A stretch of DNA of 64,000 nucleotides, from NCBI GenBank assembly GCA_963555815.3, contig CAUVWX020000001.1:1312001-1376000 (forward strand). The letters run 5' to 3'. Source of the stretch: a bacterium (GTDB lineage Bacteria; UBA8248; JACPRG01; G963555815). Below, piece by piece: positions 1-64,000 of the stretch. Under the pieces are notes generated by a model that had not been told where the DNA came from, searched no databases, and worked only from the letters and a program-made list of their open reading frames with translations. The stretch's first letter is position 1. Each line of letters starts with the position of its first letter. Position numbers and translations under genes: made by a program.

Positions 1-47
1 ATTACGGCCGCCTTCGCCTTCTCATCGACCGCATCAACAGCCCTTAA
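1..47 (+). CDS. 3' end of an unidentified upstream CDS (partial)
   Basis: Frame 3 reads YGRLRLLIDRINSP* with TAA at 45-47, convergent with the next gene; too short to identify. Confidence 0.3.
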   Translation, partial: YGRLRLLIDRINSP

Positions 48-85
48 GACCCCCTCCTGCCCTCAGAGAATCTGATCAGGCTTCT

Positions 86-682
86 TCACGCAGCGTCTTC
101 TAGTGAGGCGACGCTGAAGACGACGTGGAAGGGCATGCAATAGATGACGACGCTTGCCTGAGCGGTCAAGTCGACGTCGGCGGGGATCTTGTAATTTTGG
201 TTACCGATGTTCCCCTTGAGCCTGCCCAGGTCGACGTAGCCTTGGGCTTTGAGGTCGTCTCGTTTCTCGGGGTCAGAGCCCGGCGTAAGGATGACGTGGA
301 GGCCTGGACCGTTGGTGACCTCAAAATTCTCTAAACGGAGCAGATGGGAGCCGTCTGGCAGGAGGAAGATGGTGGCCTGGCCGCTGCCCCTGTGGAACGA
401 GTCGGCGTCTTGGAACGCACCGACCCTGACTGTTTGCGCCGTCGTCATCGCTTTGGGCATCTTCTCGGTCATCTCTTCATCGACCTTGGCCATGCCGGCC
501 ATGACTTCCTCCACCTCAGAGCGGGTCATGTCCTCCGGGACGATGGCGGCTGCGGCGAAGGGAAATTCCTCGTGGACTGTCTTGCTGATGAAAAGAGGCG
601 AGACGAGCCACCACGCCACCCCGCCGACGACAAAGATGACAATGGCTCCGATGACCATCCAAAACGGCTTACGAAGGCGCAT
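86..682 (-). CDS. DM13 domain-containing membrane-anchored protein
   Basis: N-terminal TM helix; DM13-like motifs HRGSGQA, LRLENFEVTNGPGLHV, DLGRLKGNIGNQNY, VVIYC; RBS GGAGGA. Confidence 0.85.
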   Translation of the reverse strand: MRLRKPFWMVIGAIVIFVVGGVAWWLVSPLFISKTVHEEFPFAAAAIVPEDMTRSEVEEVMAGMAKVDEEMTEKMPKAMTTAQTVRVGAFQDADSFHRGSGQATIFLLPDGSHLLRLENFEVTNGPGLHVILTPGSDPEKRDDLKAQGYVDLGRLKGNIGNQNYKIPADVDLTAQASVVIYCMPFHVVFSVASLEDAA

Positions 683-771
683 AGGTTTGTCCTCCTTTGG
701 CAGAAATGTTCAGCCTACATTTCAAGGCGTCTGTTGCTCACGCCTGTCGTGAAGGCACCTGCCCAAAAATA

Positions 772-1176
772 TCAGATTTCAGGATTTTTGTTTGTAAGCG
801 GTCTTGAAATTTCGAGGATATAGCCGTCTGGGTCTCGAAGGAGAAACATCCGCGCCCCCCAGGACATGGTCTGCGGTTCGCAGATGAAATCAAGTTGTTT
901 CTCTCTCAGGCGGGCGTACTCAGCGTCGACGTCGTCCGTTTGAAACGTGAGATAGACCCCCCAGCCGCGCTCCTGAGGTTCGGGATTCACCTGCCACTTG
1001 CGAAACTCCTCCGGCGAAAGATCCTGGTGAATGATGAAGTGAAATCCACCCACCTCAAAGTGGGCGTCCTGCTCTCCCGCTCGGGCGAGGGGCAGACCGA
1101 TGACATCCCGGTAGAAAGCGAGGGAGCGCTGAAGATCCTTCACGAAAATAAAGAGGGTGGGGATATTGGTGATCAT
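772..1176 (-). CDS. VOC (glyoxalase/bleomycin-resistance) family protein
   Basis: VKDLQRSLAFYRDVIGL, DDVDAEYARL and WGARMFLLRDPDGYILE motifs. Confidence 0.88.
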   Translation of the reverse strand: MITNIPTLFIFVKDLQRSLAFYRDVIGLPLARAGEQDAHFEVGGFHFIIHQDLSPEEFRKWQVNPEPQERGWGVYLTFQTDDVDAEYARLREKQLDFICEPQTMSWGARMFLLRDPDGYILEISRPLTNKNPEI

Positions 1177-1198
1177 GCGATTTCCCTTTTGGGCGGCC

Positions 1199-1942
1199 TC
1201 AGCGCCGTCTCGCCTTCAGGATGATCTGACTTTTTCGAGTGATGTTTCTCCCGCCCTCCCGAAGGTAGCGGCGAAGCCCATCTGCCCGCCCGTCGGCCTC
1301 CCACTTCGTGGGCAAAAACTCTTCTGAGAAGAGGACTGCCTCGGCTGACACAGGGTCGGAAAAAGTCAGGATCGCCTGCTCGACGAGGGCCTTCTCCACC
1401 GCGAGATCCGCCTTCTCCGCCTCCTCCTCCACCTCGGCCTCGCTCATGGCAAAACGAGACATTTGGCCTGTCTCCTGCCACTGGTCCTTGTGGAAGGCGG
1501 CGAAGATGAACGGGGCCCCGGGCCGAAGGGCGCGGCCGGATCGCGCGATGATGGCCGGGGACATGCAAAGATTCGCCACAATGAGGTCCGGAAAGCTTCC
1601 TCCCTTCTTCGGCTTCTTCGGCGGAACCTGAGAATACTCGCTGGCCTCCACATCGGCCACCTGAAAAGAGACATGGGTCAAGCCCAGCTCCCGTGCCCTC
1701 TCTCTCGCCGCCTGGACCGCTTCTTCGTTCCGGTCCAGGCCTAGAACCGACGCTGCGTGAGGTGCCAGGGCAAAAGAGAGACGACCGTGCCCACAGCCGA
1801 GATCGAGGACCGATTTCCCCTCCAGATCTTCTTCGCGGATCCACTGGAGGAGCACGGGGCTCAAACCGCCGTGTGCAAAGGCGTCCTTTCCCATGCCAGA
1901 CTCATAATGGATCTCCTTTCGGTCGTAGGCCCAGGTCTTCAT
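1199..1942 (-). CDS. class I SAM-dependent methyltransferase
   Basis: Motif I VLDLGCGHG, motif II VLGLD; ATG overlaps the cofE stop (ATGA). Confidence 0.88.
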   Translation of the reverse strand: MKTWAYDRKEIHYESGMGKDAFAHGGLSPVLLQWIREEDLEGKSVLDLGCGHGRLSFALAPHAASVLGLDRNEEAVQAARERARELGLTHVSFQVADVEASEYSQVPPKKPKKGGSFPDLIVANLCMSPAIIARSGRALRPGAPFIFAAFHKDQWQETGQMSRFAMSEAEVEEEAEKADLAVEKALVEQAILTFSDPVSAEAVLFSEEFLPTKWEADGRADGLRRYLREGGRNITRKSQIILKARRR

Positions 1943-2742
1943 CGCGGGTCGTCATCTCCCTTCCCTCCTTGACGGGAGTCTGCCCCCCGGAAGAGGTCTT
2001 CGTCCTTCGGGCGAAAGAGGGCCCTTGCCCCCTCTGACCCCTCTTTGAACCGGACGCCCCGGATGAGGATCACCGGAATCCCCTCCGCCCCCTGTCCCAT
2101 CACCATTGAGGCGGCCGAGGCCACTTCGTCGGCCTGGGCCACCTGGGTGCTCTCGAGTCTTCGGCCGAAGAGGTCTGGCTCTCCCCGAAGGTCCAGGAGG
2201 GGGTTCAGACCGGCCGCACCGATGGCGACTCCCACGACCCCCCGGCGAAAGGCCCGGCCGTGGGTGTCAATGATGAGGATCGCCGCTTCCACCCCCGTCT
2301 CCTCCAGGACCTTTTTTCGAAGGGCCTCGGCGCTGGCGTCGGGGTTTTTGGGAAGGAGGGTGACCCACTCCTCCCCCCCCTCCACGTTGGACTGATCCAC
2401 CCCGGCGTTGGCGCAGACCACACCTAGCCGCTGTTCCACCACCAGGGCCCGCTGGGTGGCCCGAAGCACTTCCTTTGACTCCATGAGGACGGCCTCGACC
2501 AGCCGGGGGTCACGGCCGGTTGACTGCCCGATCTCTGTGGCACGAGGAGAGGGCTCTATGTCGGTGAGACGGACCACCTGTCCCTCCGCCTTGGAGACGA
2601 CCTTCTGAGCCACAGCCAGGATGTCCCCCGGCTGCAGAGAGAGACCTTCTTTCCGAAGCGCTTGGAGGATGAGGGCGCCGAGGTCATCTCCCGGCTGCAC
2701 AGGGGGAATGCCGGGGATGGCCCGGAGTTCTACGTGTGACAT
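1939..2742 (-). CDS. cofE: coenzyme F420-0:L-glutamate ligase
   Basis: GIPPVQPGDDL, AQKVVSKAEG, ANAGVDQSN, DTHGRAFRRG, DLRGEPDLFGR motifs; start ATG at 2742 overlaps the cofC stop (TGATG). Confidence 0.93.
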   Translation of the reverse strand: MSHVELRAIPGIPPVQPGDDLGALILQALRKEGLSLQPGDILAVAQKVVSKAEGQVVRLTDIEPSPRATEIGQSTGRDPRLVEAVLMESKEVLRATQRALVVEQRLGVVCANAGVDQSNVEGGEEWVTLLPKNPDASAEALRKKVLEETGVEAAILIIDTHGRAFRRGVVGVAIGAAGLNPLLDLRGEPDLFGRRLESTQVAQADEVASAASMVMGQGAEGIPVILIRGVRFKEGSEGARALFRPKDEDLFRGADSRQGGKGDDDPR

Positions 2743-3395
2743 CAGCGAGGGGCTGAGGAGAGGGTGTGGAGGGAGGTCTCGAGCCGATCCACCAGAACGT
2801 CCAGGTCCTGGGGGAGGTCGATGTCGAGAGAGATCCCCGGAGAGCAAAAAATCTTGAAGGCCGTTTCTCTTTGGCGGGCCTCAAGGCGGTGACGGAGAAA
2901 GCTGTCCGGCCCGAAGGAGGGAACCAGGGCATCCGAAGGTTTCAGAAAGAGGGCGTTGGTCCCTTCCTCACGGCGCGATGGGGAGGCCACTGCGCCAGGG
3001 CGCTCGGGGCCGAAGAGGGCTCCCGCGGCCACGACGTTGTCCACTTCGGTCGCCGAGAGGAGGGGAAGATCTGCGGGCAACACCAAGACCCCTGCCGCCC
3101 CTCGCTCCCTCAGACGGTTGACTCCCTCCAAGAGGGCCCCGTTCAGGTCCGGGGAGGTTTCTGCCAGGACGTCTATGCCCCTTCCACGAGCAAGGGATCT
3201 GGCCTCCGGGTCTTGAGAGACGACGAGCCCTCCCTTCAGTGTGGAGGCCCCTTCGAGGGCGTCCAGGACGCGGCCGAGCATCCAGCGGCTGAGCTCTTTA
3301 CGCCCTGAGAGATCCAGTCGTCCCGCCAGCCGGGATTTTCCGCGGTCGAATGCCTTGACAGGGACAAGAAACAAGATGTCATTTCCCCTCACCAT
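2742..3395 (-). CDS. cofC: 2-phospho-L-lactate/PEP guanylyltransferase
   Basis: VPVK..KSRL, PADLPLL, GTNAL, FGPDSFLRH, DIDLPQDL; start taken at ATG 3395. Confidence 0.92.
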   Translation of the reverse strand: MVRGNDILFLVPVKAFDRGKSRLAGRLDLSGRKELSRWMLGRVLDALEGASTLKGGLVVSQDPEARSLARGRGIDVLAETSPDLNGALLEGVNRLRERGAAGVLVLPADLPLLSATEVDNVVAAGALFGPERPGAVASPSRREEGTNALFLKPSDALVPSFGPDSFLRHRLEARQRETAFKIFCSPGISLDIDLPQDLDVLVDRLETSLHTLSSAPR

Positions 3396-3396
3396 T

Positions 3397-4344
3397 TTAT
3401 TTCTGCCCTTGCCCCCTCGATGTGAAGACGTAGTCCAGGATTTCTCGGGCAAGACGCGCCTTGTCTTCCAGCGTGTTCATGATGGTATCCGTGACGAGGA
3501 CTTCGAGGCCTAGGGAGCGGATGGGGTCTCGCAATTCCTGATCCTGTTCGTCTAGCACAAAGATCTCGACCCAGTCAACGTAGCGGCGGGCGACGGCCAG
3601 GGCCGAGGCCTCTTCCCCCAATTCTTGCATCATCCGGGCGGCCGGGCCTTTCAGGGCCTTTCCGCGGACGAGGGGGCTGACCGCCACCTTTCGCCCCGGT
3701 GCCCTCTGCAGGGCCTCCCGCATCCCCGGAAGGGCCAGGATGGGACCGATGCTGACTAGGGGGTTGGAGGGGCAGAAGATAATGGCCTTGGCGCCAGCAA
3801 GGGTTTTTAGGACTTCAGCAGTGGGCCGGGCCGTCTCGATCCCTTCAAAGCGGACGGCCTCGATGGGGATCTCAGCCTTCTGGGCGACAAAATACTCCTG
3901 AAAGGGGATCTCCCGTCCTTGGGTTCTGACGCGGGTCTCGACACGGTCATCTGTCATGGGGAGGATCTTGGCTTGCAGCCCGAGGGCCTGGGAGAGGGAG
4001 GCCGTCACCTGGGTGAGGGTCTTTCCATCGTCCAGGAGGGCCCGGCGAAGGAGATGGGTTGCAAGATCTCGGTCGCCCAGGCGAAACCAGGGGGTGTGAC
4101 CGTAGCGTTTGAGCATCTGAAGGGCCTCTGTCGTGTCACTTGCTACGCCCCAGCCCTGGACCGGGTCAGCGATGTCGGCGAGCGTATAGAGGACGGTGTC
4201 GAGATCAGGGCAGACGAGGAGTCCGTGAAGCTTTAGGTCATCGGCCGTGTTGACGATGGCCGTGAGCCCGTCGGGGGGAAGGGCCTGGGAAAGACCCAGG
4301 ATGAGTTTTGCTCCTCCCACGCCTCCTGCCAGGGCCACGATCAT
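3397..4344 (-). CDS. cofD: 2-phospho-L-lactate/PEP transferase (LPPG:FO transferase)
   Basis: LAGGVGGAK, VNTADD, CPDLDTVLY, WFRLGDRD, PSNPLVSIGPIL, KGPAARMM. Confidence 0.95.
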   Translation of the reverse strand: MIVALAGGVGGAKLILGLSQALPPDGLTAIVNTADDLKLHGLLVCPDLDTVLYTLADIADPVQGWGVASDTTEALQMLKRYGHTPWFRLGDRDLATHLLRRALLDDGKTLTQVTASLSQALGLQAKILPMTDDRVETRVRTQGREIPFQEYFVAQKAEIPIEAVRFEGIETARPTAEVLKTLAGAKAIIFCPSNPLVSIGPILALPGMREALQRAPGRKVAVSPLVRGKALKGPAARMMQELGEEASALAVARRYVDWVEIFVLDEQDQELRDPIRSLGLEVLVTDTIMNTLEDKARLAREILDYVFTSRGQGQK

Positions 4345-4353
4345 GAGAACCCC

Positions 4354-4971
4354 TCAGCGGTGAAGAAGAGTCAGCTGGTATGGCGGACGGGGCGGGGGCA
4401 CCTCAGAGGGAAGAGGGCCCAGGGCCAGGAGGACGTGGGCGACGTAGCCGAGCGGAAGGTCGAGCGTGCGGTGGACCACCTGCGGGCAGAAGAGGGGGGC
4501 GCAGACCCAGCAGGCCGCGATCCCCTTGGCATGGGCGGCGAGCAGAATATTCTGGGTTGCAGCGCCCATGCTCTGGGCTGCCATGGTCTCCTCAGCGGCC
4601 CGGCGGGGGGGGTCCGGATAGCGGTCCATGCCTTCCATTGAGATGCAGGCCACGATGAGGACGGAGGCGGCAAGGAGGAGGTCATGGCTTTTTTTGATCC
4701 GGGCCCGCCGCCTTTCGTCGGAGAGTCCGTCCCGCTCGAGGTCCGCGTCGAAGGCCTCTCCCATCTTGAGGACGAGATTGCGACGGGCGGCAGGACTTGA
4801 GACCACAACAAAGCGCCAGGGCCTTGTCTTGTGAGGCGAAGGGGCCCACCCGGCGGCCTGGACGATCTCTTCCACCACGTCTTGGCTCACCTCCCCTCGG
4901 CCGAACTGACGTTGGGACCTCCGGCTCTCCAGGAAGTGAAGAAGAGATTTTTCGTCAAGGAGGTAGGACAC
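4354..4971 (-). CDS. nitroreductase-family protein resembling the FbiB C-terminal domain / FbiE (putative dehydro-F420-0 reductase)
   Basis: RRSQRQF, APSPHKTRPWRF, AQSMGAATQNILLAAHAKG, WVCAPLFCP; sits between cofH and cofD. Confidence 0.78.
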   Translation of the reverse strand: MSYLLDEKSLLHFLESRRSQRQFGRGEVSQDVVEEIVQAAGWAPSPHKTRPWRFVVVSSPAARRNLVLKMGEAFDADLERDGLSDERRRARIKKSHDLLLAASVLIVACISMEGMDRYPDPPRRAAEETMAAQSMGAATQNILLAAHAKGIAACWVCAPLFCPQVVHRTLDLPLGYVAHVLLALGPLPSEVPPPRPPYQLTLLHR

Positions 4972-5030
4972 AGCGAGCTCGCTTCTGGGCGTTTTGGGCC
5001 AAAAAGTGGGAGTCCACCGACGCCGACCGG

Positions 5031-6125
5031 CTAATTCAGCTTGTTGTAGAGGGTGTCCCGCTGAACCGGGGTCCGCCCGTTCTGGAGGATCGTCTCCCTA
5101 AGCTCCTCCACGCTCACCCGGTCACCCCACTTGGAGCCGGCCATGTTGGAGATCCGCTCCTCCATCAGGGTCCCTCCCACGTCGTTGACCCCGACCCGAA
5201 GGGCATGGCCTCCCGCCTTCAGGCCGATCTTGGGCCAGGCGGATTGGAGGTTCCGGATGGTGTCTCGAAAATAGATACGGCTGACGGCGTAGAGCTTAAA
5301 AACCTCTCGGTTCGAGATCATCTCCCGGATCTTGAAGAGGCTCCCCAGGGCGTTCTCATAGGGGATGAAGGGGAGGGGGACGAATTCGGTGATCCCGCCC
5401 GTCTTTTTCTGGATGGAGCGGATGACCTCCAGGTGCTCACCGACGTCCTCGGGTGTCTCTACGTGGCCGAACATGATGGTGGAGGTGGAGGGGATACCCT
5501 GGCGGTGGACCTCCGTGATGACGTCCACCCACCGCCCCGTATGGAGCTTATCCGGACAGATCACCTTCCGGACCCTCTCCACCAGGACCTCGGCCGCTGT
5601 CCCGGGGGTGCTCCCGAGGCCAGCCGCCCGAAGCTCCTTCACGACGTCCGAAACTTCTAGGCCCGATATCTCCGTCATGTAGTTGATCTCTTCCGGGGAG
5701 TAGGCGTGGAGGTGGACGCCTGGGATGATTTCTCGGACAAAGCGCAGGAGGTCCAGGTAGTAGTCAAAGGTCAAGTCAGGGTGGAGCCCTCCCTGGATGC
5801 AGATCTCGGTGACGTTGAAGGCCTTCGCTTCCTCGAGCTTCACCTTCATCGCTTCATGGCTGAAGAAGTAGGAGCCTGGCTGCCCCTTTCGGCGCGAAAA
5901 GCCGCAAAAGCGGCAGGAGCCAACGCAGATATTGGAGAAGTTCATGTTGCGGTTGACGACGTAGGTGGCCTCATTGCCCACGAGCTCTTCCCGGATGGAG
6001 TCGGCCAGGGCGAAGAGGGCTTCGGCCTCCAGGTCGTCCTGAGTCTTCAGGAGGACCGCAGCGTCCGTGGGACCGATCTCCTCTCCCCGCTCCGCCTTGG
6101 AGAAGGCGTCTTTGAAGGTGAGCAT
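5031..6125 (-). CDS. cofH: FO synthase subunit CofH (radical SAM)
   Basis: TYVVNRNMNFSNICVGSCRFCGF, QGGLHP, PGTAAEVL, STIMFGHVE, NDVGGTLMEERIS; start taken at ATG 6125. Confidence 0.92.
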   Translation of the reverse strand: MLTFKDAFSKAERGEEIGPTDAAVLLKTQDDLEAEALFALADSIREELVGNEATYVVNRNMNFSNICVGSCRFCGFSRRKGQPGSYFFSHEAMKVKLEEAKAFNVTEICIQGGLHPDLTFDYYLDLLRFVREIIPGVHLHAYSPEEINYMTEISGLEVSDVVKELRAAGLGSTPGTAAEVLVERVRKVICPDKLHTGRWVDVITEVHRQGIPSTSTIMFGHVETPEDVGEHLEVIRSIQKKTGGITEFVPLPFIPYENALGSLFKIREMISNREVFKLYAVSRIYFRDTIRNLQSAWPKIGLKAGGHALRVGVNDVGGTLMEERISNMAGSKWGDRVSVEELRETILQNGRTPVQRDTLYNKLN

Positions 6126-6212
6126 GGAGAAATCTCCTTCAAGCCGACATGAGTCAGCCATAGATGCATGAGCGAAGTTGGTATGGAGAAGCCGCCGACT
6201 CTATCAGCAGCG

Positions 6213-6689
6213 TCAACCTCCGAAAGTGACAATCCGGGTGGGCCGGACCTGATAGAGGACCCGTATCTCACCTTTTGGATCACGGAATGGATAGGGACGT
6301 TGGCCAAGATAAACTTCGGTCAGGTCGTCGATGTTTTGTGTCGCCAGATTCCCTCTCTTTTTGTCATCTTCGTCAATGATATCTTCAACTTTACCATATA
6401 TTGACATCCAGTGAAGCGGATTTTCTGGATTCACGATTATGATGCTCACATCACGGCGGGCGCGCAGATTCTTGTCTTTTTGCCGACCCCTGACAGAGTT
6501 CAAGTTGACGTAAGTTCCATCGTGATTCAGCCAGACCGGGGTCAACTGGGGCAACCCCTTCGCACCAATCGTCGCCAATATCGCCGTGACGCTCTTTTCT
6601 AGTAGCTGGCGGTAGGAATCAAGCAGCTCGTTCAAGCTCGAGACCTTCTTGCGGTCTCCGATCTTAAAAGCTTTACCCTGTCCGGGCAT
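6213..6689 (-). CDS. PPOX-class (FDOR-B) putative F420-dependent oxidoreductase
   Basis: LATIGAKGLPQLTPVW, GRQKDKNLR, split-barrel pattern; located inside the cof cluster. Confidence 0.85.
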   Translation of the reverse strand: MPGQGKAFKIGDRKKVSSLNELLDSYRQLLEKSVTAILATIGAKGLPQLTPVWLNHDGTYVNLNSVRGRQKDKNLRARRDVSIIIVNPENPLHWMSIYGKVEDIIDEDDKKRGNLATQNIDDLTEVYLGQRPYPFRDPKGEIRVLYQVRPTRIVTFGG

Positions 6690-6712
6690 GACGACATCGG
6701 CAATTTCTATTG

Positions 6713-7735
6713 CTATGGCGATCCCCCCTTTTCATTTTCCCGGGCCATTCCCGGAAAAGAGCAAAGAGCAGTCCGATGGGAAGCCATCGCCTCCCCTACC
6801 TCGGGCGAATACCACCCCTTTTCGATGTGCTCATCATAGATGGGGAGGCGGAACTTGAGCTCCAGGCCATTCGCCGCCAGGAGCGCTCGCAGGTCCTCGA
6901 TGTCGGGCCAGGGGCGGTCGCGGTTAATCAGATCCGGCTCGTCCGACAGGCCGCCCAGGTCGTCCGCCCCCGCCTCTATGGTTTCGAGGACCTCGGGGAT
7001 GAGATTCGGCGGGATCTGAAGGTGCACCTGTGGCGGGAGGATGGCCCGAGCCTCCCGGATAACCTGGAGCACCTCGGCCTTCTCTGGAGCGGGCCAGCCC
7101 GCCATCTCGGTCCCGGCCTGGGGATTGAGGGGTTGGACGATAACCTCCTGGATGTGGTCGTACTTCTCTTGGAGGGCCGCCAGGACCTCGAGGGTTTGCC
7201 TGCGCTCTTCCCAGGACTCCCCGATCCCAAAGAGGATGCCCGACGTGAAGGGGATCTGAAGCTCGCCAGCCGCCCGGACCGTCTCTACCCGAAGGGCGGG
7301 GGCCTTGGTGGGGGCTTGGTGGTGGGCCGCTCCTCGCTCCACTGCCGGGCTCAGTGCCTCCAGCATGACCCCCATGGAGGCGTTCACGTCCTTGAGGCGA
7401 GAGAGTTCATCGAGACTTAAGGTCCCGATGTTGGTGTGTGGCAGAAGATCTTCGTCGAGGAGGAGGAGGCAGACCTCGCGGATGTAGTCCACGTAAGTGG
7501 GAAAGCCCCAAGAGCGGAGCTCGCTGCGCATCTTGGGGTGGACATCAGGCTGCTCACCCGTCATGACGAGGGCCTCGACGGCCCCTTTCTTTCGCTCCTC
7601 TCGGGCGATGGCTCGGATCTCGGAGAGTTTTAGCAGGGCCGGCTTGTCGCTTCGAAAGGAGCAATAGCCGCAGCGGTTTCGGCACCAGTAGGTGACTGGG
7701 AGCGTGAAATTTCGGGAATAAGTGACCGTATGCAT
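6713..7735 (-). CDS. cofG: FO synthase subunit CofG (radical SAM)
   Basis: VTYSRNFTLPVTYWCRNRCGYCSF, LLPHTNIG, VNASMGVMLE, PFTSGILFGIGE, HIQEVIVQ, QIPPNL. Confidence 0.93.
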   Translation of the reverse strand: MHTVTYSRNFTLPVTYWCRNRCGYCSFRSDKPALLKLSEIRAIAREERKKGAVEALVMTGEQPDVHPKMRSELRSWGFPTYVDYIREVCLLLLDEDLLPHTNIGTLSLDELSRLKDVNASMGVMLEALSPAVERGAAHHQAPTKAPALRVETVRAAGELQIPFTSGILFGIGESWEERRQTLEVLAALQEKYDHIQEVIVQPLNPQAGTEMAGWPAPEKAEVLQVIREARAILPPQVHLQIPPNLIPEVLETIEAGADDLGGLSDEPDLINRDRPWPDIEDLRALLAANGLELKFRLPIYDEHIEKGWYSPEVGEAMASHRTALCSFPGMARENEKGGSP

Positions 7736-7943
7736 GAAAACATTCTAGCATAGTGCCCTGTCCCCGATTTGAGTTTCCCAGAGAGGACTGGACCTGGCCG
7801 GGTGCCGGGCATTCCCCCCTAGGAAAGGCCCTTTCTTTTTTCAGGGGCGAACCTATTGACTGGCGTTAGCAAAGTGTCGGAAAATGTTCTGCGACTGGGG
7901 CATTCCTTCGAGATAGGGGCTTTTAAGAAAAGGGGAGAAAGGC

Positions 7944-8969
7944 GTGCTTTCCAACCTGATGTTCCTTCGAGTTTCACTCGCTGTCCTCATAGTCGGCTTC
8001 GGTGGTATTACCTACCAGAACATTATAAGAAGCGGTCAGGAAGCCGAGCTCAGGGACCAGACCCTCCAAGTGGACCGAGGGGAGGCGGAACAGCTCTCCG
8101 AAAGTCGATCGACGGAAATCCTTGAGAGAGAGATCGAGACGACCACATCCGTGAGGGAAGAGGCGGAACAGCTCTCCGAAAGTCGATCGACGGAAATCCT
8201 TGAGAGAGAGATCGAGACGACCACTTCCGTGAGGGGAGAGGAGCTAGAGCAGGCGCGTCAGGAAGCGGAGGAGCTTCAGGGGCAGCTCGCGGAGGTGGGC
8301 CGCGTTGTCGCTGACCTTCGGAGCGAAAACCAGGACCTTCAGGCTGAGCTGGGAGAATTCGCCGATAGGGTCCGGGGCCTGGAGGAAGAGAGCCGTGAGG
8401 GGCAGCTGACCCGACAGGGCCTCGATGAGCAGATCACGGATCTCAGGACCGATCTGGACTCCGCCCTTCTCGCCAAAGAGGCCGAGCTCGCCGAGCTGAG
8501 GGCCAGCTACGAGTCTCTCCTGGAGACGCTGCGGGTCCAGATCCAAAATCGGGAGGTGGACGTCGAGCAGAGTCCAGGACACCTCACCATCCGTCTGGTG
8601 GATCAGGTCCTCTTTGACTCAGGGAGCGAGATACTCAAGGAGGAGAGCAGCCGGACACTGGACGCTGTCTTCGAGGGGCTAAAACCTCTGAAGGGCGGGC
8701 TCATCGTGATAGAGGGGCATGCCGATGATCGGCTCATCCGCCCCAGTCTTCAGAAGCAGTTTCCCAGCAATTGGGAGCTCTCCCTGAGCAGGGCCGCGGT
8801 GGTGGCGCGTTACTTCCAGGAGCGGGGTGTTAGCCCGAAGCGCCTCTCAGTCACCGGGTACTCCTATTACCGGCCCGCCGACACCAACCTGACGACCTTC
8901 GGCCGCTCTCAAAACCGCCGGGTGGAGATCAAACTGGTCCCGATCGGCCTTTCCTCTCCTGAAGAGTGA
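7944..8969 (+). CDS. OmpA/MotB-family peptidoglycan-binding protein with N-terminal TM anchor and long coiled coil
   Basis: TM helix, heptad coiled coil, C-terminal VLFDSGS..IEGHADD..SNWELSLSRA..NRRVEI. Confidence 0.85.
   Translation: MLSNLMFLRVSLAVLIVGFGGITYQNIIRSGQEAELRDQTLQVDRGEAEQLSESRSTEILEREIETTTSVREEAEQLSESRSTEILEREIETTTSVRGEELEQARQEAEELQGQLAEVGRVVADLRSENQDLQAELGEFADRVRGLEEESREGQLTRQGLDEQITDLRTDLDSALLAKEAELAELRASYESLLETLRVQIQNREVDVEQSPGHLTIRLVDQVLFDSGSEILKEESSRTLDAVFEGLKPLKGGLIVIEGHADDRLIRPSLQKQFPSNWELSLSRAAVVARYFQERGVSPKRLSVTGYSYYRPADTNLTTFGRSQNRRVEIKLVPIGLSSPEE
8082..8237 (+). repeat. in-frame tandem duplication, 2 x 78 bp (26 aa)
   Basis: GAGGCGGAACAGCTCTCCGAAAGTCGATCG... begins at 8082 and again at 8160; two substitutions seen. 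Confidence 0.92.
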
Positions 8970-9196
8970 GTTTTTAGTTTCGATTTTTCCAGCCACCGCC
9001 CAGCTTACCGCCTCATCGTGGTCTCCTTTTTCTTTCTGCGAGGTTCCCGTGCGGGCCAGTAGAGTGTATATACACATTCCGGCTCCTGTTTCACCTCCTC
9101 CAGGGTGACGGCCTGGAAGGGGTGCCCTACCTTTCTTTCTGTTGGATTAGATGTGGAGTTGGCAAAAAGGATTCAGGAAATTTGAGACGAAAAAAA

Positions 9197-9649
9197 TTAA
9201 TCGCCGTGGGCCACGGACACAGTCTTTGACAACCCCTCCAGGAGCACCTGAAATCGGTCTTGACCCAATCCATTGACGATACGGGCCTGCGTCTCTTCCC
9301 AGAGTGGGAGGGCCTTCAGCAAGGTTTCGCGGCCCCGGGCGGTCAGCGCCACACATCGGGTGCGCCGGTCCTTGCCGGACACGATCTTGACCAACCTCTG
9401 CTTTTCGAGGGGCTTGAGGTCCCGCGTCAACGTCGTCCGGTCCATCACCAGCCACTCGGCCAGACGGCTGATGGTGGCACTGCCGGCTGACGAGATCGCC
9501 ACAAGAGTGCCCAGCTGGGTGCCCCGAAGCCCGATGGGCTGCAGGGCTCCGTCGAAGAGCTGGGTCACCGCGCGGGCCGCCTTCCGCAGGTTAAAACAGG
9601 CGCAATCGTCGCATTTCCCTGGATTTAGCTGTCCTGTTCGCGCTCCCAC
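9197..9649 (-). CDS. MarR family transcriptional regulator
   Basis: CACFNLRKAARAVTQLFD, MDRTTLTRDLKPLE, DRRTR..LTARG winged helix. Confidence 0.9.
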   Translation of the reverse strand: MGARTGQLNPGKCDDCACFNLRKAARAVTQLFDGALQPIGLRGTQLGTLVAISSAGSATISRLAEWLVMDRTTLTRDLKPLEKQRLVKIVSGKDRRTRCVALTARGRETLLKALPLWEETQARIVNGLGQDRFQVLLEGLSKTVSVAHGD

Positions 9650-9722
9650 TCGCGCTCCCGCGTTAATAACGCGTATGCACGTAATTTCTCCCTGTCAAAT
9701 ATCTTTCGCCTGAGGGAGAAAC

Positions 9723-11942
9723 CTACTTCGCTACAAACCTCTCCAATTTGCCTCCCTCAGTTACCTTTACGGTTCGGTTTATCCTGACGTTCGTAAAGGA
9801 ATCCACCTCGCCAGAGGGCCAGCTGACCTCGAGCTTCGACACCCTGCTGGCCTTGCCCAGGCCAAATATCAGGGTGAAGGAGTGGTTCGAGAGGTAGCTC
9901 GTCCCAGAGGTCACCTGCTCAATGAGCACCCTGCCGCTGGGAAGCGTCACGCGCACGAGCGCGCCAATGCCGTCACGGTTCGATTTGTTTCCCTCCAGCC
10001 TCACCTTGAGCCAATGGTTGTCATACCCAGGGTTGATGTAGAGGAAGGTGGGGCCGGGTCTGAACTCCTTTATGCCGTTTGGAAGGGTCGGGGTCTCTGG
10101 AAGATTGGAATCGGTTCCTCCTAGATTGCTCACCACAAAGTCAACATAGCCGTCGTTGTTGAAATCGCCTTTGGCGACCCCGCGGCCCGTCTCATGATAA
10201 TCCCAAGCAACCCGCTCACCGGTTTGATAATCTTCCTTGTCGATGTTGAAAGTCTGGGTATCGAAGGTCACATCGCGCCAATACATGGCCTCCTTACCCA
10301 GATTTTGCAGAAGCCGTCCAGGGCCTCGATGCCACATCTGCTCAGCACCCGGGGGTGTCTGACATTTTGTCTCGCCGCAACCGCGGAATACTGAGCCGGC
10401 AAAGTAGAGGTCCTGGTGGGTGTCGTTGTCAAAGTCGAGAAATATGCTACCAAACCCGAACTCCGTGTGCTCCAGGCCCACAGGGGTGTATGACTTGTCG
10501 TGAGGAATCGCGTCAGGGTCGAGCGTTGCGGGGGGCAGCTCACCCCACTCGATACTCAAGGCACGAGAAAGGTCGGCGAGAATGGGAACCGGAACCTTCC
10601 GGCCATCCTTTTCTATCTCCCGAACGCCGTCGAAACGCCAGAGCTTGTTTACAACTGAGCCTTTGTTCCAGCGGTTAAACTTGGCAGCAACGGTGACGAG
10701 ATACGTCGTCGATCCCTTTTTTTTCGTAAACCAATCCGAGCCGAAGTTCGGGTTGAACATATCGAGATCGCCGTCACCATCCACGTCAGCAAAGGCAATC
10801 CCCATCCAACCTCCGGCTATGTCAGTCGCCGCCTCTTCCGTCACATCGGTAAAGGTATTGTCGCCGTTGTTGTGGAAGATGGAGATCACTCCCGGAATAT
10901 CAGAGAGGGAAATCAGGTCAGGGTAGCGGTCCCCGTCATAGTCCAGAAACCCAACCGAGAGGGTTGCAGAGTGATCCTCACCCACCGTGCGGTCTTTGGA
11001 GTCTTTGATGTCAGGATTAAAGGTGGGTATCCTCTGGCCCTCCCTATAGCTGAACATCTTTCGACCGCCCACCCCGGCCTTCTCGGTGATATCGGTGAAT
11101 GTCCCATCCCCATTATTCTCAAAGAGGGTGTCCCGCGAACCGTTATAGAACTCCTCCTGGAAAAAAAACCAATCCGAATCGACATAGTTGCTGACCATGA
11201 GGTCCAGATCGCCATCGAGGTCAATGTCTCCAAAGGCGGCGGAGGAACCCTGCCGGCATTCCTCTACCCCCGCCTCAGCCGCAACATTGGTAAAAGTTGG
11301 GACGCCAGCGGGATTATTCCCGTTATTTCGATAAAGGATGTTTTTCCCCTCGCACTCATAGAACCCGTCCGTCCTCTCCGAAACAAAGACATCCGTAGGG
11401 AGCATCTCTACTCGTTCTCCACCCTCTAACCGTATACCGCCGTGTCCTTGAAAGCCAAACCCACGTTGGCCAGCCGTGATATAGAGATCCGCTCCGCCGT
11501 CATTGTTGTAATCACCCACCGTGCAACCAATGGCCTTAGTCCCCTTACCCGTCACCCCGGCAACCGTTGAGACTTCCTCAAATTCAGGGATGCCATCGCC
11601 ATCCTTGTCCCCTCGGTTGATGTATAGCTTGTTGTCGTGGTCCTGAAAATTAGCAAAGAAGGGTGGAGGGGCGTCAGGCGCGTTGTCGCTAGGAAAGAAA
11701 ATGTCGTCCCAGCCGTCGGCGTTAAAATCTCCCACACACACCCCGTTGGACATGGTCTCCATGAGCCATGAGGTGCTGGCGTGGTTTAGCGCAGATGAAG
11801 CGTTAAGAAACGATTTAATCTTGGCCCGTGAAAGCACCTCTTCCGCTTGTGCCGACGTTGCGGTGTGTCCGTAGACAAAACCCGCAACTCCGATGGCCGC
11901 AATGACCGCAACCATCCAACGACACTTCCTGTGCTTCCTCAT
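9723..11942 (-). CDS. exported FG-GAP repeat / ASPIC-UnbV (CRTAC1-like) protein
   Basis: Signal peptide; repeated GDFNADGWDD, GDIDLDGDLDL, DVDGDGDLD motifs; C-terminal NRDGIGALV..SGTSYLS..FGLG..VSWPSG; RBS GAGGAGG before ATG 11942. Confidence 0.9.
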   Translation of the reverse strand: MRKHRKCRWMVAVIAAIGVAGFVYGHTATSAQAEEVLSRAKIKSFLNASSALNHASTSWLMETMSNGVCVGDFNADGWDDIFFPSDNAPDAPPPFFANFQDHDNKLYINRGDKDGDGIPEFEEVSTVAGVTGKGTKAIGCTVGDYNNDGGADLYITAGQRGFGFQGHGGIRLEGGERVEMLPTDVFVSERTDGFYECEGKNILYRNNGNNPAGVPTFTNVAAEAGVEECRQGSSAAFGDIDLDGDLDLMVSNYVDSDWFFFQEEFYNGSRDTLFENNGDGTFTDITEKAGVGGRKMFSYREGQRIPTFNPDIKDSKDRTVGEDHSATLSVGFLDYDGDRYPDLISLSDIPGVISIFHNNGDNTFTDVTEEAATDIAGGWMGIAFADVDGDGDLDMFNPNFGSDWFTKKKGSTTYLVTVAAKFNRWNKGSVVNKLWRFDGVREIEKDGRKVPVPILADLSRALSIEWGELPPATLDPDAIPHDKSYTPVGLEHTEFGFGSIFLDFDNDTHQDLYFAGSVFRGCGETKCQTPPGAEQMWHRGPGRLLQNLGKEAMYWRDVTFDTQTFNIDKEDYQTGERVAWDYHETGRGVAKGDFNNDGYVDFVVSNLGGTDSNLPETPTLPNGIKEFRPGPTFLYINPGYDNHWLKVRLEGNKSNRDGIGALVRVTLPSGRVLIEQVTSGTSYLSNHSFTLIFGLGKASRVSKLEVSWPSGEVDSFTNVRINRTVKVTEGGKLERFVAK

Positions 11943-12064
11943 GACCGCCTCCTCAATACGTGTTAATAACCCCCGATGGAGCCATCCGTCTGGCTCCCCC
12001 GTCACCTCTTCCTGTTTTTTCTTGGGTGTCCCGCTTACTGGTCCGCCCAGTCTTCCATATTAAC

Positions 12065-12116
12065 GAGTATATGCACCAGATTAGGGAGCATAGGCACCCA
12101 CTTTTCTCCCTGTCAA
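12065..12116 (-). promoter_or_regulatory. putative sigma70 promoter of the ASPIC/UnbV gene with a downstream palindromic operator
   Basis: Minus strand TTGACA-18 nt-TATGCT; imperfect palindrome GAGTATATGCAC at 12065-12076; TTGACAGGGAGAAA is also found upstream of marR (9685-9698). Confidence 0.5.
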
Positions 12117-12290
12117 GTGTTTTTCAACGCTCTATGTCTGGCGTATCGCAGCGTCTGGCATATCGCAGCTTCCGCTACCTGGATGGAGACTGATTGACGT
12201 TCACATGGCCCCCGGCAGCAGTGCCCACGGCCACACCTAAGGAGTAAGGCTCAAGGTGGCGGCGAAGAGCATCAGGCGCGAAACAGGATG

Positions 12291-13238
12291 TCATCTAGGG
12301 CGTTGGTGTTCTTCGGTGCTCCAGAAGGCCCGGCAGGTGTTGGTGTGGATCTCCACCGTATCCTCCGGGTCTATGGCATAGCCGCCCCCGAGGAGCCCCG
12401 CGATGGGAATCTCTCTCTCAGAGCAAGCGCGGACAATGAATTGATCCCGCTCGAGGATGCCCTCCTTAGTGAGTCGAAGGGCGCCAAGCTTGTCCTCTTG
12501 GTAAGGGTCGGCCCCGGCCTGGTAGACGACGAGTTCGGGTCGGTGGTTATCCAGGATTTCCGGGACAGCGCGTCGGATGTGGTCGAGATAGGTCGAGTCT
12601 TGAGTGAAGGCGTCGAGGCCGATGTCGAGATTGCTCTTCTCCTTGAGAGGGTAAAGGTGCTCTTGGTGGATGGAGAAGGTGAAGACGTCCGGGTCGTCGG
12701 CGAAGATGACGGCGGTGCCGTTTCCCTGGTGGAGGTCGCAGTCGATGACGGCGGCCCGTTTGACTGGGCCCTTTTTCTGGACGCTCCGAATCCCAATGGC
12801 GATGTCGTTGAGGTAGCAGAACCCTTCGGCCCGGTCGGCAAAGCAGTGGTGAAACCCACCTGTGAAGTTGATGGCCCGGCCCTCCTCAAGGGCTTTTCGA
12901 CAGGCCAGGATGGAGCCTCCCGTCTGAAGGAGGACTGCATCCATGATCTCTTTTGAGATGGGAAGCTCGGAGGGCACCGTTCGGTGGGTGTGACGATAGC
13001 TCAGGAGGTCATTCACATACTCCTCGGTGTGGACGAGGAGTATTTCCTCTTGTGAGGCGGGTTCCGGGGTGACGAAACATTCAGGGGGGATATTGCTCTC
13101 TCTTTGGAACCGCTCGTAGGTCTTTCCGTACTTTCGGGTCTGAAGGACGTGTTGCCCGACGTCTGAGTAATAGTCGGGGTGATAGATGAAAGTTGCCATC
13201 AGGGCGGTCTGGGTTTCTCGAAAAAGGTTTGGGCTCAA
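12291..13238 (-). CDS. histone deacetylase / AcuC-AphA family Zn-dependent deacylase
   Basis: GGFHH, AEGFCYLNDIA, IDCDLHQGNGT, YQAGADP, GGGY; TTG start overlaps the upstream stop, alternative ATG at 13199. Confidence 0.92.
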   Translation of the reverse strand: MSPNLFRETQTALMATFIYHPDYYSDVGQHVLQTRKYGKTYERFQRESNIPPECFVTPEPASQEEILLVHTEEYVNDLLSYRHTHRTVPSELPISKEIMDAVLLQTGGSILACRKALEEGRAINFTGGFHHCFADRAEGFCYLNDIAIGIRSVQKKGPVKRAAVIDCDLHQGNGTAVIFADDPDVFTFSIHQEHLYPLKEKSNLDIGLDAFTQDSTYLDHIRRAVPEILDNHRPELVVYQAGADPYQEDKLGALRLTKEGILERDQFIVRACSEREIPIAGLLGGGYAIDPEDTVEIHTNTCRAFWSTEEHQRPR

Positions 13239-13747
13239 GTTTCCGGATAGGGTGTCCCGAATTTTTCGAGGTGGGCCACCTCGGCGAGGCTCTTCCGATC
13301 CTTATTGCCCTTGGCTCGGGGCTCCTTGGGATAGCCAAAGGGGAGGACTGTGATGAGCTCCATCTCGGCCGGGATGCCCAGAAACTCCTTGACGGCGTCT
13401 CGGTCAAGACCACTCACCCAACAGCTCCCGATCCCTTCCTCCCAGGCCGCGAGGACCATGTTCTGCACGGCCCGGGTCGCGTCCCCCAGGGGCATCTTTG
13501 AGCCGGAGATGGCGACGGCAACAGCGAGGGGGGCGTCGGCGATGTAGGGACCCGATGAGGCGAGGGCCCCTATTCGCTTGAGCGCTTCCCGGTCCCCGAT
13601 CACGATGAAGTGCCAGGGTTGGCGATTTCGCTGGCTTGGCGCCAACCTTCCCGCCTCTAGAATCTTTCGCACGGAAGCGTCGGGAAGCGGATCAGGGCGA
13701 AATTCCCGGACCTCTCGGCGCCTTCGGATGCATTCGTGGATATCCAT
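13235..13747 (-). CDS. nitroreductase family protein
   Basis: RRREVREF, APSQRNRQPWHF, QNMVLAAWEEGIGSCW, PFGYP. Confidence 0.9.
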   Translation of the reverse strand: MDIHECIRRRREVREFRPDPLPDASVRKILEAGRLAPSQRNRQPWHFIVIGDREALKRIGALASSGPYIADAPLAVAVAISGSKMPLGDATRAVQNMVLAAWEEGIGSCWVSGLDRDAVKEFLGIPAEMELITVLPFGYPKEPRAKGNKDRKSLAEVAHLEKFGTPYPET

Positions 13748-13756
13748 GCCGTCTCT

Positions 13757-14401
13757 CTAAAGCTCGATGCGTTTTCCTCGAAGGCGCTTCGAGATCGCCT
13801 CGATGTAGGCCTTGTTGGACTCGGAGTGGGGGAGTATCTCCTGTGTCCGCTTGAACATCTCCAGGGCCTTGGGGAGGTTATCCAGTCGGATGTAGTTCAG
13901 CCCTTCCCCGGAGAGGGCCCCGAAGTGATGGGGGTTGAGCGCAAGGGTGGCTTCGCAGTCAGCGATGGAGTGCTCGTATTCTCCCGCCAGGTAGAGGGCC
14001 GTCGCACGCTTGTTGTAACCCTCGGCGAACTCGGGATCCAGCTCGATGACCTGGGTGAAGGCCGTGATGGCGCTCTGAAGGTCACCCGCGTTCATCAGCC
14101 GAATCCCCTGCTGGAGGATGTGGTCGATGTCTTCGTCGCCCGAGCGATGCCAGATCTTCCACAGGGAGGACTCGGCCTGTGTGCGCACCGGCTGATCAGT
14201 GTCCCCCAAGGTCTCGACGAGGGGTTTGATGGCCGAGGCGTCTCCGATCTCGCCTAGGCGTAGGGCCGCCCTATACCGGACTTCGGACCCGCCCTCTTTC
14301 AGCGCCTTCAGGGTTTCCTCTATCTCTGATCCCCCAGCTGCGCTCACCCCGGCGGCCAAGACTAGGAAGAAGGCCATCGCCTTCGTCATCCCCCTCATCA
14401 T
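13757..14401 (-). CDS. exported HEAT-repeat + TPR protein
   Basis: Signal peptide; VRYRAALRLGEIGD HEAT motif; TPRs (AEGYNKRA, LALNPHHFGALSG). Confidence 0.85.
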   Translation of the reverse strand: MMRGMTKAMAFFLVLAAGVSAAGGSEIEETLKALKEGGSEVRYRAALRLGEIGDASAIKPLVETLGDTDQPVRTQAESSLWKIWHRSGDEDIDHILQQGIRLMNAGDLQSAITAFTQVIELDPEFAEGYNKRATALYLAGEYEHSIADCEATLALNPHHFGALSGEGLNYIRLDNLPKALEMFKRTQEILPHSESNKAYIEAISKRLRGKRIEL

Positions 14402-15075
14402 CGCCCGATTCTCCTTTTTCTGGAATCATCGATTTCCGTTACCTGGATCCCCACCGACTTCGTCCCATAACCGTGATTGAGATGAAGGAGGAGAACAGTG
14501 AGGCCCTCTACGTGCCGCGCGTTTGTCAGGGGTCCTGCGTCCAGCCCCCGAAACCCCAGCCTTCCCGTCAAATAGAGGGCGGCCTCCTTCGCCGGAGGAT
14601 CATCGCCGCAAACCAGAACGTCTCCCCGCAGGGGCTCGGGCCATCGGTTCAGCCCATGGGCCGAGACATTCTGAAAGGCCGCCGCCAGATGGATTTCTGT
14701 CCCAAGGACGGCCCGAGCTTCCTCAGCCGCAGATCCCTCGGGTGGCGGTACGTGGGCTGGGGGAAATCCCGGGCCAAGGGGGATGGCCACATCGATGACG
14801 ATTTTTTTCTGGAGCCGGGGGGCAAGACGGGTGAGAAGGGAACGATGGCCTTCAAAGGGGACGCTCACGACGATGACCTCGGCGGCCTCGGCCACTTCCT
14901 CATTGGTGCCGCCTCGAAGGAGATCCTGACCCAAGCGGGCGTTCAACTCGGCGCCGGTCGCCCGTGCCCTCTCTGCCTGCCGGGAGCCAATGAGGATCTC
15001 CTCTCCGGCTGATGCCCAGTGAAGGGCCAGGCCCTTTCCCTCGGGGCCCGTGCCGCCGAAGATCGCAACCCTCAT
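14398..15075 (-). CDS. npdG: NADPH-dependent F420 reductase
   Basis: GGTGPEGKGLA, IGSR, GSAAEE, AAFQNVSA, DVLVCGDD, DAGPLTNA. Confidence 0.9.
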   Translation of the reverse strand: MRVAIFGGTGPEGKGLALHWASAGEEILIGSRQAERARATGAELNARLGQDLLRGGTNEEVAEAAEVIVVSVPFEGHRSLLTRLAPRLQKKIVIDVAIPLGPGFPPAHVPPPEGSAAEEARAVLGTEIHLAAAFQNVSAHGLNRWPEPLRGDVLVCGDDPPAKEAALYLTGRLGFRGLDAGPLTNARHVEGLTVLLLHLNHGYGTKSVGIQVTEIDDSRKRRIGR

Positions 15076-15758
15076 ACACCCTCCTGGAAAAGCGAACGCC
15101 TCCTTTTCTTATATCACCCCTTTTTGGGTTTGGCAAAAGGCGGCGGGCGTTCCAGAGACGGCACCCGATCCAGAGGGCTCTTGGGGGGAGAACGTCTCCG
15201 GGGCGGCTCAGAGTTCGAGTTGATAACGCCGGATCTTTTTCAAGAGGCCGAGCCGGCTGAGGCCCAGGGCCGCCGCCGCCCGTCAACAGGATATACCGCT
15301 CCATACGTTATTAACAAATCCCGTGCTAAGGGAGGATGGCCCCTGATTTTGACTGGATAATGTAAATACATTCAAATAGTTATTTAGAATAAGGTGGGTT
15401 TCCCGGGATCCCGATTTCGCATCCCAGAAAGGGCTTTCCGTTAACTTGATTAGCGAAATCTGGTGAGAATTGCCCCTCTCCGATTTAAAAGCAAAATAAT
15501 ATTAATGAGTTACATGTGTAAAAACGATTAACAGTCAGGGGTTTCTTCTGTTCTCATGGGCTGCGGTTTCTAGGGCGGCGCGCCAGGGTTTTGATACAAG
15601 GGCCAGAAGGGGTCATCCCCCTTTTGGGTCGCTCTCCAAGAGGCCGGGATGCGGAAAGGGCGTAGGATTGACAGTTTCTTGGGGTTATGGCTAGATGGTC
15701 CCGTCAGTTAACCAGTTAAGGGAATTGCAATCCGTTTTGGAGGGGAGGATTTCCGGGC

Positions 15759-17054
15759 TTGAACCTTTTGAGGCGCATCAAGCGTAAAGAGATAAAGGCC
15801 GGCATCATCGGGGTGGGCTATGTGGGCCTTCCCCTGGCCGTTGAGTTCGCCCGAGGGGGCTATCGAGTGACTGGGATCGATGTGGACGCCCCCAAAGTCG
15901 GAAAGATCAACCGGGGAGAAAGCTATATCCCCGATGTCACGTCCCGGGAGCTTCGACAACTGGTTAATGCCGGCTGCCTTCATGCGACGGACCGGTTTGA
16001 TGCCTTGTCAGAGCTGGACACCATCAACATCTGCGTCCCCACCCCTCTTCGAAAGACCAAAGACCCTGATCTCTCTTTTATCGTCGCCGCTGTGGAACAG
16101 GTGCGAAACAATCTACGCACGGGTCAGCTGGTCATCCTGGAGAGTACGACCTATCCCGGGACGACGGAGGAGATCGTCCTCCCGCTCCTTCAAGAGAGCG
16201 GCCTGCAGGTGGGCAAGGATTTCTGGCTGGCTTTTTCTCCGGAGCGGCTGGACCCGGGAAACCGGGAATATACCACCCGCAACATCCCTAAGGTGGTGGG
16301 CGGCATCACCCCTGCCTGCGCTGAGATGGCCGCCGCCCTCTACAAGGGCTGCATCGAATCCGTGGTCTCTGTCTCCTCGACCCGCGTGGCTGAGATGGTG
16401 AAACTCCTTGAGAACACCTTCAGGAGCGTCAACATCGGCCTCGTCAATGAGATGGCCCTTCTCTGCCATCGGCTGAACATTGATGTTTGGGAGGTCATTG
16501 AGGCGGCCAGGACCAAGCCCTTTGGCTTCATGGCCTTCTATCCTGGTCCGGGCCTGGGGGGCCACTGTCTTCCCGTCGATCCCATCTATCTCTCCTGGAA
16601 GGCCCGGATGAACGGCTTTGAGGCCCGCTTCATCGAGCTGGCCGGGATGACCAATTCCATGATGCCCCGGTTCGTGGTGGAGAAGGTGGGAGACGCCCTC
16701 AACGCTGGGGGGAAGAGCATCCGGGGCTCCCGCATCCACGCCCTCGGGGTCGCCTATAAGAAGAACACAGGGGATGTTCGAGAGTCTCCCGCCCTTGACG
16801 TCCTGAGCCTCCTTCATGAAAAGGGGGCGAACCTCTCCTATAGCGATCGTTATGTCCGTCGAGTCTCGGTCGGCCCCCTCGCTCTTAAGGCCATCGAGCC
16901 CGGGCCTCAGGTCCTTCGCCGGTCCGACTGCGTGGTCCTTCTGACGGACCATGACTATTTCCGCAAGAAGGACGTCTTCCAGTACGCCCGGCTTATCCTG
17001 GACACCCGAAACGCCTTCCAGGGTTTTAACGGCCCCAAGGTCATCAAGCTTTGA
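15759..17054 (+). CDS. nucleotide-sugar dehydrogenase (UDP-N-acetylhexosamine 6-dehydrogenase, WbpA/WecC-like)
   Basis: GVGYVGLP, ICVPTP, ESTTYPGTT, SPER, KLLENTFR, GGHCLPVDP, DVRESP. Confidence 0.92.
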   Translation: MNLLRRIKRKEIKAGIIGVGYVGLPLAVEFARGGYRVTGIDVDAPKVGKINRGESYIPDVTSRELRQLVNAGCLHATDRFDALSELDTINICVPTPLRKTKDPDLSFIVAAVEQVRNNLRTGQLVILESTTYPGTTEEIVLPLLQESGLQVGKDFWLAFSPERLDPGNREYTTRNIPKVVGGITPACAEMAAALYKGCIESVVSVSSTRVAEMVKLLENTFRSVNIGLVNEMALLCHRLNIDVWEVIEAARTKPFGFMAFYPGPGLGGHCLPVDPIYLSWKARMNGFEARFIELAGMTNSMMPRFVVEKVGDALNAGGKSIRGSRIHALGVAYKKNTGDVRESPALDVLSLLHEKGANLSYSDRYVRRVSVGPLALKAIEPGPQVLRRSDCVVLLTDHDYFRKKDVFQYARLILDTRNAFQGFNGPKVIKL

Positions 17055-17121
17055 TCCCCCAAACCGAATCGGCCCCTTCTCTGTCCCTCTACGAGGTTTC
17101 CCGCCTCTTTTGTCCGGGGTC

Positions 17122-18060
17122 GTGCGCTACCTTGTGACCGGTGGGGCCGGCTTCATCGGTTCTCATCTGGTCTTCAAGCTGGTGGAACGAGGAGAATCCG
17201 TCCGGGTCTTGGATGACCTTTCTACCGGCCGGATGGAGAATCTCACTCAGGTTTTGGGGACAGTCGAATGGGTCAAGGGCGATATCCGGGATCCGGCCTC
17301 GGTCCTGGACGCCGCCCAGGGGGTAGATGTCATCCTCCACCACGCCGCCCTTCCCTCGGTCCAGCGTTCCACTGAGCGCCCTCAAGAGACAAACGCCGTC
17401 AACGTCCTCGGATCGCTCAATGTCCTGGAGGCGGCCCGAAAGTGCGGGGTCCGTCGGGTGGTTTACGCGGCCTCCTCTTCTATTTACGGGGACTCCGAAG
17501 CCCTGCCCAAAGGGGAGGACCTCCCCTCCCGTCCCCTCTCTCCTTACGCTGCTTCTAAGGCGGCGGGGGAGATGTACTGCACGGCCTACTATCGGACCTT
17601 TGGTCTGGAGACGGTGAGCCTTCGCTACTTCAACGTCTTTGGTCCCCGCCAGGACCCCCTTTCTCCCTATGCGGCCGTCATCCCCCGCTTCATCCAGGCC
17701 CTCTTGAGTGGCCAGTCCCCGACCATCTTCGGGGATGGAGAGCAGACCCGCGATTTCACCTATGTGGGCAATGCCGTTGAAGCCTGCCTGAAGGCCGTCG
17801 AGGCCCCCGACGCAGCGGGGGGGGTCTTTAACGTGGCCTGCGGAGAGCGCTCCTCCGTGAATCAGCTCCTGGCTCACCTGAAGACGATTATGGGGTCCAC
17901 CACCACCACCGCTTATGTCGAGGCTCGACCCGGAGATGTAAAGCACTCCCAGGCTGATATTACGAAGGCAAAACGGACCCTGGGCTATGAGCCGAAGGTG
18001 GATTTCCTCTCGGGTCTCAGGCAAACTGTCGAATGGTTTTCCAGCAAAGCAGCGGGTTGA
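17122..18060 (+). CDS. extended-SDR NAD-dependent epimerase (UDP-GlcNAc 4-epimerase, WbpP-like)
   Basis: TGGAGFIGSH, ASSSSIYG, YAASK, RYFNVFGPRQDP, GDGEQTRDF; GTG start at 17122. Confidence 0.9.
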   Translation: MRYLVTGGAGFIGSHLVFKLVERGESVRVLDDLSTGRMENLTQVLGTVEWVKGDIRDPASVLDAAQGVDVILHHAALPSVQRSTERPQETNAVNVLGSLNVLEAARKCGVRRVVYAASSSIYGDSEALPKGEDLPSRPLSPYAASKAAGEMYCTAYYRTFGLETVSLRYFNVFGPRQDPLSPYAAVIPRFIQALLSGQSPTIFGDGEQTRDFTYVGNAVEACLKAVEAPDAAGGVFNVACGERSSVNQLLAHLKTIMGSTTTTAYVEARPGDVKHSQADITKAKRTLGYEPKVDFLSGLRQTVEWFSSKAAG

Positions 18061-18136
18061 AAGGCCCCTTTGGCCTTGACAAGCCAAGGGGGGGTGTTAA
18101 ATTTTTCGTTTACACTAGAATGGGGTTTTTGACGCC

Positions 18137-18577
18137 ATGTCTCAGAAGACAGTATTTCTTCGAAAAGAGGACGCCGAAAAGGGGCGAAGGTGGTTCCTTG
18201 TCGACGCTGAAGGCCACATCCTAGGGCGCCTTGCGAGCCGGGTTGCCAGCGTGCTGCATGGAAAGCACAAGGCGATCTTCACACCCCATGTGGACGGAGG
18301 AGACCACGTCATCGTCATCAATGCCCAGGGGGTGGTCCTGACAGGCCGAAAGCTCAAGGACAAGGTCTATTATCGGCATTCGGGCTATCCGAGCGGGATT
18401 CGGGCGACGTCGGCCGAGGAGATGATGAAGACTCATCCTGAACGGGTCATCGAGATAGCCGTTCGGGGAATGCTCCCAAAGAACAGTCTTGGGCGGGCGA
18501 TGCTGAGGAAGCTCAAGGTGTACCGGGGTGGCGATCACCCCCACGAAGCCCAGCGGCCCGAGCCCCTGGACCTTTGA
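18137..18577 (+). CDS. rplM: 50S ribosomal protein L13
   Basis: [30 protein letters not shown]. Confidence 0.98.
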
Positions 18578-18587
18578 GAGGGAGACG

Positions 18588-18977
18588 ATGAAGGATAAGT
18601 TTTACGCCACGGGCAAGCGCAAGAGCGCTATTGCCAGAGTGTGGATCAGCCCGGGCCAGGGCAATCTCCTCATCAATCGCAAGCCTTCGGAGGAATATTT
18701 TCGAGGGGAGACAGCCCGCGGACTGTTGAAGCAGCCTTTTGAGGTGACGGGGACTTGGGGCAGTTACGACGCCTACATCACGGTCAAGGGTGGCGGCGAA
18801 TCCGGCCAGGCGGGAGCCATCAAGCATGGGATCGCAAGGGCCCTTGTGGTCGCCGACCCCCAATTCCGGGCCACTTTGAAGAAGGCTGGCCTTCTCACGC
18901 GGGATCCCAGGGTGAAGGAACGAAAAAAATACGGCCAGCGAGGGGCCCGCGCCCGATTCCAATTCTCCAAGCGTTAA
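18588..18977 (+). CDS. rpsI: 30S ribosomal protein S9
   Basis: [37 protein letters not shown]. Confidence 0.98.
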
Positions 18978-19005
18978 TCTTCACACTTTCCCTCATCGTG
19001 AGATC

Positions 19006-20055
19006 ATGACGGCCGTGCTTCGCGTAGCGATTGTGGGGGCCACGGGTTACGCGGGGGCAGAACTGCTGCGCCTCCTCCTGGGGCATCCCGATGTGGAGGT
19101 GACGCATCTGACCTCTGAGACCTTCTCAGGCCAGAGCGCCGCAGGGGTCTTTCCCGCCCTCAGGGGTCGCCTCAACCTTCGCCTGGAGGCCTTTGAGACG
19201 AAGGCGGTGGCCCAGGCGGCGGATTTCATTTTTACGGCCCTTCCCCCCCAGAAAGCCATGGCGGTTATCCCGAATTTCCTGAAGGCGGGCCGGCGAGTAG
19301 TGGACCTTAGCGCGGATTACCGGCTCAAAGACCCCGCCGTGTACGCAGAATGGTACGGCGCAAAACATACGAGCGCGGATCTTTTGGCCGAAGCCGTGTA
19401 CGGCCTTCCAGAATTTTATCGGGAGGACATTCGAAAGGCCCGTCTTGTGGCCAATCCAGGCTGCTATCCAACTGGGGGTATCCTGGCCCTGGGGCCTCTC
19501 CTAGAAGCGCGCCTCCTTGACCCGAGCAGTCTCGTCGTCGATGCCAAGTCCGGTGTGTCGGGGGCCGGTCGGCGGGTGGAGCTCCCCTACCAATTCTCTG
19601 AGGTCAACGAGAGCCTCCGTGCCTACGGTCTGCCCCGCCACCGCCACACTCCGGAGATGGAGCAGGAGCTCGGCCGCCTTGCGGGAGATCCCCTGAGCCT
19701 CACCTTTACGCCCCATCTTGTGCCCATGACGCGGGGGGTCCTGACCACCTGTTACGGGCAGGGGACGCGCTCCCTGGACGGAAAAGAGGTTAGGGGGGTC
19801 CTTGAGGCTGCATATCAGGAAGAACCGTTTGTGTGCCTCTCGCCGGAAGGGGAGTACCCGACGACGGGCCAGGTCTGGGGTTCCAATCATGTCGGTCTGG
19901 CAGTCCAGGTAGACACCCGAACCAACAGGGTGATCGTGATCAGCGTCTTGGACAATCTGGTGAAGGGGGCTGCCGGAGCCGCCATCCAGAATATGAACCT
20001 GATGGCTGGCTTTCCAGAAACGCGGGGCCTAGAGGGCCTCGGCATCCCCGTTTGA
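19006..20055 (+). CDS. argC: N-acetyl-gamma-glutamyl-phosphate reductase
   Basis: GATGYAG, DLSADYRL, ANPGCYPT, SGVSGAG, DNLVKGAAG. Confidence 0.96.
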   Translation: MTAVLRVAIVGATGYAGAELLRLLLGHPDVEVTHLTSETFSGQSAAGVFPALRGRLNLRLEAFETKAVAQAADFIFTALPPQKAMAVIPNFLKAGRRVVDLSADYRLKDPAVYAEWYGAKHTSADLLAEAVYGLPEFYREDIRKARLVANPGCYPTGGILALGPLLEARLLDPSSLVVDAKSGVSGAGRRVELPYQFSEVNESLRAYGLPRHRHTPEMEQELGRLAGDPLSLTFTPHLVPMTRGVLTTCYGQGTRSLDGKEVRGVLEAAYQEEPFVCLSPEGEYPTTGQVWGSNHVGLAVQVDTRTNRVIVISVLDNLVKGAAGAAIQNMNLMAGFPETRGLEGLGIPV

Positions 20056-20061
20056 GAAGGG

Positions 20062-21264
20062 ATGAGGGTGAAAAAAGAAGGCCTGCTGGGGGGGGTCACC
20101 TTCCCAAGAGATTTCACGGCCGCCGGGGTGCGCTGCGGGCTCAAAGAGAAGGGGCGTGATCTTGCCCTCATCTTCTCCAAGCGTGAGGCGACCGCGGCGG
20201 GGGTTTTTACCGTGAATCAAATGGTCGCTGCCCCGGTAACGCTTTGCCGGCAGCGGATGAGAGGGGGAAAGGCCCGCGCTATCGTCATCAATAGCGGAGT
20301 GGCCAACGCCTGTACCGGTCCTCAGGGGGAGAAGGACGCCAAAATTATGGCCGCCCGAACGGCCGAGGCATTGGGTGTTCAGGAAGAGGAGGTCCTGGTC
20401 GCTTCAACAGGGGTGATCGGGGACCCTCTGCCTATGACCAAAATCCTGGCCGGGATCCCCGAGGTCGCCGCCGCCCTGGGCCCTGAGGGGGGCACCCAGG
20501 CCGCCGAGGCCATCATGACGACCGACACGGTCCCCAAGATGTCGGCCCTGGAGTGCGAGCTGCCCAAAGGGGTTGTGCGAATTGGAGGGATGGCCAAGGG
20601 GGCGGGAATGATCCAGCCCCGGCTGGCCACCATGCTCGCCTTCCTCACCACGGATGCCTCTGTCCCATCCGCCCTTCTTCAGAGTTGCCTGAAGGCGGCG
20701 GCCCAGAAATCTTTCAACCGCATCACAGTGGATGGGGACACCAGTACCAACGATAGCGTCATCCTCCTTGCCAACGGGGCCTCTGGATACCCTGTAGAGG
20801 ACTCGGGCCGAGCGGCCTTCCAGGAGGCCCTCGATCAGGTGTGTGGAGACCTCGCCCGGGCCATTGTCCGAGACGGGGAGGGGGCGACCAAGTTCGTGAC
20901 GGTCCGGGTCCTTGGGGCCGCCACATCTGAAGGGGCCTATCAGGTGGCCGCCTCGGTGGCCAATTCTAATCTGGTTAAGGCCAGTCTCTTCGGCGGCGAC
21001 CCGAATTGGGGGCGAATTCTGTCGGCTGTCGGAAATGCCGGCGTAGAGGTTCGGCCCGAAAAGATAGGGTTTCAGATTGGGGAGACGGAGATTGTCCGCC
21101 AGGGGACAGCAGTGGTGGGGGGAAGAGACCGGATGAGAGAGGCCCTGGGGGCGGAAGATCTCCTCCTGACCATCGATCTGGGAATCGGTGAAGCGTCTGC
21201 CACTATGTGGACGACCGATCTGAGCTATGAATATGTCAGGATTAATTCAGCCTATCTCACCTGA
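20062..21264 (+). CDS. argJ: glutamate N-acetyltransferase
   Basis: NSGVANACTG, STGVIG, IMTTDT, KGAGMI..LATML, DTSTND, DGEGATK. Confidence 0.96.
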   Translation: MRVKKEGLLGGVTFPRDFTAAGVRCGLKEKGRDLALIFSKREATAAGVFTVNQMVAAPVTLCRQRMRGGKARAIVINSGVANACTGPQGEKDAKIMAARTAEALGVQEEEVLVASTGVIGDPLPMTKILAGIPEVAAALGPEGGTQAAEAIMTTDTVPKMSALECELPKGVVRIGGMAKGAGMIQPRLATMLAFLTTDASVPSALLQSCLKAAAQKSFNRITVDGDTSTNDSVILLANGASGYPVEDSGRAAFQEALDQVCGDLARAIVRDGEGATKFVTVRVLGAATSEGAYQVAASVANSNLVKASLFGGDPNWGRILSAVGNAGVEVRPEKIGFQIGETEIVRQGTAVVGGRDRMREALGAEDLLLTIDLGIGEASATMWTTDLSYEYVRINSAYLT

Positions 21265-21387
21265 GAAGAAGGGGGATTTGGCAGTTGATAGGGCGACGTG
21301 GGAAGGCTATAATTAACCAGAAACGGGAATAGGCTGCTTAGGCTGCTCAAAAAGGGGGGCTTGTGTCCTCCAGGGAGGGAGAGAAGT

Positions 21388-22167
21388 TTGCCTTATGTGA
21401 CCATGAGACAACTCCTTGAGGCGGGTGCCCATTTTGGACACCAGACCAAGAGGTGGAACCCCAAGATGGGTCGCTACATCTTCGGGTCTCGAAACGGCAT
21501 CTATGTCATTGACCTTCAGCAGACCCTGGAGAGGTTGAAGGAGGCCTGCGGTTTCCTGCGGGACGTTACGGCCGCGGGCGAGATGGTCCTCTTTGTGGGG
21601 ACCAAGAAACAAGCCCAGGAGATCATCGCCGCGGAGGCAGCCCGATGCGAGATGCCCTATGTCACTAAGCGGTGGCTCGGGGGCCTCTTGACCAACTTTG
21701 TCACCTTGAAACGCCGGGTGGCCCGGCTGCGCGAGCTCGATGAGCGTAACGAGACGGAGCCCCGCGGGGGGATCACCAAGAAAGAGGGCATGCAGCTGGA
21801 GAAGGAGCGCCAGCGCTTGGACAAATATCTCGGCGGGATTCGCCAGATGGATCAGCATCCAGGCGCCCTCTTCATCGTGGACCCGCGAAAGGAGCGGATT
21901 GCCGTCAAGGAGGCCCGGAGATTGGGGATCAAGGTGGTGGCAGTGGTGGACACAAATTGTGACCCGGACGATGTGGATTACGTCCTGCCTGGAAATGACG
22001 ACGCCATCCGGTCCATTCGGCTCTTCGCGGTGACCGTGGCGGATGCCATCCTGGAGGGCAGGGCAGCCATCCAAGAGGAGAAGGATAGGGAAGAGAAGGA
22101 TAGGGAAGAGAAAGAGAAGGAATCTGGGGAGCCGGCTGAGGTGGTGTCAGGGGATCAAAAGAGTTAG
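21388..22167 (+). CDS. rpsB: 30S ribosomal protein S2
   Basis: [41 protein letters not shown] start after GGAGGA. Confidence 0.97.
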
Positions 22168-22181
22168 TGAAGGGTGGGGTG

Positions 22182-22835
22182 ATGGAAGTTACGGCCGTTC
22201 AGGTAAAAACATTGCGACATCGCACCGGCGCCGGGGTGATGGATTGTAAGTGGGCTCTCCAGAAATCCGAAGGCGACGTGGAGCAGGCCATCGATCTCCT
22301 CCGTCAAAAAGGTCTTTCAGACGCCGCCAAGAAATCAGAAAGAGTCGCCACCGAGGGTCTTGTGGCCTCCTACATCCACCCCGGAGGAAAGGTGGGTGTG
22401 CTCCTGGAGGTAAACTGCGAAACAGACTTTGTCGCCAAGACGCCCCAATTTCAGGGGCTGGTCAAGGACATCGCCCTCCAGGTGGCTGCGAGTGCCCCCC
22501 TTGGTGTCCGCCAGGAAGACTTGGACCCCGAGGTCGTGGATCGCGAGCGGGGCATCTATCACGCCCAGACCCAGGAGACCGGAAAACCTGAGGCGGTCAT
22601 CTCCCGCATTGTCCAGGGAAGGCTAGATAAATTCTATCGGGAGTCAGTGCTCCTCGAGCAGGCCTTCGTCAAAGACCCGGACAAAAATGTGGAGACCTTG
22701 GTCAAGGAAAAGATCGCAGAGCTGGGCGAAAATATCTCCATTCGGCGTTTTGTCCGCTTTCAGCTGGGGGAGGGGATGGACAAGGCGCAGAAGGACTTCG
22801 CCGAAGAGGTAAAGGAACAACTGGGAAAGACCTGA
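22182..22835 (+). CDS. tsf: elongation factor Ts (short form)
   Basis: [35 protein letters not shown]. Confidence 0.96.
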
Positions 22836-22858
22836 AAGGAGGCCGCCCGGGCGGGGAA

Positions 22859-23578
22859 ATGACTGCGAGTGTCTATAAACGGGTCCTTCTGAAGATTAGC
22901 GGAGAAGCCCTGATGGGCCCCCAGTCCTTTGGGATGGACCCTGAGGTGATGGCGACCATCGGCGCCGAGCTGACCGATGTAAAGGCCATGGGGGTGGAGG
23001 TCGCCATTGTCATCGGCGGAGGGAACATCTTCCGCGGCGCGACGGCAGCCGCCGCCGGCATGGACCGGGTCACGGCCGACTACATGGGCATGCTGGCCAC
23101 CGTGATGAACGCCCTTGCGCTTCAGGACGCCCTGGAGAAGGCGGGGCTCGTGACTCGGGTCCTTTCGGCCATTGCCATGCAGGAACTGGCCGAACCTTAC
23201 ATTCGCAGGAGGGCCATCCGACACCTGGAGAAAGACCGGGTGATCATTTTGGCGGGAGGGACAGGGAATCCATATTTCACGACGGACACGGCCGCCTCCC
23301 TTCGGGCCATGGAGATTGGGGCCGAGGTCATCATGAAGGCGACCAATGTGGATGGGGTTTACACCAGCGACCCGGAGTTGGATGCGGACGCAAAAAAGCT
23401 GCCGCGGGTTCGTTACCTGGACATCCTCGAACAGGGCCTTCAAGTCATGGATGCAACGGCCATCTCCCTCTGTATGGAAAACAACTTACCCATCGTCGTC
23501 TTCAACATCAAAACCCCGGGCAACATCAAGCGCATCCTTCAGGGTGAGATGGTAGGGTCCGTGGTAGGGGTGGACTGA
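22859..23578 (+). CDS. pyrH: UMP kinase
   Basis: [35 protein letters not shown]. Confidence 0.97.
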
Positions 23579-23581
23579 GAG

Positions 23582-24140
23582 GTGCCTGAGAAGGTCTTCC
23601 AAGAGACGGAAGGCCGGATGAAGAGCGCCATCAGCTCGCTCCAGAATGAGCTTGCGATCATCCGCCACAGGTCTGGCCTCACTGGCCCTGTTGGATGGGA
23701 TCGAGGTGGACTACTTTGGGACCCTCACCCTCCTCAAGCAGTTGGCGAGTGTGACCGTTCCTGAGAAACGGCTTCTTGCCGTCCAGCCCTGGGACAAATC
23801 TATAATCGGGTCCATCGAGAAGGCCATCCTTCGTTCTGACCTTGGCCTGAACCCGGTGAACGACGGCAAGATCATCCGGATCCCCATTCCCCCCCTTACG
23901 GAAGACCGCCGAAAGCAGCTCGCGAAGCTCGTCAAAAAGGCTGCCGAGAAATATCGGGTGTCCGTCCGCACGGCCCGACGTGAGGGCAACGAGGCCCTCA
24001 AGCGTTTGGAAAAGGAGAAGACCGTCGGAGAGGACGATCTCCACCGGGCCCAGGAGCGGCTTCAGAAACTCACGGATCAGTTCACCAAGCAGGTGGACAC
24101 CCTGTCGGACAAAAAAGAGAAGGAAGTAACGGAGGTCTGA
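23582..24140 (+). CDS. frr: ribosome recycling factor (apparent +1 frameshift at about 23666, probably sequencing error)
   Basis: N-part ...ELAIIR joins TGLASLALLD...NDGKIIRIPIPPLTEDRRK after removing one C from CGCCACA. Confidence 0.92.
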
Positions 24141-24149
24141 GGGCTTCCT

Positions 24150-24939
24150 TTGCCTGGACCAGAGGAGGGGTGGAGAGCCTTGCTGGGGGAAGAGTTGCGG
24201 GATCAGATTGACCCCACGAAGCTGCCGCACCACATCGCCATCATCATGGATGGCAACGGCAGGTGGGCCCGTCAGCGACGGCTTCCCCGGATCGCCGGGT
24301 CACCGGGAGGGGGTTCGGTCGGTAGACAAGGTGGTGACGGCCTGTCGCGAGATCGGAGTGTCCGCCCTCACCCTCTACGCCTTTTCGATGGAAAATTGGA
24401 ACCGCCCCCCCGCAGAAATCCGGGCCCTCTGGATCATCCTTCGTGAATACCTGAAAAGGGAACTTGAGCGTATGATGCGGGAGAATATCCGGTTCAACAC
24501 CATCGGCTGGACAGGAGACCTCCCCCCTTCTGCCCAGCAAGTCTTGGCCGAGATCAAGACCAAGACCGCCCGCAATGACAGGATGACCCTCACCCTCGCG
24601 CTGAGCTATGGCTCACGCCAAGAGATACTGCGGGCCGTACAGGCCCTGTGTGAGGCTGTAGAGAAGGGGGAGATAAGCCCGGAAGACGTTCCCCAGCGGT
24701 TCGAGGGTTTTTTGGATACGGCGGACCTCCCCGACCCAGATCTCCTCATCCGAACGAGCGGTGAGCGTCGGATCAGCAATTTTCTTCTCTGGCAGCTCGC
24801 CTATACAGAGCTCTATTTCACGGATGTGCTTTGGCCGGACTTCCGGGCCCCCGAGCTCTACCGGGCCATCCTGGACTACCAGAGTCGAGAGAGGCGGTTC
24901 GGGCTGACGCGGGAACAACTCGTTTCCCATAAGGGTTGA
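24150..24939 (+). CDS. uppS: undecaprenyl diphosphate synthase (apparent +1 frameshift at about 24299, probably sequencing error)
   Basis: [16 protein letters not shown] joins [31 protein letters not shown] after removing one G from GCCGGGTCAC. Confidence 0.93.
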
Positions 24940-25736
24940 CGGTGCGCCGAGTTGTCAGCGCCCTCGTCTTTCTGCCCTTCTTCATTCTCTTGGTGCGTTT
25001 TGGCTCCCCTGACCAGTTCGTCGTCTTTCTCTCTTTGGCGGTTGCCTGGGCGGCGTGGGAGTTCTTCCGTCTGATAGGACCGCCAGGGTTCCTGGGGCGG
25101 TGGGCCGGTGTCCTGGCCGCCGTGGGTTTGCTCTTGACCCTCTATCTCATCCCTCACCTCCCCCTCTCCCTGGCCCTTTGGGGGGTGGTCCTGGTATTCT
25201 TCTCCGCGGGACCGTGGCTACCCAAAGGGGTGTGGGCGGCCCTGAAGGGCTATCCGGCCCTTGTGGCCGGCGTCCTCCTTATAGGGGCCACCTTCGGGTC
25301 CCTCGCCCTTCTGCGGGACCTCGACTCGGGCTGGCGCCACGTCTTTTTCCTTTTTCTTGTCGTCTGGGGCGGGGACACGGCCGCTTATTACGTGGGCAGG
25401 AGCCTTGGAAGAAGGCCGCTGCTGTCTAAGGTCAGCCCCCAAAAGACCGTGGAGGGGGCAATGGGGGGACTCGCGGGGAGTTTAGTGGGGGCCCTGGTGG
25501 GGTGGGCGTGGTTCTTCCCCTTCTTCGGGTGGGGCCAAGCCGTGGTCGCAGGACTTCTGCTGGGGGCAGTGGGACAGCTCGGGGACTTGTCCGAGTCCGC
25601 CCTGAAGCGGGCGGCTGGGGCCAAAGACGCCGGGGTCTTGATCCCCGGCCATGGGGGCATTCTAGACCGGGCCGACGGGATCCTCTTCGCTGGACCGGTC
25701 TTCTACGCAGCTTTTCGTTGGTGGCAGATTGGCTGA
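24936..25736 (+). CDS. cdsA: phosphatidate cytidylyltransferase
   Basis: DTAAYYVG, SPQKTVEG, GDLSESALKR, IPGHGGILDRAD. Confidence 0.95.
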   Translation: MTVRRVVSALVFLPFFILLVRFGSPDQFVVFLSLAVAWAAWEFFRLIGPPGFLGRWAGVLAAVGLLLTLYLIPHLPLSLALWGVVLVFFSAGPWLPKGVWAALKGYPALVAGVLLIGATFGSLALLRDLDSGWRHVFFLFLVVWGGDTAAYYVGRSLGRRPLLSKVSPQKTVEGAMGGLAGSLVGALVGWAWFFPFFGWGQAVVAGLLLGAVGQLGDLSESALKRAAGAKDAGVLIPGHGGILDRADGILFAGPVFYAAFRWWQIG

Positions 25737-25753
25737 AATGGGAAAATCCTGAG

Positions 25754-26947
25754 ATGAACAGTGAGGCCTCTGAGGGTGTCCAGCGGATCGTCATTCTCGG
25801 CTCAACGGGCTCAATCGGCCTGAGCGCCCTCGACATCATCGCCCATCATCCTGGGGAATTGGAGGTTGTTGGGCTGGCGGCCCGAAGAAATGTGGATCGC
25901 CTGGAAGAGCAGGCCCGGGCCTTTCGGCCCCGCTACGTGGCCATCCAGGAGGAGGCCCAGGCCACGACCCTTCGTCAACGCCTGAGAGATCTGCCCGTTC
26001 AGGTGTGGGGGGGATCGGAGGGAGTGGAGCGGATCGCCCAGATTGAGGAGGCCGATCTGGTCCTCTCTGCCATCGAGGGTACCGCCGGGCTCCTTCCCAC
26101 ATTGGCGGCCATCCGCGCGGGGCGCGATGTCGCTCTTGCCAATAAGGAGCCCCTGGTGGCGGCGGGGAATCTGATCCTTGAGGCCGCCCGGGGGCGTGTC
26201 CGCATCATCCCCGTCGACAGCGAGCACAGCGCCATCTTTCAGGCCCTGGAGGGCCACCGCCACTCCCAGATTAAACGCATCCTCCTGACCGCCTCGGGAG
26301 GTCCATTTCGAGGGCGCACCCGGGAGGAGCTGGAGCGGGTCACCTCTGAGGAGGCCCTTCGTCACCCGGTCTGGGATATGGGCCCCAAGGTGACTATCGA
26401 CTCGGCCACCTTGATGAACAAGGGGCTTGAGGTCATCGAGGCCCACTGGCTCTTTGGGGTCCCTGCTGAGGCCATTGAGATCCTCGTGCATCCCCAGAGC
26501 ATCGTCCACTCCCTGGTGGAATTCGTGGATCAAACGATGCTGGCCCAGCTGGGACTTCCTGACATGCGGGCTCCCATCTCCTACGCCCTTTGCTATCCCA
26601 AAAGGATTCCCGCCCATTATCCCGCCCTGGACCTCACGGCGGTCGGTCAGCTGACCTTCTATCAACCCGATCATGCGTGCTTTCCCTGCCTATCCCTGGC
26701 GCGGGAGGCCCTCCGGGCGGGGGAGACCGTCCCGGCCGTCTTGAACGCCGCCAATGAGGTGGCTGTCAGCTCTTTCCTCAGGGGCGAGATCCGCTTCACC
26801 CAGATTCCAGAGCTCATCGAGGAGGTCATCAGTGCCCATCGCCCAGAGGCGGCGACGGACCTGGAAGTCATCCTATCTGCGGACCGTTGGGCCCGCGCCG
26901 AGGCGGGTGCGCTTGTGGACTCGTGGAACGGTGCCCCCTCTGGTTAA
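25754..26947 (+). CDS. dxr: 1-deoxy-D-xylulose-5-phosphate reductoisomerase
   Basis: LGSTGSIG, LANKE, PVDSEH, LTASGGPF, HPVWDMGPKVTIDSATLMNKGLE, NAANE. Confidence 0.96.
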   Translation: MNSEASEGVQRIVILGSTGSIGLSALDIIAHHPGELEVVGLAARRNVDRLEEQARAFRPRYVAIQEEAQATTLRQRLRDLPVQVWGGSEGVERIAQIEEADLVLSAIEGTAGLLPTLAAIRAGRDVALANKEPLVAAGNLILEAARGRVRIIPVDSEHSAIFQALEGHRHSQIKRILLTASGGPFRGRTREELERVTSEEALRHPVWDMGPKVTIDSATLMNKGLEVIEAHWLFGVPAEAIEILVHPQSIVHSLVEFVDQTMLAQLGLPDMRAPISYALCYPKRIPAHYPALDLTAVGQLTFYQPDHACFPCLSLAREALRAGETVPAVLNAANEVAVSSFLRGEIRFTQIPELIEEVISAHRPEAATDLEVILSADRWARAEAGALVDSWNGAPSG

Positions 26948-27411
26948 GCGAAGGTCCACCTTCGGCCGTGCGCTGGCTTTGGGGATCTCGACCGGGGCGG
27001 GCGTAGGCTTCATCCCTCGAGTTCCGGGGTCTGCGGGGAGCCTGCTTGGCCTCGGCATTTATATATGGGTCCCCGTCCTTCGCCCCCTCACCTACCTTGC
27101 GGCCGTCCTGGGCAGCTTTTTCATCGGGGTGGTGCTGACAGGCTGGGCCGAGGAGGCCGGTGGTAAGCGGGACGACCCTCGAATTGTCCTGGACGAAGTG
27201 GTGGGGATGTGGGTCGCTCTCTACGCCCTTCCTCGGACCTTTCCCTATCTTCTCTTGGCTTTTCTCTTCTTCCGCGTCTTCGATATCTGGAAGCCCTTCG
27301 GGGAACCGGGCCGAAGGGGTTTGGGCATTATGGTGGATGATCTCATGGCGGGGGTCTGCGCGAACGTCTTCGTCCGGGTGGTGATGTGGCTGGGGCGGGG
27401 CCTTGTTTTGA
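26931..27411 (+). CDS. pgpA: phosphatidylglycerophosphatase A (in the sequence as given it reads in frame into pncC)
   Basis: PGSAGS, DDPRIVLDEVVGM, FRVFDIWKP, GIMVDDLMAG; deleting one G near 27400 gives TGA at 27409-27411. Confidence 0.85.
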
Positions 27412-27413
27412 CG

Positions 27414-27890
27414 ATGGAGGAGAAGATAGGCCACCTCCTTCGGGAACGGGAGTTGACCCTGGCGACGGCAGAATCCTGCACCGGGGGCGGACTCGGAGAG
27501 CGCATCACCCGGGTCCCTGGGAGCTCCACCTACTTTCTGGGGGGGATCGTGGCTTACCGCGACTCCGTCAAGCAGGGCCAACTTCGGGTTTCCCCTGAGA
27601 TATTGAAGCGGTACGGCGCTGTCAGTGAGTCGGTGGCCCTCCAGATGGCAGGGGGTGTTCGGCGAGCCCTTCGGGCTCGCCTTGGCCTCGCTGTGACAGG
27701 GATCGCCGGCCCCTCGGGCGGGACGACAGAAAAACCTGTTGGGACTGTTTTCATCGCCCTCGCAACGCCGACGGGCTCTCATGCCCGCGGTTGCCACTTC
27801 TCGGGAGATCGACAGGAAGTTCGAGAGAGATCGGTGACGACCGCCCTTGAAATCCTTCTCGATTATCTCCAAGAAGAGAGGGCCAAGTGA
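27414..27890 (+). CDS. pncC: CinA C-terminal domain / NMN deamidase (PncC)
   Basis: AESCTGG, PGSSTYF, GAVSE..A.QMA, TGIAGPSGG..KPVGTV. Confidence 0.9.
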   Translation: MEEKIGHLLRERELTLATAESCTGGGLGERITRVPGSSTYFLGGIVAYRDSVKQGQLRVSPEILKRYGAVSESVALQMAGGVRRALRARLGLAVTGIAGPSGGTTEKPVGTVFIALATPTGSHARGCHFSGDRQEVRERSVTTALEILLDYLQEERAK

Positions 27891-28504
27891 GCGAGACCAC
27901 ACGGTGTTTCGTTGCCGCCCCTCTCACGCCGGAGATCCGAGAAAAGACGCGGGTTCTTCAAGAGAAGCTCAAAGGGCTGGAAGGGGTCAGGTGGGTAGAC
28001 CCCGATCAGATCCACCTGACACTGAAATTCCTGGGGGATGTGACCGTGGAAGATGTCCCTTATGTGGCGGAACAGCTGGACATCGTGGCCACGGGGAGCT
28101 GGCCCAGCAGCCTCCTGCTTTGCCGCCTGGGGGTCTTTCCCAACGCCAAAAGCCCGAAGGTCCTCTGGTGGGGACCTGAGTTTGACTCCGTTCCCGAGGA
28201 GCTGAATGCCCTTCACTTCCATCTGGAGGGCGCCCTTCAGATGCTTGGTTTTCCAAACGAATCGAGGGCCTTCCGTCCTCACTTGACCCTTGGCCGGATA
28301 AAGGGGGCCGTAAACCCCATCGCTCTGGCTGAAGGTCTGCGGCAACCTGAAGAACTCTTGAGCGGAACCCTCCCTATCGGGGAAATCCATCTGATGGAGA
28401 GCCAGTTGAGCCCCACCGGGGCCTCCTACTCCTCGCTGGCCAGGCTCAGCTTGGAGGATGACCGGGTTTCGCCCGGCGACAGAAGGCCAACAGATTCCCC
28501 TTGA
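27887..28504 (+). CDS. thpR: RNA 2',3'-cyclic phosphodiesterase (2H family)
   Basis: Two HxT motifs (IHLTLKFLG, PHLTLGR); typical position between cinA and recA. Confidence 0.92.
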   Translation: MSETTRCFVAAPLTPEIREKTRVLQEKLKGLEGVRWVDPDQIHLTLKFLGDVTVEDVPYVAEQLDIVATGSWPSSLLLCRLGVFPNAKSPKVLWWGPEFDSVPEELNALHFHLEGALQMLGFPNESRAFRPHLTLGRIKGAVNPIALAEGLRQPEELLSGTLPIGEIHLMESQLSPTGASYSSLARLSLEDDRVSPGDRRPTDSP

Positions 28505-28549
28505 AAAAGGGCACAAGGATTTTCTAGAGTGGAGAAAAAAGGAGGACGG

Positions 28550-29620
28550 ATGGAGACCGTCAGTCACGAGAATCGCGAGAGTCGAGAAAATCGAGAAAAG
28601 GCCTTAAGTCTCGTTTTTTCCCATGTCGAGCGCCAGTTTGGGAAAGGCGCGATCATGCGCCTTGGGGACGAGGGGTCCTTGGCCGCAGTGCCCATCATCT
28701 CCACGAGCTCTCTCTCCTTGGATGCGGCCATTGGGATTGGAGGGGTTCCTCGAGGCCGGGTGGTGGAGATTTTTGGTCCCGAGTCGTCGGGGAAGACCAC
28801 CCTTGCCCTTCACATCATCGCCGAGGCCCAGCGGGACGGAGGCATCGCCGCCTTCATCGATGCTGAGCACGCCCTAGACCCTATCTATGCGAGCAAGCTG
28901 GGCGTCCAGACCGACGACCTGGTCATCAGCCAGCCTGACACAGGGGAAGAGGCCCTGGAGATTGCCGAAGTCCTCGTCCGAAGTGGCGCCATCGATGTGG
29001 TGGTTATCGACTCGGTGGCGGCCTTGGTGCCAAAGGCCGAGCTCGCCGGGGAGATGGGGGACGCCCACATGGGGCTTCAGGCGCGGCTGATGTCCCAGGC
29101 CCTCCGAAAACTCTCGGGCGTTATCAGCAAGTCCCGGACCTGTTTCATCTTCATCAACCAGATTCGCCATAAGATCGGGGTGATGTTCGGAAATCCGGAG
29201 ACCACCGCCGGGGGGAACGCCCTAAAATTCTACGCCTCGGTGCGCCTCGATATCCGACGCATCGCCGCCATCAAGGAGGGATCGGAGATAGTGGGGAACC
29301 GGGCCCGTGTCCGGGTCGTGAAGAACAAGCTCGCCCCGCCTTTCCGACAGGCCGAGTTTGACATCATCTACTCGAAGGGGATCTCGCGGATCGGCGACCT
29401 CCTCGACCTCGCCTCAGAGATGAACCTGATAAAGAAGAGTGGGGCTTGGTACGCTTATAAAGATGAGCGGATCGGCCAGGGCCGAGAGAACGCCCGAAAA
29501 TTCCTCGAAGAGCATAAGGATGTGGCCCAGGATCTGGAAGTCCTTGTCAAGGAAGCCCTGAAAGTCGGGGGCAAGCCACCCTCCAAACCCCCCGCCAGCG
29601 CCCCACAAAAGAAACCCTGA
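28550..29620 (+). CDS. recA: recombinase A
   Basis: [40 protein letters not shown]. Confidence 0.98.
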
Positions 29621-29632
29621 CAGGGCCCCCCA

Positions 29633-30145
29633 ATGGGCCGCCGCGGCAAAGGATCTCCCCTTCTTACCCCCCTTGAAGCCGCGAAGGAAGACGCCTACCG
29701 GCTCCTCGCCCGACGCCCCCGGACCCGGTGGGAGATGGAGCGCTACCTCAAGTCTCGCGCCTATCAGGAGGGCACGGTCCAGGAGATCCTCGATCTCCTC
29801 TCGGGTCTGAACTACCTCAACGACGAGGCCTTTGCCAGGGAGTGGGGTCGCTATCGCTTAGAGACAAGACCCATGGGTGAGCGAGGGTTGAGAAGGGAGC
29901 TCAGAGGGAAGGGTGTTGCCCTAAATGTAATCGATGCCACATTACGCGAGCTCTTCAGCGAGGTGGACGAGGGCGGCCTTGCCCGCCGCTTAGCCGAGCA
30001 GAAGGCGCAAAGAGGGCAAGAGGTCTCCCCCGTTGTGGCCCGCCGAAGGGTCCGGGACTTCCTCCTCAGGCGGGGCTTTTCGTTTGAGGCCACAAACGAT
30101 GCCCTTCGCCACGTCTTTGGCTCCGACCAGGGGTCCGAGACATGA
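29633..30145 (+). CDS. recX: regulatory protein RecX
   Basis: AYRLLARR, YLNDEAFA, ELRGKGV, LLRRGF; directly after recA. Confidence 0.92.
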   Translation: MGRRGKGSPLLTPLEAAKEDAYRLLARRPRTRWEMERYLKSRAYQEGTVQEILDLLSGLNYLNDEAFAREWGRYRLETRPMGERGLRRELRGKGVALNVIDATLRELFSEVDEGGLARRLAEQKAQRGQEVSPVVARRRVRDFLLRRGFSFEATNDALRHVFGSDQGSET

Positions 30146-30179
30146 GGGGTTTGCCCTTTGACGAAGGGGAGGGTTGCCC

Positions 30180-31512
30180 TCAAAAGTCCACCCGGGCTCT
30201 CACGCCGGGGAACACAATGGCATCCTGACTCGGGTCTCCGTTCCGGTCAAAAACCATCTGCGTGAAGGCCGTCACAGCCAGATGATCATTGAGCACATAG
30301 CGGTAGTAAACCTCTCCCAGCTTTTCCCTGGCCGTGAGCGGGGAGTTTGCAGGCAGGGTGCGCCGGTTCCGCCACACTTCGCTCCAGCCGAACGCAAAGA
30401 TGTCCTCCGGCCTCTGTGGAATAAGCCCTTCGACCTGACCGCCCGCGCTCCACGCCTGAAAGGTGCCGAAACCATTTCGGTCCCTGTCTCGCCATCCGTA
30501 TCGCCCGAACAGGGTGATGTAGTCCGTCACCTTCTGATCCAGGCTCACGCCAAATCCAAGCCCCCCCTCGTCTCTGTTTGCGGAGGCGCTTCGAACTAAG
30601 TCATCGACCGTCGCGTAGAATCGGTAGTTGCCCTCGAGGCCGAACGGATTGAACGTGAGATCCACCTCCCCGATGCCGTAGGGGTGATCAAAAAGGTCGT
30701 CGGTTTCATTGCCGTCGCCGTCGGTGTCCTGAGCCCGGCCTGCCGCTTGCAGGGTGAGCCACTCCGTCGGCGCCAAGGCCACACGGAAGCTTGCCCCCGC
30801 ACCTCTCGGGGCCGAGCCTAAAACGGCGCTGTTCCTCAGTGACCCGGAGATGAACTGAAAATCTTCGCTGGCGGCCACGGCGCTGGTGTCGAAATAGTCG
30901 ATGAGCCTGATCTTACCGGCGCTGACCGTGAAAAGGTCATTGTAGAAGGACTGCTCTAGGAAGGCGGTGAAGACCTCCACCCTCGCGTCGGTCGAGCCCG
31001 CGTCGAAGTTGAGTGTGGAAAGGGTGGAAAGGTCGCCGTCCGGGCCGTCTCCACCGATGGCCTCCAGGTCCAGCAAGAAGAACCCATGCGAGGAAATGGG
31101 GGCTTCAAGGATGAGGTCCAAGGATGAGGTCCACCGAGGCCGCCGCAAACTGGGAGTCGCCCCCATCGGCGTCATCCACGCCGAACGAGCCTTGCAACAC
31201 ACCCGTTACCCCGCCGCTCACTTTGAGCTTGTTGATGGTCTCGACGAATCTGGATTTTTCTTTTGCGGCGGTCTCAACGGGGGGGGTGCTGGCGTCTTTC
31301 GCCTGCAACTCTTGCAGCCGGCTGCGAAGGGTGTCCAGCTCCCCCCGAAGCCCTTCCAGTTCGCCGACCTTCTCCTGAAGGGCCTCGATCTGCTCCCTCA
31401 GTATGTCAAGGTCGTCGGCCGTTTGCTGACTCCAGGCTGGCCCTGAAAAAGCCATCGAAAAGACAGCCAAAAAAACCAGTGCCCGCCCTCTTTGAAGTCT
31501 GAAGAAGCACAT
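30180..31512 (-). pseudogene. carbohydrate-selective/OprB-like outer-membrane porin, frameshifted by a 13-bp tandem duplication
   Basis: Signal peptide + coiled coil + KVSGGVTGVLQG..SVDLIL in one frame; DLILEAP..beta strands..GVRARVDF (C-terminal Phe) in another; CAAGGATGAGGTC repeated at 31106-31131. Confidence 0.8.
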
Positions 31513-31567
31513 CAATCCTCTCCTCTCCGTAAAGGGTTGCCCGTTCCCTGGGCGCGGTAACCAAATG

Positions 31568-31600
31568 GCCCTCCAGGGCCTGCTGGAGGCCCTGGAGGGC
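31568..31600. terminator. strong GC hairpin upstream of the porin (terminator/attenuator-like)
   Basis: 14-bp stem GCCCTCCAGGGCCT / AGGCCCTGGAGGGC with a 5-nt loop; no clear U-tract. Confidence 0.5.
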
Positions 31601-31762
31601 AAAAGCGTGCCCCCACTCGACCCTCTTCGAGCCTGGCTCAACTCTCCGAACAGGAGGACATCCCGATTACCGTCCAGGAACGAAAATCTCGGCTCCTGCG
31701 TTGGAGCACGTCTGCCGGATCCCTCCGGGCCCTTGAAGCCTGCGGCGGGGCCTCTTTAGGTG

Positions 31763-33091
31763 TTAAAAGTCGTAGGCCTTTTCGCCGTGGACCGAAACGT
31801 CCAGGCCTTCAGCCTCCTGCGCCTCATCAACGCGCAAGCCCACGGTCATGTCGACGACCTTAAGAATGAGGTAAGTCGGCACCACGGACCAGATGCCTAC
31901 GGCCACCACGCCGATGGTCTGGATTCCAAGCGCCTTGCCGATGGAGAGGCCCGGGGCAAGCCCGAGGCCGCCGAGGGCTGTGGTGGCGAAGATCGCGGTC
32001 AGGAGAACGCCCAACACGCCGCCCACACCGTGCACGGCGAGGACATCGAGGGAGTCGTCGATCTTGAACTTCTTCCTGATCAGTATCTTCTCCTGGACCG
32101 CCCAGGAGCAGACGAAGCCGGCAAGGAAGCCGATGGCGAGGGCGCCGATGGGACCCACAAAGCCGGACGCCGGTGTGATCGTCGCCAAGCCCGCGATGGC
32201 GCCGGTGACAATCCCGATGAGGGTGGGTTTTCCGTACTTGATCCAATCGGTAAACATCCATGTCAGCGAGGCCGTGGCGGCCGCGATGTGGGTCACCGTC
32301 ATTGCCATGCCAGCGTTGGCGTCGGCCGCCAGGGCGCTGCCGGCGTTGAAGCCGAACCAGCCGACCCACAGCATGGCCGCGCCGGCCATCGTCATGCCTG
32401 GGCTGTGAGGCGGCCTGACATCTGTTGGAAAGCCCTTGCGGTGGCCGAGCATCAGCGCGACGACGATCGCCGACACGCCGGCGGTCTCATGCACGACAAG
32501 GCCACCGGCGAAGTCCATCACCCCAAGATCGGCGAGCCAGCCGCCGCCCCACACCCAGTGTGCGACCGGGGCGTATACGATGAGAAGCCACAGGGCACTG
32601 AACAGGAACATGGCGGCGAACTTCTTCCGCTCAGGATAGGCGCCGACGATGAGCGCAGGCGTGATGATCGCGAAGGTCATCTGGAACATGAAGAAGACAG
32701 TCTCGGGGATGTCACCGTACAAGGTGTTGAGGCCGACGCCGCCGAGAAATGCCTTGCCGAGACCGCCGATCCACTGGTTGGCACTTCCACCGTCGCCGAA
32801 GGCGAGGCTATAGCCGACGACAAGCCACAGGACCGAGGCTAGGCAGGCAATGGTGAAACAGTGCATCAGAACCGAGACCACGTTTTGAGAGCGGACGAGA
32901 CCGCCATAAAACAGCGCCAGGCCCGGAAGGGTCATGAAGAGGACCAGCGCCGTCGCGGTGAGCAGCCACGCCGTGTTGCCGCCGCTCAGCGACGAGGGAC
33001 CTTGAGCCATGGCCAGTGATGGCAACATCAGGGTGACGAACGTTGCAGCGAGTAAAACCCAGAAGGTGTTCCTCAGTGGTGTTCTTGACAT
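31763..33091 (-). CDS. amt: ammonium transporter
   Basis: LALFYGGLV, FQMTFAIIT, DFAGGLVVH, LWVGWFGFNAGS, DDSLDVLAVHG (both pore His present); RBS AAGGAGG. Confidence 0.96.
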   Translation of the reverse strand: MSRTPLRNTFWVLLAATFVTLMLPSLAMAQGPSSLSGGNTAWLLTATALVLFMTLPGLALFYGGLVRSQNVVSVLMHCFTIACLASVLWLVVGYSLAFGDGGSANQWIGGLGKAFLGGVGLNTLYGDIPETVFFMFQMTFAIITPALIVGAYPERKKFAAMFLFSALWLLIVYAPVAHWVWGGGWLADLGVMDFAGGLVVHETAGVSAIVVALMLGHRKGFPTDVRPPHSPGMTMAGAAMLWVGWFGFNAGSALAADANAGMAMTVTHIAAATASLTWMFTDWIKYGKPTLIGIVTGAIAGLATITPASGFVGPIGALAIGFLAGFVCSWAVQEKILIRKKFKIDDSLDVLAVHGVGGVLGVLLTAIFATTALGGLGLAPGLSIGKALGIQTIGVVAVGIWSVVPTYLILKVVDMTVGLRVDEAQEAEGLDVSVHGEKAYDF

Positions 33092-33248
33092 CCCGTCAGC
33101 CTCCTTATGATGGGACGAAATCATTCCCCATTTCCACCGGTTCTCTCATGCGAGAACGTTGAGCTGTCGCGTCACTGCCCCCCCTATGGGTTTCCCGTTT
33201 ATTGCGCTCTCTTTGGTTCTCTTGTATTGCAATTTTGGCAGGGGACAA

Positions 33249-33323
33249 TGGTGGGGCGTGCTGGAATCGAACCAGCGACATCTGCCGTGTGAGGACAGCG
33301 CTCTACCGCTGAGCTAACGCCCC
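33249..33323 (-). tRNA. tRNA-Val(CAC)
   Basis: GGGGCGTTAGCTCAGCGGTAGAGCG CTGTC CT CAC AC GGCAG ... GGTTCGATTCC ... CGCCCCACCA cloverleaf. Confidence 0.96.
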
Positions 33324-33429
33324 ACGGCGCTCGGCGCTCAGGATAGGTGCCCTCACCCCACCCTGTCAACGGAGGATACAGGGATTCCTCCTTGACCGCA
33401 AACGGCAATCGCCTCAGGGCTCTTCCTGC

Positions 33430-33681
33430 TCAACGGCCGAGGATATCCTCTCCTTCTTCCTGGGGCTGTTCCCCCCCGAGAAGGCCCCAGTTTCTCCAGA
33501 TCCAGGCCGAGAGGCCGATGGCCCCAGCAAGGACCAGAAGCACGACAGGAAGGAGCAGCGCAGCGTTCACGCGCCCTTGGGGGTCCTCCAGGTAAAGCCA
33601 GCGCTGGGTCACGTCAGAGACGAAAAAGCCCGCAAGGACCCAGGCCAAAGCCGCCAGGAACACAAGGAGGACACGTCTCAT
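33430..33681 (-). CDS. small hypothetical membrane protein (2 TM)
   Basis: MRRVLLVFLAALAWVLAGFF...ALLLPVVLLVLAGAIGLSAWIW, 83 aa. Confidence 0.6.
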   Translation of the reverse strand: MRRVLLVFLAALAWVLAGFFVSDVTQRWLYLEDPQGRVNAALLLPVVLLVLAGAIGLSAWIWRNWGLLGGEQPQEEGEDILGR

Positions 33682-34092
33682 GGGGTATTCACCCGCACCC
33701 CCCCGCCCGCGGCCGGGGGGACGTCTGCGAAGGAAGTGGGAGAGGGATTCAAAGGGGTTGCCACCGGATGAACCCGGAATCGAGTTCGTGCCGACAGCTG
33801 CATAGAACCCTCCTCTTCCCCACACCTGTGGCTTCGCCCGATCTCGGGCGAAGCCACGAAAACAGTTTCTTATTTTAACCCATCCGCCATTCCTTGACCA
33901 TCTCGCTCTTCCAGCTGGAGATCCAGCATGCCCTGCCCACCTCTTTCATCCGCCTTTACAGGAGGGTGGACCCTTCCTATACTAATTTTGAGGCCTGTGT
34001 CGAAGGCCGCGGGCTCTCGTTTGGAGCCAGCGCAGGATAGAGACATAGAGTCCTGTCCCCGTCTTCTGAAGTCTCCTTGTGGAGGTCCTCTC

Positions 34093-35091
34093 GTGGATAA
34101 AACTTCTGAAAAACCGGTGAACGAGATATCAGCGAAATTGGCTGAGGAAAAATATAACGCGACCGTTCATTCCATCCACAAACCCCATTCAGAGCTCATG
34201 ATCCTTCGGGTCGTCCCCGATGCCGGCCCTGTGAAGTTTGAGCCCGGCCAATACGCCACCCTGGGCTTAGGCTTTTGGGAAGACAGGGCGGAAGGCACTC
34301 AGGAGGAGACGGAAAAACAGAAACAGAAAAGAGAGAAGCTGGCAAGGAGGCCAGAGTCCTTTTCACATCCTGTCCTGACCGACGACAAGAGTAAGCTCAT
34401 AGAGCCGGACGAGATGTTTTTTAATGAGTTTCTGATGAACCTTGTCAAGGAAAACCCCGAAGGCGCTAAACCTCCTGAGCTGACCCCCAGGCTCTATCAT
34501 TCTGCCATTCAAGAAGGGTCGAGAATTTTTATTGATGAACAGCCCAAAGGGATCTACGTACTGAAGCTCGACGATCTAAAGAAGAAAAAGCACATCCTGT
34601 TCGGGGCCACTGGAACGGGCGAGGCACCCCATAACGCCATGATCTGGAGGCTATTGAGGGAAGGATATGAGGGCAGGATTACCTCCATCGTATGCGACAG
34701 GTACCGGCGCGACCTGGCATATGAAGAGCTGAATGATGTGCTTGAAGACATGTACAAAAATTACACCTATATCTGGCTGACGACGAGGGAAGCAGAGAAT
34801 CTGGAGAATAAGATGTATGTCCAGGATTTGATTATGACGGGCCAGCTCGAAGATCGCATCGGGGAGAAACTGAACCCGGAGACGATGGAGTTTTACCTGT
34901 GCGGAAATGACGCAATGATAGGCATCCCGCAGATCGACAGAAACACAAAAGAGAAGGTCTACCCCAGAGATCCGAAGAGCAACAAGCCAGGCGTGATAGA
35001 GGCGCTTGAAACCCAGCATGGATTCAAAATGGATCCCCTCTCCAGGGCGTCCAAGGAGAGAGGGAATATCCACTTTGAGAAGTGGTATTAA
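34093..35091 (+). CDS. ferredoxin/flavodoxin-NADP+ reductase-like FAD/NAD(P)-binding oxidoreductase
   Basis: FEPGQYATLG, ATGTGEAP, DLAY, TTRE, YVQD, FYLCGN, C-terminal HFEKWY; GTG start after GGAGG. Confidence 0.8.
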   Translation: MDKTSEKPVNEISAKLAEEKYNATVHSIHKPHSELMILRVVPDAGPVKFEPGQYATLGLGFWEDRAEGTQEETEKQKQKREKLARRPESFSHPVLTDDKSKLIEPDEMFFNEFLMNLVKENPEGAKPPELTPRLYHSAIQEGSRIFIDEQPKGIYVLKLDDLKKKKHILFGATGTGEAPHNAMIWRLLREGYEGRITSIVCDRYRRDLAYEELNDVLEDMYKNYTYIWLTTREAENLENKMYVQDLIMTGQLEDRIGEKLNPETMEFYLCGNDAMIGIPQIDRNTKEKVYPRDPKSNKPGVIEALETQHGFKMDPLSRASKERGNIHFEKWY

Positions 35092-35191
35092 AAATCTGGA
35101 AACTTCGCGCCAGACTCCTCAGATAGGACTCCTGTCCATTTTTTAGTGGAAACCAGTCGGGTATTTTCGTCCGGTGGTTGGAGTGAGTCCC

Positions 35192-36280
35192 ATGAAGCGC
35201 TCTCCTCTGCACGATGTCCACATTGAGCTGGGGGCTGTCATGAGCGAGGCGGGAGGCTGGGAGATGCCCGCCCACTACGGCGATCCCCAGGCCGAGTGCC
35301 GCGCCGTCCGGGAGGCGATAGGGCTTTTGGATTGTTCTCACCGGGCAAAGCTCCGGGCGACGGGGAAAGACCGGGCCAACTTCCTGAATTCTATGGTGAC
35401 GAATGATATCGCAGGGCTCCAGATTGGGCAGGGGACCTACGCCGCCATGGTCACCGACAAGGGAAAGATGGTGTCAGACTTCCGAATTTATATTTTCCCA
35501 GATCACCTCCTCCTGGAGGGAGACGCCGAGACCCGAGAGGCCGCTTATCAGGGGCTTGAAAAATACAACTTGGGTTATGACTGCACCCTTGAGGACCAGA
35601 CGGAGGAGTGGGGACTCCTCTCTCTGCGGGGGCAGGGGGCAGCGGCCCTCGCCGGGGCCGTCCTGGGAGAGACCTTGGAGCTCGGCCCGCCGTATCGGTG
35701 CCGGGAGGGGAGCTTTTCAGGACAAAAAATTCTCTTGGCCCATGGTCCCACGTTGGGAGAGGAGGCCCTCGACCTCTTCTTCCCGGCGCCCGGGCTTCGG
35801 GACCTCTGGGAAGCCCTCAGGCGGGAGGGCGGCGATAGGCTTCGCCCCGTCGGTCTCTCGGCCCTCGAGATCCTTCGGATAGAGGCGGGGGTCCCGCGCT
35901 TTGGGGTGGACATGGACTCGAACGTGAACCCCATGGAGGCGGGCCTCCTGAGCGCCATCAGCTTCACCAAGGGCTGTTACATCGGCCAAGAGGTCATCGC
36001 CAAGATCGACTCCCTGGGGCACGTCAATAAGAACCTCGTTGGACTTTGGGTGGAGGGTGACACCCCCCCCGCGGCGGGATCCGTCATCCTCGGGGAAGGG
36101 AAGAAGACGGGGCACATCACCAGCGCCGTCCGCTCTCCCACCCTGGGCCGGGTCATCGCCATGGGCTACGTCCACCGGAGGTTCAAGGAACCCGGCCAAG
36201 CAGTAGAAGTGGAACTCGACGGCCGCCACGAGAAGGCCGAGGTGGCCAAGACCCCCTTTTATCGAAGAGCGGCTCGATAA
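35192..36280 (+). CDS. YgfZ/GcvT-family folate-binding aminomethyltransferase-like protein
   Basis: GWEMPAHYG, LRIEAG, YgfZ signature KGCYIGQE, ITSAVRSPTLG. Confidence 0.88.
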   Translation: MKRSPLHDVHIELGAVMSEAGGWEMPAHYGDPQAECRAVREAIGLLDCSHRAKLRATGKDRANFLNSMVTNDIAGLQIGQGTYAAMVTDKGKMVSDFRIYIFPDHLLLEGDAETREAAYQGLEKYNLGYDCTLEDQTEEWGLLSLRGQGAAALAGAVLGETLELGPPYRCREGSFSGQKILLAHGPTLGEEALDLFFPAPGLRDLWEALRREGGDRLRPVGLSALEILRIEAGVPRFGVDMDSNVNPMEAGLLSAISFTKGCYIGQEVIAKIDSLGHVNKNLVGLWVEGDTPPAAGSVILGEGKKTGHITSAVRSPTLGRVIAMGYVHRRFKEPGQAVEVELDGRHEKAEVAKTPFYRRAAR

Positions 36281-36343
36281 ATATCTCGCCGGTGGTCCGA
36301 TTTGTCCCCTAAGAGGGGGCGGCCGTCTTCCCGGGAAGTAGGC

Positions 36344-36373
36344 TTGACACCTTTTCGAGCGCCCTCGTATATT
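36344..36373 (+). promoter_or_regulatory. putative sigma70 promoter of the tRNA-Lys/tRNA-Glu pair
   Basis: TTGACA (36344-36349), 18 nt spacer, TATATT (36368-36373). Confidence 0.55.
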
Positions 36374-36410
36374 GGGAAATAGCCCTATTTTTGGGAATTC
36401 AACCTCTTGA

Positions 36411-36486
36411 GGGCCGCTAGCTCATCGGGTAGAGCTCCTGCCTTTTAAGCAGGTGGTGCCAGGTTCGAGTCCTGGGCGGCTCACCA
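36411..36486 (+). tRNA. tRNA-Lys(TTT)
   Basis: GGGCCGCTAGCTCA..CCTGC CT TTT AA GCAGG..GGTTCGAGTCC..GCGGCTCACCA. Confidence 0.96.
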
Positions 36487-36524
36487 ATCGTCTGAGACCC
36501 GCTCTGGGTCTCTTTCCTGAGGAC

Positions 36525-36599
36525 GTCCCCATCGTCTAGCCCGGTCTAGGACACCGCCCTTTCACGGCGGTAACGGGGGTTCGAATCCCCCTGGGGACG
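36525..36599 (+). tRNA. tRNA-Glu(TTC)
   Basis: GTCCCCATCGTCTAG..CCGCC CT TTC AC GGCGG..GGTTCGAATCCCCCTGGGGACG, followed by CCCA rather than CCA. Confidence 0.95.
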
Positions 36600-36901
36600 C
36601 CCAAAATATCAATAGGTTACATAGATTATAGTGATACCGCAACTCTCACACCCTCCTGGGTGTCCATATAGGCGTCTATAACCCGTCGCAAACTGTGTAA
36701 TTCAGTCACACTCCGTATCACTTGCTATTTTCTGTGAATCCTTTAGGTTCCCTGACTAACCGGCCACAGTGCCATTCGCCGGAAAGGAAAAGGGGGAAAT
36801 TGTGTAACTATAGAAAATAATTGCCTTTCTATAATTGAGTGCGTAGTATATAAATAGAGTATTTTTTGCCTTCTTCAATTCCCACAGGGGGATGACGTCT
36901 A

Positions 36902-38153
36902 ATGCAAACCCGAAAGAGATGTCCGTATCTGAAATGGTTCGCGCTTTCCCTCACCATCCCGGCGCTGATTCTTTCCCTGTCCCTGCAAGCCAAAGCGCAA
37001 GAGCTGACAGAGTTTTTCGACGATGATGATGACCACGAGACCACGTTCACAGTGGGGGGAATTGAGTTCGAAATTATTATTGCTGAGGAGGACAATGTCC
37101 CCGTTTCGGCGACCACCGATATTTCCGGGGATCGGCAGCTTTTCGCAAACCGTGATTGAATTTGCAAACGACACTGAGAGGATTGAAGTCACCCTCGTCC
37201 TTTTCGGCAAGACTATTAGTCGCACGTTCGAGGGGGACGTAGATACCACGTTCCTAGATGCGGCCGACTTTGTGGTCGATGAATTGCTGAAGGCATTGGC
37301 CGGTGTTGGGGATAACGCCGCAGTAGCCAGCGCATCCGGGCTTGAATCGTCGCAGAGTGTTCAGAATGACCTTTTTGACAACGTGGTGCTGCAACGGCAG
37401 CCGACTAAGATGGAGCTAATAGAGCGTGCAAGGGCGGAGGAAGAAGGGGTGGCGGAGCTACCCTCTTCTGTCGGCGCCCTGCTGAGGTTTGAGGGGTTCT
37501 CCTTCCGAGGGCAGAGCGGATTCGCGGTTGGGACGACGCCAGCGTATGAATACGAGGGGGAAAGGCTTCGCTCGGGGGTTCTTCTGCCATACGAAAATGT
37601 CAACACTGAGGAACCGAATGTGGGGTTTCATCGGATCGGGCTCCTCGCCTATGCCAGCTACGCGGTGTTGACGGACGACCCCGATCCCCTCACCCTGCGG
37701 TTGGGGGGATATGGAAGCGTGAGTGCGACGGTATTTCACGCGGGGGATAGGCTTAAGGACTTTGCCACCTTTAGTGGCGGGCCCACAATCAGCGCGGAGA
37801 AGGAGTTCAAGACCCACATCATCGAGAATGTCATTGAAAGCATCACGGCCAGTTTTGGGTTCACTTTAACCGGCTCTCGAGCGACCACGCCTGGATCAGA
37901 GACGAAAACGTCGATCAAAACGGGGTTCAACCTGGGGGTTCCCATTGCCGACAATTACGTAGCCAACCTATTTACCGCCTACAACGTTCAAGTAGCCCCA
38001 AGCGTTCCCGACCCAGATTATTTCGACGTAGGCGCAGAGTTCATCATTTTCTTTACTCAGCTCCTTTCCGGAACCTTAGGGGTTAAGACGGTGCAGGGCC
38101 TTGAGGAATTCAAGTCCTTTGAAGGGTTCTTAGGGGTCATTTATCGGTTCTAG
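36902..38153 (+). CDS. putative outer-membrane beta-barrel protein (apparent +1 frameshift at about 37122-37130)
   Basis: Signal peptide ending AKA-Q in ORF 36902; second frame has amphipathic beta strands and ends GVIYRF; frames join on removing one base in ATTTCCGGGG. Confidence 0.65.
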
Positions 38154-38274
38154 TTATTTGCCTCGGTGCCTCTCAGGTTGAGCCGCTTATCGGGGGGCAC
38201 CCCTTCGCTCTGCGGGCTTCGCCCACTCAGTAACCATCCCTGGACCTTGCTATATTTGTTCACGGGAGGAACCG

Positions 38275-38928
38275 GTGATGCCATCCAAGGTGGCCTTCCT
38301 TAGCGCCCTCCTTTTCTTCTTGATTGGGCCGACATTAATACCTGGTGCAGGGGTCGATGTCGGCTGGGCGCAGAAAAAGAAAGTGTCGGTCGTTGGCGTC
38401 GTCACGGAGGTGAAGGATAAGACCTGGCGGGATCATCGGATCGGGTTCGGAATCGCCAACCTAATTTCCCAAGAGCTTTTTAAGTCCGGCCGGTTTACCG
38501 TCGTCGAGGAAAAAAAAGAGGTCCTTGAACAAATTTCCGAGTTCACACGCCGGAATTGGACCAACCCTGAGAACACTCCCAGGGGCGAAAAGGCCCTGTC
38601 CCTGGCAAGAAAATTGGAAGTCGACCTTGTTGCGGTCGGTCGAGTGATTTCCTACAGTCATGGACGGTCCCGACTTGCAATTGGACTATTCGTTAAAGGG
38701 CAACAAAAGATCGTTGTAAATGTGGAAGTTGGAATTATTGGAAAGTCACTTCCAAAGACCTTGCTTGCTCAAGGAGAGGGAAGCTCTAAGTTTACCTCGC
38801 AGGGACTCGTATTCGAGCTCCGGAAAGATGTGGTGTTGTTTGACGAAACCACTGTCGGCCGGGCGACGAAAGCGGCGGTCAGGGAGGCCATTAACCGGCT
38901 ATTAGAACTCCTACCCCCTTCGATTTGA
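38275..38928 (+). CDS. CsgG/HfaB-like exported protein
   Basis: Signal peptide; GIANLISQELFKSGRFTVVE, ARKLEVDLVAVGRV, VGRATKAAVREAI pattern of the CsgG/TolB-N-like fold. Confidence 0.65.
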   Translation: MMPSKVAFLSALLFFLIGPTLIPGAGVDVGWAQKKKVSVVGVVTEVKDKTWRDHRIGFGIANLISQELFKSGRFTVVEEKKEVLEQISEFTRRNWTNPENTPRGEKALSLARKLEVDLVAVGRVISYSHGRSRLAIGLFVKGQQKIVVNVEVGIIGKSLPKTLLAQGEGSSKFTSQGLVFELRKDVVLFDETTVGRATKAAVREAINRLLELLPPSI

Positions 38929-39059
38929 GGGGATTGGGAAGAGAAGGAGATTTTCTTTGGAATGCCCAACCCGGGGTGACAGGGACCGACGGTATACACG
39001 GGATGGCGCAATTGAATGAGGATTGAGGAGCGAGGGTTTATATTAAACGGAATCATAAG

Positions 39060-40803
39060 TTATGGGCTTAGCGTTCCTGGTAAGGTCGGTTGTGAAAGAC
39101 CACGCCCCACAACGCCCGGCGTGTGAAATCGCTTTCCTTCCAGAATTTCATCGACTGTCAGCATCTGCATCCGGCTGTATTTGACCCCATCAATCTCCAG
39201 ATCCCCGGCTTGCGCCATATCCCGGTGAAAATTCCGGTCCTTCGTTTGCCCTAGAGGGTCCATGATGATCAACCCCGCCAGGAGAGCCTCGTCATTGTCT
39301 AGGACGCCCCTAAGGGCGCGTACTGCGTTAATGTTCACGTTCTTTCCGCCCTTGACCTCAATCGCCACACTCTGAAGGGTTTTCTCTCTCGGAATGGCGA
39401 AGTACAGGCGACCATCAATCCCACCGTCCGTCGTTCGTTTCGTGGTAACGAATCCGTCCACCTCTTCAACCGCCCATTTCTGGAAATGGTACTTATCCCG
39501 CGTCCATAGATCTTTTGCACCTTCGATGGTCCGTGGGACGCCGTCAATGATGAAATCTTGGCCTTCCACCAATCCAAGGCGATCCTGTAATCTAACCTTT
39601 GTCACCCGCTTTATGGCGTGAATTGCAATGTCGATCCCGATCCATCGGCGGCCTTCGATGTGGGCGGCCTCAAGCGTTGTGGCGCATCCGCAAAACGGGT
39701 CCATGACAACGTCTCCTGTATTCGACGAGACGTTTATTATTCGATTAAGGAGTCCTGCGGGCTTCTGCGTTTTATAACCGAGGCGTTCCGGTGACGTTGG
39801 ACCGAGCCACATGACATCTTCATCAATGCCTTCGTCGGTGCCAAAAAGCGTCCCGTCCGTGTAGGGTTGATATGCCCAAATATCTTGGTACGGTTGGCCA
39901 TCTTCCGCTTTGAGATATCTCACAGGATGAGGCCACGCTGCGCCATCTTTAATTTCAATCAACTCCATTTCATACAATGCTTCAAGCCTCTCTAAAACGC
40001 CTGCGCTTGTCTTCTCATGTGGAAGTTGCTCATTCAAGAAGGTTGGTATGGCCCAATGCCGGTTTTTTGCTGTTGGATCAAAACACCGCCACGTCTCGCC
40101 AGATTCTCCGCCAGAAACTCCTGCTCCAGTAAGAATGTTGCCACCGGTGATCTGTTTAGATTTTCCCGACGGATCAATTTTGTACCGTTTTTCAACGTGC
40201 TCCTTTGAATATGCCCTCTTATGGATATTGAACTTGTAATTGTCCGACGCGCTATAGAACAGTAGCGTATCGTGAATTGCTCCATAAGTTCGACGGCTAT
40301 TATGAGAGCCTGTGCGTCTCCAGATAATTTCATTGCGGAAGTTTGAATGTCCGAAAATGGCGTCCATCATGACCTTGATGTAGTGGCTGGCGTTCGGGTC
40401 GCAATGGAGGTATATCGAGCCCGTCGGCTTAAGGATGATCTTCATCTGGATCAACCGTTCCACCATGTAGGACAGATATGCTAGAAGGCGCGGATTCGTT
40501 GCTCTCAATGCGTTCATCCAAAGCTTCCAGAATTCCGCAACCTCATCTTCTATCCCGGCGTCCCGCATGAGAACCGGCATGGTGCGGATCGCGCGTTCCC
40601 GTTCCTCGTCCAGGGTCCAGAGATCGCAGAACGCCTCAATCTGGTCCGGCAACGGTTCGCCCGGTTTCATCCTTATAAATCGCGTTGTACTCGCGGTTTG
40701 AATTGAAGGGCGGATCCAGGTAAATCAGATCAACGCTGTGCTTCCGCATTTCCTGGAAGATGGTCAAACAGTCTCCGTAAAAAAGCTTGTTGGGGCCGCT
40801 CAT
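39060..40803 (-). CDS. beta-class N6-adenine/N4-cytosine DNA methyltransferase fused to a C-terminal PD-(D/E)XK (Mrr-like) endonuclease domain (apparent +1 frameshift at about 40656)
   Basis: LIYLDPPFNS (motif IV), GSIYLHCD, YKTQKP, DPFCGCATT (motif I), then DGGIDG..IEVKGG; frames join KDETGR|PLPDQIE on removing one A. Confidence 0.87.
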
Positions 40804-41676
40804 GCGAAGCATCCCCGCATGAACAGGCCGAAGGAATCCTCGTCCTTCCGGTGGTTGTACTTCCAGCAAGCCTCTGCAACATAGAGCGGCGTGTAGTGCT
40901 TGCGGTAATGGTGATGCGATCCGTACCATGCCCGCTTGAGAAGCGCCCAAAATTCTTCAATCGTGTTCGTGTGCGTATCGCCGTCGGCATAGCTTTCCCT
41001 GATGGTTGATGACGGCATGCTTGAACCTGGACCAGACCGCTCGATAGGATTTATATTCGTCTGTGATGAGCAAAGAGCCGTCGGGGTTGACCGTATTCTT
41101 GATGAAGTCGAGAACCCCGCGGCCCGTCATGTCGGTGACGACCTGGGCGACAACCTTTCCGCCCCTTTCTACCGCCCCTATGACCGGGATCTTGCTAGTT
41201 CCGCGCCCGCGAGGATTGGGCTTGTCTTCATCCCGCCTGTTTCCCTTCCTGGGCTTGCCCCCGATGTAGCATTCATCCGCCTCGACAATACCCTGAAGGG
41301 GCGGTCCCTGTTCAGCGGCCATTGCCGACCGGATGCGAACCTGTAAAAACCAGGCGGTCGGTTGCGTGAGTTCAAGATCTCTGGCAAGCTGGCAACTGGA
41401 AATGCTTTTCTTGGCGTGGACGATCAGCCCAATGGCAAGGAACCACTTTTGAATCGGGATTCTGGTTTTCTCGAAGATCGTCCCGGATAAGACATTGAAG
41501 CTGGACCTGCAATCGTAGCAATTCCAGCGTCCGATCCGGTCCTTTTCCGCTTTTGCGGCAACCTTGATGCTTCCGCAAAAAGGGCAACATGGCGTATTGC
41601 CCCATCGGATATTCTCAAGGTGTTCAAGGCAGGCTTCTTGATCTGGGAAGCGGTGGAAGATGGTGAGCAGGTTCAT
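40800..41676 (-). CDS. IS1595-family (ISXO2-like) DDE transposase (apparent +1 frameshift at about 40998)
   Basis: Zn ribbon CPFCG..CYDC, GTIFEKTRIP, ISSCQLAR, VEADECYIGG, ITDEY, VINHQ|ESYADGDTHTNTIEEFWALLKR. Confidence 0.92.
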
Positions 41677-41680
41677 TCTG

Positions 41681-41965
41681 TCACTCCTCCCCCATGAAGG
41701 CATCTATTTCGTATTCCAGAATGCCATTCCAAAGGGAATATAAAATTCGCGTGGATAAGCAGGAAGTTGTCTTCAGGTAGGCCTCCTCCTTGGACATAAA
41801 TGATTCGGCTCGTATGTACCCACTTCTGGCGTTCAATAGGCCGTGGGTGTCCTTAAGCCACAGGACGTAATCTTTCGATTCCTCATCGTAGGCGATATGT
41901 CCCAGCTCTTCGGTTCTGTCCCCGCGATACTGGATGAGTTTGTCTCCATCCCAATAAATTTCCAT
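41681..41965 (-). CDS. hypothetical protein (94 aa) inside the IS
   Basis: ATG ORF with protein-like composition lying between the TIR and the transposase; its end overlaps the transposase RBS (GGAGGAG-TGA). Confidence 0.6.
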   Translation of the reverse strand: MEIYWDGDKLIQYRGDRTEELGHIAYDEESKDYVLWLKDTHGLLNARSGYIRAESFMSKEEAYLKTTSCLSTRILYSLWNGILEYEIDAFMGEE

Positions 41966-42437
41966 CCTTGAGAATATATACTCTCACCCCGCTCCCGTCA
42001 AGCCCATAACTTATAATTCCGTAGAAAATTTCCGGGAGAAAGGTCCGGGAGAAAGGTTCTCTCCCACCCATTCCCACAAAAATTTCCCTCAGCTCTCCCG
42101 GTAGCTGATTCTTTCAGTCTTTGAGGAAGAGTTCCTCTATGCGTTTCCTTACCCGAAAAGCTTAATCTTACCCGCCCTTCCGGGTCCTCCCAGCTCCTCC
42201 TTGACTCTGAAGTCGCCGATGTGTTCCCATTCTCCATATTCTGGAATAAGCAGGATGAGCAAGGCAGATGGGGGGCGAGCCATGAGGCGACCTCTCGGGA
42301 GTGGGTGCGCCGAGGATCAATGGATTTTTGTGGTATCACCCGCCCTTAAGGGGCAGGTTCCATTCGTTTCCCTGAAGATTCACCCCTTCTGGGTTTAAAG
42401 CTCGAGGGGAAGGGTGGCGTGGTGGGGGCGAGTCGTG

Positions 42438-44498
42438 ATGACGGAAAAGCAAATCGATAAACTGTGCGTCAATACCATTCGTACGTTGTCCATTGATGCT
42501 GTCCAACAGGCGAACTCCGGTCACCCTGGAACGGCCATGGCGATGGCGCCGGTGGTCTATTGCCTGTGGCAGCGGTTTTTACGTTTTGACCCCGACGACC
42601 CGATCTGGCCCAACCGGGACCGTTTTGTGCTTTCCATCGGCCACGCCTCGATGCTGCTCTATTCCATGCTGCATCTCTGCGGCTCAAAAGCCGTGAACCC
42701 TAAATACGAACGGCTGGGCGAACTGTCGGTAACCCTCGACGACATCAAACGATTTCGCCAGCTTGACAGCAAATGTCCTGGCCATCCGGAATACCGGTGG
42801 ACCTCCGGCGTTGAGACGACCACGGGGCCGTTGGGCCAGGGGGTGGCGGCGAGTGTCGGCATAGCCATGGCCGGGCGATGGATGGCCCATTATTTCAATC
42901 GCCAGAATTTTGAGATGTTCAACTACGACATCTACACCCTTTGTGGAGACGGTTGCATGATGGAGGGGGTGTCCAGCGAGGCCGCCTCGCTGGCTGGCCA
43001 CCTAAAACTTTCCAATCTCTGCTGGGTCTACGACAACAACAAAATCACAATAGAAGGCCACACAGACTGGGCTTTTTCCGACGACGTGGCAACGAGGTTT
43101 ATCGCCTACGGCTGGAATGTGACCCGCGTGGGTGACGCCAATGACCTGGAGATGCTCGAACGAGCCTTCCAGACTTTTAAGAACTCTTGTGACAGGCCCA
43201 CCCTCATCATCGTCGATAGCCATATCGCCTACGGTTCGCCGAACAAGCAAGACACCAGCGCGGCGCACGGCGAGCCGCTGGGCGAAGAGGAAATCAAGCT
43301 GACGAAGCGGAATTACGGCTGGCCGGAGGATGCCAAATTTCTCGTGCCTGAAGGAGTCCGCGAACATTTTCAAGAGAAGATGGGCAAGCGCGGGCGTACC
43401 CAACGCGAGGCCTGGATGGCGAGATTCAACGACTACCAGACTCAATATCCGGAGTTGGCCGACCACCTCTACAAAATGCAGCACCGCCAGCTTCCCGAGG
43501 GTTGGGACAAAGATTTGCCCACATTTCCGCCTGACCCCAAAGGGGCGGCCGGGCGGGACGCGTCAGGGAAGGTCCTTAATGCCATCGCCCGGACCGTGCC
43601 GTGGCTGATTGGCGGCTCTGCCGACCTTTCCCCCTCCACCAAAACCCGCCTGACCTTCGAGGGAGCGGGAGATTTCACCGCCGAGAACTTTGGTGGGCGC
43701 AACTTCCACTTCGGCGTCCGCGAGAATGCGATGGCGTCCATCTTGAACGGGATGTCGCACTGCAAGGCCCGACCGTATGGGTCTGGATTCCTGATCTTCA
43801 GCGATTACTGTCGGCCTGCGATTAGATTGGGCGCGCTCATGGAACTCCCGGTCATCTATGTCTTCACGCACGACTCGATTGGGGTCGGGGAGGACGGGCC
43901 GACTCACCAGCCCGTCGAGCAGCTGGCTTCCTTGCGAGCGGTCCCCGGGCTCATCACGCTTCGCCCAGCGGACGCCAATGAGGTCGTCGAAGGCTGGCGC
44001 GTGATCATGCAGCTTCGCCACGAGCCAGTGGCTCTCGTGCTGTCCCGACAGCGGCTACCCATCTTGGACCGCTCCAAGTACGCTTCGGCCTCCGGACTTG
44101 CAAGAGGGGCCTATGTGCTGGTGGACGCCTACGGCGGAAATCCGGACATCTTGCTTTTGGCCAGCGGCAGCGAAGTCTGGCTGTGTATTCATGCATACGA
44201 GCAGTTGAAGGCGGAGGGTGTCAAAGCCCGCGTGGTGAGCATGCCGTCGTGGGAGCTATTCGAGCAGCAAAGCCAGGAGTACCGGGACGGCGTCATCCCC
44301 CCCGAAATCACCGCGCGAGTTTCTGTGGAGCAGGCCTCAACCTTAGGGTGGGCTCGATACGTTGGTTTGAGCGGCCACAGCATCGGGATGGAGACATTTG
44401 GCGCTTCGGCGCCACTGAAAGAGTTGCAAAAAAAGTTTGGATTCACCCCCGAGCACGTGGTTGCCACAGCTAAAGCGCAATTGGTGAAAGCGAGATAA
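42438..44498 (+). CDS. tkt: transketolase
   Basis: SGHPG, NRDRFVLS.GH, GHPE, TTGPLGQG, GDGCMMEG, THDSIGVGEDGPTHQP. Confidence 0.97.
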   Translation: MTEKQIDKLCVNTIRTLSIDAVQQANSGHPGTAMAMAPVVYCLWQRFLRFDPDDPIWPNRDRFVLSIGHASMLLYSMLHLCGSKAVNPKYERLGELSVTLDDIKRFRQLDSKCPGHPEYRWTSGVETTTGPLGQGVAASVGIAMAGRWMAHYFNRQNFEMFNYDIYTLCGDGCMMEGVSSEAASLAGHLKLSNLCWVYDNNKITIEGHTDWAFSDDVATRFIAYGWNVTRVGDANDLEMLERAFQTFKNSCDRPTLIIVDSHIAYGSPNKQDTSAAHGEPLGEEEIKLTKRNYGWPEDAKFLVPEGVREHFQEKMGKRGRTQREAWMARFNDYQTQYPELADHLYKMQHRQLPEGWDKDLPTFPPDPKGAAGRDASGKVLNAIARTVPWLIGGSADLSPSTKTRLTFEGAGDFTAENFGGRNFHFGVRENAMASILNGMSHCKARPYGSGFLIFSDYCRPAIRLGALMELPVIYVFTHDSIGVGEDGPTHQPVEQLASLRAVPGLITLRPADANEVVEGWRVIMQLRHEPVALVLSRQRLPILDRSKYASASGLARGAYVLVDAYGGNPDILLLASGSEVWLCIHAYEQLKAEGVKARVVSMPSWELFEQQSQEYRDGVIPPEITARVSVEQASTLGWARYVGLSGHSIGMETFGASAPLKELQKKFGFTPEHVVATAKAQLVKAR

Positions 44499-44501
44499 GC
44501 C

Positions 44502-44981
44502 ATGCGAATCGCGATTGGGGCCGATCACGCAGGGTTCGAATTGAAGAAAAGCATGGTGGCTTACCTTCGCGAACTGGAGCACGAGATCGTGGACGTGGGC
44601 ACGCACAGCACCGATCCGGTGGACTACCCGGACTTTGCCGAGGCCGTCGGGATGGCCCTTTGGGATGGGCGGGCAGAGCGGGGCATTCTGATCTGCGGCA
44701 GCGGGGTTGGCGCGGCCATAGCGAGCAACAAGCTTCCCAACATTCGAGCAGGGCTCTGTCACGACACCTATTCGGCTCACCAGGGCGTGGAGCACGACGA
44801 TATGAACGTCCTGGTGCTGGGTGGACGTGTGATCGGCCCTGTGCTGGCCGAGGAGCTTGTTCGTGCGTTCCTGGGGGCGGAGTTCGAAGGTGAGGAGCGC
44901 CACCGCCGGAGACTCGAAAAGGTCTCAGCGCTGGAGGCGCGCTACGGCAGCCAGGCGAAGACCTTGAAGGAGAAGAAGTAG
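44502..44981 (+). CDS. rpiB: ribose-5-phosphate isomerase B
   Basis: [32 protein letters not shown]. Confidence 0.95.
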
Positions 44982-47830
44982 TGAACCCTTTGAGAGCGCT
45001 GAACCCATACGGCCAATCCCCCTGGTTGGACTACATTCGGCGAAGTCTCATCACGGGTGGCGAGTTGCAGCGCCTGGTGGATGAGGATGGATTGGGGGGC
45101 GTCACCTCGAACCCGGCCATCTTTGAGAAGGCAATCACCGGCAGCACGGATTACGCAGATGCCCTGGAGGCCCTTCAGGACAAAGATTTGAGCCCCATGT
45201 CAACGTACGAGCAACTGGCCATCCGGGATATTCAAGACGCCGCCGACGTGTTGAGGCCAGTCTATGAGAAAACGAAAAGGCGTGATGGCTACGTCAGTTT
45301 CGAGGTCTCGCCCTATCAGGCTCACAACACAGAGGGAACAATAGAGGAGGCAAGACGGCTTTGGCGGGCCGTCGGGCGCGACAATCTGATGATCAAAGTG
45401 CCGGCCACGACCGAAGGCATCCCCGCCGTCGAACAGCTCATCAGTGAGGGCATCAACGTCAACGTCACCCTGCTCTTTGCCCGGAAGACCTACGAACGCG
45501 TTGCCGAAGCCTACATCGCGGGTCTGGAAACGCGCAGAGCGCGGGATGGTGATGTGAGTGAGATCGCCAGCGTCGCCAGTTTTTTCATCAGCCGCATTGA
45601 CGCTGCCATTACCGCCGTTGCGAAGGCTCGACTCAAGACCGCCAAAGATGAAGAACGTGCGCTGTTGCGAAGCGTCATGGGTAAAATTGCCATTGCCAAC
45701 GCGAAGCTGACCTATCAACGGTATAAGAGGATTTTTGAGGGCGATCGCTGGCAGGCGCTCGCAAACGCGGGCGCGCGAACTCAGCGCGTCTTGTGGGCAA
45801 GCACGAGCACCAAGGACCCGAATTACCGCGACGTGCTTTATGTCGAGGAACTCATCGGTCCTGATACGGTGAACACGATTCCCCCGTCTACTTTCGACGC
45901 ATTTCGGGATCACGGGCGCCCCCGTGCGAGCCTCGAAGAGGATGTCGAGGCCGCCCGTGACACAATGGAAACGCTCGAGCAATTAAATATCTCAATGAAA
46001 GATGTCACCGACAATCTACTCAGGGACGGGGTGCGACTGTTCGCCGAGGCCTTTGATAAATTGCTGAACGCGGTGGACAAGAAGTGCAGAAGGACATCGG
46101 ATGCGCAAGTCAACCGGCAGTCTTACACCCTGCCGGAGGATCTCACGGCCCAGGTCAAGGCGTCCCTCGAGGATTGGCGAATCAACGGCAAGGTGCGCAG
46201 GCTCTGGGCGCGTGACGCGTCTCTGTGGACGGGTTCGGACGAGGGGAGTTGGCTCGGTTGGTTGGGAATCACCGAGGACCAGCTGGCGCACAGTCAACAC
46301 CTTCGAGAAATTGCCGGTGAGGTGAAAGCCGAGGGGTTCTCGCACGTCCTGCTTCTCGGCATGGGCGGGTCAAGCCTGGGCCCGGAAGTGCTGAAAATGA
46401 CGTTTGGCAGAATTAGTGGGTATCCCGAGTTGCACGTCCTCGACTCCACTGATCCTTCGCAGATCAAAGCGACCGAAAACAAAGTGGATCTCGCCAACAC
46501 CCTCTTCATCGTGTCTAGCAAGTCGGGCACGACACTGGAACCCAATATCTTCAAACAATATTTCTTTGAGCGGGTAAAGGAAGTCGTCGGCGCTGACAAA
46601 GTGGGCGATCGTTTCATCGCCATCACGGACCCCGACTCGAAGCTCCAGCAAGTCGCTGAAGGTGACGACTTCCGTCACGTTTTCTATGGCGTGCCCAGTA
46701 TCGGTGGCCGGTACTCAGTGCTGTCCGACTTCGGCATGGTGCCGGCGGCGATCGCCGGCATTGACGCCCCGAAATTTTTGGACCGTGCCGATGAGATGGC
46801 GATTTCGTGCTCGTCGTGCCTCCCAGCAAAGGACAACCCTGGCGTGGTGCTGGGCACCATCTTGGGCGTCTTGGCCAAAGGCGGACGTGACAAGGTGACC
46901 CTGATCAGCTCGCCCGGCATCTGGGGTTTTGGCGCATGGCTGGAGCAGTTGCTCGCGGAGTCAACTGGCAAGGGGGGAGAAGGGCTCATCCCTGTTGACT
47001 GCGAGCAGTTGGGCCCCCCCAGCGTGTACGGCGACGATCGCGTGTTCGTCTATGTGAGATTGGAATCCGGGCCGGATGAGTCTCAGGATGCGGCGATTTC
47101 AGCCCTCGAGCAGGCCGGGCAGCCTGTGATCCGCATCTCGGCCGCTGACCCCTACGATTTGGGCCAAGAGTATTTCCGCTGGGAAATTGCAACGGCGGTG
47201 GCAGGCTCCATCATGCATATCAACCCATTCAACCAGCCAGACGTGGAAGCGAGCAAGGTGGCGACGCAGAAGTTGACGACTGAATATGAAAGGACAGGCT
47301 CGCTCCCGTCTGAGACGCCGTTGCTGGAAGTGAACGGAAACAAATTGTTCGCAGACGAGAAGAACGCCGCGTCGTTGACGGCGGCAGCGGGACAGGACAA
47401 GTCACTGGTTGGTTATCTCCGAGCACACGTGAACCGACTCAAGGCCGGCGATTATTTTGCGCTCCTGGCCTATATCGAAATGAATGAGGCCCACGAAGAA
47501 CGGCTTCAGGCGATGCGTCATGCTGTCCGCGACCGGCATCGTGTGGCAACGTGTCTGGGCTTCGGTCCCCGCTTCTTGCATTCGACAGGACAGGCGTACA
47601 AAGGTGGACCCAACACCGGCGTCTTCTTGCAAATCACCTGCGACGATGCCGTGGACCTGCCCGTGCCCGGACAGAAATACACTTTTGGTGTCGTGAAGGC
47701 GGCGCAGGCGCGTGGCGACCTCCAGGTGCTGGCGGATCGGGATAGACGCGCGCTGCGAATTCATTTGGGCGCCGACGTGCTGGGTGGTTTGACGACCTTG
47801 GAGATAGCCGTTCGCCAGGCGTTGGCTTAG
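44981..47830 (+). CDS. tal-pgi: bifunctional transaldolase / glucose-6-phosphate isomerase
   Basis: GVTSNPAIF, MIKVPAT, NVTLLF, LWASTSTK (Tal); GMGGSSLG, SSKSGTT, GGRYS, EQLLAESTGK, FNQPDVE (Pgi). Confidence 0.94.
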   Translation: MNPLRALNPYGQSPWLDYIRRSLITGGELQRLVDEDGLGGVTSNPAIFEKAITGSTDYADALEALQDKDLSPMSTYEQLAIRDIQDAADVLRPVYEKTKRRDGYVSFEVSPYQAHNTEGTIEEARRLWRAVGRDNLMIKVPATTEGIPAVEQLISEGINVNVTLLFARKTYERVAEAYIAGLETRRARDGDVSEIASVASFFISRIDAAITAVAKARLKTAKDEERALLRSVMGKIAIANAKLTYQRYKRIFEGDRWQALANAGARTQRVLWASTSTKDPNYRDVLYVEELIGPDTVNTIPPSTFDAFRDHGRPRASLEEDVEAARDTMETLEQLNISMKDVTDNLLRDGVRLFAEAFDKLLNAVDKKCRRTSDAQVNRQSYTLPEDLTAQVKASLEDWRINGKVRRLWARDASLWTGSDEGSWLGWLGITEDQLAHSQHLREIAGEVKAEGFSHVLLLGMGGSSLGPEVLKMTFGRISGYPELHVLDSTDPSQIKATENKVDLANTLFIVSSKSGTTLEPNIFKQYFFERVKEVVGADKVGDRFIAITDPDSKLQQVAEGDDFRHVFYGVPSIGGRYSVLSDFGMVPAAIAGIDAPKFLDRADEMAISCSSCLPAKDNPGVVLGTILGVLAKGGRDKVTLISSPGIWGFGAWLEQLLAESTGKGGEGLIPVDCEQLGPPSVYGDDRVFVYVRLESGPDESQDAAISALEQAGQPVIRISAADPYDLGQEYFRWEIATAVAGSIMHINPFNQPDVEASKVATQKLTTEYERTGSLPSETPLLEVNGNKLFADEKNAASLTAAAGQDKSLVGYLRAHVNRLKAGDYFALLAYIEMNEAHEERLQAMRHAVRDRHRVATCLGFGPRFLHSTGQAYKGGPNTGVFLQITCDDAVDLPVPGQKYTFGVVKAAQARGDLQVLADRDRRALRIHLGADVLGGLTTLEIAVRQALA

Positions 47831-47958
47831 GGAAACGAAAAAATTTCTAAGCGAATCAGCTTGCAGACGGTCTAGGGCCCAGGAGAGGGGAAGACGAACC
47901 CTTTGACGTCCCCGCGCTCTCTGCGGTGATAGGCGACTTCCAGAAAGGGGCGACAGAC

Positions 47959-48942
47959 ATGCAGCTCGGCATGATTGGTCTGGGAAGAATGGGCGCCAAC
48001 ATGGTGCGCCGCTTGATGCAGGGTGGGCATCAGTGTGTGGTGTTCGACCTGAACCCCGATCACGTGAAGCGGCTGGCCGGCGAAGGGGCAACCGGCGCGA
48101 CGTCACTGGACAATTTTGTGAGCAAACTGACCACTCCACGGGTGGCGTGGGTCATGGTGCCCGCCGGGTCGCCGACAGAGCAGACCGTCGGAGCGCTGGC
48201 CGAGCGGATGGAGGCTGACGACATCATCATCGATGGCGGCAATTCATACTTTAAAGATGATGTGAGGCGGGCAGGGGTTCTGAAGGAGAGGCGTATTCAT
48301 TACGTGGACGTGGGCACAAGCGGTGGCATCTGGGGTGTGGAACGGGGTTACTGCCTGATGATCGGTGGAGAGACAGAAGCCGTCAAACATCTGGCGCCCC
48401 TTTTCAAGACGCTTGCCCCGGGGCGTGGCGAGATCCCCCGTACCCCAGGACGCGAGAGCATGAAGGGCACTGCCGAGGACGGCCACTACCACTGCGGTCC
48501 GCCCGGCGCCGGCCATTTCGTTAAAATGGTCCACAATGGCATCGAATACGGATTGATGCAGGCTTATGCCGAGGGCTTTGACATCTTGCGGAACGCTCAC
48601 TCAAAGGACCTGCCCGAAGAGCACCGCTATGACCTTGACATGGCCGACATTGCGGAGGTGTGGCGGCGCGGCAGCGTGGTTGGCTCATGGCTGCTCGATC
48701 TGACGGCGATGGCTCTCGCAGAGGACCCGACGCTTTCCAATTTTACGGGCTTTGTGCAGGATTCTGGCGAAGGTCGCTGGGCGATTATGGCTGCCATTGA
48801 GGAGGCGGTGCCCGCCGACGTCCTCTCCGCATCGCTCTACACGCGTTTCAGATCCCGGCAGGAGCACACATTTGCTGAAAAGTTACTGTCGGGCATGAGG
48901 CACAAATTCGGCGGGCATGTCGAACGCCCCTCGGGAGGCTAG
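47959..48942 (+). CDS. gnd: 6-phosphogluconate dehydrogenase, decarboxylating (short form)
   Basis: [38 protein letters not shown]. Confidence 0.95.
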
Positions 48943-49065
48943 AAATGTGCGAAAAAGAGATCGCAGGCTAGAGGCTGATCAAACGTCACCGTTTATCAGC
49001 TCTTCGTCCTACTATTGCTGTCGGTTCATTGAGGGAGAGGGAAAGAGGTAAAATCTGGCAAGGAG

Positions 49066-50583
49066 ATGAACGTGACCGATGAGCAGGCCGGGCAGCCCGG
49101 CGACCCCTGTGTCATGGTCATCTTCGGTGCGTCCGGAGACTTGACCAAACGCAAGCTCATTCCCGCGCTATACAACCTTGCGAGGGACAATTTGTTGTCC
49201 AAGGAGTTCGCCGTTGTCGGACTCGCCCGGCGCGAGATGAGCACCGAGGACTTCCGAGAAAAGATCAGTCAGGACATCAAGGAATTCGCCACAGGCCCAG
49301 TCGATTCCGATCTTTGGCAGCGGTTTGTCCGGCGGCTCTACTATCTGCCGGGCGATGTTCAGGACGCGGACACTTACCGACGGCTTCAGGGCTTGTTAAC
49401 AGAAGTCGACAAAGAGCACGGCACGCGAGGAAATTACTTTTATTACCTCGCAACGGCTCCGGATTTTTTCTGCTCAGTTATTCAGCGATTGGCGGACGCT
49501 GGGCTTGTCCGGGAAAGCAGTGAGCAGTGGCGGCGGGTCATCATCGAGAAGCCGTTCGGACATGACCTCGATTCGGCGCGGACCCTCAATCGTGAGATAC
49601 AACAAGTCCTGGACGAGAACCAGATTTACCGCATTGATCACTATCTGGGCAAGGAGACGGTACAGAACATCCTGGTCTTCCGCTTTTCGAACGGCATTTT
49701 TGAGCCGATTTGGAACCGCCGCTATGTGGACCATGTACAAATAACGGTTGCCGAGAGTCTTGGTGTCGAGCAGCGGGGTGGCTACTACGACACGGCGGGG
49801 GCGCTGCGGGACATGGTGCCGAACCACATTTTTCAGTTGATGAGCCTGACGGCGATGGAGCCCCCGATTTCCTTTGAAGCGAATGCTGTGCGGGACGAGC
49901 AGACCAAGGTTTTGCGCGCCGTTCAAATCCTGTCCTCGGAGGAAATCCTCAATCGCACGGCGCGGGGTCAATATGGAGAAGGCACGGCTGACGGCAATCG
50001 AGTGCCCGGGTACCTCTCGGAACCGAAGGTCTCGCCCGATTCCCACACCGAGACGTTCGTCGCACTCAAGTTATACATAGATAACTGGCGCTGGGCGGAT
50101 GTGCCGTTCTACCTGCGGACTGGTAAATCCCTTCCCAAACGCGTCACCGAGATTGCCATTCAATTCAAGCGCGCCCCCTTTGTGCTGTTCGAAAAGACGC
50201 CTGTTGGAGAACTGGCGGCGAATCGGTTGATCCTCCATCTCCAGCCCGAGGAAGGCATCTCATTGAGCTTTGGCGCCAAAGTGCCCGGACCGCTGGTGCG
50301 CATGGGGACGGTCGATATGAATTTTAAATACAAGGACCACTTTGGATCCACGCCGAGCACTGGCTACGAGCGATTGCTGTATGACTGCATCATGGGGGAT
50401 TCGACCTTGTTCCAGCGCGCCGACATGGTTGAAACCAGCTGGTGTCTGGTGGCGCCCATCTTGGACGTTTGGAAGGCGCTGCCGCCACGGCACTTCCCCA
50501 ACTACGCTGCGGGGACCTGGGGGCCAAAGGAGGCGGATGACTTGATGCAGCGTGACGGACGAGCGTGGAGGAAGTGCGACTAG
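49066..50583 (+). CDS. zwf: glucose-6-phosphate 1-dehydrogenase
   Basis: [31 protein letters not shown]. Confidence 0.97.
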
Positions 50584-51560
50584 TGATTTTGGCAGGGGAC
50601 ATCGGCGGCACGAATACGAGGCTTGCGTTTTTCGATGATGAGGGAGAGCGACCGAAACCCGTTGTCGTGGACGTGTTCCCCAGCGGCGCGCACAAGGGGC
50701 TGACCGAAATTGTCTCTCGGTTCGTCACGACACATCGCCTGCCTGTCGAGGGCGCCTGCTTCGGCGTTGCCGGACCCGTCATACACGGGCGTTCCGAGAC
50801 GTCAAACCTGGCGTGGATAGTGGACGCACGCGAGTTGGCGGACGAGCTGGGTTTGGAGACCGTTCATCTCATTAACGACCTTGAAGCCAACGCCTACGGC
50901 ATCGCTGCTCTTGGACCCGATGACTTCGCTATCCTCAATAAAGGAACCCCCAACGCAGGCGGTAACGCGGCCCTCATTTCAGCCGGCACGGGACTGGGTG
51001 AAGCGGGTCTTCACTGGGAGGGCGACCGCCATCAGCCCTTTCCTTCCGAAGGGGGGCACGTTGACTTTGCACCACGCAACGAAATAGAAGTCGAGTTGTT
51101 TCTCTACCTCCAAACCCGATTCGAGCACGTTAGTTATGAGCGTGTCGTTTCCGGCCCGGGCTTGTACAACGTTTATCAGTTCCTACGAGATACGGGGCGG
51201 GGCGATGAGCCGGCGTGGCTCGCCGATCGGATTCGCCAAGAGGACCCCCCTTCCGTCATCTCATCGGGCGCGATTGAGGGCGATTGCAAGCTGTGCGTTC
51301 AGGCGCTTGATCTGTTCGTGTCAGTGTACGGTGCGGAGGCGGGCAACTTAGCCCTGAAAGTCATGGCAACAGGCGGTCTGTTTGTAGGGGGGGGAATCGC
51401 TCCAAAGATCTTGCCGAAGCTGAAAGATTCTATATTCATGAAAGCCTTCACGGCAAAAGGCCGCATGAAGGCGTTGCTCGAAGCGATACCCGTTCATGTG
51501 ATTTTGAGCGACGAGACGGCTCTGGTCGGCGCCGCACGCTTGGCCGCGCACGGGCATTAA
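50565..51560 (+). CDS. glk: glucokinase
   Basis: [41 protein letters not shown]; start could be GTG at 50574 or 50583. Confidence 0.93.
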
Positions 51561-51624
51561 ACGCCAAAATTCCATCTGGACAGCCGCGGTGTCCCACCCC
51601 CGATGGTGGCCTTGGGGAGACCTG

Positions 51625-52632
51625 ATGGCGAGCATAGGCACGACGCTGAATCGGCACATCTTAGAGGAGGAGCAAAGGCACCCGGAGCTTGCCGGGCAGC
51701 TCCCGGCGCTGCTTGCTCAGACCGCCTTTGCTGCCAAAATCCTCTCACGCGAGATCAGTCGGGCGGCCCTGGTGGGAAAGCTGGGTTTGGTGGGGGAGAA
51801 AAACCCGACGGGTGACGCGCAGAAAAAGTTGGATGTATTCAGCAATGAGATAGTCATTGAAGCCTTTGCCAACACCCGCTTGGTCGCCGCCATCGCTTCC
51901 GAGGAGCTGGAAGAGGTGAAGTGCATAGCGTGTGAAACCGACGCCCAGTATGTCTTGTGCATGGACCCCCTCGATGGGTCATCGAATACGGACATCAACG
52001 GCGCCCTGGGGACCATATTTGGCGTTTACAAACGGAAAGCCGGCGCTCGCCGGGACGCAGTGGAAGACTTTCTTCGAAAAGGCTCGGAGCAGGTGGCGGC
52101 CGGCTACGTGATGTACGGCACGAGTACGGTCCTGGTCTACACTTTTGGCCACGGTGTCCATGGATTCACCCTGGACCGCGACCTCGGTGAGTTCCTTCTT
52201 TCACACGAGAGCATCCGTTGCCCCACACGTGGACGGACGTACAGCGGCAACCTGGCGCACTATCAAGAGTGGCATCCGAGCATCCAAAAACTCATCAATT
52301 ATCTGGGAGAACGCGATCCAGCCACAAAGCGGCCCTACTCACTGCGATACACCGGGGCGCTGGTTTCCGATCTGCACCGCAGCCTGCTTGAGGGAGGGCT
52401 TTATTTCTACCCGACAGATGAAAGGAATCGTGACGGCAAGCTGCGACTGCTGTATGAGTGCGCCCCATTGGCGTTCGTCGTGGAGCAGGCGGGCGGCCGT
52501 GCCAGCACGGGCACACAACGGATTCTGGACATCCAGGTTGAATCCATTCATCAGAGGGTGCCATTTGTGATCGGCAGCGCCGAGGACGTGACGCTTTACG
52601 AGAAGTTCTTGAAGGATGGGAAACCGTCATAA
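51625..52632 (+). CDS. fbp: class I fructose-1,6-bisphosphatase
   Basis: QKKLDV, ASEE, DPLDGSSN, RYTGALVSD, GKLRLLYE. Confidence 0.95.
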   Translation: MASIGTTLNRHILEEEQRHPELAGQLPALLAQTAFAAKILSREISRAALVGKLGLVGEKNPTGDAQKKLDVFSNEIVIEAFANTRLVAAIASEELEEVKCIACETDAQYVLCMDPLDGSSNTDINGALGTIFGVYKRKAGARRDAVEDFLRKGSEQVAAGYVMYGTSTVLVYTFGHGVHGFTLDRDLGEFLLSHESIRCPTRGRTYSGNLAHYQEWHPSIQKLINYLGERDPATKRPYSLRYTGALVSDLHRSLLEGGLYFYPTDERNRDGKLRLLYECAPLAFVVEQAGGRASTGTQRILDIQVESIHQRVPFVIGSAEDVTLYEKFLKDGKPS

Positions 52633-52641
52633 GGGGAAAAG

Positions 52642-53568
52642 GTGATGACCGGGCGAGTACAAGAGATCCTGGGGTGGTATGGAAGTGATAATCCGGGAAC
52701 GTTAACCAACCTTGCCCGGCTGATGAACCACGGCGTGCTGGCGGGCACGGGCAAAATGGTCATCCTGCCGGTGGACCAAGGTTTCGAACATGGTCCGGCG
52801 CGCAGTTTTGCGTCCAACCCGCCCGCCTACGACCCACAGTATCACTTTGGGCTCGCCGCTGAGTCTGGCTGCAATGGCTATGCCGCGCCCCTGGGTTTTT
52901 TGGAGGCGGGGGCGCGGGAGTTCGCAGGCGAAGTCCCGCTGATCCTCAAAGTGAACGATCACGACGCGCTCCTCGACGAGAAGGACCCCTGTCAGGCGTT
53001 GACCGGCAGCGTGGCGGATGCGCTCCGCCTGGGGTGTGTGGGGATCGGGTTCACCATTTACCCGGGCTCAGCACGCCGGATCGAGATGTATCAACAGATT
53101 CGCGCTTATGCGGAAGAGGCGAAGCGCTGCGGCTTGATCGTCGTAATCTGGTCTTATGCTCGGGGGTCGGGCCTGAGCAGACAGGGTGAGACGGCCATTG
53201 ACGTCGTTGGCTACGCCGCACATATCGCCGCGCAATTGGGGGCTCACATCGTCAAGGTTAAGCTGCCAGGCGCGAATGTTGAGCAAGAGGCGACGCGCAA
53301 AATCTATGAAAGAGAAAAAATTCCAATTGAGACGCTCGCGCAGCGGGTGCGTCATGTGGTGGAATGCACCTTTAATGGGAGGCGGATCGTCATCTTCTCC
53401 GGCGGGCCTCCTGAAACTGACGACGCACTATTAGAAGAAATCCGCGCTATCCGCGATGGCGGCGGATCCGGATCGATTATCGGGCGAAATTCGTTCCAGC
53501 GAAAGAAGGCCGATGCGCTTCGTTTGCTCGACAGCATCATGAAGATTTACGCTGGAGAAACGACATAG
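52642..53568 (+). CDS. fbaB: class I (DhnA-type) fructose-bisphosphate aldolase
   Basis: ILPVDQGFEHGP, GFTIYPGS, LGAHIVKVK, GSIIGRNSFQR. Confidence 0.92.
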   Translation: MMTGRVQEILGWYGSDNPGTLTNLARLMNHGVLAGTGKMVILPVDQGFEHGPARSFASNPPAYDPQYHFGLAAESGCNGYAAPLGFLEAGAREFAGEVPLILKVNDHDALLDEKDPCQALTGSVADALRLGCVGIGFTIYPGSARRIEMYQQIRAYAEEAKRCGLIVVIWSYARGSGLSRQGETAIDVVGYAAHIAAQLGAHIVKVKLPGANVEQEATRKIYEREKIPIETLAQRVRHVVECTFNGRRIVIFSGGPPETDDALLEEIRAIRDGGGSGSIIGRNSFQRKKADALRLLDSIMKIYAGETT

Positions 53569-53610
53569 TCTTCCACGTCGGCGCAGGGGAGGCGTCGCTG
53601 GGTCGCAGCG

Positions 53611-54384
53611 ATGAAAGAAAATCCCATATTATCAGCAAAAGGCGAAATCCGAATCCTGGCAAACCCTGATGAATTGAACCGCAGGGCAGCAGAGGAATTT
53701 GTCTGTTTGTCGGGGGAAGCGGTACAGGCAAAAGGGTTTTTTACGGTCGCGCTCTCTGGCGGGGGGACGCCTAAGAGCCTCTACTCGCTCCTGGCAAGTG
53801 AAGGCGACTCATTTCGGTCGCGGGTGTCATGGGACAAGATTCATTTTTTTTGGGGTGATGAACGTCACGTTTCACCTGATCGTCCCGATAGCAACTACCG
53901 CATGGTACAAGAGGCCATGCTGTCAAAGGTGCCTGTTCCGCCAGAGCATATACATCGGATCAAAGGCGAGAATCCAAACGCCAGTGAGACGGCACAGGAG
54001 TATGAGCAAGAACTGCGCAAATTCTTCTGGTTGGGTGCAGGGCAATTGCCCCAGTTTGATTTGGTCCTGTTGGGGTTAGGCCCAGATGGGCACACCGCTT
54101 CTATCTTTCCTGGGACCGACGTCATCCTCGAGCAAAGACGCCATGTGGTCGCCTCCTGGGTCGAGAAGTTCAACGCCCATCGGGTCACGCTGACTCCCCC
54201 GGTGTTCAATAACGCTGCCTGCGTTATCGTTCTCGTCACTGGCGGAGAGAAAGCAGAAACGTTGCGGGCGGTCCTTCACGAGGAGTATCGGCCTGAACGC
54301 TTGCCAGCGCAGCTCATCCGCCCCACAAGAGGAAGGCTGCTCTGGCTGGTGGACCGTGAAGCGGCACGACTCCTGCCGCCTTAG
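53611..54384 (+). CDS. pgl: 6-phosphogluconolactonase
   Basis: LSGGGTP, FWGDERHV, LLGLGPDGHTASIFP, RVTLT. Confidence 0.95.
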   Translation: MKENPILSAKGEIRILANPDELNRRAAEEFVCLSGEAVQAKGFFTVALSGGGTPKSLYSLLASEGDSFRSRVSWDKIHFFWGDERHVSPDRPDSNYRMVQEAMLSKVPVPPEHIHRIKGENPNASETAQEYEQELRKFFWLGAGQLPQFDLVLLGLGPDGHTASIFPGTDVILEQRRHVVASWVEKFNAHRVTLTPPVFNNAACVIVLVTGGEKAETLRAVLHEEYRPERLPAQLIRPTRGRLLWLVDREAARLLPP

Positions 54385-55481
54385 GAGCTTTCGAAGAAAT
54401 GGAGGCCGCGGCAGGGAGTGCTCCTCAAGACAATCTGTTCATCAGGGACCTGGGACGGCCTTTCAACGGAGGGAGAGGCTGCGAGCGGTGGCAGGTTCAG
54501 GGCCCTCCGGAGTTCCCTCCGGAGTTCAGACCTGCGTCTTGCCACGAGCTCCCAGTTGGGCTGGAGGAGGGAAACGTCCGAGAGGGCGGGTAGACCCTCG
54601 GGGGGCGGGATGTCCGCCCGCGAGGGGTATATCCCCTTCAGGGCAAAGAGCTTCTGCACCTGGTCCGAGAGGAGAAATTCAAGGAGAATTTCTCCGGCCT
54701 TTGGATGCGGGCTCCCTTTGATAAGGGCGGCGGGGGCCGGAACCACAGGGACGCCCTCTTCAGGAAAAGTGAGAGAAAGGGGCTCCCCGCGTTGAAGGGC
54801 CCGCCAGGCCGCATCCCCCTCCACGGCAATGGCAGCACCCCGGTCTCCCTGGGCGACCAACGTGAGGGCTTGCGGAGAAACCTCCTTGACGAGGAGCTGG
54901 TTTTGCGCGAGCCCACGCAAAAAGTCCCACCCGTAGAGATTCACCGCCGTCATTGACCAGTAAAAAGAGGTGACGGAGCCCTCTGGGTCCGGGAGAACGA
55001 GGCGGTCTTTAAACCCCTCCAATTCGCGCCATGTCTTCGGGGCCTCCTTTTCTTCTCCCTGTGTCCGGTGGACGAGGAGGGCGGCCGTGGCCCGGGGGGC
55101 GATCCAGGAATTCTCGGCGTCCTTTAGCCAGGCGGGGACCTTGGCGGAGGTCTCAAGCTGGCGGGGGCGCAGGAGCCCCTCCTTTTTCAGTTCGAAGAAG
55201 GGCCCCGGATCGTTGAGGTGGAGGACGTCAGGGGGATTTTGCCGAAGTCTCGCCAGGACCTCCTGATTGCTTCCCAAGAAGGGGACGACCCGGATCCCGT
55301 GAGCCTCCTGGAAGGCCCGGCCGATCTCCTCCGCAAGCGCCTTGTCGAGATTGGCATAGAGAGTAACCTCTCCCTCCTCCTGTGCGCCTTGGAGGTCGAG
55401 GGAATCGGGGTGCGGGCCAAGGGCCACGGGTCCACAGCACCCCGCGAGAAAAAGAAAGAGGAGGCTTCGAATCTTCACCAC
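54381..55481 (-). CDS. ABC transporter substrate-binding lipoprotein (Fe3+/AfuA-like class)
   Basis: Lipobox LAGC, AQEEGEVTLY, PKTWREL, FPEEG, HPKAGEILLEFLLS. Confidence 0.8.
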   Translation of the reverse strand: MVKIRSLLFLFLAGCCGPVALGPHPDSLDLQGAQEEGEVTLYANLDKALAEEIGRAFQEAHGIRVVPFLGSNQEVLARLRQNPPDVLHLNDPGPFFELKKEGLLRPRQLETSAKVPAWLKDAENSWIAPRATAALLVHRTQGEEKEAPKTWRELEGFKDRLVLPDPEGSVTSFYWSMTAVNLYGWDFLRGLAQNQLLVKEVSPQALTLVAQGDRGAAIAVEGDAAWRALQRGEPLSLTFPEEGVPVVPAPAALIKGSPHPKAGEILLEFLLSDQVQKLFALKGIYPSRADIPPPEGLPALSDVSLLQPNWELVARRRSELRRELRRALNLPPLAASPSVERPSQVPDEQIVLRSTPCRGLHFFESS

Positions 55482-55682
55482 TATTGATTAACTCCCATCG
55501 GTGGAAATGTGACCTCTTGCTTGTGGACAAAGCATATCAAGAGATCCCCTGTCCGTCCAAAAGGATTTCTGCTTGGATTTGGAGGGCACACCCAGGGCCG
55601 CCGTGGTAAAATTTTCTCTGGAATAAATAAGCCTTTGGGAGGTTTTTCAGATAGGCCGAGTCGAAGCGAGAGGGAGGGTGTG

Positions 55683-55991
55683 ATGGCGGATTTTGTGAGC
55701 GTCTGTAAGGCCGAGGAGCTGGAGTCGGGAAAGGGTATGGTCGTGGACGTCGGAGGGACATCTGTCGCCCTCTTCAACGTGGGGGGGGCCTTCCACGCCA
55801 TTGACAATACCTGTCTTCACCGCCAAGGACCCCTTGGGGAGGGAGAGCTGGACGAGGCAATCGTGACCTGCCCCTGGCACGGCTGGCAGTATGACGTGAC
55901 GACAGGGAAAAACGTCATGAACGAGGACATCTGCGTTGCCAGATATGAGGCCAAGGTGGAAAACGGGCAGATCATGGTGAAGATGGGATAG
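55683..55991 (+). CDS. Rieske-type [2Fe-2S] ferredoxin
   Basis: CLHRQGPL and CPWHGWQYD motifs. Confidence 0.93.
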   Translation: MADFVSVCKAEELESGKGMVVDVGGTSVALFNVGGAFHAIDNTCLHRQGPLGEGELDEAIVTCPWHGWQYDVTTGKNVMNEDICVARYEAKVENGQIMVKMG

Positions 55992-56164
55992 AAGGAGAAC
56001 GTGCTTTGACAAAGGGCCCCCATCCTGCCCTGAGAAGCCCCCCCTTTTTCGGTCGAAGGGTGCGCCAGTTTTTGCTATATTGTATGGACTTTAAATTTTC
56101 GGTTTTTATCTCCCTGCAGAGAGGGTTGCCCATTTTTGGGCCATGTGGATGAAGGAGAAATCTC

Positions 56165-57242
56165 ATGGGCGCGGGTATTGGAATTCGGCTGGGTGTCAAA
56201 GTCCTGGGGCTCCTCCTGCTGATCGGAGTCCTGGCTGACGGGCTTTCTGCGTAAGTACGGCCCGAGATCCATTGTCAGGGGTGGGGCCTCTTTTGAGACC
56301 AAGATCCAGCGCATCCGAGCCATCTCCCCGGAAGGGTCCACCTTTGACATCATCGCTTTTCGGTTGTGCGAGGCCGTCCAGAACGGACTCATCACGAAGG
56401 ACTTTTACGAGCAGGCTCTGCTGACCCGTCTCGCCCCTGAGGGCGGCGCGGCGATAGTGAAGTGGAACCTGAGCGGGGATGTCAATATCCAGGGCAAGAA
56501 CGCGGAGCACCTGGCCGATGTGGAGATCGAGCTGGGCTTTGAGCCGCCGCGGGTGACGACGACCTTCCCCGACGGCACATTTAGCTTTCGCATGAGGCCG
56601 GAAGATGCCGAACGGGCCATCGTCCTTCGGGCGCGAAAGGCGGGCTATCAGATGCATGTCGAGCGACTCCGCCTGCACCCCAACATGGCCGCTGTGAGCA
56701 TCTCCATGACACCCCTGGTGGACACCTTCACCGTGGGAGGGCGCATCGGCGATGAGGAGGGCCAGGAGCCCCTGGAGGGGGTCCTGGTTTTCCTGGAAAT
56801 TGAGCCTCCACTTGAGATGGTCACCCGAACGGACGGGGCCTTTCGGTTCGACGTGCCGCGAGACAGCCTGGAGAAGTTTGTCAGCGTCGAGGTCGACCGG
56901 AGAGGCTATCGGCCCCATGTCCAGGAGTTCAAGTTGCAGGAAGAGATGCCGCCCATTGTGATCCTGCTTCGGAAGGCCGTTTTCCCCGTGACAGGCCGCA
57001 TACGCTCCAGGGACACGGGGAGGGAGTTGGAGGGGGTCTAGGTGACATTGCAGGTGGAGCCTCGGATCGAAGCGGTCAGCCGCAGTAACGGCGCCTTTCG
57101 GCTCCTCATCCCGGACTCCCACGACGGGGCCTTTGCGACCCTTCGGGCCGAGAAGCCGGGGTATAGGCCCTACACCCTCGACGTAGAGCTTCTTAAGGAG
57201 GGGATTGCCCCCCTTGATTTGGAGATGACACCCGACTTTTAG
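56165..57242 (+). pseudogene. disrupted exported protein with carboxypeptidase-regulatory-like beta-sandwich repeats
   Basis: Signal peptide, TAA at 56252, +1 shift at about 56270, repeats of G.I.D..G..LEGV.V..T..DG.F..GY, in-frame TAG at 57039. Confidence 0.7.
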
Positions 57243-57263
57243 GCGGAAAAGGGAGATAGTCTC

Positions 57264-60200
57264 ATGAAGTCTCGGGTTTTCTCTATCCTTGTCCTGAGTC
57301 TGCTCTTTGTCTTCGCCGAAGTGTCCTTGGGCCAGGCCTATCAGGGACTGGAGGGCACGGAGGCGGAGGAAGAAGAGGGCACCCTAGCCCCCCTGGCCCC
57401 GCTGGGCGAGGAGGAGGAGGGGTTCAAGTTTCAGGAAAGGGAGGGATTAGAGGAGGAGTCCGGGGAGGTCAGAAGGCCCGAGTACATCCCCGAGGCCCCC
57501 ACGGGGGACATCTATCCCGTGACGGTGGAGGCCCTGAAGGGGGGTGCAGGAGAGGCCCTTGTCAATCAGCAGGTCCTCCTCAAGGTTTATTTCGGCAAAC
57601 GGGGCTCCCTCGAGGCGAAGCGCTATGGGTTGAAAGGGAAGTATCACCACTTCACTGTTCGCAATCGCAATCTGGATGTCCTCGGCCGCGTCTGGATTCC
57701 TGAGGGAAAGGAAGAGATCCTCGGGAAGCTCCGCCGGGGAACCCAGATCACGATCCTGGCCCGAGTCCATGACGTCACAACGCTTCTAAGAGAGCCCGTC
57801 CTTGACGTTTCCGACATAAGGCGTGGATGGAACTGGAGGGCAGAAGACTTCCTGCTGGGGGGAGAAGAAGTCGTTGCGGCACCTTCGCCGACTCCGCCGA
57901 CAGAAGGCGCTCCCTCGGAAGAGGCCCTTCCACCGGGTGTTCTTGCCATCGGTTCCCGTCCCGGCGGGGCGGACCTCTTTATCAACGGCGAGGATAAGGG
58001 CAAAACTTGGGAGGGCGGTCTGCGGGATTTCGAGCTTCCTCCCGGCGCTTACATCATTGCCCTCCACAAGGATGGTTATCATTCCTTTCGCTTTCGATAT
58101 GAACTCGAACCCGAGCAGCGACGCGAGATCCGACCCGAGCTAGAGCTTTTGCGGGAGGAGGCCCCGCCCGTCGCTCGTACGATCACGGTTCCCAACGTCG
58201 TGGGTCTGTCGTTAGAGGTCGCCCAAAATGTTCTGGGCGAGGCAGGGTTTCGGGGAGCGGAGGCTGGCACGGCTCTCACCACAGACCCGGGTCAGGTGAA
58301 CAACGTGGTGAGCCAGAGTCCGGTGGGAGAGACTCAAGCGCCTTCGGGTAGCGATGTGAGCCTCGTCATCGGTCACAGCGAAGGCCCGCCGTCCCAAACT
58401 CCGCCCTCGCGCAAGGTCATGGTCCCCGACGTGGTGGGGAAGTCCCTCGAAGACGCCCAGGCTGCCTTGGGCGAGGCGGGGCTTGACGCGAAGGTGGTGG
58501 GCCACCAGGACACGTCAGATCCCGCCCTTCAGGACCAGGTGGTGCATCAGGCTCCCCCGGGGGGGACTGAGTTGCCCCGTGGGAACCATGTGAACCTCAG
58601 GCTCTATCGCATTGCCGCGGCCCCGCCGTTCCAAACTCCGCCCTCGCGCAAGGTCATGGTCCCCGACGTGGTGGGGAAGTCCCTCGAAGACGCCCAGGTT
58701 GCCCTGGGTCAGGCGGGGCTTGACGCGAAGGTGGTGGGCCACCAGGACACACCGGACCCCGCCCTTCAGGACCAGGTAATGCATCAGGCTCCTCCGGGGG
58801 GGACTGAGTTGCCTGAGGGGAACCATGTGAACCTCAGGCTCTATCGCTTTGCCACGGCCCAGCTTGTAGATGTCCATCGGTGGTTCCATCCCAGGAGCGG
58901 GGACCACTTCTACACCACCGACCCGAGCGGAGAACTCGCCTCTCGATCTGGCTATACCAGTGAGGGGATCGGCTTTAAGCTCTGGCGCTCGGAGGTCGGA
59001 GACAGCACCCAGCTTTACCGCTGGTTCAACCCCGGGACCGGAGACCATTTCTATACGACAGACCCGACAGGGGAGCTCGCGCCTCAGTCCGGCTACCAGG
59101 CCGAAGGGGTGCTCGCCTGGATTTTGAAGAGTGAGGCGCCAGGGACTGTTCCCCTTCGTCGGTGGTTTCATCCTGGGAGCGGCGACCATTTTTACACGAC
59201 CGATCCCAGTGGAGAACTCGCCCCTCGCTCTGGCTACACCAATGAGGGCGTGACGGGCTACGTCATGCCAGGGGGAGGCGCAGCGCCCCGTCCCGAGCCG
59301 ACCCTCCTCCCGGTCCCCAATGTCCAGAATGACCCACTTGAAGTGGCCAAGGGCAAGTTGCGCGAGGCGGGGCTTGAGGCGAAGGTGGTAGGGAACCAGG
59401 GGACACGCGATGCCGCCCTCAAGGATCGCGTGGCGGTTCAGGCGCCTGGGGCAGGGGCCCGGGTGTCCCGCGGAAGCGTAGTGGACCTCACGCTTTACAG
59501 CTTGATCACGCCCCCACCGCGAGAGTCGCCGCCCGGGCTCAGCTGGACCCCTGGGGCCTCTATGCCCACCCCGCGGTTTTCCCCCCACGCCGCAACGATC
59601 GATGGGCTTCTTTATGTCGTAGGGGGCCACGATGGTAGGGCGGACACGCCTGTGCTGGAGGCGTACAACCCGTCAACGGCGACGTGGAAGAGTTTGGCCT
59701 CCCTGCCTAGAGCGGGTTCTGGCAACCTGGGTCGGTATGGCGGCGTGATTGGGGTGATTAACGACAAGATCTATCTGGTGGGCGGGTGGCGCATTTCCCC
59801 CCCCCTTCCCACGGGCACACTGCATATCTACGACCCGAAGGCGAATAGCTGGACCCGAGGGGCCTCCATCCCGGTCCCGTCCTCTCGACTCAGCGCTTGC
59901 TCCGCCGGTGGGGTGATCGGCGGGAAGCTCTATGTCCTGACGGCCTGCAATGGTCACAGCGGCTTTTTCAAATTCTTCCATGTCTATGACCCCGGTCAGA
60001 ACAGATGGACCCAACTTCGCGATGCGCCCAATATCCACGCCGATGCGGCTGCAGGGGTCATCGGTGGGAAGCTCTACGTGGCGGGTGGTGGCATATGGGG
60101 TAACCCCTCGGCCACACTCGACGTCTATGACCCTGGGACAAATAACTGGACCACCAAGACCTCTATGCCCACGGCCCGCAACGGGATGGCCGGCGGGGTT

Positions 60201-60461
60201 ATCGATGGGAAGCTCTACGTGGCGGGGGGCGCTGATAAAAACAACAACAGACTGAACACGGTGGAGGTGTACGATCCAACCAGCGATACCTGGACCACCC
60301 ATCCCTCCATGCCCACGGCCCGCTCAGCGGTGACTGCCGCGGTCATCAATGACCAGCTCTATGTCGTGGGGGGCCATGATGGCACGAGACCCGTGGGCGG
60401 GATGGAAATTCTCGGTCGCCCCGGCGTCGTCCTCCCGCGGGTGCCGGGCCGGCTCCGTTAG
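57264..60461 (+). CDS. exported multidomain protein: PEGA + 4 PASTA + DUF5648-like HFYTTD repeats + Kelch beta-propeller
   Basis: Signal peptide; SRPGGADLFING..KDGY (PEGA); VPNVVG/VPDVVG/VPNVQN (PASTA); 3x GDHFYTTDP.GE; Kelch LYVAGG..YDP..W repeats. Confidence 0.85.
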   Translation: MKSRVFSILVLSLLFVFAEVSLGQAYQGLEGTEAEEEEGTLAPLAPLGEEEEGFKFQEREGLEEESGEVRRPEYIPEAPTGDIYPVTVEALKGGAGEALVNQQVLLKVYFGKRGSLEAKRYGLKGKYHHFTVRNRNLDVLGRVWIPEGKEEILGKLRRGTQITILARVHDVTTLLREPVLDVSDIRRGWNWRAEDFLLGGEEVVAAPSPTPPTEGAPSEEALPPGVLAIGSRPGGADLFINGEDKGKTWEGGLRDFELPPGAYIIALHKDGYHSFRFRYELEPEQRREIRPELELLREEAPPVARTITVPNVVGLSLEVAQNVLGEAGFRGAEAGTALTTDPGQVNNVVSQSPVGETQAPSGSDVSLVIGHSEGPPSQTPPSRKVMVPDVVGKSLEDAQAALGEAGLDAKVVGHQDTSDPALQDQVVHQAPPGGTELPRGNHVNLRLYRIAAAPPFQTPPSRKVMVPDVVGKSLEDAQVALGQAGLDAKVVGHQDTPDPALQDQVMHQAPPGGTELPEGNHVNLRLYRFATAQLVDVHRWFHPRSGDHFYTTDPSGELASRSGYTSEGIGFKLWRSEVGDSTQLYRWFNPGTGDHFYTTDPTGELAPQSGYQAEGVLAWILKSEAPGTVPLRRWFHPGSGDHFYTTDPSGELAPRSGYTNEGVTGYVMPGGGAAPRPEPTLLPVPNVQNDPLEVAKGKLREAGLEAKVVGNQGTRDAALKDRVAVQAPGAGARVSRGSVVDLTLYSLITPPPRESPPGLSWTPGASMPTPRFSPHAATIDGLLYVVGGHDGRADTPVLEAYNPSTATWKSLASLPRAGSGNLGRYGGVIGVINDKIYLVGGWRISPPLPTGTLHIYDPKANSWTRGASIPVPSSRLSACSAGGVIGGKLYVLTACNGHSGFFKFFHVYDPGQNRWTQLRDAPNIHADAAAGVIGGKLYVAGGGIWGNPSATLDVYDPGTNNWTTKTSMPTARNGMAGGVIDGKLYVAGGADKNNNRLNTVEVYDPTSDTWTTHPSMPTARSAVTAAVINDQLYVVGGHDGTRPVGGMEILGRPGVVLPRVPGRLR
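58386..58859 (+). repeat. tandem duplication of a PASTA module, 2 x 237 bp
   Basis: CAAACTCCGCCCTCGCGCAAGGTCATGGTCCCCGACGTGGTGGGG at 58395 and 58632; near-identical DNA. Confidence 0.9.
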
Positions 60462-60543
60462 TCTCACAGTCCCTGGGTGTGCAGTGGGAGGGGCTAAGGA
60501 ACAGTCTTTTCTGAAGGTGGGATAGCGGATTTAGAAACGTCTT

Positions 60544-61560
60544 TTACGGTTTGATAATTACCTTAATAGATTCCTTGGCGTCGGCGACGAGCTGAAATCC
60601 CGTCTGTATCTCTTCCAGGCTCAATCGATGCGTGATCATGTCCCTCACGTTCACCCGCCGGGAACGAATGAGTTCTATCGATTCCTCAAGATCGACCGGC
60701 GCAGCGCCGTAAGTTGACACCAAAGTGATTTGATCATTCCAGAGGTGGTTTAAATGGACAGGCGTTTCAACCCCTGGGCTTGGGGGTGCGAAAAGTTGGA
60801 CCACGCCTCCCCTGTCAGCGCAATTTAACGCCTGATCAACAGCCGACACAGCGCCAGTGCAAACGATGATCCGGTCCGCCAGCCTGTCGCCGTTTACCTG
60901 ACGCAGATATCCCGGCACATTTTCGGCCGCGTGCACCACGTCTGCCCCGAATTTTTTGGCGGCGTTCAGCCGGCTCTCGTTAATATCCGTTGCAATCACC
61001 TTTTTGGCCCCCGCCGCGATGGCCAATTGAATGTGCAACAGGCCGGAAATCCCGCTTCCGATGATCAACACGCTGTGACCGGGCTCCAGTCTTGCCAGCC
61101 TTTGCCCGCGCACCACACAGCCCAGTGGCTCAATGAACACGCCGTCTTCATAAGACAATTCGTCCGGTAAAACATACACACCTCTGTCGACGTTTATTTC
61201 CGGTATGCGTATATGCTCTGAAAAGCCACCGGGGTCGAAATTTGTCCGGTGCAAAGTGTCACAGGCCGTGTGGTGGCCATCCGAGCAATATTTGCACGTG
61301 AGGCATGGGACATGATGTGAGACAAAGACTCTGTCGCCGATTTTGTATCCTTTTACTTTCTCCCCAACCTCGACGATTTCCCCCGTGATTTCGTGGCCCA
61401 GCACCCTGGGGGCCGTTTTCACCCGGTACCACTCCATCACGTCACTGCCGCAGATCCCGCTGGCAGCCACCTTGACCAACAACTCGCCGGGTTCGATTTT
61501 AGGCATGGGAATCTCTTCGACGCGGACGTCGCTATTGCTGTAATACATGCCTACGCGCAT
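60544..61560 (-). CDS. zinc-dependent medium-chain (polyol/threonine-type) dehydrogenase
   Basis: GICGSD, GHE, CLTCKYC..C, IGSGISG. Confidence 0.9.
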   Translation of the reverse strand: MRVGMYYSNSDVRVEEIPMPKIEPGELLVKVAASGICGSDVMEWYRVKTAPRVLGHEITGEIVEVGEKVKGYKIGDRVFVSHHVPCLTCKYCSDGHHTACDTLHRTNFDPGGFSEHIRIPEINVDRGVYVLPDELSYEDGVFIEPLGCVVRGQRLARLEPGHSVLIIGSGISGLLHIQLAIAAGAKKVIATDINESRLNAAKKFGADVVHAAENVPGYLRQVNGDRLADRIIVCTGAVSAVDQALNCADRGGVVQLFAPPSPGVETPVHLNHLWNDQITLVSTYGAAPVDLEESIELIRSRRVNVRDMITHRLSLEEIQTGFQLVADAKESIKVIIKP

Positions 61561-61605
61561 CGTGATGGCCCGGAATTTCTTAATGCAACTTGGCCGTTGG
61601 GGGTC

Positions 61606-62514
61606 TCAGACTGCAATGGGTTCGCTACTTTTGAGCTCCAGGAAGAGCTCATATGCTTCCTTGGCCTTAAAATTCTCGTGGACGACTGATCTGACGGCCC
61701 TGATCATGGCGACAGGATGATCACTCTGAAAAATGTTCCTCCCCATGTCAACTCCAGCGGCCCCGGATTGAATCGCTTGGCAGGAAAATTCCAGAGCGGC
61801 CTTCTCAGCCACCTTTTTTCCGCCCGCAATAACAATGGGGACGAAACATCCATTGACCACCTTCTCAAAGTCCTTACAGTAATAAGTTTTCACAATGTCA
61901 GCGCCATGCTCAGCAGCAATTCTGGAGGCCAGACCGAGATAACGGGCGTCCCTTTCCATTTCTTTGCCCACAGCGGTTATTCCCAGAACAACAAGTCCCT
62001 CTCTTTTCGCGTCGTCCGACATCTTGGATAGGTTCAAGATGGTCTGTCTTTGATACCTGGAGCCGACGTAAATCGAGACCGATACCCCATCCACCTTCAA
62101 CCGCTTCGCTTCTTCAATCGAGACCGTAATTCCTTCATTCGATAATTCCCTGTTTATTATTTCCCCTGCCACTCTATCTCGAAGTGCTTTCAACTCTTTG
62201 GTGGTTTTGACCCCCTGGCTTCTGATCTTAAATTCTCTTTCTAACTCAACAGGATCGTTGTAGACTACGCTGTTGCCACCGGAGGCCCTGAGAATGATAG
62301 CCGTCTCTGCTTCCGGATGTACGCAGTGGATCAGAACACCTTTCGTGGGGCTCAGCGCATCACAGTGAGAGAGGAGAGGTTTGATGGTTTGACCTGGATC
62401 CTCCAATCCACTCGTGGGTCCCTGAAAGTAACCGTGGTCAACCGCCAGCATGACAGTCCTGCCGGTCTCTGGCTTTATTATCTTTGCCAGATGGCCCTCT
62501 ATTTCAGAATGCAT
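61606..62514 (-). CDS. lsrF: LsrF-like thiolase/DhnA-family aldolase
   Basis: MLAVDHGYFQGPTSGLE, RASGGNS, ELSNE, RIAAEHGADIVKTYY, IAGGKK, GVDMGRNIFQS. Confidence 0.82.
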   Translation of the reverse strand: MHSEIEGHLAKIIKPETGRTVMLAVDHGYFQGPTSGLEDPGQTIKPLLSHCDALSPTKGVLIHCVHPEAETAIILRASGGNSVVYNDPVELEREFKIRSQGVKTTKELKALRDRVAGEIINRELSNEGITVSIEEAKRLKVDGVSVSIYVGSRYQRQTILNLSKMSDDAKREGLVVLGITAVGKEMERDARYLGLASRIAAEHGADIVKTYYCKDFEKVVNGCFVPIVIAGGKKVAEKAALEFSCQAIQSGAAGVDMGRNIFQSDHPVAMIRAVRSVVHENFKAKEAYELFLELKSSEPIAV

Positions 62515-62790
62515 GTGGGTTCCTCCGAACTGGAAGAGGAGACTTTTCTTTCTGTAGTCTCGAATTTAAGTGTACTTGACGCCCTTGACCAGCGCAATCT
62601 CCACTGATTCGGCTTTCCCTCGGCTTAAATCCGGGGGACGATGAGAACGGAAGTTTATGCCCCCAGGATATTGACAGTCGCCAAGGGTCTATGGTAGGTG
62701 ATTTTGGTCTATTCAGGGACATCTGAGATGTGCTGGCTTTTTTGGCGGGACGGCGATTTGCGCCTTGCAGGGTAGTGATTTGCGCCTTGA

Positions 62791-63186
62791 ATGGGGAGGC
62801 AGACGATGCGGGGTTCAGAACCAAGGGCTGAAAGAGGGGTTCCAAAAAGGGTAGAAGAGGTTTCTCCCGCTGACTCAGCCCTTCGGGGTGAGGCCCTCGA
62901 GGGCTGGAAGGCCGTCGTGGAGGCCGCGTGGTCCCTTTCAAATCTCCGTTCCGGCTTGGTGGATGTGACGCCCCGCCTGAAGGGTATCCCTGAGGCGCTA
63001 AACCTCCTCAAGGAGTTCGTCTCGTCTATCCAGCGAACCTCGACCCTAGACACGGTGGAAGGGGAGATCCAGGGGGCGGCGGCCGACCTCAAAACTTTCT
63101 CGGAGGATCTTCTGGGGGTCCGGGGGATCTTGGAGGAGGCCCTCCAGGCCGTCTGGAGGAGGCGAAGCACCCTCAAGCCCTCCTGA
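62791..63186 (+). CDS. hypothetical helical protein
   Basis: 131-aa ORF with host-like codon usage. Confidence 0.55.
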   Translation: MGRQTMRGSEPRAERGVPKRVEEVSPADSALRGEALEGWKAVVEAAWSLSNLRSGLVDVTPRLKGIPEALNLLKEFVSSIQRTSTLDTVEGEIQGAAADLKTFSEDLLGVRGILEEALQAVWRRRSTLKPS

Positions 63187-63212
63187 ATTCAGCGGCCCCC
63201 CCAGAGGGCTCT

Positions 63213-63551
63213 GTGCGATGTCTTCTGCCACGAGGGTTTTCTCCACCAATCACCATTTGGGCCATCGAAGGACTCGCCGTGTACAACGACTTCTGCTCCC
63301 AAGGTTTTATGCTGAAAAGGTCCCTCACCCTCGACACGATCCAGGTCTGTCTGGCCGGCCTTGGAAAGATGGTCAGTCTTGGCCCAAGAGGGTTTCGCTT
63401 CATCCCGAAGGATCGAAGGTGGCCGCCCACCTACTTCAACCCCGATGGGTCTTTTGAAGTCATCATGAAGGACCTGGATTATGACGATGTCTTGAACTAC
63501 GTGGACGAATTGAGCTTGCGCCTGGGTGTGGAGGTCCTCCGGGGCGCCTGA
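63213..63551 (+). CDS. hypothetical protein
   Basis: ORF directly upstream of the paaK-like gene; true start may be ATG 63218 with another +1 shift. Confidence 0.55.
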   Translation: MRCLLPRGFSPPITIWAIEGLAVYNDFCSQGFMLKRSLTLDTIQVCLAGLGKMVSLGPRGFRFIPKDRRWPPTYFNPDGSFEVIMKDLDYDDVLNYVDELSLRLGVEVLRGA

Positions 63552-63566
63552 CCAGGAAGGGGGAAG

Positions 63567-64000
63567 ATGGATCGGAACTGCTTCCAGCCGGAGGTAGAGA
63601 CCCTACCGGTCGAGAAGCTGAAGGCCCTTCAGCTGGAACGGCTTAAATCCATCGTGGATCGTGTCTATCATCAAATCCCCTTCTACAAGAAGCTCTACGA
63701 CGAAGCAGGGGTTAAACCCTCGGACATCCGCCATCTGGAGGATGTCCGACGATTGCCCTTCCTGGAGAAGGCCTCGGTACGCGGGGCCTACCCCACGGGG
63801 AATGTCCTCGCCCCGCGTGAGGAACTCCTGGAGATGCACAGCACCTCTGGCACCACGGGGAAGCCGGTCCTCGTCTTCGCCACCCGAAAGGACCTGGACC
63901 TCTGGGGGGATCTCAACGCCAGGGAGCTTTGGATGGTGGGGCTTCGACCGGGAGATAGTCTCCTCAACGCCTATGGTTATGGCCTTCCGACAGGGGGGTT
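63567..64000 (+). CDS. paaK: phenylacetate-CoA ligase family protein (partial, runs off the window)
   Basis: LKALQLERL..PFYK..LPFLEK..HSTSGTTGKP..NAYGYGL. Confidence 0.85.
   Translation, partial: MDRNCFQPEVETLPVEKLKALQLERLKSIVDRVYHQIPFYKKLYDEAGVKPSDIRHLEDVRRLPFLEKASVRGAYPTGNVLAPREELLEMHSTSGTTGKPVLVFATRKDLDLWGDLNARELWMVGLRPGDSLLNAYGYGLPTGG

Follow-up and report, generated by a model that had tools for sequence, protein, structure and literature searches.

The question raised by positions 39048 to 42021 of the window (the whole 64,000-nucleotide stretch analysed here) is whether an insertion sequence can carry, as its own passenger, a DNA methyltransferase fused to a nuclease, and what such a passenger would do. 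The original prediction described 22-bp terminal inverted repeats (21/22 identical) bounding 2,974 bp with three co-oriented ORFs, and the coordinates bear this out: the repeats enclose, on the minus strand, an orphan ORF, an IS1595 transposase and a methyltransferase-nuclease, here called the cargo. The features are as follows, the transposase end being the left end.

39048..39069, no strand: terminal inverted repeat at the cargo end; matches the other end at 21/22 positions; motif at the cargo end in 56/80 relatives
39060..40803, minus strand: cargo gene for a predicted beta-class amino-methyltransferase with an Mrr-type PD-(D/E)xK nuclease domain, 580 aa; Pfam N6_N4_Mtase, 1e-36; protein P0406
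39105..39593, minus strand: predicted C-terminal nuclease domain, residues 404-566 (E446, D459, D463, E482, K484); Mrr_cat, 8e-5
39798..40316, minus strand: variable middle domain, residues 163-335, predicted from identity and a structural match to be the target recognition domain
40800..41676, minus strand: IS1595-family DDE transposase, about 291 aa, with a zinc ribbon; Pfam PF12762 and PF12760, NCBIfam NF033547
41681..41965, minus strand: orphan ORF of 94 aa, lying between the promoter and the transposase and peculiar to the window copy
41973..42001, minus strand: predicted sigma-70 promoter; -35 box overlaps the left repeat by its last two bases; spacer of 17 bp
42000..42021, no strand: terminal inverted repeat at the transposase end (21/22); same motif in 58/80 relatives
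42022..42029, no strand: likely original 8-bp target half, unduplicated at 39040-39047; similarity to the same-genus genome G001 resumes here

The window element belongs to the IS1595 family, as both its transposase domains and its inverted repeats fit. PF12762 matches two pieces of the transposase (9e-22 and 9e-12), PF12760 matches it at 6e-12, and the NF033547 match is above cut-off. Both ends start with CGG, which we take to be the end motif of the ISNha5 subgroup of IS1595. The GC content is 52%, compared with 59% for the window. A search of the 2.08-Mb genome for further matches to the repeats, with up to five mismatches, returned none, indicating a single copy; contig depth figures were left out of this estimate.

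In the assembly, each long gene contains one extra base (40997 in the transposase, 40656 in the methyltransferase-nuclease), and a single copy with two frameshifts and a missing target duplication could be a dead relic, an outcome that would have undone the original prediction. Contigs from public runs (at most five samples of two studies, one of them possibly the source sample) differ otherwise from the window by 0-2 bases, yet the base at 40656 is missing in 4/4 runs and that at 40997 in 3/3 covering runs and in a further run, X8; one additional run covers neither position. Moreover, an unbroken 580-aa protein from another contig, P0406, is identical over the 531 residues compared. Since the extra bases are missing from near-identical contigs and an intact protein of identical sequence is on record, both frameshifts are likely assembly errors and the element is likely intact, and the relic reading is largely refuted and extremely improbable.

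The flanks of the element indicate a less simple history. An 8-bp target-site duplication is usual in IS1595 (PMC8101967; the papers cited here are represented by excerpts). The window copy has none, the 8 bases flanking its two ends being different, and 33/47 relatives having both repeats do have one. In G001, similarity to the window ends at the tRNAs and restarts at the 8 bases flanking the left repeat (7/8 match), and the far side of the element is unrelated to G001. The element lies on the border of a variable island that follows tRNA-Lys and tRNA-Glu, and we infer an element-linked deletion or replacement on its far side. The proposed search for empty sites, run alongside that for other copies, yielded no clean one among the relatives, the interval from the tRNA pair to the left-end flank being occupied by other genes in G001, and none within the element's own genome.

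Is the association of transposase and cargo general? Relatives of the cargo are encoded in 294 stretches (one genome per species), whose record titles include Chloroflexota, Acidobacteriota groups, Alpha-, Gamma- and Deltaproteobacteria, Gemmatimonadota groups and Nitrospinota. Two runs are labelled sponge metagenome and share only 6% of words; no habitat was assigned. We examined the best 80 of the 294 loci, which were gathered with the cargo as query and include repeat copies from single genomes, so that the counts are not independent. Among these 80, a transposase match lies at most 400 bp upstream of the cargo at 64, the left repeat motif is present at 58, the right at 56 and both at 47, the motif having been derived from the same 80 loci and matching shuffled sequence 18 times per million bases. 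Homologous methyltransferases therefore do lie within IS1595 repeats, as the original prediction required. A target duplication matching at 7/8 or 8/8 positions accompanies both repeats at 33 of those loci, and the duplications are 86% AT. Copies that are 99.8-100% identical occupy different sites of one genome (for example L018/L019, L032/L033 and L041/L043), indicating recent movement with the cargo. The extra ORFs of longer relatives gave no informative Pfam match; they may resemble winged helix, SLATT and HicAB proteins.

Within the element, the transposase stop overlaps the cargo start (ATGA at 40800-40803), as had been noticed from the letters alone, and an ATGA or GTGA overlap recurs at 54/61 scorable loci. 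The cargo stop (39060-39062) was also correctly placed inside the cargo-end repeat of the window copy; a stop within 22 bp of the element end occurs at only 6/47 loci and is an incidental feature, not a general one. The description of the cargo as hard-wired thus stands as regards its position inside the repeats and the conserved overlap, and fails as regards the stop and because the cargo is separable: locus L099 has the same ends and a transposase 72% identical with another cargo instead, L084, 1,660 bp long, has repeats and a duplication around the cargo alone and lacks the transposase, and 5 plasmid and 25 phage records contain near-full-length homologs, 34-43% identical, with no transposase annotation within 3 kb of the cargo homolog in the two plasmids viewed. 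One homolog, WP_044552088.1, is encoded on pMLa of Mesorhizobium japonicum. Virus contigs gave one locus, which has the right repeat and no transposase match. With the transposase as query in metagenomes, the cargo adjoins at 9/42 loci, including all 5 loci with a near-complete transposase match of at least 57%, indicating that the link is specific to one transposase clade.

A link this tight and conserved could reflect addiction, with residual nuclease killing daughters whose DNA is unmethylated after element loss and so stabilising the element, much as some plasmid restriction-modification systems kill upon loss (PMC12707154). Broken or interrupted copies nevertheless exist (for example L063, L068, L074 and L075), as does, in the window's genome, a related gene split by another IS1595, and two activities in one chain would be expected to dilute together; we consider addiction improbable. 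No repeats were found around a transposase-Dam-like pair in the same genome.

Upstream of the transposase, the 94-aa orphan ORF has no family match in profile searches, only weak Atlas look-alikes, and itself as sole homolog; it was sought at 89 other loci and is absent from them. The window promoter fits the consensus at 10/12 positions, which taken alone is at chance level, as were the results of the promoter and terminator scan by itself. Across elements, however, a -35 box that starts in the last left-repeat bases, followed after 16-18 bp by a -10 box, is present at 28/40 left ends versus 1/40 right ends, and we predict that a promoter, overlooked in the original prediction, is built into the left end.

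The cargo protein has the domain architecture of a single-chain methyltransferase-endonuclease, as had been predicted: P0406 (580 aa) and 61 distinct full-length relatives each combine, by profile and motif matches, a beta-class methylase with an Mrr-type domain. The motifs first reported as DPPF, FxGxA and a C-terminal D-x-EVK were found as DPPF, DPFCGCA and DGGID...EVK, and motif IV at residue 30 precedes motif I at 368, which is the beta order. In the whole window gene the N6_N4_Mtase match is strong (1e-36) and the Mrr_cat match weak; as a separate domain, the C-terminus matches Mrr_cat above cut-off (8e-5), and 61/61 members match it at E<=0.05. PADLOC returned only generic methylase models and no restriction-enzyme model for the C-terminal domain, and 40/61 nuclease domains also match a Pfam family named inactive restriction endonucleases, the window protein scoring below its cut-off. 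A predicted model of P0002, which is 82% identical to the cargo protein (pLDDT 85), resembles beta-class methylases with Z 20-26, and its residues about 420-555 resemble MspJI (Z 9.4, rmsd 2.6, 119 aligned), AspBHI (8.8) and LlaBIII (8.7). The top Foldseek match to the whole chain is EcoP15I Mod (Type III).

That best match is itself without a nuclease, and the cargo could instead be a mobile solitary methyltransferase, changing the methylation pattern of the host or protecting the element and whatever carries it against other restriction systems, the C-terminal domain being a weak nickase or a DNA-binding or dimerisation module. The methylase motifs are invariant in 61/61 distinct proteins, full-length homologs occur in 25 phage records, anti-restriction methylases being common in phages (PMC12707154), and among wider relatives (150 representatives of 2,156 matches, motif III scored in 142) the motif III acid position is S in 64, E in 62 and Q in 11, so that some serine-type distant relatives may be inactive as nucleases. 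Serine variants are active, however, in Cfr10I, NgoMIV and others (PMC2790908), and the nuclease residues are conserved as well: D459, D463 and K484 are kept in 61/61 distinct proteins and E482 in 59/61, the motif I glutamate is invariant in 111 proteins, and the two aspartates and the lysine are kept at 94-98% in the wider relatives. The LlaGI equivalents of these residues, D74, D78 and K94, are critical for cleavage (PMC2790908). Among nine close, hand-picked pairs, nuclease-domain dN/dS is 0.04-0.14 in seven, similar to the methylase, 0.39 in an eighth, which has few changes, and undefined in the ninth, and this purifying selection also argues against a solitary methylase.

A sister family bears on the same point. 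Its members have the same methylase with an HNH domain at the C-terminus in place of the Mrr-type domain, and the HNH motif is intact in 77/79 proteins. Two unrelated nuclease folds with conserved catalytic residues in one slot are, we infer, the best indirect sign of selection for cutting, and weighing this against the evidence above we consider a solitary methyltransferase unlikely. One HNH-type member lies inside an element of 2,977 bp that belongs to a distant IS1595 lineage and has repeats and a duplication of its own; HNH-type genes have a looser tie to IS1595, with a co-oriented upstream transposase at 2/15 loci in 51 genomes and two more pairings among 30 transposase loci. The two families also share middle domains: in 92/154 Mrr-type proteins the middle reaches 50-76% identity to that of one of the 79 HNH-type proteins, these values being best-of-79 matches in a set gathered with one query, and these best Mrr/HNH pairs have a median N-part identity of 43% and unrelated C-termini. 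The window protein's own middle reaches at most 34% identity to HNH-type middles.

The middle domain varies independently of the rest of the element. Among 37 elements with complete transposases, median identity is 61% for the transposase, 75% and 81% for the methylase parts and 67% for the nuclease, and 29% for residues 163-335, between flanking parts at 67-81%. Across 29 elements having long middles, tree distances of transposase and core correlate (Mantel 0.52, p 0.001), whereas those of the middle domain correlate with neither transposase nor core (Mantel -0.06, p about 0.7); the middle domain is thus decoupled from both. At L057/L085, DNA that is 82% and 95% identical lies on either side of an unalignable middle, and L011/L035 and L042/L056 have the same pattern. 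L021/L063 was rejected as a domain swap, the difference being a deletion. Recombination is not restricted to the middle domain, because the transposase and core trees disagree in 6/10 supported splits. Folded alone (pLDDT 91), the middle domain has a single match with Z>=2 among 48,161 chains, residues 251-387 of EcoP15I Mod, and this match is weak (Z 4.8, rmsd 3.8, 94 aligned). Its position is where a beta-class recognition domain would be expected. From position and this one weak fold match we predict that it is the target recognition domain, and it is likely an exchangeable one, which the original prediction overlooked.

This variability also bears on the proposal that the cargo regulates or assists transposition, either by methylating the ends or promoter or by processing transposition intermediates with its nuclease. 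Co-transcription and the overlap with the transposase would suit such a role. Clustering at 60% identity nevertheless divides the middle domains of 49 proteins into 41 groups, whereas the ends are conserved, so that no fixed end site can be the methylation target; furthermore, L099 does without the cargo, and on the two plasmids the cargo does without an annotated transposase within 3 kb. Regulation of transposition by methylation, as originally suggested, is unlikely, and a helper or regulator role as a whole very improbable.

Our data slightly favour the view that the element is an IS1595 transporter IS whose passenger, moved by its transposase, is a one-protein restriction-modification enzyme with exchangeable specificity. 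The compact self-mobile module of the original prediction stands as an IS1595 element with integral cargo, intact genes and a single-chain methylase-nuclease; its working as a restriction-modification enzyme carries the grade just given. One transcript would be driven from the left-end promoter, the stop-start overlap would tie cargo translation to the transposase and hold it low, and the protein would dimerise as other beta-class methylases do. The middle domain would read a short site at which host DNA is methylated, probably at N6-adenine, and unmethylated incoming DNA would be cut once site-bound molecules bring their nuclease domains into contact. In a new host, low expression would make it more likely that methylation precedes cutting. 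Fused enzymes are expected to pass a methylating, non-cutting state at low concentration (PMC12707154), a state that would serve an element becoming established after it has transposed. With a single recognition domain, the protein may modify one strand only, and a rule would then be needed, for instance cleavage that depends on two sites. New specificities would arise when the conserved sequences on either side of the middle domain recombine, the transposase would carry the resulting enzyme between replicons and phyla, and the element would gain from protecting its host against phages and plasmids.

The element resembles the transporter ISs (tIS) of IS1595, such as ISNha5, tISCpe8 and MTnSag1 (PMC11891212, PMC5704250, describing Siguier et al. 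2009). Both have one zinc-ribbon DDE transposase, short inverted repeats, 8-bp duplications (here in the relatives) and a passenger inside the repeats, and here too the passenger is unrelated to transposition. The tIS passengers named in those excerpts are regulators and resistance genes (PMC11891212, PMC5704250), whereas here a methylase-nuclease overlaps the transposase across phyla. A methyltransferase passenger has been named for IS220 (IS1380 family), and in PMC3467074 the reference given for restriction-modification genes with IS elements on their flanks is Siguier 2009, which may therefore already list such cargo. Transposon-like units of Xanthomonas oryzae and Neisseria gonorrhoeae likewise place restriction-modification genes inside inverted repeats and have 8-bp duplications, but their transposase is absent or likely inactivated and their cargo is Type IIP or IIG (PMC2853133), whereas this family is autonomous and multi-copy.

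Type IIG, IIC and IIL enzymes (Eco57I, BpuSI, MmeI) share with the cargo protein a methylase, a recognition domain and one nuclease site per chain (PMC3874165). Type IIG is defined, however, by a gamma-class methylase, an N-terminal nuclease and a C-terminal recognition domain (PMC3874165, PMC6158711), and the cargo protein, as predicted from its motif order, is of beta class with a middle recognition domain and a C-terminal nuclease. Type III Mod (EcoP15I) has the same beta-class order and an inserted middle domain whose fold is the only match, and a weak one, to ours, and mod genes of Helicobacter pylori similarly exchange recognition domains between non-orthologous genes (PMC3467074). Type III Mod needs a separate ATP-driven Res, in place of which the cargo has a fused nuclease domain; inside the repeats there is no ORF or room for a res gene, either here or in 2.4-2.7-kb relatives. 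Compared with the Mrr family (LlaGI and LlaBIII of Type ISP, MspJI), the nuclease domain has the motif I glutamate near a conserved phenylalanine, motif II DxxxD and the motif III lysine (PMC2790908), along with the fold similarity (Z 8.7-9.4), but a motif III glutamate rather than glutamine (E in 59/61 close relatives). The cargo protein has neither a helicase motor nor a methyl-reader domain.

Tentatively, and with a likelihood that we put somewhat short of even, we propose that a Type III Mod chassis with an interchangeable fused nuclease (Mrr-type or HNH) replacing the ATP-driven Res constitutes an uncharacterised single-chain restriction-modification class, and that two IS1595 lineages draw on one pool of recognition domains, generating specificities and spreading them across phyla. 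We found no paper on this element or fusion, and the excerpts of PMC9296519, PMC11754643 and PMC4738411 contain nothing on it; Siguier 2009/2014, ISfinder and REBASE, which lie outside the scope of this search, may list it. Already published, according to the cited excerpts, are passenger-carrying IS1595 elements (PMC11891212, PMC5704250, PMC8101967), repeat-bounded restriction-modification units (PMC2853133) and moving recognition domains (PMC3467074). Added here are the evidence for an intact window copy, the end-anchored promoter, the decoupling statistics and the middle domains shared between two nuclease families.

If the protein restricts, it would be a single-chain enzyme of about 480-580 aa beyond the published Type IIG layout, and its family would offer dozens of naturally interchangeable recognition domains with which sequence could be mapped directly to specificity, and might yield small methylases and nucleases that can be programmed. 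Ordinary insertion sequences would then be shown to move and diversify defence specificities between phyla. If the protein only methylates, the element would still provide a route by which transposition rewrites host methylomes.

The methylase-nuclease cargo of the IS1595-family element is also found without a transposase match, at the following loci among others.

L084:5746-7405, non-autonomous unit of 1,660 bp with repeats and an 8-bp duplication
L146:4001-5714, methylase-nuclease gene on a viral contig

The methylase-nuclease is the sole gene between the L084 repeats. On the viral contig, where no transposase match was found, the right (cargo-end) repeat is present at the gene, and a repressor-like gene adjoins it. 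Both ends of two metagenome contigs (L106 and L107) fall exactly at the repeats, the pattern to be expected when assembly merges the copies of a multi-copy element into one.

Longer relatives carry one or more extra small ORFs inside the repeats.

L031:5600-5872, extra small ORF(s)
L054:7476-7982, extra small ORF(s)
L056:7560-8291, extra small ORF(s)
L090:7484-8011, extra small ORF(s)
L085:7620-8072, extra small ORF(s), GOLD-like domain (Pfam)

Except for that of L085, these had no informative match in Pfam; the extra ORFs may resemble winged-helix, SLATT and HicAB proteins.

The same-genus genome G001 contains an element of a distant IS1595 lineage, and a similar pair (transposase plus gene) immediately adjoins an Mrr-type element at L019.

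L101:1397-4373 (G001:C6), 2,977-bp element with a methylase-HNH fusion, repeats and an 8-bp duplication

Beside the main element lies a variable island, at whose place G001 has other genes.

window 36411-39047, variable island following tRNA-Lys/tRNA-Glu

It holds a CsgG-like gene and a 376-aa ORF that matched no Pfam family.

Elsewhere, the window's genome (G000) encodes three large beta-class, Mod-like methylases of one family, each gene having a similar ORF upstream.

G000:C1:282986-285775, Mod-like methylase gene
G000:C1:696127-698724, Mod-like methylase gene
G000:C1:1404223-1406541, Mod-like methylase gene

Two further methylase loci in this genome are linked to IS1595 transposases.

L148 (G000:C1:1073311-1075922), split methylase-Mrr unit of 2,612 bp with repeats and an 8-bp duplication
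L147:592-3052 (G000:C1:1147092-1149552), IS1595 transposase, D12-class adenine methylase and PDDEXK_11 nuclease genes

The L148 repeats differ from those of the main element. Within them, a distant methylase-Mrr gene (37% identical) is split: an IS1595 transposase, which runs in the opposite direction, lies between its parts together with two small ORFs. No bounding repeats were found around the L147 genes, among which the transposase gene overlaps the methylase gene (ATGA) and the nuclease is a separate gene following the methylase. The L147 methylase and nuclease genes may represent a two-gene restriction-modification cargo of the IS1595 transposase.
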